From a virus (Duplodnaviria; Heunggongvirae; Uroviricota; Caudoviricetes): a DNA stretch of 11,329 bases. The stretch is taken from IMG/VR virus record IMGVR_UViG_2648501466_000015. The stretch is one strand, 5' to 3'. Positions 1 through 11,329 of this stretch are shown one piece after another. Within the stretch, counting starts at the first letter, position 1. The number at the start of each line of letters is the position of its first letter. Under the pieces are notes generated by a model, which searched no databases, was not told where the DNA came from, and saw only the letters and a list, made by a program, of their open reading frames with translations. The translations under genes and the position numbers were made by a program.

Positions 1-114
1 CAGATAGGTCCGGCTGCTCTGAAGGCGGTGTATGACATGGCCCGCAAGGGTGCCCGTGATGAAATTCAGACACAGATGCGTGATGGTGGCCTGTTCTCCG
101 GAGGTGGACGATGA
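1..114 (+). CDS. H: Tail tape-measure protein, C-terminal end only (5' partial; continues upstream of window)
   Basis: Frame 1 reads QIGPAALKAVYDMARKGARDEIQTQMRDGGLFSGGGR then TGA at 112-114; I recognise this as the lambda gpH C-terminus. Stop overlaps the next start as ATGA (111-114), the classic lambda H/M coupling. Confidence 0.8.
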   Translation, partial: QIGPAALKAVYDMARKGARDEIQTQMRDGGLFSGGGR

Positions 115-440
115 AGACCTTCCGCTGGAAAGTGAAACCCGGTATGGATGTGGCTTCGGTCCCTTCTGTAAGAAAGGTGCGCTTTGGTGATGGCTATTCT
201 CAGCGAGCGCCTGCCGGGCTGAATGCCAACCTGAAAACGTACAGCGTGACGCTTTCTGTCCCCCGTGAGGAGGCCACGGTACTGGAGTCGTTTCTGGAAG
301 AGCACGGGGGCTGGAAATCCTTTCTGTGGACGCCGCCTTATGAGTGGCGGCAGATAAAGGTGACCTGCGCAAAATGGTCGTCGCGGGTCAGTATGTTGCG
401 TGTTGAGTTCAGCGCAGAGTTTGAACAGGTGGTGAACTGA
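111..440 (+). CDS. M: Minor tail protein M (tail tip assembly), 109 aa
   Basis: ORF 111..440; protein MKTFRWKVKPGMDVASV...EFEQVVN is recognised as lambda gpM at the same length and position between H and L. Confidence 0.92.
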   Translation: MKTFRWKVKPGMDVASVPSVRKVRFGDGYSQRAPAGLNANLKTYSVTLSVPREEATVLESFLEEHGGWKSFLWTPPYEWRQIKVTCAKWSSRVSMLRVEFSAEFEQVVN

Positions 441-1138
441 TGCAGGATATCCGGCAGGAAACACTGAATGAATGCACCCGTGCGGAGCAGTCGGCCAGCG
501 TGGTGCTCTGGGAAATCGACCTGACAGAGGTCGGTGGAGAACGTTATTTTTTCTGTAATGAGCAGAACGAAAAAGGTGAGCCGGTCACCTGGCAGGGGCG
601 ACAGTATCAGCCGTATCCCATTCAGGGGAGCGGTTTTGAACTGAATGGCAAAGGCACCAGTACGCGCCCCACGCTGACGGTTTCTAACCTGTACGGTATG
701 GTCACCGGGATGGCGGAAGATATGCAGAGTCTGGTCGGCGGAACGGTGGTCCGGCGTAAGGTTTACGCCCGTTTTCTGGATGCGGTGAACTTCGTCAACG
801 GAAACAGTGACGCCGATCCGGAGCAGGAGGTGATCAGCCGCTGGCGCATCGAGCAGTGCAGCGAACTGAGCGCGGTCAGTGCCTCTTTTGTACTGTCCAC
901 GCCGACGGAAACGGACGGTGCCGTTTTTCCGGGACGTATCATGCTGGCCAACACCTGCACCTGGACCTATCGCGGTGATGAGTGCGGTTATCACGGTCCG
1001 GCGGTCGCGGATGAATATGATCAGCCGACGTCCGATATCACGAAGGATAAATGCAGCAAATGCCTGAGCGGCTGTAAGTTTCGCAATAACGTCGGCAACT
1101 TTGGCGGCTTCCTTTCCATTAACAAACTTTCGCAGTAA
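440..1138 (+). CDS. L: Minor tail protein L (tail tip; C-terminal cysteine cluster, Fe-S binding), 232 aa
   Basis: ORF 440..1138, start overlaps M stop (TGATG at 438-442). Protein matches lambda gpL in length and sequence; C-terminus carries cysteines in CTWTYRGDECGYHG...DKCSKCLSGC. Confidence 0.92.
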   Translation: MQDIRQETLNECTRAEQSASVVLWEIDLTEVGGERYFFCNEQNEKGEPVTWQGRQYQPYPIQGSGFELNGKGTSTRPTLTVSNLYGMVTGMAEDMQSLVGGTVVRRKVYARFLDAVNFVNGNSDADPEQEVISRWRIEQCSELSAVSASFVLSTPTETDGAVFPGRIMLANTCTWTYRGDECGYHGPAVADEYDQPTSDITKDKCSKCLSGCKFRNNVGNFGGFLSINKLSQ

Positions 1139-1143
1139 ATCCC

Positions 1144-1887
1144 ATGACAGAGACAGAATCAGCGATTCTGGCGCACGCCCGGCGATGTGCGCCAGCGGAG
1201 TCGTGCGGCTTCGTGGTGAGAACACCGGAGGGGGAAAGATATTTTCCCTGCGTGAATATCTCCGGTGAGCCGGAGGCGTATTTCCGGATGTCGCCGGAGG
1301 ACTGGCTGCGGGCAGAGATGCAGGGTGAGATTGTGGCGCTGGTCCACAGCCACCCCGGTGGTCTGCCCTGGCTGAGTGAGACCGACCGGCGGCTGCAGGT
1401 GCAGAGTGATTTGCCGTGGTGGCTGGTTTGCCGGGGGGCGATTCACAAGTTCCGCTGTGTGCCACATCTTTCCGGGCGGCGCTTTGAGCACGGGGTGACG
1501 GACTGTTACACGCTGTTCCGGGATGCTTACCATCTGGCGGGGATTGAGATGCCGGATTTTCATCGCGAGGATGACTGGTGGCGTCACGGTCAGAATCTCT
1601 ATCTGGATAATCTGGAGGCCACAGGGCTGTATCAGGTGCCGTTGTCATCAGCACAACCGGGCGATGTGCTGCTGTGCTGTTTTGGTTCATCGGTGCCGAA
1701 TCATGCCGCCATTTACTGTGGTGACAGCGAGCTGCTGCACCATATTCCTGAACAACTGAGCAAACGAGAGAGGTACACCGACAAATGGCAGCGACGCACA
1801 CACTCCCTCTGGCGTCACCGGGAATGGCACGCATCTGCCTTTACGGGGATTTGCAACGATTTGGCCGCCGCATCGACCTTCGTGTGA
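1144..1887 (+). CDS. K: Tail assembly protein K, JAB/MPN (JAMM) plus NlpC/P60 peptidase domains; ORF is 247 aa from ATG 1144, lambda-annotated start corresponds to ATG 1288 (199 aa)
   Basis: Open frame 1144..1887. JAMM motif H-S-H-x7-S-x2-D (HSHPGGLPWLSETD) encoded at 1345-1386; NlpC/P60-like Cys in GVTDCYTLF (~1504) and downstream His residues. GGAGG at 1272-1276 precedes ATG 1288, so both starts are plausible; the longer one better accommodates an MPN fold. Confidence 0.85.
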   Translation: MTETESAILAHARRCAPAESCGFVVRTPEGERYFPCVNISGEPEAYFRMSPEDWLRAEMQGEIVALVHSHPGGLPWLSETDRRLQVQSDLPWWLVCRGAIHKFRCVPHLSGRRFEHGVTDCYTLFRDAYHLAGIEMPDFHREDDWWRHGQNLYLDNLEATGLYQVPLSSAQPGDVLLCCFGSSVPNHAAIYCGDSELLHHIPEQLSKRERYTDKWQRRTHSLWRHREWHASAFTGICNDLAAASTFV

Positions 1888-2456
1888 AAACGGGGGCTGA
1901 AGCCATCCGCGCACTGGCCACACAGCTCCCGGCGTTTCGTCAGAAACTGAGCGACGGCTGGTATCAGGTACGGATTGCCGGGCGGGACGTCAGCACGTCC
2001 GGGTTAACGGCGCAGTTACATGAGACTCTGCCTGACGGCGCTGTGATTCATATTGTTCCCAGCGTCGCCGGGGCCAAGTCAGGGGGCGTATTCCAGATTG
2101 TTCTGGGGGCTGCCGCCATTGCCGGATCATTCTTTACTGCCGGAGCCACCCTTGCAGCATGGGGGGCAGCCATTGGGGCCGGTGGTATGACCGGCATCCT
2201 GTTTTCTCTCGGTGCCAGTATGGTGCTCGGTGGTGTGGCGCAGATGCTGGCACCGAAAGCCAGAACTCCCCGTACACAGACAACGGATAACGGTAAGCAG
2301 AACACCTATTTCTCCTCACTGGATAACATGGTTGCCCAGGGCAATGTTCTGCCTGTTCTGTACGGGGAAATGCGCGTGGGGTCACGCGTGGTTTCTCAGG
2401 AGATCAGCACGGCAGACGAAGGGGACGGTGGTCAGGTTGTGGTGATTGGTCGCTGA
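1785..2456 (+). CDS. I: Tail assembly protein I (ubiquitin-like N-terminal region, Gly/Ala-rich hydrophobic C-terminal region), 223 aa
   Basis: ORF 1785..2456, overlapping the 3' end of K by 103 nt in a different frame, as in lambda. Protein MAATHTLPLASPGMARICLYGDLQRFG...GGQVVVIGR is recognised as lambda gpI. Confidence 0.9.
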   Translation: MAATHTLPLASPGMARICLYGDLQRFGRRIDLRVKTGAEAIRALATQLPAFRQKLSDGWYQVRIAGRDVSTSGLTAQLHETLPDGAVIHIVPSVAGAKSGGVFQIVLGAAAIAGSFFTAGATLAAWGAAIGAGGMTGILFSLGASMVLGGVAQMLAPKARTPRTQTTDNGKQNTYFSSLDNMVAQGNVLPVLYGEMRVGSRVVSQEISTADEGDGGQVVVIGR

Positions 2457-2474
2457 TGAAAAACGTTTTATGTG

Positions 2475-2494
2475 AAACCGCCTCCGGGCGGTTT
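2475..2494 (+). other. Perfect 8-bp stem-loop in the I-J intergenic spacer (AAACCGCC-TCCG-GGCGGTTT)
   Basis: Seen directly: 2475-2482 AAACCGCC is the reverse complement of 2487-2494 GGCGGTTT, 4-nt loop; followed by TGTCATTT. The T-run is mostly inside the stem, so termination is doubtful; could be an RNA processing or stability element. Confidence 0.3.
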
Positions 2495-2516
2495 TGTCAT
2501 TTATGGAGCGTGAGGA

Positions 2517-5500
2517 ATGGGTAAAGGAAGCAGTAAGGGGCATACCCCGCGCGAAGCGAAGGACAACCTGAAGTCCACGCAGTTGCTGAGTGTGATCGAT
2601 GCCATCAGCGAAGGGCCGGTTGAAGGTCCGGTGGATGGATTAAAAAGCGTGCTGCTGAACAGTACGCCAGTGCTGGACAGTGAGGGGAATACCAACATCT
2701 CCGGCATCACGGTGGTGTTCCGTGCCGGTGAGCAGGAGCAGACACCGCCGGAGGGGTTTGAATCCTCCGGCTCCGAGACGGTGCTGGGTACGGAAGTGAA
2801 ATATGACACGCCGATCACCCGCACCATTACGTCTGCAAACATCGACCGTCTGCGCTTTACCTTCGGCGTGCAGGCACTGGTGGAAACCACCTCAAAGGGG
2901 GACCGGAATCCGTCGGAAGTCCGCCTGCTGGTTCAGATCCAGCGTAATGGTGGCTGGGTGACGGAAAAAGACATCACCATTAAGGGCAAAACCACCTCGC
3001 AGTATCTGGCCTCGGTGGTGGTGGGTAACCTGCCGCCGCGCCCGTTCAATATACGGATGCGCAGGATGACGCCGGACAGCACCACAGACCAGCTGCAGAA
3101 CAAAACGCTCTGGTCGTCATACACCGAAATCATCGATGTGAAACAGTGCTACCCGAACACGGCACTGGTCGGCGTGCAGGTGGATTCGGAGCAGTTCGGC
3201 AGCCAGCAGGTGAGCCGTAATTATCATCTGCGCGGGCGCATTCTGCAGGTGCCGTCGAACTATAACCCGCAGACGCGGCAATACAGCGGTATCTGGGACG
3301 GAACGTTTAAACCGGCATACAGCAACAACATGGCCTGGTGTCTGTGGGATATGCTGACCCATCCGCGCTACGGCATGGGGAAACGTCTTGGTGCGGCGGA
3401 TGTGGATAAATGGGCGCTGTATGTCATCGGCCAGAATTGCGACCAGTCGGTGCCGGACGGCTTTGGCGGCACGGAGCCGCGCATCACCTGTAATGCCTGG
3501 CTGACCACACAGCGCAAGGCGTGGGATGTGCTCAGTGATTTCTGCTCGGCGATGCGCTGTATGCCGATATGGAACGGGCAGACGCTGACGTTCGTGCAGG
3601 ACCGACCATCAGATAAGGTGTGGACCTATAACCGCAGTAATGTGGTGATGCCGGATGATGGCGCGCCGTTCCGCTACAGCTTCAGCGCCCTGAAGGACCG
3701 CCATAATGCCGTTGAGGTGAACTGGATTGACCCGAACAACGGCTGGGAGACGGCGACAGAGCTTGTGGAGGACACGCAGGCCATTGCCCGTTACGGTCGT
3801 AACGTCACGAAGATGGATGCCTTTGGCTGTACCAGCCGGGGGCAGGCACACCGCGCCGGGCTGTGGCTGATTAAAACGGAACTGCTGGAAACGCAGACCG
3901 TGGACTTCAGCGTGGGTGCGGAAGGGCTTCGCCATGTACCGGGCGATGTCATTGAAATCTGCGATGATGACTATGCCGGTATCAGCACCGGCGGGCGCGT
4001 GCTGGCGGTGAACAGCCAGACCCGGACGCTGACGCTCGACCGTGAAATCACGCTGCCATCCTCCGGTACCACGCTGATAAGCCTGGTTGACGGAAGTGGC
4101 AATCCGGTCAGCGTGGAGGTCCAGTCCGTCACCGACGGCGTGAAGGTAAAAGTGAGCCGTGTTCCTGACGGCGTTGCCGGATACAGCGTGTGGGGGCTGA
4201 AGCTGCCGACGCTGCGCCAGCGACTGTTCCGCTGCGTGAGTATCCGTGAGAACGACGACGGCACGTATGCCATCACCGCCGTGCAGCATGTGCCGGAAAA
4301 AGAGGCCATCGTGGATAACGGGGCGCACTTTGACGGCGACCAGAGCGGCACGGTGAATGGTGTCACGCCGCCAGCGGTGCAGCACCTGACTGCCGAAGTC
4401 ACCGCAGACAGCGGGGAATATCAGGTACTGGCGCGCTGGGACACACCGAAGGTGGTGAAGGGCGTGAGCTTCCTGCTCCGTCTGACCGTAACAGCGGACG
4501 ACGGCAGTGAGCGGCTGGTCAGCACGGCCCGGACGACGGAAACCACATACCGCTTCACACAACTGGCGTTGGGGAACTACAGGCTGACAGTCCGGGCGGT
4601 AAATGCGTGGGGACAGCAGGGCGATCCGGCATCGGTATCGTTCCGGATTGCCGCACCGGCAGCGCCGTCTCGGATTGAGCTGACACCGGGCTATTTTCAG
4701 ATAACCGCCACGCCGCATCTTGCGGTTTATGACCCGACGGTACAGTTTGAGTTCTGGTTCTCGGAAAAACGGATTGCGGATATCAGGCAGGTTGAAACCA
4801 GCGCGCGTTATCTTGGTACGGCACTGTACTGGATAGCCGCCAGTATCAATATCAAACCGGGCCATGATTATTATTTTTACGTTCGCAGTGTGAACACCGT
4901 TGGCAAATCGGCATTCGTGGAGGCTGTCGGTCAGCCGAGTGATGATGCATCAGGCTATCTGGATTTTTTCAAAGGCGAGATAGGGAAAACCCATCTGGCT
5001 CAGGAGCTGTGGACGCAGATTGATAACGGTCAGCTTGCGCCTGACCTGACTGAAATCAGGACGTCCATAACGGATGTCAGCAATGAAATAACACAGACCG
5101 TCAATAAGAAACTGGAAGACCAGAGTGCAGCGATCCAGCAGATACAGAAGGTTCAGGTTGATACAAATAATAACCTGAACAGCATGTGGGCAGTGAAGCT
5201 GCAGCAGATGCAGGACGGACGCCTTTATATTGCGGGTATCGGTGCCGGTATTGAGAACACCCCTGACGGCATGCAGAGTCAGGTGCTGCTGGCAGCAGAC
5301 AGGATTGCGATGATTAATCCTGCGAATGGCAACACAAAGCCGATGTTTGTTGGTCAGGGCGATCAGATATTCATGAATGAAGTGTTCCTGAAACGCCTGA
5401 CGGCCCCCACCATTACCAGCGGCGGTAATCCTCCGGCATTTTCCCTGACATCAGACGGGAGACTGACGGCGAAAAATGCGGATATCAGTGGCAGTGTGAA

Positions 5501-6014
5501 TGCGAACTCAGGAACGCTCAACAATGTCACGATTAACCAGAACTGTACGATTAAGGGCATGCTGGAGGCGACCCAGGTCAGAGGAGATTTCGTTAAAGCT
5601 GTATCAAAAGCCTTCCCGAAAAAAGTCGGTACGTGGGGTAACACGGAAACACCAAACGGGACGGTTACAGTCACCATCAGCGATGATCATAACTTTGACC
5701 GCCAGATTATTATTCCGCCCATTATTTTTAACGGTATAGCGTATGACGATCCGGGGAGCGGAAATAACCCAGGAGGCACGCGATACACGGGTTATGGTTT
5801 TGAAGTTCGCAAAAACGGCGTATTAATCGCATCCAGAGAAACTAAAGGGGCCATTCCCGGTAGTTACAGTGCAGTTATTGATATGCCGAGTGGCAGGGGA
5901 AGCGTCACTCTGGAGTTTAAGATTTTCCAGAAAGGCAATCAGGGGGCAGGCAATATCACCGACTGTACGGTGATTGTGACCAAAAAAGCCGCTTCCGGCA
6001 TCAGTATTCGTTGA
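2517..6014 (+). CDS. J: Host specificity protein J (tail tip central fibre), 1165 aa
   Basis: ORF 2517..6014 with GAGG at 2511-2514 before the ATG. The N-terminal ~800 aa ([34 protein letters not shown]...) are recognised as near-identical to lambda gpJ, including a fibronectin-III-like segment (~4370-4660). The C-terminal ~330 aa diverge from lambda J as I remember it. Confidence 0.95.
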
Positions 6015-6031
6015 AATATTTATAACCCCAA

Positions 6032-6059
6032 TAAAGGGCGTCAGGAATGACGCCTTTTT
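6032..6059 (+). terminator. Rho-independent terminator downstream of J (tJ-like)
   Basis: GGCGTCA (6036-6042) / loop GGAA / TGACGCC (6047-6053) followed by TTTTTT (6054-6059); preceded by AAA, so possibly bidirectional. Confidence 0.7.
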
Positions 6060-6084
6060 TATTGCAGAAAAGCGAGAGGTAATT

Positions 6085-6684
6085 ATGCGTAAAGTTTGTG
6101 CAGCAATTTTGTCCGCAGCCATTTGTCTGGCCGTATCCGGTGCGCCTGCATGGGCGTCTGAACATCAGTCCACGCTGAGCGCGGGGTATCTTCATGCCTC
6201 GACGAACGTCCCCGGCAGCGATGATCTGAACGGGATTAACGTGAAATACCGTTATGAGTTTACGGACACACTGGGGCTGGTGACGTCATTCAGCTATGCA
6301 GGAGACAAGAATCGCCAGCTGACCCGTTACAGCGATACCCGCTGGCATGAAGATTCCGTTCGTAACCGCTGGTTCAGCGTAATGGCGGGGCCGTCTGTGC
6401 GCGTGAATGAATGGTTCAGCGCGTATGCGATGGCGGGTGTAGCTTACAGCCGTGTGTCGACTTTCTCCGGGGATTATCTTCGCGTAACTGACAACAAGGG
6501 GAAAAAGCACGATGTGCTGACCGGAAGTGATGACGGTCGCCACAGCAACACGTCTCTGGCGTGGGGGGCTGGCGTGCAGTTTAACCCGACCGAATCCGTG
6601 GCCATTGATATTGCTTATGAAGGCTCCGGCAGTGGTGACTGGCGCACTGACGGTTTCATCGTGGGTGTCGGTTATAAATTCTGA
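6085..6684 (+). CDS. lom: Lom-like outer membrane beta-barrel protein (Ail/Lom/PagC family), 199 aa with predicted signal peptide
   Basis: ORF 6085..6684 with GAGAGG (6073-6078) upstream. N-terminal signal peptide MRKVCAAILSAAICLAVSGAPAWA; C-terminus AIDIAYEGSGSGDWRTDGFIVGVGYKF recognised as identical to the lambda Lom C-terminus; internal GINVKYRYE and SAYAMAGVA conserved, predicted loops divergent. Confidence 0.88.
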   Translation: MRKVCAAILSAAICLAVSGAPAWASEHQSTLSAGYLHASTNVPGSDDLNGINVKYRYEFTDTLGLVTSFSYAGDKNRQLTRYSDTRWHEDSVRNRWFSVMAGPSVRVNEWFSAYAMAGVAYSRVSTFSGDYLRVTDNKGKKHDVLTGSDDGRHSNTSLAWGAGVQFNPTESVAIDIAYEGSGSGDWRTDGFIVGVGYKF

Positions 6685-6710
6685 TTAGCCAGGTAACACA
6701 GTGTTATGAC

Positions 6711-6737
6711 AGCCCGCCGGTTCAGGCGGGCTTTTTT
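6711..6737 (+). terminator. Rho-independent terminator downstream of lom
   Basis: AGCCCGCC (6711-6718) / loop GGTTCA / GGCGGGCT (6725-6732) followed by a T-run to 6737. Lies only ~12 nt upstream of the stf start codon. Confidence 0.7.
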
Positions 6738-6748
6738 GTGGGGTGAAT

Positions 6749-9700
6749 ATGGCAGTAAAGATTTCAGGTGTACTGAAAGACGGCACAGGAAAACCGGTAC
6801 AGAACTGCACAATCCAGCTGAAAGCAAAACGTAACAGCACCACGGTGGTGGTGAACACGCTGGCCTCAGAAAATCCGGATGAAGCCGGGCGTTACAGCAT
6901 GGACGTTGAGTACGGGCAGTACAGCGTTATTCTGTTGGTGGAGGGATTCCCGCCGTCACATGCCGGGACCATCACCGTGTATGAAGATTCCCGACCCGGT
7001 ACGCTGAATGATTTTCTCGGTGCCATGACGGAGGATGATGCCCGTCCTGAGGCACTGCGCCGTTTTGAACTGATGGTGGAAGAGGTGGCGCGTAACGCGT
7101 CCGCGGTGGCACAGAACACGGCAGCCGCGAAGAAGTCAGCCAGCGATGCCAGCACATCAGCCCGTGAGGCGGCAACCCATGCGACTGATGCTGCAGGCTC
7201 AGCACGCGCAGCCAGCACGTCAGCCGGACAGGCCGCGTCGTCGGCTCAGTCAGCATCTTCCAGCGCAGGAACGGCATCAACAAAGGCCAGTGAAGCATCG
7301 AAAAGTGCTGCTGCTGCAGAGTCCTCAAAAAGCGCGGCAGCTACCAGTGCCGGTGCGGCGAAAACGTCAGAAACGAATGCGGCAGCGTCACAACAATCAG
7401 CAGCCACTTCTGCATCCGCCGCGACCACGAAGGCGTCAGAAGCAGCCACCTCAGCCCGGGATGCGGCGGCCTCAAAAGAGGCAGCGAAATCATCAGAAAC
7501 GAACGCATCATCAAGCGCCAGTAGTGCCGCTTCCTCGGCAACGGCGGCAGGCAATTCCGCGAAGGCGGCAAAGACGTCTGAGACAAACGCCAGGTCTTCT
7601 GAAACGGCAGCGGGACAGAGCGCCTCGGCTGCGGCAGGCTCAAAAACAGCGGCTGCGTCGTCTGCCAGTGCCGCGTCAACAAGTGCCGGGCAGGCCTCAG
7701 CCAGTGCCACCGCCGCCGGAAAATCGGCAGAAAGCGCCGCATCGTCTGCTTCAACAGCCACAACGAAGGCTGGCGAAGCCACTGAACAGGCCAGCGCAGC
7801 AGCAAGGTCTGCTTCCGCAGCGAAGACATCCGAGACGAACGCGAAAGCGTCGGAAACCAGCGCAGAATCCTCAAAAACGGCTGCCGCATCGTCCGCCAGT
7901 TCGGCGGCGTCATCGGCATCATCGGCGTCTGCTTCAAAAGATGAGGCGACCAGACAAGCGTCCGCAGCGAAGGGCAGCGCCACGACGGCATCCACGAAGG
8001 CGACAGAGGCAGCTGGCAGTGCGACGGCGGCAGCACAGAGCAAAAGTACGGCGGAATCCGCGGCAACGCGCGCCGAGACAGCGGCAAAACGGGCAGAGGA
8101 TATTGCATCCGCCGTGGCGCTTGAGGATGCAAGTACGACGAAAAAGGGGATAGTACAGCTCAGCAGTGCGACCAACAGTACGTCTGAAACGCTGGCGGCA
8201 ACGCCAAAGGCAGTAAAATCAGCCTATGACAATGCAGAGAAACGTCTGCAGAAAGACCAGAACGGCGCTGATATACCCGATAAGGGACGCTTCCTGAACA
8301 ACATTAACGCGGTCAGTAAAACAGACTTTGCTGATAAGCGTGGTATGCGTTATGTGCGGGTTAACGCTCCTGCAGGTGCAACATCTGGAAAATATTACCC
8401 TGTTGTTGTTATGCGTTCTGCTGGCTCAGTAAGCGAACTGGCATCAAGGGTCATTATCACCACGGCAACGCGAACCGCAGGCGATCCGATGAATAACTGC
8501 GAGTTTAACGGATTTGTTATGCCTGGTGGCTGGACTGACAGGGGGCGTTATGCTTATGGAATGTTCTGGCAATATCAAAACAATGAACGAGCCATCCACT
8601 CAATAATGATGAGTAATAAGGGCGATGATTTGCGCTCTGTGTTCTATGTTGATGGCGCTGCTTTCCCTGTTTTTGCGTTTATCGAAGATGGCCTGTCAAT
8701 ATCCGCACCTGGTGCTGATCTCGTTGTTAATGATACGACCTATAAGTTTGGGGCAACAAATCCGGCGACTGAATGTATCGCGGCGGACGTTATCCTTGAT
8801 TTTAAGAGTGGGCGTGGTTTTTATGAGTCTCATTCGTTAATCGTTAACGATAACTTGTCGTGCAAAAAACTTTTTGCCACAGACGAAATTGTAGCGCGTG
8901 GTGGTAATCAGATTCGAATGATAGGTGGGGAGTATGGGGCATTATGGCGTAATGATGGCGCTAAAACTTACCTGCTGCTTACCAATCAAGGTGATGTTTA
9001 TGGTGGCTGGAATACATTAAGACCGTTTGCTATTGATAACGCAACCGGCGAACTGGTTATTGGAACCAAACTGTCCGCAAGTCTGAACGGTAATGCATTA
9101 ACAGCAACAAAGCTGCAAACGCCAAGACGGGTTTCTGGTGTTGAGTTTGATGGTTCCAAAGATATTACTTTAACCGCCGCGCATGTGGCTGCTTTTGCCA
9201 GAAGGGCAACGGATACATATGCCGATGCGGATGGTGGCGTTCCCTGGAATGCCGAATCAGGCGCTTATAATGTCACCCGCTCTGGCGACAGCTATATTCT
9301 GGTTAACTTCTATACCGGAGTCGGAAGTTGCCGGACCTTGCAGATGAAGGCGCATTACAGAAATGGTGGTCTGTTCTACCGTTCTTCAAGAGACGGTTAT
9401 GGTTTTGAGGATGACTGGGCAGAAGTTTATACCTCGAAAAATCTTCCACCAGAAAGCTACCCAGTCGGCGCACCAATCCCGTGGCCATCAGATACCGTTC
9501 CGTCTGGTTATGCCCTGATGCAGGGGCAGACTTTTGACAAATCTGCTTACCCGAAACTTGCAGCCGCTTATCCGTCAGGCGTGATCCCTGATATGCGTGG
9601 CTGGACGATTAAGGGCAAACCTGCCAGTGGTCGGGCCGTATTGTCTCAGGAACAGGACGGCATTAAATCGCATACCCACAGCGCCAGCGCATCCAGTACA

Positions 9701-10147
9701 GATTTGGGGACGAAAACCACATCGTCGTTTGATTACGGCACTAAATCCACGAATAACACTGGTGCGCATACCCATAGTTTAAGTGGCAGCACGAATGCAG
9801 CTGGTAATCACAGCCATAGAGATGGCCGTCGATTTAACCCCAGTGTTTTTAAAGATACTTATCAATATGGTTATACAAGCTCAGGTCAAAATACCTGGGG
9901 TGTACAAGGCTCAGTAGGTATGTCTACGGGGTGGTTAGCGAATACCAGTACAGATGGTAATCATAGCCATTCACTGTCCGGCACAGCAGCATCTGCAGGT
10001 GCACACGCGCATACTGTCGGTATTGGTGCTCATACGCACTCCGTTGCGATTGGTTCACATGGACACACCATCACCGTTAACGCTGCTGGTAACGCGGAAA
10101 ACACCGTCAAAAACATCGCATTTAACTATATTGTGAGGCTTGCATAA
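6749..10147 (+). CDS. stf: Side tail fibre protein Stf, ~1132 aa from ATG 6749 (an in-frame GTG at 6743 would add 2 codons)
   Basis: Long ORF. N-terminus [34 protein letters not shown] recognised as lambda Stf; long Ala/Ser/Thr-rich low-complexity shaft (~7090-8110); C-terminal region with seven H-x-H motifs (HTH, HSH, HAH, HGH) ending [19 protein letters not shown], as in lambda Stf and Rac StfR. Confidence 0.9.
7090..8110 (+). repeat. Imperfect tandem low-complexity coding repeats (Ala/Ser/Thr-rich, recurring KTSETNA / SSASSA units) inside stf
   Basis: Seen directly: recurring DNA units such as AAAACGTCAGAAACGAATGC (~7358), TCATCAGAAACGAACGC (~7490), AAGACGTCTGAGACAAACGC (~7573), AAGACATCCGAGACGAACGC (~7824). 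The GC-rich repeat biases codons so that long spurious ORFs open in other frames on both strands. Confidence 0.6.
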
Positions 10148-10722
10148 TGGCATTCAGAATGAGTGAACAACCACGGACCATAAAAATTTATAATCTGCTG
10201 GCCGGAACTAATGAATTTATTGGTGAAGGTGACGCATATATTCCGCCTCATACAGGTCTGCCAGCAAACAGTACCGATATTGCACCACCAGATATTCCTG
10301 CTGGCTTTGTGGCTGTTTTCAACAGTGATGAGGCATCGTGGCATCTCGTTGAAGATCATCGGGGTAAAACGGTTTATGACGTGGCTTCCGGCGACGCGTT
10401 ATTTATTTCTGAACTCGGTCCGTTACCGAAAAATGTTACCTGGTTATCGCCGGAAGGGGAGTTTCAGAAGTGGAACGGCACAGCCTGGGTGAAGGATACG
10501 GAAGCAGAAAAACTGTTCCGGATCCGGGAGGCGGAAGAAACAAAAAATAACCTGATGCAGGTAGCCAGTGAGCATATTGCGCCGCTTCAGGATGCTGCAG
10601 ATCTGGAAATTGCAACGGAGGAAGAAATCTCGTTGCTGGAAGCATGGAAAAAGTATCGGGTATTGCTGAACCGTGTTGATACGTCAACTGCACAGGATAT
10701 TGAATGGCCAGCACTGCCGTAG
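10147..10722 (+). CDS. tfa: Tail fibre assembly protein Tfa (fibre chaperone), 191 aa
   Basis: ORF 10147..10722, start overlapping stf stop (TAATG at 10145-10149). Protein [34 protein letters not shown]... recognised as lambda Tfa / TfaR-TfaQ family. Confidence 0.9.
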
Positions 10723-10819
10723 GGTAAAACATATAAATTCTATAATTAGATGTATCTTTCCATTTACGGCAAGGAAGGGGGCTTGGAAGACGTAAAGCAT
10801 CTCACACCGAGATTATTTT

Positions 10820-11230
10820 TTATATGTCAGGTGTCTGAAGTTTTGCTTTGGCTCTTAAAATGGTTTGCCGCGAGGTTTTGAATTCCCGGGCAATGGCACT
10901 TATACTTACACCTGACTTAATTCGTTCGAATACCGCCTGTTTCTGTTCTTCATTTAACACAGGTGGTCGACCAAAACGTTTCCCTGCGCCGCGGGCTCTT
11001 ACTATCCCGGAATGAGTGCGTTCAAGTAAAAGGTCTCGTTCAAATTCAGCGACTGCTGAAATTACTTGCATCATCATTTTTCCTGTTGGACTGGTCAGGT
11101 CAATGCCCCCCAATGCTAAGCAATGCACTCTGATACCTGTTTCGGTCAGTTGTTCCACTGTTTTCCTGATATCCATTGCATTACAACCAAGGCGATCCAG
11201 TTTTGTCACAATCAATTGATCACCACATTT
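10820..11230 (-). pseudogene. pin: Serine-recombinase DNA invertase (Pin/Gin/Hin family), 5'-truncated: only the C-terminal ~136 codons remain; catalytic N-terminal domain absent
   Basis: Minus-strand frame reads (KCGDQ)[85 protein letters not shown]...KLQTPDI, recognised as the C-terminal two-thirds of PinR/PinQ-type invertases. The only start in the ORF track is a TTG at 11215; the frame closes with a stop at 11261-11263 and no frame upstream encodes the catalytic-serine motif. Confidence 0.8.
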
Positions 11231-11329
11231 TGATCCTACCCACGTAATATGGACACAGGCCTAAGCGAGGTTCTGGTTTTCAAATTGTTCCGGACTGAGG
11301 CCGCCACACCAACTGTGCCGCCGCCACCG
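11231..11329 (-). mobile_element. Terminal ~100 bp of an IS3-family insertion sequence (IS3-like right end), inserted into pin; element continues beyond the window
   Basis: Plus strand from 11231 reads TGATCCTACCCACGTAATATGGACACAGGCCTAAGCGAGGTTC..., which I recognise as the IS3 terminal inverted repeat (5'-TG terminus) and adjacent sequence. Recognition is from memory, not a database search. Confidence 0.75.
11261..11329 (-). CDS. IS3-family transposase OrfB, C-terminal 22 codons plus stop (3' partial fragment; rest outside window)
   Basis: Minus-strand frame reads RWRRHSWCGGLSPEQFENQNLA then stop (TAG, complement of 11261-11263), the conserved C-terminal tail of IS3-family OrfB transposases, ~30 nt from the element terminus. 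Confidence 0.65.
   Translation of the reverse strand, partial: RWRRHSWCGGLSPEQFENQNLA

Follow-up and report, generated by a model that had tools for sequence, protein, structure and literature searches.

The tail assembly gene K of lambda-type phages as a 247-codon frame: a JAB/JAMM and NlpC/P60 protease paired with the ubiquitin-like protein I

Introduction

Prokaryotic proteases of the JAB family process ubiquitin-like proteins (Ubls) of the MoaD/ThiS type, and their genes are adjacent to a gene for an Ubl that ends in a conserved glycine. The JAMM motif of such enzymes, E...HxH...S..D, was already listed for the tail assembly protein K of bacteriophage lambda in the 2003 work that defined it (PMC300881). 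Iyer, Burroughs and Aravind (2006) described K as a combination of JAB and NlpC/P60 domains, and the product of the neighboring gene I as a MoaD/ThiS-like Ubl with a conserved C-terminal glycine, which the JAB domain was predicted to release (PMC1779556). In that study the link between I and the Ubls rests on PSI-BLAST. Cryo-EM of lambda virions found gpK absent and gpI resolved only at residues 134/135-223 (PMC10721106, PMC12617516), and the summary of a 2025 conference talk states that K cleaves I (PMC12908700). A 2020 review treated gpK as a 199-residue protein.

Here we describe the K-I locus of a viral sequence (IMGVR_UViG_2648501466_000015); the window is the whole stretch of 11,329 nucleotides that was analyzed. 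The window K occupies the same position between L and I as lambda gpK (TIPK_LAMBD, NP_040598), from which it differs at about 11 amino acids, and the same 247-residue ORF is found in lambda imm434, DE3, and other resequenced lambdas. In contrast, K of the reference lambda has 199 residues, owing to a missing G. The fold of K is shared with the JAMM1/SAMP2 complex of P. furiosus (5LDA; Foldseek TM 0.68-0.69), as is the E...HxH...S..D motif, and the adjacency to an Ubl gene ending in a conserved glycine is the same as in the prokaryotic JAB systems. Unlike those systems, the window has no E1-like or E2-like enzyme, the JAB domain of K is fused to an NlpC/P60 domain, and the Ubl of I ends in G-[A/S/N] rather than in GG.

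The second domain of K shares a full-length Pfam match, the Cys-His-His triad, and the structure with E. coli MepS/Spr. Unlike MepS/Spr, K is cytoplasmic and absent from the virion, and it lacks both a signal peptide and a cell-wall-binding domain, which makes peptidoglycan an unlikely substrate. Both the biology of the K-I pair and the start of the 247-residue form have been published or annotated before, and they do not constitute new biology.

Materials and Methods

Relatives of K were collected by a HMMER search over 1.84 billion representative proteins, which yielded 2,771 sequences. Conservation of individual K residues was read from an alignment of 88 homologues with 33-58% identity, except where alleles are counted. 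Divergent viral loci were retrieved with two single distant K homologues as queries. Domains were assigned with Pfam, for which the curated Prok-JAB cut-off is 25 bits; protein models were built with AlphaFold2 and compared with known structures by Foldseek.

Results

Gene layout

The window represents the part of a lambda-type phage or prophage genome that encodes the tail tip and tail fibres (Table 1), and Pfam matches of the neighboring genes give the order M-L-K-I-J, as in lambda. At the DNA level the region is 96-99.7% identical to lambda-type phages; for the K-I stretch, identity is 99.7% with Escherichia phage PhiR34_1 and about 97% with many lambda-type phages. Gene I overlaps the final 34 codons of K. 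An antisense ORF of 498 codons (338-1834) has no Pfam match and was rejected as a gene.

Table 1. Coordinates of genes, domains, and sites in the window, with the evidence for each.
Feature	Position	Strand	Evidence
M	111-440		ORF list, Pfam
L, tail tip hub protein, 232 aa	440-1138	+	Pfam Phage_tail_L, 337.8 bits
K, full length, 247 aa, JAB/JAMM and NlpC/P60	1144-1887	+	Pfam, AlphaFold2, Foldseek
N-terminal 48-codon segment of K, omitted from the 199-aa annotation	1144-1287	+	Prok-JAB match, conservation, codon bias
Glu19 of K, GAG codon, predicted JAMM catalytic glutamate	1198-1200	+	Glu in 87/88 divergent homologues
Internal GGAGG (1272-1276) and ATG 1288 (Met49) of K	1272-1290	+	Sequence
G absent from J02459/NC_001416	1278	+	Alignment, translations, resequenced lambdas
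HSHPGGLPWLSETD, K residues 68-81, predicted zinc ligands H68/H70/D81, and S78	1345-1386	+	Conservation in 88 homologues
NlpC/P60 (C40) peptidase domain of K (predicted), residues 111-224	1474-1815	+	Pfam NLPC_P60, Foldseek
I, 223 aa by classical annotation	1785-2456	+	Pfam Lambda_tail_I, 98.3 bits
Conserved alternative start of I, Met14	ATG 1824	+	
Ubiquitin-like (MoaD/ThiS-like beta-grasp) domain of I, residues 14-97	1824-2075	+	Conservation, Foldseek, PMC1779556
Gly/Ala-rich hydrophobic region of I, residues 102-155	2088-2249	+	Sequence
C-terminal part of I, residues 134-223, tail-tip plug	2184-2453	+	PMC10721106, PMC12617516
J	2517-6014		
lom	6085-6684		
stf	6743-10147		
tfa	10147-10722		
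Invertase remnant, 5'-truncated		-	

The reading frame of K

As had been claimed in an earlier note on this DNA, the frame of K is open from ATG 1144, directly after the stop codon of L: the TAA stop occupies positions 1136-1138, the K start lies 5 nt downstream, and the ORF extends to 1887. Every coordinate given in that note was confirmed. Of 89 close relatives, 88 share the same 744-nt ORF; the sole exception is the lambda reference. The presence of 48 additional open codons is by itself unremarkable, and their coding status rests on other evidence, a part of which comes from the position of the start. Full-length relatives of K with 34-59% identity have 230-260 residues, align from query residues 3-10, and begin 0-7 residues from the K Met1. 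Relative to the position corresponding to Met1, about 125 of 131 divergent viral loci have an ATG between -3 and +5 codons, usually directly after an in-frame stop.

Wherever a locus has an L-like ORF upstream, the ATG of K is nearly always close to its stop (within -8 to +9 nt in 192 of 195 such loci). The ATG lacks a Shine-Dalgarno-like motif in 196 of 215 loci, and ATG 1144 itself has no Shine-Dalgarno sequence of its own. This spacing of start and stop and the missing Shine-Dalgarno sequence suggest that initiation of K is probably coupled to termination of L. In-frame GTG codons at residues 24, 25, and 37 were considered as candidate starts and rejected, as they lie downstream of E19 and their positions are not conserved as starts.

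The long start is in use in current annotation. PGAP reports a 'C40 family peptidase' of 247 residues on at least 1,000 contigs, and the record of phage 434 has the same start. The form of 199 residues is retained in J02459, in the RefSeq lambda genome NC_001416, in the UniProt entry TIPK_LAMBD with accession P03729, and in some recent lambda-hybrid records. The statement of the earlier note that the choice of start and the substrate are still open is therefore out of date, given these annotations and the reported cleavage of I (PMC12908700). In the papers covered by the search, no direct protein-level evidence for the N-terminus of K was found, and none states outright that lambda K has 247 residues. 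A review of frameshifting (PMC5009743) does not mention K.

Residues 1-48 and the JAB/JAMM domain

A Pfam search with the 247-residue form, a check put forward in the earlier note, recovered both domains of K. The score against Prok-JAB (PF14464) is 53.8 bits, above the cut-off, and covers profile positions 4-103 of 114; residues 1-48 alone match the same profile at positions 3-41 (E 3.5e-5). The 199-residue form scores 24.2 bits, covers positions 63-103 only, and fails the cut-off.

The 48 codons also behave as coding sequence. Their variable sites fall at the first, second, and third codon positions in the numbers 8, 3, and 24, compared with 27, 19, and 69 in the remaining part of K; thus, the segment varies mainly at third positions, as K does elsewhere. 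In the alignment of homologues every sequence has G22 and N38, and at least 90% have each of P17, E19, C21, and F47. The extension contains the motif P17-x-E19-x-C21-G22, which corresponds to the P-x-E-x-C-G signature at the N-terminus of prokaryotic JAB domains.

The earlier note had placed a complete JAMM signature at 1345-1386. The sequence HSHPGGLPWLSETD is indeed located there, with H68, H70, and D81 invariant and S69 and S78 at least 90% conserved, but the complete motif also needs E19, which lies in the extension and had escaped notice. The pattern E-x(n)-H-[ST]-H-x7-S-x2-D is matched by E19, H68-S69-H70, S78, and D81, and it is therefore the extension that completes the JAMM motif. All six catalytic residues are retained in 162 of 168 distinct K alleles.

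The AlphaFold2 model of K has a pLDDT of 97.2 and a pTM of 0.91. The extension is modeled with a pLDDT of 97 as a helix (residues 3-15) followed by two strands (21-27 and 30-36), in agreement with the expectation that the long form would give room for the N-terminal strands of an MPN fold. The alignment with 2KKS, a JAB protein of solved structure, begins at K residue 7 and includes LAHAR..P.E.CG. Foldseek matches of the N-terminal half include P. furiosus JAMM1 alone (5ld9) and with SAMP2 (5lda), both with TM 0.68-0.69; further matches are AMSH, AMSH-LP, CSN5, Rpn11, and 2KKS, and all of these, JAMM1 included, have a probability of 1.00. The earlier note had named two grounds on which the long form could be abandoned, a lack of conservation upstream of Met49 and an MPN fold complete without residues 1-48. 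Both points favor the long form: the conserved positions listed above lie upstream of Met49, and the modeled fold uses the helix and the two strands.

Pfam, conservation, codon bias, start positions, and the comparison with 2KKS and the model all show that residues 1-48 are part of the K protein. A complete JAB/JAMM zinc metalloprotease domain, with activity predicted from sequence and model, spans residues 1 to about 105. The frame of 247 codons is the real tail assembly gene K, encoding a two-domain protease paired with the ubiquitin-like I.

Origin of the 199-residue annotation

At the site in question the lambda reference reads GGAGGC-TATTT, whereas the window, phage 434, and phage 2B8 have one base more in the alignment. 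As a result, the first 45 codons (MTQTESAILAHARRCAPAESCGFVV...) of NC_001416/J02459 do not share the frame of the annotated K, and the K frame of the reference is closed upstream, unlike that of the window. The earlier note had described two starts in one open frame; this holds in the window, but in the lambda reference the frame is broken by the missing G. The additional base is present in four separately deposited lambda derivatives, namely lambda imm434 (OM418626), the DE3 prophage of BL21(DE3) (EU078592), lambda from K-12 CV601 (KT232076), and lambda PV340536, each of which encodes a 247-residue K with the ATG 5 nt after L. For the lambda-gt10 transgene of MutaMouse, a whole-genome study records '14266 C>CG' relative to the reference (PMC6760142). 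Among 5,952 places in 5,426 complete E. coli genomes, the shorter reference version was not matched at 99% or more at any; the best matches among those listed have 98.8% identity over 82 bases, that is, they contain the extra base.

The most economical reading is that the 1982 lambda sequence has a one-base omission. One G being absent from that reference, lambda K was annotated short, as the annotators fell back on the next ATG with a good GGAGG. Most economically, then, the canonical 199-residue entry is truncated by a one-base error, and the present result is an annotation correction. A real deletion in the 1982 stock, with K made as two polypeptides or as the 199-residue part only and the phage still viable, could be suggested by two more records that match the reference exactly at the site (OR474059 and OR974322), which were possibly assembled on the reference, and by another tail-gene frameshift carried by laboratory lambda, in stf (PMC10721106). 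We regard such a deletion as very improbable, since the four derivatives and the lambda-gt10 transgene carry the G and the shorter version is missing from the E. coli genomes surveyed.

The internal start itself exists in the window: GGAGG at 1272-1276 and ATG 1288, which the earlier note had pointed out as the short start, are both present. It may be asked, then, whether lambda-like phages make two products, the 247-residue K and a Met49-initiated 199-residue form with NlpC/P60 and without a working JAB domain, which would have separate roles. The GGAGG lies 11 nt before ATG 1288, the pair is retained in 74 of 77 lambda-like alleles with at least 90% identity, and gene callers often pick Met49 although the long frame is intact, which accounts for the 199-residue products in metagenome assemblies. 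But in 91 more distant alleles, below 90% identity, Met49 and the Shine-Dalgarno-like motif never occur together: two alleles have the Met alone, and the residue is mainly Ile. Likewise, 58 of the 88 homologues have Ile at position 49, compared with 13 that have Met. The GGAGG is encoded by the codons of E42-P43-E44, of which P43 is conserved, so that the motif may be there for coding reasons, and in the AlphaFold2 model the Met49 form would start in the middle of the MPN fold. Production of both forms thus appears improbable. Being confined to the lambda-like group, the Met49 start is specific to a single lineage and is probably a side effect of the E-P-E codons. That the 199-residue form is the sole real product, with the upstream frame untranslated, is scarcely credible. 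Such a view agrees with the short annotation in the entries listed above and with the strong Shine-Dalgarno sequence at the internal start, compared with none at ATG 1144. It is opposed by several features of residues 1-48, namely conservation as protein, a bias to third codon positions, the catalytic Glu, and elements of the fold core, by the score of the short form below the Pfam JAB cut-off, and by the single missing base that sets the reference apart from every other sequence examined.

The NlpC/P60 domain

The C-terminal half of the full-length K had been described in the earlier note as NlpC/P60-like from its Cys/His arrangement, and this assignment is borne out by Pfam NLPC_P60 (PF00877; 47.6 bits against a cut-off of 23, profile positions 1-105 of 105). 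Foldseek matches of this half are MepS, Spr, 4hpe, 9ubf, and 7v6s. Each of C121 (codon 1504-1506), H187, and H199 is retained in 87 of the 88 homologues. Residues 111-224 are, on sequence and model, a papain-like NlpC/P60 peptidase with the predicted triad C121/H187/H199.

Gene I and its pairing with K

The pairing of K and I noted earlier holds throughout the loci examined: an I homologue adjoins K in 140 of 140 distinct loci, in 78 of which it is less than 50% identical to the window I. The window I is about 99% identical to the lambda gpI of PDB 8IYK, with three differences in 223 residues. The Lambda_tail_I profile (PF06805, cut-off 23.8 bits) covers residues 14-97, starting at the conserved alternative start Met14. 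Four residues, G21, L23, P92, and G96, are invariant in 140 sequences of I, and the end of the N-terminal domain has the form I-[IV]-P92-x-x-x-G96-[A/S/N], with the G96 codon at 2070-2072. A GG at residues 100-101 is confined to lambda-like sequences.

The AlphaFold2 model of I has a mean pLDDT of 47, and of 52-69 across residues 13-95; this low confidence results from a shallow alignment. All 50 of the 50 best Foldseek matches of this low-confidence model are MoaD, SUMO, SAMP, Urm1, ThiS, or ubiquitin, with MoaD first and a best E of 0.017. Among PDB sequences the N-terminal profile of I found SAMP1 alone, with a non-significant E of 0.66. In an hhalign comparison with E. coli MoaD, only the last 20 residues aligned and the link was not significant; G96 of I stands opposite the first Gly of the C-terminal GG of MoaD in this alignment. 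The ubiquitin-like fold of the N-terminal domain of I is consistent with these results and is established mainly by the literature (PMC1779556).

The earlier note had seen a Gly/Ala-rich hydrophobic tail in I. The stretch is present, but it is not a tail: it forms a linker before the conserved C-terminal domain seen in virions. PMC1779556 calls it a glycine-rich linker, and PMC10721106 describes it as a hydrophobic segment that may insert into the membrane. The gpI chains of PDB 9E7M span residues 133-222, and the lack of a resolved N-terminal part of gpI in virions fits its removal. One gpI peptide (9.87% coverage) appears in the mass-spectrometry table of PMC10721106, which does not give its position; consequently, the table is silent on cleavage. 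Among the window ORFs scanned there is no ThiF/E1 or UBC match, and the neighbors of K and I are tail structural genes only. With no E1 or E2 encoded nearby, the K-I pair most naturally processes a linear precursor and does not take part in conjugation.

Discussion

We consider it highly probable that K starts at ATG 1144 and combines JAB and NlpC/P60 domains, that its JAB domain cuts I near G96, and that the 199-residue K is an annotation artefact. The processing of I by K is in line with the published prediction (PMC1779556), to which the earlier note had also referred. Under this explanation, K would be translated as a 247-residue assembly enzyme that does not enter the virion, and its two domains would pack as a single rigid unit. 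In the JAB active site, E19 would serve as the catalytic glutamate, H68, H70, and D81 would bind zinc, and S78 would complete the motif. The substrate of this domain would be the product of the next gene, I. During tail-tip assembly K would cut I at or just after G96, freeing the ubiquitin-like domain; we infer that the exact bond is at or beside G96. The C-terminal part of I would remain in the tip as a plug under the tape measure protein.

The strict conservation of the NlpC/P60 triad argues for a genuine substrate of the second domain. It is possible, if rather unlikely, that this site acts on a second substrate besides the Ubl junction of I; a candidate is a second cut in I, which would remove the hydrophobic linker and leave residues of about 134-223. 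Another candidate reaction for this domain is the cleavage of gpH to gpH*, for which the catalyst is unknown according to PMC12617516.

The correction has direct practical consequences. J02459/NC_001416 and TIPK_LAMBD omit 48 residues that include the predicted catalytic glutamate and three core elements of the fold. Modeling, expressing, or mutating K from the reference entry would therefore deal with a truncated and probably inactive JAB domain. In the biology of lambda-type phages, the K-I pair would be a known and interesting case in which the sequence of steps in tail-tip assembly is set by a deubiquitinase-like enzyme together with a ubiquitin-like domain that can be removed.

Annotation of genes I and K

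The public records disagree on where gene I begins: four different starts have been annotated between positions 1785 and 1890 of the window (see the table). The match to the Pfam profile for this tail assembly protein begins at residue 14, and the initial methionine of distant homologues falls in alignment columns 12-14. Beyond the lambda group, residues 1-13 show no conservation. Two residues that are invariant among the distinct homologues, G21 and L23 in the numbering of the longest form, are lost in the two shortest versions.

A similar disagreement is observed for K in the records of phage 434 (OL657226) and lambda imm434 (OM418626). Both contain the intact long K frame and share the locus-tag prefix CPT_, yet their annotations of this gene differ.

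Coordinates of the features discussed (window positions unless a record is named)
Feature	Coordinates	Strand	Remarks
K, OL657226 (phage 434)	445-1188		annotated as 247 aa
K, OM418626 (lambda imm434)	595-1338		annotated as 199 aa, with ribosome-binding site
Gene I start, ATG	1785		223 aa; public-record annotation
Gene I start, ATG (Met14)	1824		210 aa; public-record annotation
Gene I start, TTG	1851		201 aa; public-record annotation
Gene I start, GTG	1884		190 aa; overlaps K stop; public-record annotation
Antisense ORF	338-1834	-	498 codons; spans L and K
I-J hairpin and T run	2476-2499		
stf	6743-10147		1134 aa
ORF within stf	7146-8153	+	
ORF within stf	7246-8175	-	
ORF within stf	7341-8132	-	
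tfa	10147-10722		
Serine-invertase (Pin/Hin-like) remnant	10820-11215	-	Resolvase profile match

Other features of the window

The long antisense ORF across L and K had no match in a Pfam search; most likely it arises incidentally from the high GC content of the coding strand. Three further long ORFs, which occupy other reading frames or the opposite strand, are spurious, resulting from the Ala/Ser/Thr-rich low-complexity stretch of approximately 350 residues in the product of stf, the long and intact side tail fibre gene.

Between I and J, a GC-rich hairpin, CCGCCTCCGGGCGG, is followed by a T run, and the equivalent site in the phage 434 record is annotated as a terminator. This position lies within the presumed single late operon.

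The invertase remnant adjoins stf-tfa; in other phages, fibre-inversion systems are located beside such fibre genes. Because the Resolvase profile is matched only from position 68 onward and an in-frame stop immediately precedes the match, the catalytic N-terminus is missing.

The tfa product matches Pfam PF02413 (Caudo_TAP), whose description reads 'lambda gpK'. The real gpK is encoded at 1144-1887, hence a clash of names, and text searches could be misled by this label.

Follow-up and report, generated by a model that had tools for sequence, protein, structure and literature searches.

The J protein of phage 434 (OL657226; UMO75286), known as the 'h434' host-range determinant, uses the porin OmpC (PMC3509688, PMC11101478, PMC12502783), an assignment credited to Hantke 1978 as cited in 10.1101/2022.09.30.509847, and a lambda phage given 434 J binds to OmpC in place of LamB (PMC3509688, PMC11101478). 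Up to aa ~1000 the J proteins of lambda and 434 share ~98% identity, and only their last ~165 aa set them substantially apart; the LamB-versus-OmpC difference of these J swaps therefore maps to the receptor domain. Lambda gpJ (NP_040600; structures 8IYK, 8XCJ and 8XCK) is ordered as hub, two FNIII domains, helical shaft, beta-prism fibre and Ig-like domain, and the portion of its shaft at aa 841-861 refolds on LamB binding (PMC11101478). A few point mutations give lambda J the use of OmpF (PMC11101478), and the OmpC binders 434, A8 and phi330 share no more than ~35-50% identity with each other (PMC12502783), so that the receptor used cannot simply be read off from the sequence type. Moreover, gpJ chimeras exist that accept the OmpC of EDL933 but not that of K-12, and lambda particles meant for gut delivery have already been redirected to OmpC on the principle of cassette exchange (10.1101/2022.09.30.509847).

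Here we analyse the J gene carried by the window, i.e. the whole 11,329-nt stretch of IMG/VR virus record IMGVR_UViG_2648501466_000015, and compare it with these systems.

Gene J and its neighbourhood

The window contains the distal portion of a lambda-type tail operon on the plus strand (Table 1), in the order M-L-K-I-J-lom-stf-tfa found in lambda, and ORF, Pfam and alignment data place the neighbourhood of J colinear with both lambda and 434. With M, L, K and I upstream and lom, stf and tfa downstream, J has the setting of a lambda-type tip protein, and the reading frames of J, lom, stf and tfa are all intact. The protein has matches to each of the six gpJ-specific Pfam families, i.e. Phage-tail_3, FNIII-A_GpJ, Ig_J, Ig_J_second, Phage_Tail_Tip (aa 872-1000) and Ig_GpJ_C (aa 1029-1164), above their curated cut-offs and in the canonical order, which amounts to the full gpJ domain architecture. 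Many complete E. coli genomes contain prophages that match positions 1-11230 of the window at 99.5-99.8% identity, and the whole J gene shares 99.2% nucleotide identity with its counterparts in the phages Kati, PhiR34_1 and PhiR68_2.

The spacer between J and lom is AT-rich and holds a GC-rich hairpin, at the equivalent of which phage 434 has an annotated terminator. The lom product is 97% identical in amino acids to Lom of 434 and 45% identical to Lom of lambda; lom and the receptor domain of J sit inside one 434-like DNA block.

Table 1. Features of the window, with the segments of J and their predicted roles
Feature	Position (nt)	Strand	Basis or remark
M	111-440	+	ORF/Pfam
L	440-1138	+	ORF/Pfam
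K	1144-1887	+	ORF/Pfam
I	1785-2456	+	ORF/Pfam
J, tip attachment protein / central tail fibre, 1165 aa	2517..6014	+	single ORF, Pfam
J aa 1-814, hub + two FNIII/Ig domains	2517..4958	+	common to lambda and 434
Cassette A, J aa 815-945, predicted alpha-helical shaft + upper beta-prism fibre, long allele	4959..5351	+	
Cassette A core, holds the 84-nt excess	5014..5182	+	gap between blastn alignments, lambda and 434
Conserved block, J aa 946-1000, lower beta-prism fibre directly above receptor domain	5352..5516	+	
Cassette B, J aa 1001-1165, 434-type receptor-binding domain, predicted OmpC binder	5517..6011	+	
GC-rich hairpin in J-lom spacer	6037..6054	-	strand as called by scan
lom, Ail/Lom outer-membrane protein, 434-type allele	6085..6684	+	Pfam Ail_Lom, E 1e-122
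stf, side tail fibre gene, full-length	6743-10147	+	ORF/Pfam
tfa, side tail fibre assembly chaperone	10147-10722	+	ORF/Pfam
Serine recombinase gene, 3' part only		-	ORF/Pfam

Divergence from lambda J and base composition

Global alignment with lambda J (NC_001416) returned 98% identity over aa 1-800 (94-100% per 50 aa), followed by 44% at aa 801-850, 28% at aa 851-900 and 60% at aa 901-950, a return to 94% at aa 951-1000 and values of 30-53% in the 50-aa blocks of aa 1001-1165; along aa ~815-945 identity goes down to 16-48%. The net length difference between the two proteins is 33 aa, 28 of which are inserted at aa ~837-867. These figures agree with the initial annotation, which had described the protein as near-lambda up to about nt 4970 and divergent from there on, with a conserved block inside the divergent part. 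The peptides that it quoted are all present where it had placed them, including a 13-residue peptide at aa 808-820 (nt 4938-4976), the conserved block KRLTAP...NANSGTL at aa 959-1001 (nt 5391-5519) and the 16-residue C-terminus at aa 1150-1165, and pairwise alignment puts the last 250 aa far below 90% identity to lambda. Two of its statements need to be redrawn. The final segment is indeed unlike lambda (~40% identity), but it spans ~165 aa instead of ~130, and the divergence, real as it is, does not form one block: the C-terminal third is made up of two distinct cassettes with different relatives.

The GC content of J is not uniform, being 0.60 in nt 1-2100 of the gene against 0.495 in its last 1053 nt (chi-square p = 1.4e-7), and the receptor-domain cassette has a GC content of 0.48 in both the window J and 434 compared with 0.55 in lambda. 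The AT-richer 3' part that had been noted is thus confirmed; however, the drop begins near nt 4650, ~300 nt ahead of the divergence and in sequence that is ~96% identical to lambda, and the 3' third of lambda J is also lower in GC (0.54 vs 0.59). Because the drop starts in lambda-like sequence and lambda has its own, milder one, AT-richness is only partly specific to the swapped segments. As a sign of foreign origin GC content was accordingly set aside as only partly informative, given that lambda drops mildly at the same place.

Segment comparison with lambda, 434 and 1H12

The identities of the segments of J were tabulated against lambda, 434 and 1H12. The first 814 residues are 97-98% identical to each of the three proteins, and blastn alignment of window 1-5013 gives 96.6% nucleotide identity to lambda and 96.1% to 434. 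Cassette A, on the other hand, is only 40% identical to lambda and 40% to 434 (the two have the same sequence here), versus 98% to 1H12 J. It is a net 28 aa (84 nt) longer than its counterpart in lambda and 434, and its 169-nt core has no detectable nucleotide similarity to either phage, column identity in 45-nt windows being 0-31%. The 55-aa conserved block that follows returns to 91% identity to lambda, 89% to 434 and 89% to 1H12 (82-100% to lambda and 434 at the nucleotide level), falls within the Phage_Tail_Tip match, and its columns are nearly invariant in an alignment of 22 diverse J C-termini.

Beyond this block the relationships change again. Cassette B is 97% identical in amino acids (160/165) and ~98% in nucleotides to 434 J, ~40% identical to lambda (38.8-40% against lambda J aa ~970-1132) and 44% to 1H12. 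Besides its near-identity to the last ~165 aa of 434 J, it has the same cassette boundary, nt 5517 being the exact point where lambda and 434 diverge from each other. In blastn, window 5183-7170 is 92.5% identical to 434, and the 434-like block runs through lom to nt ~7170. Phage 434 therefore resembles the window in aa 1-814, receptor domain, cassette boundary and lom, and departs from it in the shaft and upper fibre and in five substitutions of the receptor domain; lambda departs from it both in the shaft and upper fibre, shorter in lambda, and in the receptor domain with which lambda binds LamB.

The identity to lambda falls from 98% to 40% at a sharp boundary, which argues for replacement and not for drift. 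As judged from these alignments, J is a case of ordinary lambdoid mosaicism in which cassettes of a single gene were exchanged at a conserved junction, and the conserved block is likely to be the homologous-recombination junction between cassettes A and B.

Structural models of the C-terminal part

By alignment with lambda gpJ, whose domains have been described (PMC11101478), cassette A is predicted to form the alpha-helical shaft together with the upper end of the beta-prism fibre. The single-sequence AF2 model of aa 801-1000 has a mean pLDDT of 47.7 and its usable part is a helix at aa ~842-898 (pLDDT 66-85), the length of which would be weakly consistent with a longer shaft. The AF2 model of aa 960-1165, built on an alignment of 22 sequences, is all-beta with a mean pLDDT of 71.7, the 10-residue blocks of the receptor domain averaging 75-94. 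Foldseek matched it best to the solved gpJ fibres 9wca, 8xcj, 8xck and 9wcb (E 5e-18 to 2e-16), which a sequence search of solved structures returned as well; poor prediction of the extended N-terminal portion of the monomer model keeps the global TM-scores at only ~0.58. The model thus points to the gpJ C-terminal Ig-like receptor-binding fold in the window J.

The best structural match to the model is the A8 gpJ chimera (PDB 9WCA, 9WCB), which has the same fold and which in 9wcb is a solved gpJ receptor domain bound to OmpC. A8 and phi330 are OmpC binders derived from natural J variants of another sequence type, and their J domains are ~35-54% identical to that of the window (~40-54% by another count, depending on the span). 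For A8 the value is 54% over aa 960-1165, a span that includes the conserved block, and approximately 41% in the domain proper. Being of a different sequence type, A8 and phi330 lend no homology support to the OmpC assignment, and our search found no solved complex of 434 J with OmpC.

Distribution of the two cassettes

The two cassettes occur in other combinations among related phages. The J protein of 1H12 joins the long shaft to a receptor domain of another type, whereas in 434, mEp460 and ev207 a short shaft of the lambda type precedes the 434-type receptor domain. In Stx2_EH2201 J is only 87% identical in nucleotides overall, yet cassette A is 100% identical, and its sister record Stx2_EH1846 has a receptor domain 99.4% identical to that of the window. 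From these combinations it follows that cassettes A and B assort independently and that cassette A has no tie to receptor type. The mosaic of the window as a whole is found in J of mEp332, ev243, ev099, Ayreon, cdtI and phi458 (95-98% identical to the window J) and in J of Kati (PP925833), PhiR34_1 and PhiR68_2, which show no substantial difference from it.

Cassette A, a common allele among E. coli and Stx prophages, is present at an identity of at least 95% in 65 phage records; for the 434-type receptor domain there are 74 phage records at an identity of at least 90%. Many complete E. coli genomes carry the 1115-nt 3' third of J at 100% identity, and 1167 of 5426 E. coli genomes cover 80% or more of its length. 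The protein search recovered the same domain from E. coli, E. albertii and Shigella sonnei; the clusters have from hundreds up to thousands of members, and the annotation is everywhere host specificity protein J. The receptor module of the window is thus the classical h434 host-range module in a common E. coli prophage background, and as such it is already known.

We also considered whether the receptor domain is transferred together with a matching lom allele, an idea that was discarded because the 434-type lom (162 phage records at an identity of at least 90%) also adjoins other receptor-domain types, e.g. in Turner, Stx1_131719 and Stx2a_JNE130578; 1H12 has no lom. The pattern of lom allele and receptor-domain type is simple linkage. 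Likewise, inversion of a tail-fibre segment by the neighbouring recombinase was rejected: no hix/gix-like crossover site was found, the inverted repeats are only weak ones, and the recombinase is devoid of its catalytic N-terminus (~60 aa).

Receptor prediction and alternative readings

The window shares the receptor-domain cassette of 434, and 434 uses OmpC; on this ground we predict the porin OmpC, and not LamB, as the most likely receptor of the window J. The proposal of the initial annotation that this phage uses a receptor other than the LamB of lambda is supported by the receptor domain itself, 39-40% identical to lambda and 97% to 434. Taken as a whole, we consider it quite probable that J is a mosaic lambdoid tail-tip protein in which a lambda/434 N-terminal part and a long shaft are joined to a 434-type domain predicted to bind OmpC. 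The window domain differs from that of 434 by N1047D, R1127G, I1136V, Q1138H and G1143R. All five positions are recurrently polymorphic among 32 cluster representatives of the 434-type domain, with three states each at positions 1143 and 1047, and the window therefore carries a common sub-allele. In the literature searched we found no adsorption or knockout data for a phage with exactly this allele, and no receptor data on Kati, PhiR34_1, PhiR68_2, mEp332, ev243, ev099, Ayreon, cdtI or phi458.

These substitutions raise the question of whether the window domain, in spite of its family, is a sub-allele of shifted specificity, restricted to certain OmpC variants or directed to OmpF, PhoE or LamB. 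Recurrent polymorphism is the pattern expected at putative contact sites on a polymorphic porin, and there are precedents for changes of this kind both in the gpJ chimeras that distinguish EDL933 from K-12 OmpC (10.1101/2022.09.30.509847) and in the few mutations by which lambda J acquires OmpF (PMC11101478). Nevertheless, such a shift appears improbable to us in view of the 97% identity to 434 and of the recorded hosts: mEp332, whose receptor domain is 100% identical to that of the window, and PhiR34_1, whose domain is near-identical, are both recorded as grown on K-12 MG1655, and 434 itself grows on K-12.

A retained use of LamB, the divergence of J being neutral drift, would fit with the fold and domain family that the window has in common with lambda and with the preservation of the conserved block. 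We nonetheless take it to be extremely improbable, as drift is at odds with a receptor domain at 40% identity to lambda next to a first 800 aa at 98%, with a sharp boundary between them, and LamB use with a domain nearly identical to that of 434 J, which switches lambda to OmpC (PMC3509688, PMC11101478). Neither do we give much credit to J belonging to a decayed, non-functional prophage whose C-terminus would be irrelevant to receptor use. Decay could be argued from the truncation of the neighbouring serine-recombinase gene and from the end of similarity to related phages at nt ~11231; however, the tail genes from J to tfa have kept intact ORFs, J shares 99.2% identity with J of Kati and PhiR34_1, which form plaques, and the occurrence of the 3' third at 100% identity in many genomes indicates a functional allele in circulation, all of which makes decay very improbable.

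A model for the mosaic J protein

Residues 1-814 of the mosaic J, the hub and FNIII/Ig part in its lambda/434 version, build the tail tip, and the two cassettes that follow aa 814, separated by the conserved 55-aa block, are independently exchangeable. By extension of the 434 literature, the receptor domain, a trimer, would dock on OmpC, likewise a trimeric porin, and not on LamB. If the lambda structures are a guide, binding would then be signalled up the conserved lower beta-prism fibre and the helical shaft, so that the tail tip opens and DNA is ejected. As for their origin, the two cassettes may have been gained by homologous recombination in conserved flanks, namely nt 5352-5516 and the sequence downstream of J.

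It is tempting to speculate further that the long shaft and upper-fibre cassette, whose 28 extra aa relative to lambda equal exactly four heptads, is a separately exchangeable signal-transmission or spacer module, and that positions 1047, 1127, 1136, 1138 and 1143 add a tuning to OmpC variants, a proposal that we regard as doubtful. If it were true, this module would set the reach of the receptor domain or the ease with which tail opening is triggered, and J would have two independent tuning dials beyond the choice of receptor.

Biological implications

The present result leaves current understanding unchanged, and J provides a clean example of a cassette swap at a conserved junction within a single gene. 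For the biology of the prophage, it bears on the predicted host range: OmpC, and not LamB, would gate infection, and resistance would come from variation or loss of ompC and not from changes in the mal regulon.

Gene content and the right-hand end of the window

The antisense ORF in the L/K region (Table), for which no Pfam match was found, is entered as a hypothetical protein in the GenBank record of Kati, a phage whose J is 99.2% identical to that of the window at the nucleotide level, and L and K are left unannotated in that record; the ORF is probably an annotation error rather than a gene. K is annotated in phage 434 as it is read here, both domains included, whereas the lambda RefSeq record gives it only as a 199-aa form starting further downstream.

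Table. Features of the window discussed in this section
Feature	Position	Strand	Length	Basis or content
Antisense ORF	338-1834	-	498 aa	overlaps L and K
K	1144-1887	+	247 aa	JAB/MPN and NlpC/P60 domains
HepS-trigger peptide equivalent	5304-5399 (J aa 930-961)			likeness to lambda aa 902-933
434-type receptor domain, variable positions	5517-6011 (J aa 1001-1165)			comparison among 434-type domains
lom, 434-type allele	6085-6684	+		aa identity to 434 Lom
Side tail fibre gene	6743-10147	+	1134 aa	phage_tail_N, Gp34_trimer, Collar domains
Serine recombinase/DNA invertase remnant	10820-11232	-		Pfam Resolvase (partial), HTH domain
Region past similarity breakpoint	11231-11329			matches phi467, not Kati, PhiR34_1 or the best-matching E. 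coli prophages

Similarity to Kati, to PhiR34_1 (with an equally similar J) and to the best-matching E. coli prophages ends at ~11230, and the final 99 nt of the window are a 99% match to the end of phage phi467 (LN997803, 38348-38446). The recombinase remnant retains its HTH domain and a Resolvase match limited to domain positions 63-144, the N-terminal ~60 aa, catalytic serine included, not being found in any frame, whereas Kati carries a complete 196-aa recombinase gene at the equivalent site. As judged from these sequence comparisons, ~11230 is the breakpoint of a rearrangement or deletion interrupting the recombinase gene.

Receptor interaction and host sensing

Lom of the window is 97% identical to that of 434 but only 45% to that of lambda. 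Across phage records the 434-type allele is the commoner one (162 records with at least 90% identity), which makes the lambda version the exception. Where lambda PaPa has the frameshifted orf-401/orf-314 pair, the window carries a long, intact side tail fibre gene; it is mosaic, with ~430 nt at the 5' end being 434-like and the middle lambda-like at 80-87%, and tfa is lambda-like (94%). A second receptor interaction may come from this fibre.

The reported trigger of the abortive-infection nuclease HepS is a 32-residue peptide of lambda J (aa 902-933), with F924 as its key phenylalanine (PMC13043305). Since the equivalent segment in the window is identical at 25 of the 32 residues and keeps this phenylalanine as F952, its J would probably still be sensed by HepS. 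In the 434-type receptor domains, variation is concentrated at a small number of positions (1006, 1008, 1032, 1036, 1037, 1047, 1077, 1127, 1136, 1138 and 1143), several with at least three states each; this pattern suggests diversifying selection, possibly in answer to OmpC polymorphism.

Follow-up and report, generated by a model that had tools for sequence, protein, structure and literature searches.

The gene lom lies between the host-specificity gene J and the side tail fiber gene stf of a lambdoid phage, with a hairpin on each side, and the question is whether it is an autonomous cargo gene carried for the benefit of the bacterial host (a moron) or an ordinary member of the late tail operon. 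The first of these was proposed in an initial annotation of this DNA, which described a lom-like gene insulated by two intrinsic terminators. What the locus holds is very probably a common allele of the lambdoid prophage gene lom, the 434 type, placed in the late tail operon, with the export and the Q-override transcription that are proposed below. As judged from the sequence, the textbook label of a moron with its own promoter that acts as a host-fitness factor seems only partly supported.

The lom Locus and Its Known Relatives

The window (the whole stretch of 11,329 nucleotides that was analyzed) belongs to a lambdoid late operon, of which it covers the tail-tip end, with the gene order L, K, I, J, lom, stf, and tfa. 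The genes from J onward are the following.

2517-6014, + strand: J, tail tip/host-specificity protein of 1165 aa (Pfam Phage-tail_3, Ig_J, Phage_Tail_Tip, and Ig_GpJ_C)
6085-6684, + strand: lom, 199-aa precursor of an Ail/Lom outer-membrane beta-barrel protein of the 434 type ("class A"; Pfam, PHROG, AlphaFold, and Foldseek)
6749-10147, + strand: stf, side tail fiber of 1132 aa counted from the ATG at 6749 (Pfam phage_tail_N, Gp34_trimer, and Collar)
10147-10722: tfa

The J protein matches lambda J in the PDB at E = 0, and at its 3′ end the gene shares 96.5% identity with phage 434. The protein has a 434-type C-terminal receptor-binding tail and a total length of 1165 aa, against 1132 in lambda and 1137 in 434. 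At least four distinct J tail types are found upstream of lom in related loci. Stf is a mosaic of a lambda-type N-terminus, T4 gp34-like and Mu S-like segments, and a T4 gp37-like C-terminal tip; its PDB matches are the tip of T4 gp37 (residues 901-1132 with 2xgf, E = 5e-85) and the N-terminus of lambda Stf. About 100 nt downstream of tfa, a minus-strand open reading frame (10820-11329) that continues past the end of the window has matches to the Resolvase (serine recombinase) and HTH_7 domains, as do invertases of the Pin/Gin/Cin kind; no second fiber cassette and no convincing inverted crossover repeats for such an invertase were found within the window. Five open reading frames opposite to or overlapping lom (5823-6122, 6001-6195, 6286-6543, 6685-6858, and 6527-6688) are without family match and were rejected as spurious.

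The locus is nearly ubiquitous in E. coli. Of 5,426 complete E. coli genomes, 4,708 match positions 6020-6745, and the median copy number is two per genome; the Lom protein clusters have 24,859 and 6,993 member sequences. Among phages, the 1-kb region is 100% identical to PhiR34_1 and PhiR68_2, 99.8%-99.9% identical to Kati, ev243, and mEp332, and 96.5% identical to 434 and lambda h434; it matches 243 phage records, annotated "Lom." The lom genes of 434 (CPT_434_22), mEp460 (mEp460_019), and PhiR34_1/PhiR68_2 have the same 199 aa and the same J-lom-stf context, at 96.5%-100% DNA identity. Rho-independent terminators are already annotated on each side of lom in mEp460 (JQ182728) and 434 (OL657226). 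Public annotation completely covers the gene with its family and position, as well as the two terminators. Phage 434 differs from the window in the length of J (1137 aa instead of 1165) and in the length of the downstream stf, and otherwise in nothing of substance. As a discovery the locus thus matters little, since it is ordinary, already annotated, and matched in most E. coli genomes.

Lambda Lom (NP_040601; PDB 9wso chain C) belongs to the same family, occupies the same position between J and stf, and is likewise preceded by a hairpin and a Shine-Dalgarno sequence and followed by a hairpin. It is longer (206 aa instead of 199) and differs in the signal peptide, strands beta1 and beta3, and loops L1-L3. 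Its upstream hairpin is unlike the one of the window in sequence and is weaker.

Predicted Export and Barrel Fold of the lom Product

The initial annotation had described a 199-aa Lom homolog with its own Shine-Dalgarno sequence, a cleavable signal peptide, and a beta-barrel, and all of these points are borne out, the signal peptide and the barrel as predictions. The translation of the open reading frame at 6085-6684 (+ strand) agrees exactly with that protein, and matches in Pfam, PHROG, and the PDB concur. The product matches Pfam PF06316 (Ail_Lom) over the entire profile (1-199 of 199; E = 1e-122, 407.7 bits for a cut-off of 23) and PHROG 108, "Lom outer membrane protein," at 1e-110. The top PDB sequence match is lambda Lom (9wso chain C, E = 7e-51), followed by OmpX of E. 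coli and Ail of Yersinia at ∼1e-18 over the whole mature chains. A structure with full-length lambda Lom has therefore been solved (9wso, in the 2026 PDB sequence file); this entry does not appear among the PDB sequence matches of J or of Stf, and no mention of its code was found in the literature searched. The 5′ end of the gene contains two elements.

6074-6079, + strand: Shine-Dalgarno sequence GAGAGG, 5 nt 5′ of the lom ATG, kept in the listed upstream variants of related loci
6085-6156, + strand: predicted signal peptide (residues 1-24), with signal peptidase I cleavage predicted after A-W-A

The call of the signal peptide uses sequence rules only: MRK is followed by a 17-residue hydrophobic core and by PAWA, with the predicted cleavage before S. 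The alignment of the mature OmpX and Ail chains starts at Lom residues 25-29, and residues 2-18 form a separate helix in the AlphaFold model. At the other end, the protein terminates in …GVGYKF, that is, in the aromatic Phe expected for insertion into the outer membrane.

Topology prediction had been set beforehand as the refuting test for the barrel, and AlphaFold gives eight strands (residues 29-34, 49-58, 63-81, 86-106, 111-135, 141-166, 172-181, and 190-198). The model was made from an alignment of 38 Lom sequences with 42%-91% identity and has a pLDDT of 77.8 and a pTM of 0.66; this deeper alignment was adopted in place of a shallow one (20 sequences, at least 72% identical) that gave an unusable pLDDT of 32.5. 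The best Foldseek matches, in a PDB copy that does not include 9wso, are Ail (3QRA/3QRC) and OmpX (1QJ9), with a probability of 1.00 and target-normalized TM-scores of 0.69-0.72. In the model, beta3/beta4 and beta5/beta6 are long hairpins. Because of these hairpins, and because Ail and OmpX are the best matches, the segments read as loops L2 and L3 are predicted to be outward extensions of the hairpins, as in OmpX and Ail.

Ail and OmpX belong to the same Pfam family or clan as Lom. The alignment shows that, relative to them, Lom has insertions of ∼7 and ∼17 residues, which lengthen the surface hairpins L2 and L3. PagC and Rck of Salmonella are 8-stranded virulence-associated barrels like Ail and OmpX. 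All four are encoded on chromosomes or plasmids, whereas Lom is encoded inside a phage late operon.

In conclusion, the profile match, the predicted barrel, the signal peptide, and the C-terminal Phe confirm the lom product as a member of the Ail/Lom family. Lom would be exported via Sec and probably cleaved after Ala24, and it would then enter the outer membrane as an 8-stranded barrel of the Ail/OmpX type, with two long surface beta-hairpins (L2 and L3) and GVGYKF as its signal. Homology and modeling make an outer-membrane barrel with variable hairpins the most likely form of the protein.

Hairpins and Transcription of lom

Three hairpins of similar kind are found between the genes of this part of the operon.

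2476-2503, + strand: terminator-like hairpin between I and J (AACCGCC-TCCG-GGCGGTT with a T-rich tail), annotated in 434
6037-6060, + strand: Terminator 1 (T1), 7-bp stem GGCGTCA/TGACGCC, GGAA loop, and T6; annotated in mEp460 and 434
6711-6737, + strand: Terminator 2 (T2), 8-bp stem AGCCCGCC / GGCGGGCT, 6-nt loop, and T6; annotated in mEp460 and 434

The two hairpin-plus-T-run sites said to bracket lom are indeed present as T1 and T2. In T1, the stem pairs 6037-6043 with 6048-6054, including five GC pairs, and the T-run occupies 6055-6060; its fold has −17.6 kcal/mol (z = −4.5), and none of 200 shuffles is as stable. In T2, the stem pairs 6711-6718 with 6725-6732, including seven GC pairs, the T-run occupies 6732-6737, and the fold has −19.1 kcal/mol (z = −2.6). 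The pattern scan reported T1 on the minus strand only, because its 5′ flank is A-rich as well, and by its sequence the site looks bidirectional. T1 and T2 are the top two sites of the scan of the whole window, but such sites are not enriched there (16 found for 11.0 ± 3.6 expected). Independent support was therefore sought in related loci.

This related set consists of 218 lom loci from viral contigs, all retrieved by Lom similarity, so that it covers only loci having lom. Of the 41 distinct upstream sequences, 40 have a hairpin with a T-run at the position of T1, and the downstream hairpin, at the position of T2, is almost invariant. Among 21 distinct variants of T1, three stem pairs show compensatory changes (G-C to A-U, C-G to U-A, and A-U to U-A). 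Pairing is kept in 96.6% of cells and falls to 29%-56% if the 3′ partner is shifted along; the covariation score was not attained in any of 500 shuffles. T2 is paired in 96.4% of cells (21 variants); its single-sided changes mostly yield G-U, and no two-sided pair change occurs among these variants, so that T2 shows conservation only. The Rfam scan of 5700-7000, by E-value, returned only sub-threshold chance matches overlapping the terminators.

By their anatomy of a GC-rich hairpin followed by T6, and by the maintenance of this structure in evolution, T1 and T2 are putative intrinsic terminators. One could instead take the hairpins for chance palindromes, for stem-loops that stabilize or process mRNA, or for protein-binding sites, as would fit the lack of enrichment in the window, the lack of two-sided changes in T2, and the fact that the terminator status of both sites is a prediction. 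This is very improbable, because at both sites the T6 follows the GC-rich stem at once, both hairpins lie exactly in intergenic gaps and are kept across more than 200 loci, and the pairing of T1 survives through compensatory changes. A role in stabilizing 3′ ends would, moreover, be compatible with termination.

The proposed insulation of lom by T1 and T2 is a weaker point, as such bracketing is not peculiar to this gene. The hairpin between I and J, which the pattern scan missed, is comparable (−16.6 kcal/mol, z = −4.1), and the record of phage 434 annotates terminators also between I and J and after tfa. Hence, such hairpins seem to punctuate the late operon in general and, by analogy with lambda, would be read through under Q antitermination. 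Lambda itself has hairpins at both positions around lom: the counterpart of T1 differs in sequence and folds only weakly (−9.7 kcal/mol, z = −1.0), whereas the counterpart of T2 is nearly the same.

The proposed dependence of stf on read-through is sound. T2 had been placed ∼12 nt before this gene; it is indeed adjacent, with an exact gap of 11 nt from the T-run to the ATG at 6749. As this gap is too short to hold a promoter, stf must be transcribed by read-through.

For lom, the promoter search that was suggested with the initial annotation returned nothing recognizable near the gene, either by consensus scan or by eye. The scan, which could miss a weak or activator-dependent promoter, found no sigma-70-like promoter near lom on the + strand, the nearest + strand matches being at 521 and 9270. 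Between the T-run of T1 and the ATG of lom there are 24 nt, and these contain the Shine-Dalgarno sequence. Elements picked by eye (TATAAC at 6021-6026, TTGAAA at 6011-6016, and the T-run region) give no acceptable pairing of −35 and −10, and no promoter is claimed. A motif, (T)TTATAACCC, lies at 6017-6029 between the stop codon of J and T1 and is kept across different J tail types; the 207-aa class of Lom has TTTATTAACCC in its place. The motif resembles a −10 element and is without a −35 partner.

Transcription of lom has been reported in lambda lysogens (PMC7067206; PMC1151598), whereas one microarray study did not detect it in a lambda lysogen (PMC2147009). Little is known on the promoter of lom (PMC2147009), and expression of the gene rises strongly late in infection (PMC12366544; PMC9836094). 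Reviews count lambda Lom among moron products (PMC3594210) and describe it as expressed from the prophage (PMC7067206). Under the definition of morons applied here (Juhala et al. 2000; Cumby et al. 2012, PMC3594210), lom does have its own downstream terminator, T2 at 6711-6737. Its base composition is not deviant: the GC content is 0.54-0.57 in lom, 0.48-0.59 in the 3′ part of J, and 0.51-0.60 in the 5′ part of stf.

The moron label thus stands as far as the literature on lambda lom and the downstream T2 are concerned; GC content and bracketing do not support it, and no promoter was recognized. Taken strictly, it would make lom a self-contained cassette that has a promoter and a terminator of its own, is expressed from the repressed prophage, benefits the host through adhesion or serum resistance, and is insulated by T1 and T2. 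The reviews, and a terminator directly 3′ of the gene, speak for such a cassette. We consider it possible but rather doubtful, because the scan shows no sigma-70-like promoter near lom, where only 24 nt separate the T-run of T1 from the ATG, because the GC content is ordinary, because the same kind of terminator stands between I and J, and because published work gives no mapped promoter for lom (PMC2147009).

If lom is instead simply the 434-type allele of the late operon, transcription may be pictured from lambda as follows. Intrinsic terminators would sit in the I/J, J/lom, and lom/stf gaps of the late tail operon I-J-lom-stf-tfa. During lytic growth, Q-modified RNA polymerase would ignore them, and lom and stf would be made with the other tail genes. 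In the lysogen, the terminators would shield the tail genes from stray transcription, and any expression of lom would be weak and driven by an unmapped promoter. The window contains neither a Q gene nor a PR′ promoter, and both the read-through by Q and the lysogen expression of lom are inferred from lambda. For the latter, this follows from the lack of a recognizable promoter: lysogen expression of the window gene is only borrowed from lambda. The locus has some modest interest in this respect, since the lysogen promoter of lom has never been mapped and the sequence has no obvious candidate.

Allelic Variation and Candidate Functions

The predicted loops of Lom had been described as divergent from lambda Lom and the membrane strands as conserved. 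The two proteins are 45% identical overall. Loops L1-L3 have 17 of 79 residues in common (22%), compared with 54 of 79 (68%) in the cores of the membrane strands, and to this extent the description is right. It fails for L4 (GSGSGDWR), where all eight residues are identical, and for beta1 and beta3, which have diverged too.

The conserved Ail/Lom C-terminus needs a similar qualification. The protein does end in the family's GVGYKF, and its last 27 residues are those of lambda Lom, but the likeness to lambda has in part another origin, as indicated by the following feature.

6600-6610, + strand: mosaic junction with respect to lambda, inside lom (DNA identity in 30-nt windows of the window-lambda alignment)

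DNA identity to lambda is ∼40%-65% upstream of ∼6600 and rises to ∼93% beyond it, a level that holds across T2 as far as the 5′ part of stf. Since the junction is sharp, part of the C-terminus in common with lambda reflects a common recombination module. The final 27 codons of the gene are carried along with the stf module.

Proteins of the 199-aa class vary mostly in three segments, namely the signal peptide's hydrophobic core, residues 37-42 (L1), and residues 73-81 (tip of L2), and the variants of these segments reassort among alleles. Hypervariability of L1 and of the L2 tip is what one would expect of a host-exposed surface protein, and in this it favors the autonomous, host-beneficial cassette considered above. 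The predicted surface loop L4 (6628-6651, residues 182-189, within EGSGSGDWRTD) is nearly invariant in all Lom classes examined, including Lom of Salmonella and Citrobacter, in contrast with the hypervariable L1-L3. Its conservation suggests a contact of some conserved kind.

Host adhesion or serum resistance and a block of phage adsorption are both candidates for the selected function of Lom. Classically, lambda Lom is assigned a role in adhesion to buccal cells, and serum resistance is proposed by analogy with Ail, PagC, and Rck (PMC9836094; PMC3594210). In a study of 2025, over-expression of lambda Lom gave strong protection from lambda-vir but none from T7, and the authors propose a late role of benefit to the phage, namely the exclusion of further adsorption (PMC12366544). 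In lysogens, under laboratory conditions, Lom does not block lambda-vir (PMC12366544).

On the latter proposal, Lom would chiefly be made late and, much like Cor or Llp of other phages, would hide or perturb the receptor of its own phage, so that progeny or superinfecting phages fail to adsorb to infected cells and debris. Besides the over-expression phenotype, it would account for the strong late rise of lom expression (PMC9836094; PMC12366544) and for the place of lom immediately 3′ of J. The association of Lom variants with J tail types, with a Cramer's V of 0.63-0.68 among 149 distinct J-plus-Lom haplotypes, points in the same direction. These haplotypes were, however, sampled by Lom similarity, and the two genes are less than 100 bp apart; physical linkage alone can therefore explain the association. 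An exclusive coupling of Lom class and J tail was rejected, since class A Lom, including the variant of the window, occurs with three J tail types. The lack of a block in lysogens also counts against such a role, and the published effect comes from over-expression and is possibly indirect (PMC12366544). PADLOC-DB 2.0 contains no family matching Lom at E ≤ 0.01, in a library that dates from 2023 and hence predates the 2025 report. Taken together, we find a mainly phage-serving Lom rather unlikely.

A more specific version would have the hairpins of L1 and the L2 tip tuned to whichever receptor the neighboring J is specific for, with Lom as an allele-specific block of adsorption like Cor or Llp. 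Cor (phi80, N15, and T1) and Llp (T5) are receptor-blocking proteins of other siphophages, encoded next to receptor-binding genes; they are small lipoproteins with a fold unrelated to Lom. The 434-type J is reportedly OmpC-dependent. The likeness of Lom to Cor and Llp lies in the position of lom directly beside the host-specificity gene and in the anti-lambda phenotype of over-expressed lambda Lom (PMC12366544). If the version were true, the 434-type allele would protect infected cells and debris against phages with a 434-type J, and the association of J with Lom (Cramer's V about 0.65) would reflect function and not just linkage. We regard it as improbable. Should the block of lambda by Lom hold at native levels and be allele-specific, the variation of Lom would document how phages compete with one another, and it would not be a trait of host virulence.

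Among the database Lom proteins, many have in-frame deletions of 14-16 residues around the turn between beta4 and beta5, and one has a duplication of 14 residues at that turn; the proteins concerned are P0146, P0141, P0062, P0100, and P0014. P0146, one of those with a deletion, is 191 aa long and occurs on 899 contigs. Such deletions should break the 8-stranded barrel, and these proteins may be decayed copies or products of repeat slippage.

Follow-up and report, generated by a model that had tools for sequence, protein, structure and literature searches.

What has become of the invertase gene at the right-hand end of this prophage, and does its interruption freeze a tail-fibre switch or change anything else for the prophage and its host? 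The window, by which we mean the whole stretch of 11,329 bp analysed here, is an entire draft contig (JHSE01000160.1, assembly GCA_001265835.1) that terminates 99 nt into a copy of IS3; it stops there because short-read assemblers break contigs in multi-copy insertion sequences (ISs). A first-pass annotation had described a pin gene cut by an IS3-family element, the loss of its catalytic serine and, if the prophage ever had one, a tail-fibre switch that is now locked. The best explanation of the whole, and in our judgment a very probable one, is a simple insertion: IS3 (1258 bp) would have transposed into codon 61 of a pinQ-type gene, at the tail-fibre end of a lambdoid prophage residing at the DLP12 site. 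The two halves of the junction are the following.

10820 to 11230, minus strand: 3' part of a gene for a small serine recombinase of the pinQ type, of which codons 61-196 remain with the stop at 10822-10820 (from the translation and from identity to the intact gene)
11231 to 11329, minus strand: IS3 right end, first 99 of 1258 bp (99/99 to IS3 copies; 98/99 to the curated K-12 IS3A)
11231 to 11269, no strand: terminal inverted repeat at the right end of IS3, TGATCCTACCCACGTAATATGGACACAGGCCTAAGCGAG; it is about 39 bp long and agrees with the left repeat at 28/39 positions (ends of the reference copy, L002 2001-3258, compared)
11261 to 11329, minus strand: last 22 codons of the IS3 OrfB/InsF transposase (RWRRHSWCGGLSPEQFENQNLA) and the TAG stop (from the translation and the IS3 annotation)

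The breakpoint itself is unambiguous. Up to position 11230 (...ACATTT) the window is base for base the same as an intact gene of 196 amino acids from a complete E. coli genome (L001 3721-4311). Beyond that position the intact gene goes on with CAGGCG and the window with TGATCCTACCC. Since no bases are shared across the switch, the breakpoint lies exactly at 11230/11231, where the first-pass annotation had put it.

To the right of the breakpoint, an alignment of positions 11231-11329 bears out the proposed IS3-family terminus and narrows it further. The identity to the end of 1258-bp IS3 copies is complete (E = 8e-44, in thousands of E. coli records), and the curated IS3A of K-12 MG1655 differs by a single substitution, OrfB reading ...ENQNLA here and ...ENKNLA in IS3A. 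The window, IS3A, and the reference copy in L002 have three different flanks and diverge directly past the terminal ...GGGTAGGATCA (...GGATCA); as these three copies part at the same base, 11231 is the true IS3 terminus. Judged by these alignments, the element is IS3 itself, beyond mere membership of the family. The transposase stop (11263-11261) sits 30 nt inside the element, as had been claimed, and matches the annotated transposase coding sequence of the full reference copy (1258 bp, annotated with a "programmed frameshift"). The 22 transposase residues give a weak rve_2 match (E = 0.002), and the reference transposase from the full copy is recognized by NCBIfam transpos_IS3 (E = 2e-100). 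Both marks of an IS3 right end are present, namely a terminus (5'-TG) at which homology stops exactly and an OrfB C-terminus close to that end. Within the window, transposase and pin are co-oriented. We also observed that the target DNA before the IS end (window 11217-11243), TGATCACCAC, resembles the IS3 terminus TGATCCTACCCAC found 14 bp later. Some IS3-family elements insert beside sequences that resemble their inverted repeats (IRs); the IR-like TGATCACCAC near this IS3 end could be a coincidence.

To the left of the breakpoint lies a serine recombinase gene, as the first-pass annotation had it, though the name "pin" has to be refined: the gene belongs to the pinQ/pinR type and is distinct from the classical pin of e14. 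Across its remaining 411 nt and their 3' flank, it is 100% identical at the nucleotide level to K-12 pinQ codons 61-196 (528 aligned bases), and the intact sibling protein is identical to K-12 PinQ at 196/196 positions. Read on the minus strand from 11329, the translation runs from the transposase end and its stop through ten linker codons into the pin remnant, which ends in ...AKLQTPDI and its stop. The remnant covers positions 64-144 of the 145 in the Pfam Resolvase profile and retains HTH_7 (E = 1.2e-11); in other words, the C-terminal part of the catalytic domain, helix E, and the DNA-binding domain are kept. Missing from the window copy are residues 1-60 with Arg9 and the catalytic Ser11 (YCRISTLDQ), both of which are present in the intact homologue. 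The closest solved relative of PinQ is the Gin invertase (E = 1.6e-29), and when the two are aligned the nucleophile falls on Ser11. The window copy has the HTH_7 domain and the orthology to K-12 pinQ expected of such a recombinase and lacks the N-terminal part of the catalytic domain, which carries the serine nucleophile (YxRxST motif), so the claim that the catalytic serine is gone stands. With the region of Arg9 and Ser11 lost, no active recombinase can come from this copy. A side observation concerns residues 71-77 of PinQ (window 11183-11203, minus strand), which read LDRLGCN, as against LDRLGR in Gin and gamma-delta/Tn3 resolvase; PinQ has Cys at the equivalent of the conserved catalytic Arg71, a surprising residue in an enzyme with reported activity.

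The interrupted gene is not peculiar to a single assembly. The window's J-like protein of 1165 aa is recorded in this exact form for one contig only, JHSE01000160.1 itself, and the pin/IS3 junction recurs at 100% identity in four other drafts, in JHRK, JHRN, JHRQ, and JHSI contigs (same accession series; the four assemblies, in order of their numbers, are GCA_001265435.1, GCA_001265495.1, GCA_001265545.1, and GCA_001267355.1). The JHRK, JHRN, and JHRQ contigs show 0 differences from the window, and the JHSI contig shows 9 single-nucleotide polymorphisms in 10.5 kb. Given the same junction at full identity in four more drafts, the junction is real, and the pinQ::IS3 allele has been inherited within one E. 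coli lineage represented by five drafts. Outside these drafts the junction occurs in 0 of 5,426 complete E. coli genomes, and it was not found in GTDB species representatives, IMG/VR viral contigs, or JGI metagenomes.

Two smaller points belong to these drafts. All nine differences between the window and the JHSI contig (L027, JHSI01000053.1) fall within the I, J, and lom genes (window 2063-6567) and may reflect recombination or the collapse of paralogous prophage copies in the draft assemblies. The left end of the window is intragenic as well: it contains the last 37 codons of an open reading frame (ORF) that precedes the gene for the minor tail protein and, to go by synteny with an intact locus (L003), is presumably the tape-measure gene. 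Both ends of the window are probably assembly breaks induced by repeats.

How, then, did IS3 come to lie against codon 61? Under a simple insertion, the element would be flanked by a short target-site duplication, of which the window would contain one copy.

11228 to 11230, no strand: TTT, the 3-bp target-site duplication that is predicted here (read on the pin strand it is AAA, the codon of Lys61; inferred from the 3-bp repeats of nearby IS3 copies)

The other junction is predicted to read ...GGGTAAGATCA-TTT-CAGGCGAGC... (alternatively given as ...GGGTAAGATCA-TTT-CAGGCGAGCAAGC..., or as GGGTAAGATCA followed by TTTCAGGCGAGCAAGCAACC). There, pin codons 1-61 (...ARLK) would run straight into the TGA that opens the IS3 left end. 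Public records list a product of exactly this kind, made up of pin residues 1-61 with a stop behind them, for 35 contigs. It is compatible with the predicted fragment and not specific to it: the contigs with the 61-aa product far outnumber the five drafts with the pin/IS3 junction, and a mutation of codon 62 from TGT to TGA, or the end of a contig, could produce it as well.

Indirect evidence for a simple insertion comes from other genomes. Three further complete IS3 copies lie at most about 1.1 kb from the window site, in ydfK, at the pinQ 3' end, and in the tfa-pinQ spacer.

L035 5781-7038, L037 1303-2560, and L038 1303-2560, in the window's orientation: nearby IS3 insertions (NZ_CP025842.1, NZ_AP031375.1, and NZ_AP022095.1)

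All three are flanked by clean 3-bp direct repeats (TGG, GTA, and TAC). They lie at other positions than the insertion in the window and represent independent events, and both of their junctions are seen, whereas the window offers one. As a separate observation, the flanks of the ydfK insertion (L035 around 5781/7039) are without 9 bp, TTCCACTAC, that are present in intact ydfK (L001 4765-4790); this is either an allelic polymorphism of three codons or a small deletion that accompanied the insertion.

The rival that survives best takes the junction for the endpoint of a rearrangement mediated by IS3, be it an adjacent deletion or recombination of one IS3 copy with another (resulting in a deletion or an inversion). 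In that event, the 5' part of pin, and possibly ydfK-ynfT together with the prophage end, would have been lost or moved elsewhere. Recombination partners are at hand, as the number of matches to this IS3 end per E. coli genome has a median of 3. A single junction is visible, given that the contig ends in the IS, and the reciprocal one was absent from all collections searched: looked for as the IS3 left end, 0-8 bp, and CAGGCGAGC, it was not found in viral contigs, metagenomes, or species representatives, and a synthetic 123-nt query against the complete E. coli genomes matched only the nearby, different IS3 insertions. That absence says little, however, as these collections are without the other contigs of the five drafts. 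Moreover, the complete nearby IS3 copies are simple insertions with 3-bp duplications in three cases out of three, and the predicted N-terminal fragment exists exactly in public assemblies. Because of these last two points we favor the simple insertion and regard a rearrangement as unlikely.

We next turn to the tail-fibre switch. The prophage is a common lambdoid element at the DLP12 (appY/ompT) side of the chromosome. Its genes usually run ...L-K-I-J-lom-stf-tfa-pin(-)-ydfK(-)-ynaM(-)-methyltransferase(-); next comes either appY or a gene for an alpha/beta-hydrolase, with ompT behind it. A single stf-tfa set lies between lom and pin in every intact locus and in the window, and none of them has a second, inverted set. 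The pin gene is convergent with tfa (their 3' ends face each other), and its 5' end faces ydfK and adjoins no invertible segment. Inverted repeats in the intact locus do not rise above chance level. With up to 3 mismatches allowed, neither the window nor L003 contains the e14 crossover repeat, TTGGTTTGGGAGAAGG. The Din-type crossover core, AAACCNNGGTTT, is likewise missing from the window at up to 1 mismatch.

A functional switch would show two inverted stf/tfa sets, inverted crossover sites, and an invertase whose 5' end adjoins the segment, and none of the three is present at this locus. An invertible segment was considered and rejected for want of crossover sites, with repeats at chance level, a single stf-tfa set, and pin convergent with tfa. 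The prophage thus seems to have no tail-fibre switch that IS3 could have locked, and this part of the first-pass annotation finds no support. Polar effects on the tail genes would not be expected either, because pin is the last gene on its own strand and converges with tfa. The 3' part of tfa also holds a full-length Rfam match to RF02111 "IS009" (window 10490-10688, plus strand; 220.5 bits, gathering score 117), which despite its name is a candidate small-RNA family and no insertion sequence.

The published activity of PinQ lies elsewhere in the genome. PinQ is reported to act in trans on prophage e14, whose P segment of 1797 bp it inverts (Kirigo et al. 2025, PMC12529663); according to the study, this inversion creates a chimeric StfE2 that blocks the adsorption of phage T2 (PMC12529663). 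The same study found no inversions within Qin or Rac and reported that PinQ is only 38% identical to PinE (PMC12529663). The consequence in the present lineage would be the loss of one copy of a trans-acting invertase. If the PinQ-driven inversion of e14 P and the resulting T2 resistance hold, the lineage is short of one copy of that activity, and the effect would depend on whatever further pin copies the genome carries and on its e14.

IS3 is not the only cause of damage to this gene. In other E. coli samples, an IS4-family element cuts a pinQ-type gene at codons 43-45.

L016 1-81 and L025 1135-2740, also L028-L030 and L033, strand not given: IS4-family hit in the pinQ-type gene (402-aa transposase)

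The termini of this element look like those of IS10. It is flanked by a 9-bp direct repeat, GGCTCAGCA, and is therefore an independent simple insertion. Five further loci (L017, L018, L020, L022, and L024) have the pinQ locus at full length and without an IS, with the gene called at 118 aa or split into 76 + 112 aa. Such shortened or split calls imply point or frameshift mutations in the 5' part, that is, further independent decay.

One may go further and suppose that the pinQ-ydfK end of Qin/DLP12-type prophages is a preferred landing zone for IS3, and that the knock-out of PinQ is recurrent and possibly selected, altering the flipping of the e14 P segment and the StfE2-based defence against T2. 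The idea draws on four independent, co-oriented IS3 insertions within 1.1 kb and on the one IR-like TGATCACCAC; we consider it very unlikely as a whole. The clustering of IS3 near pinQ may reflect a regional preference or merely insertions that are tolerated.

Could the remnant itself still matter? Read-through from IS3 might yield a C-terminal fragment of 112-131 aa (helix E and the HTH) able to bind to crossover sites or to poison the other copies of Pin, and in-frame internal starts for it do exist.

10820 to 11158, minus strand: residual ORF of 112 aa with a GTG start at PinQ residue 85 (gene call on JHSE01000160.1; ORF list)

Gene callers choose this GTG at 11158 in the window; other internal starts are a TTG at 11215 (131 aa) and an ATG at 11176 (118 aa), the sibling contigs being called at 118 aa. 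An exact look-up of the 131-aa product with the TTG start gave nothing on record. HTH_7 is intact, and the co-orientation of IS3 and pin would suit read-through. On the other hand, a search for an outward promoter at the IS end revealed no convincing or strong promoter-like site facing the remnant at the junction; folding is unlikely without the N-terminal half of the catalytic domain; and other lineages inactivate pinQ in unrelated ways, which looks like neutral decay. We thus give hardly any credence to an active fragment: the residual ORFs of 112, 118, and 131 aa are probably annotation debris, and a functional product is unlikely.

An assembly artefact at the pin/IS3 join, where mis-joined repeat reads would have made a chimeric contig end, has next to no probability: although 99 nt separate the join from the end of its contig, and the draft was assembled from short reads, five separately deposited assemblies share the identical junction with contig ends at different offsets inside IS3 (89, 92, 93, 94, and, for the window, 99 nt), and the switch falls exactly at the true IS3 terminus, as expected of transposition and not of a random mis-join.

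For the five assemblies, the appropriate annotation of the locus is a pinQ pseudogene interrupted by IS3, and the repeat accounts for the contig break. The case is of an already known kind: both parts are known at or near 100% identity, and the disruption of prophage accessory genes by ISs is routine. Only the exact insertion site is particular to the lineage. It illustrates the routine decay of prophage accessory genes and is of little importance beyond annotation.

Set beside known systems, each component of the locus has a close counterpart. With IS3 as known from K-12 MG1655 (IS3A, insE1/insF1), the window shares the terminus and the OrfB stop 30 nt from the end; the location, pinQ codon 61, is new, and the remaining 1159 bp of the element lie outside the window. 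With PinQ and PinR, from the cryptic K-12 prophages Qin and Rac, the interrupted gene shares its neighbors tfa, ydfK, and ynfT. Unlike K-12 pinQ, it is cut after codon 60/61 and accompanies a full-length tail module at the DLP12 site and not at Qin. The systems Mu G/Gin, P1 C/Cin, and e14 P/PinE have in common with it the fold and family of the enzyme and a position beside tail-fibre genes. In contrast to the Mu G, P1 C, and e14 P switches, the prophage in the window carries a pinQ-type gene next to a single fibre set, without a second, inverted one and without crossover repeats of the e14 or Din type.
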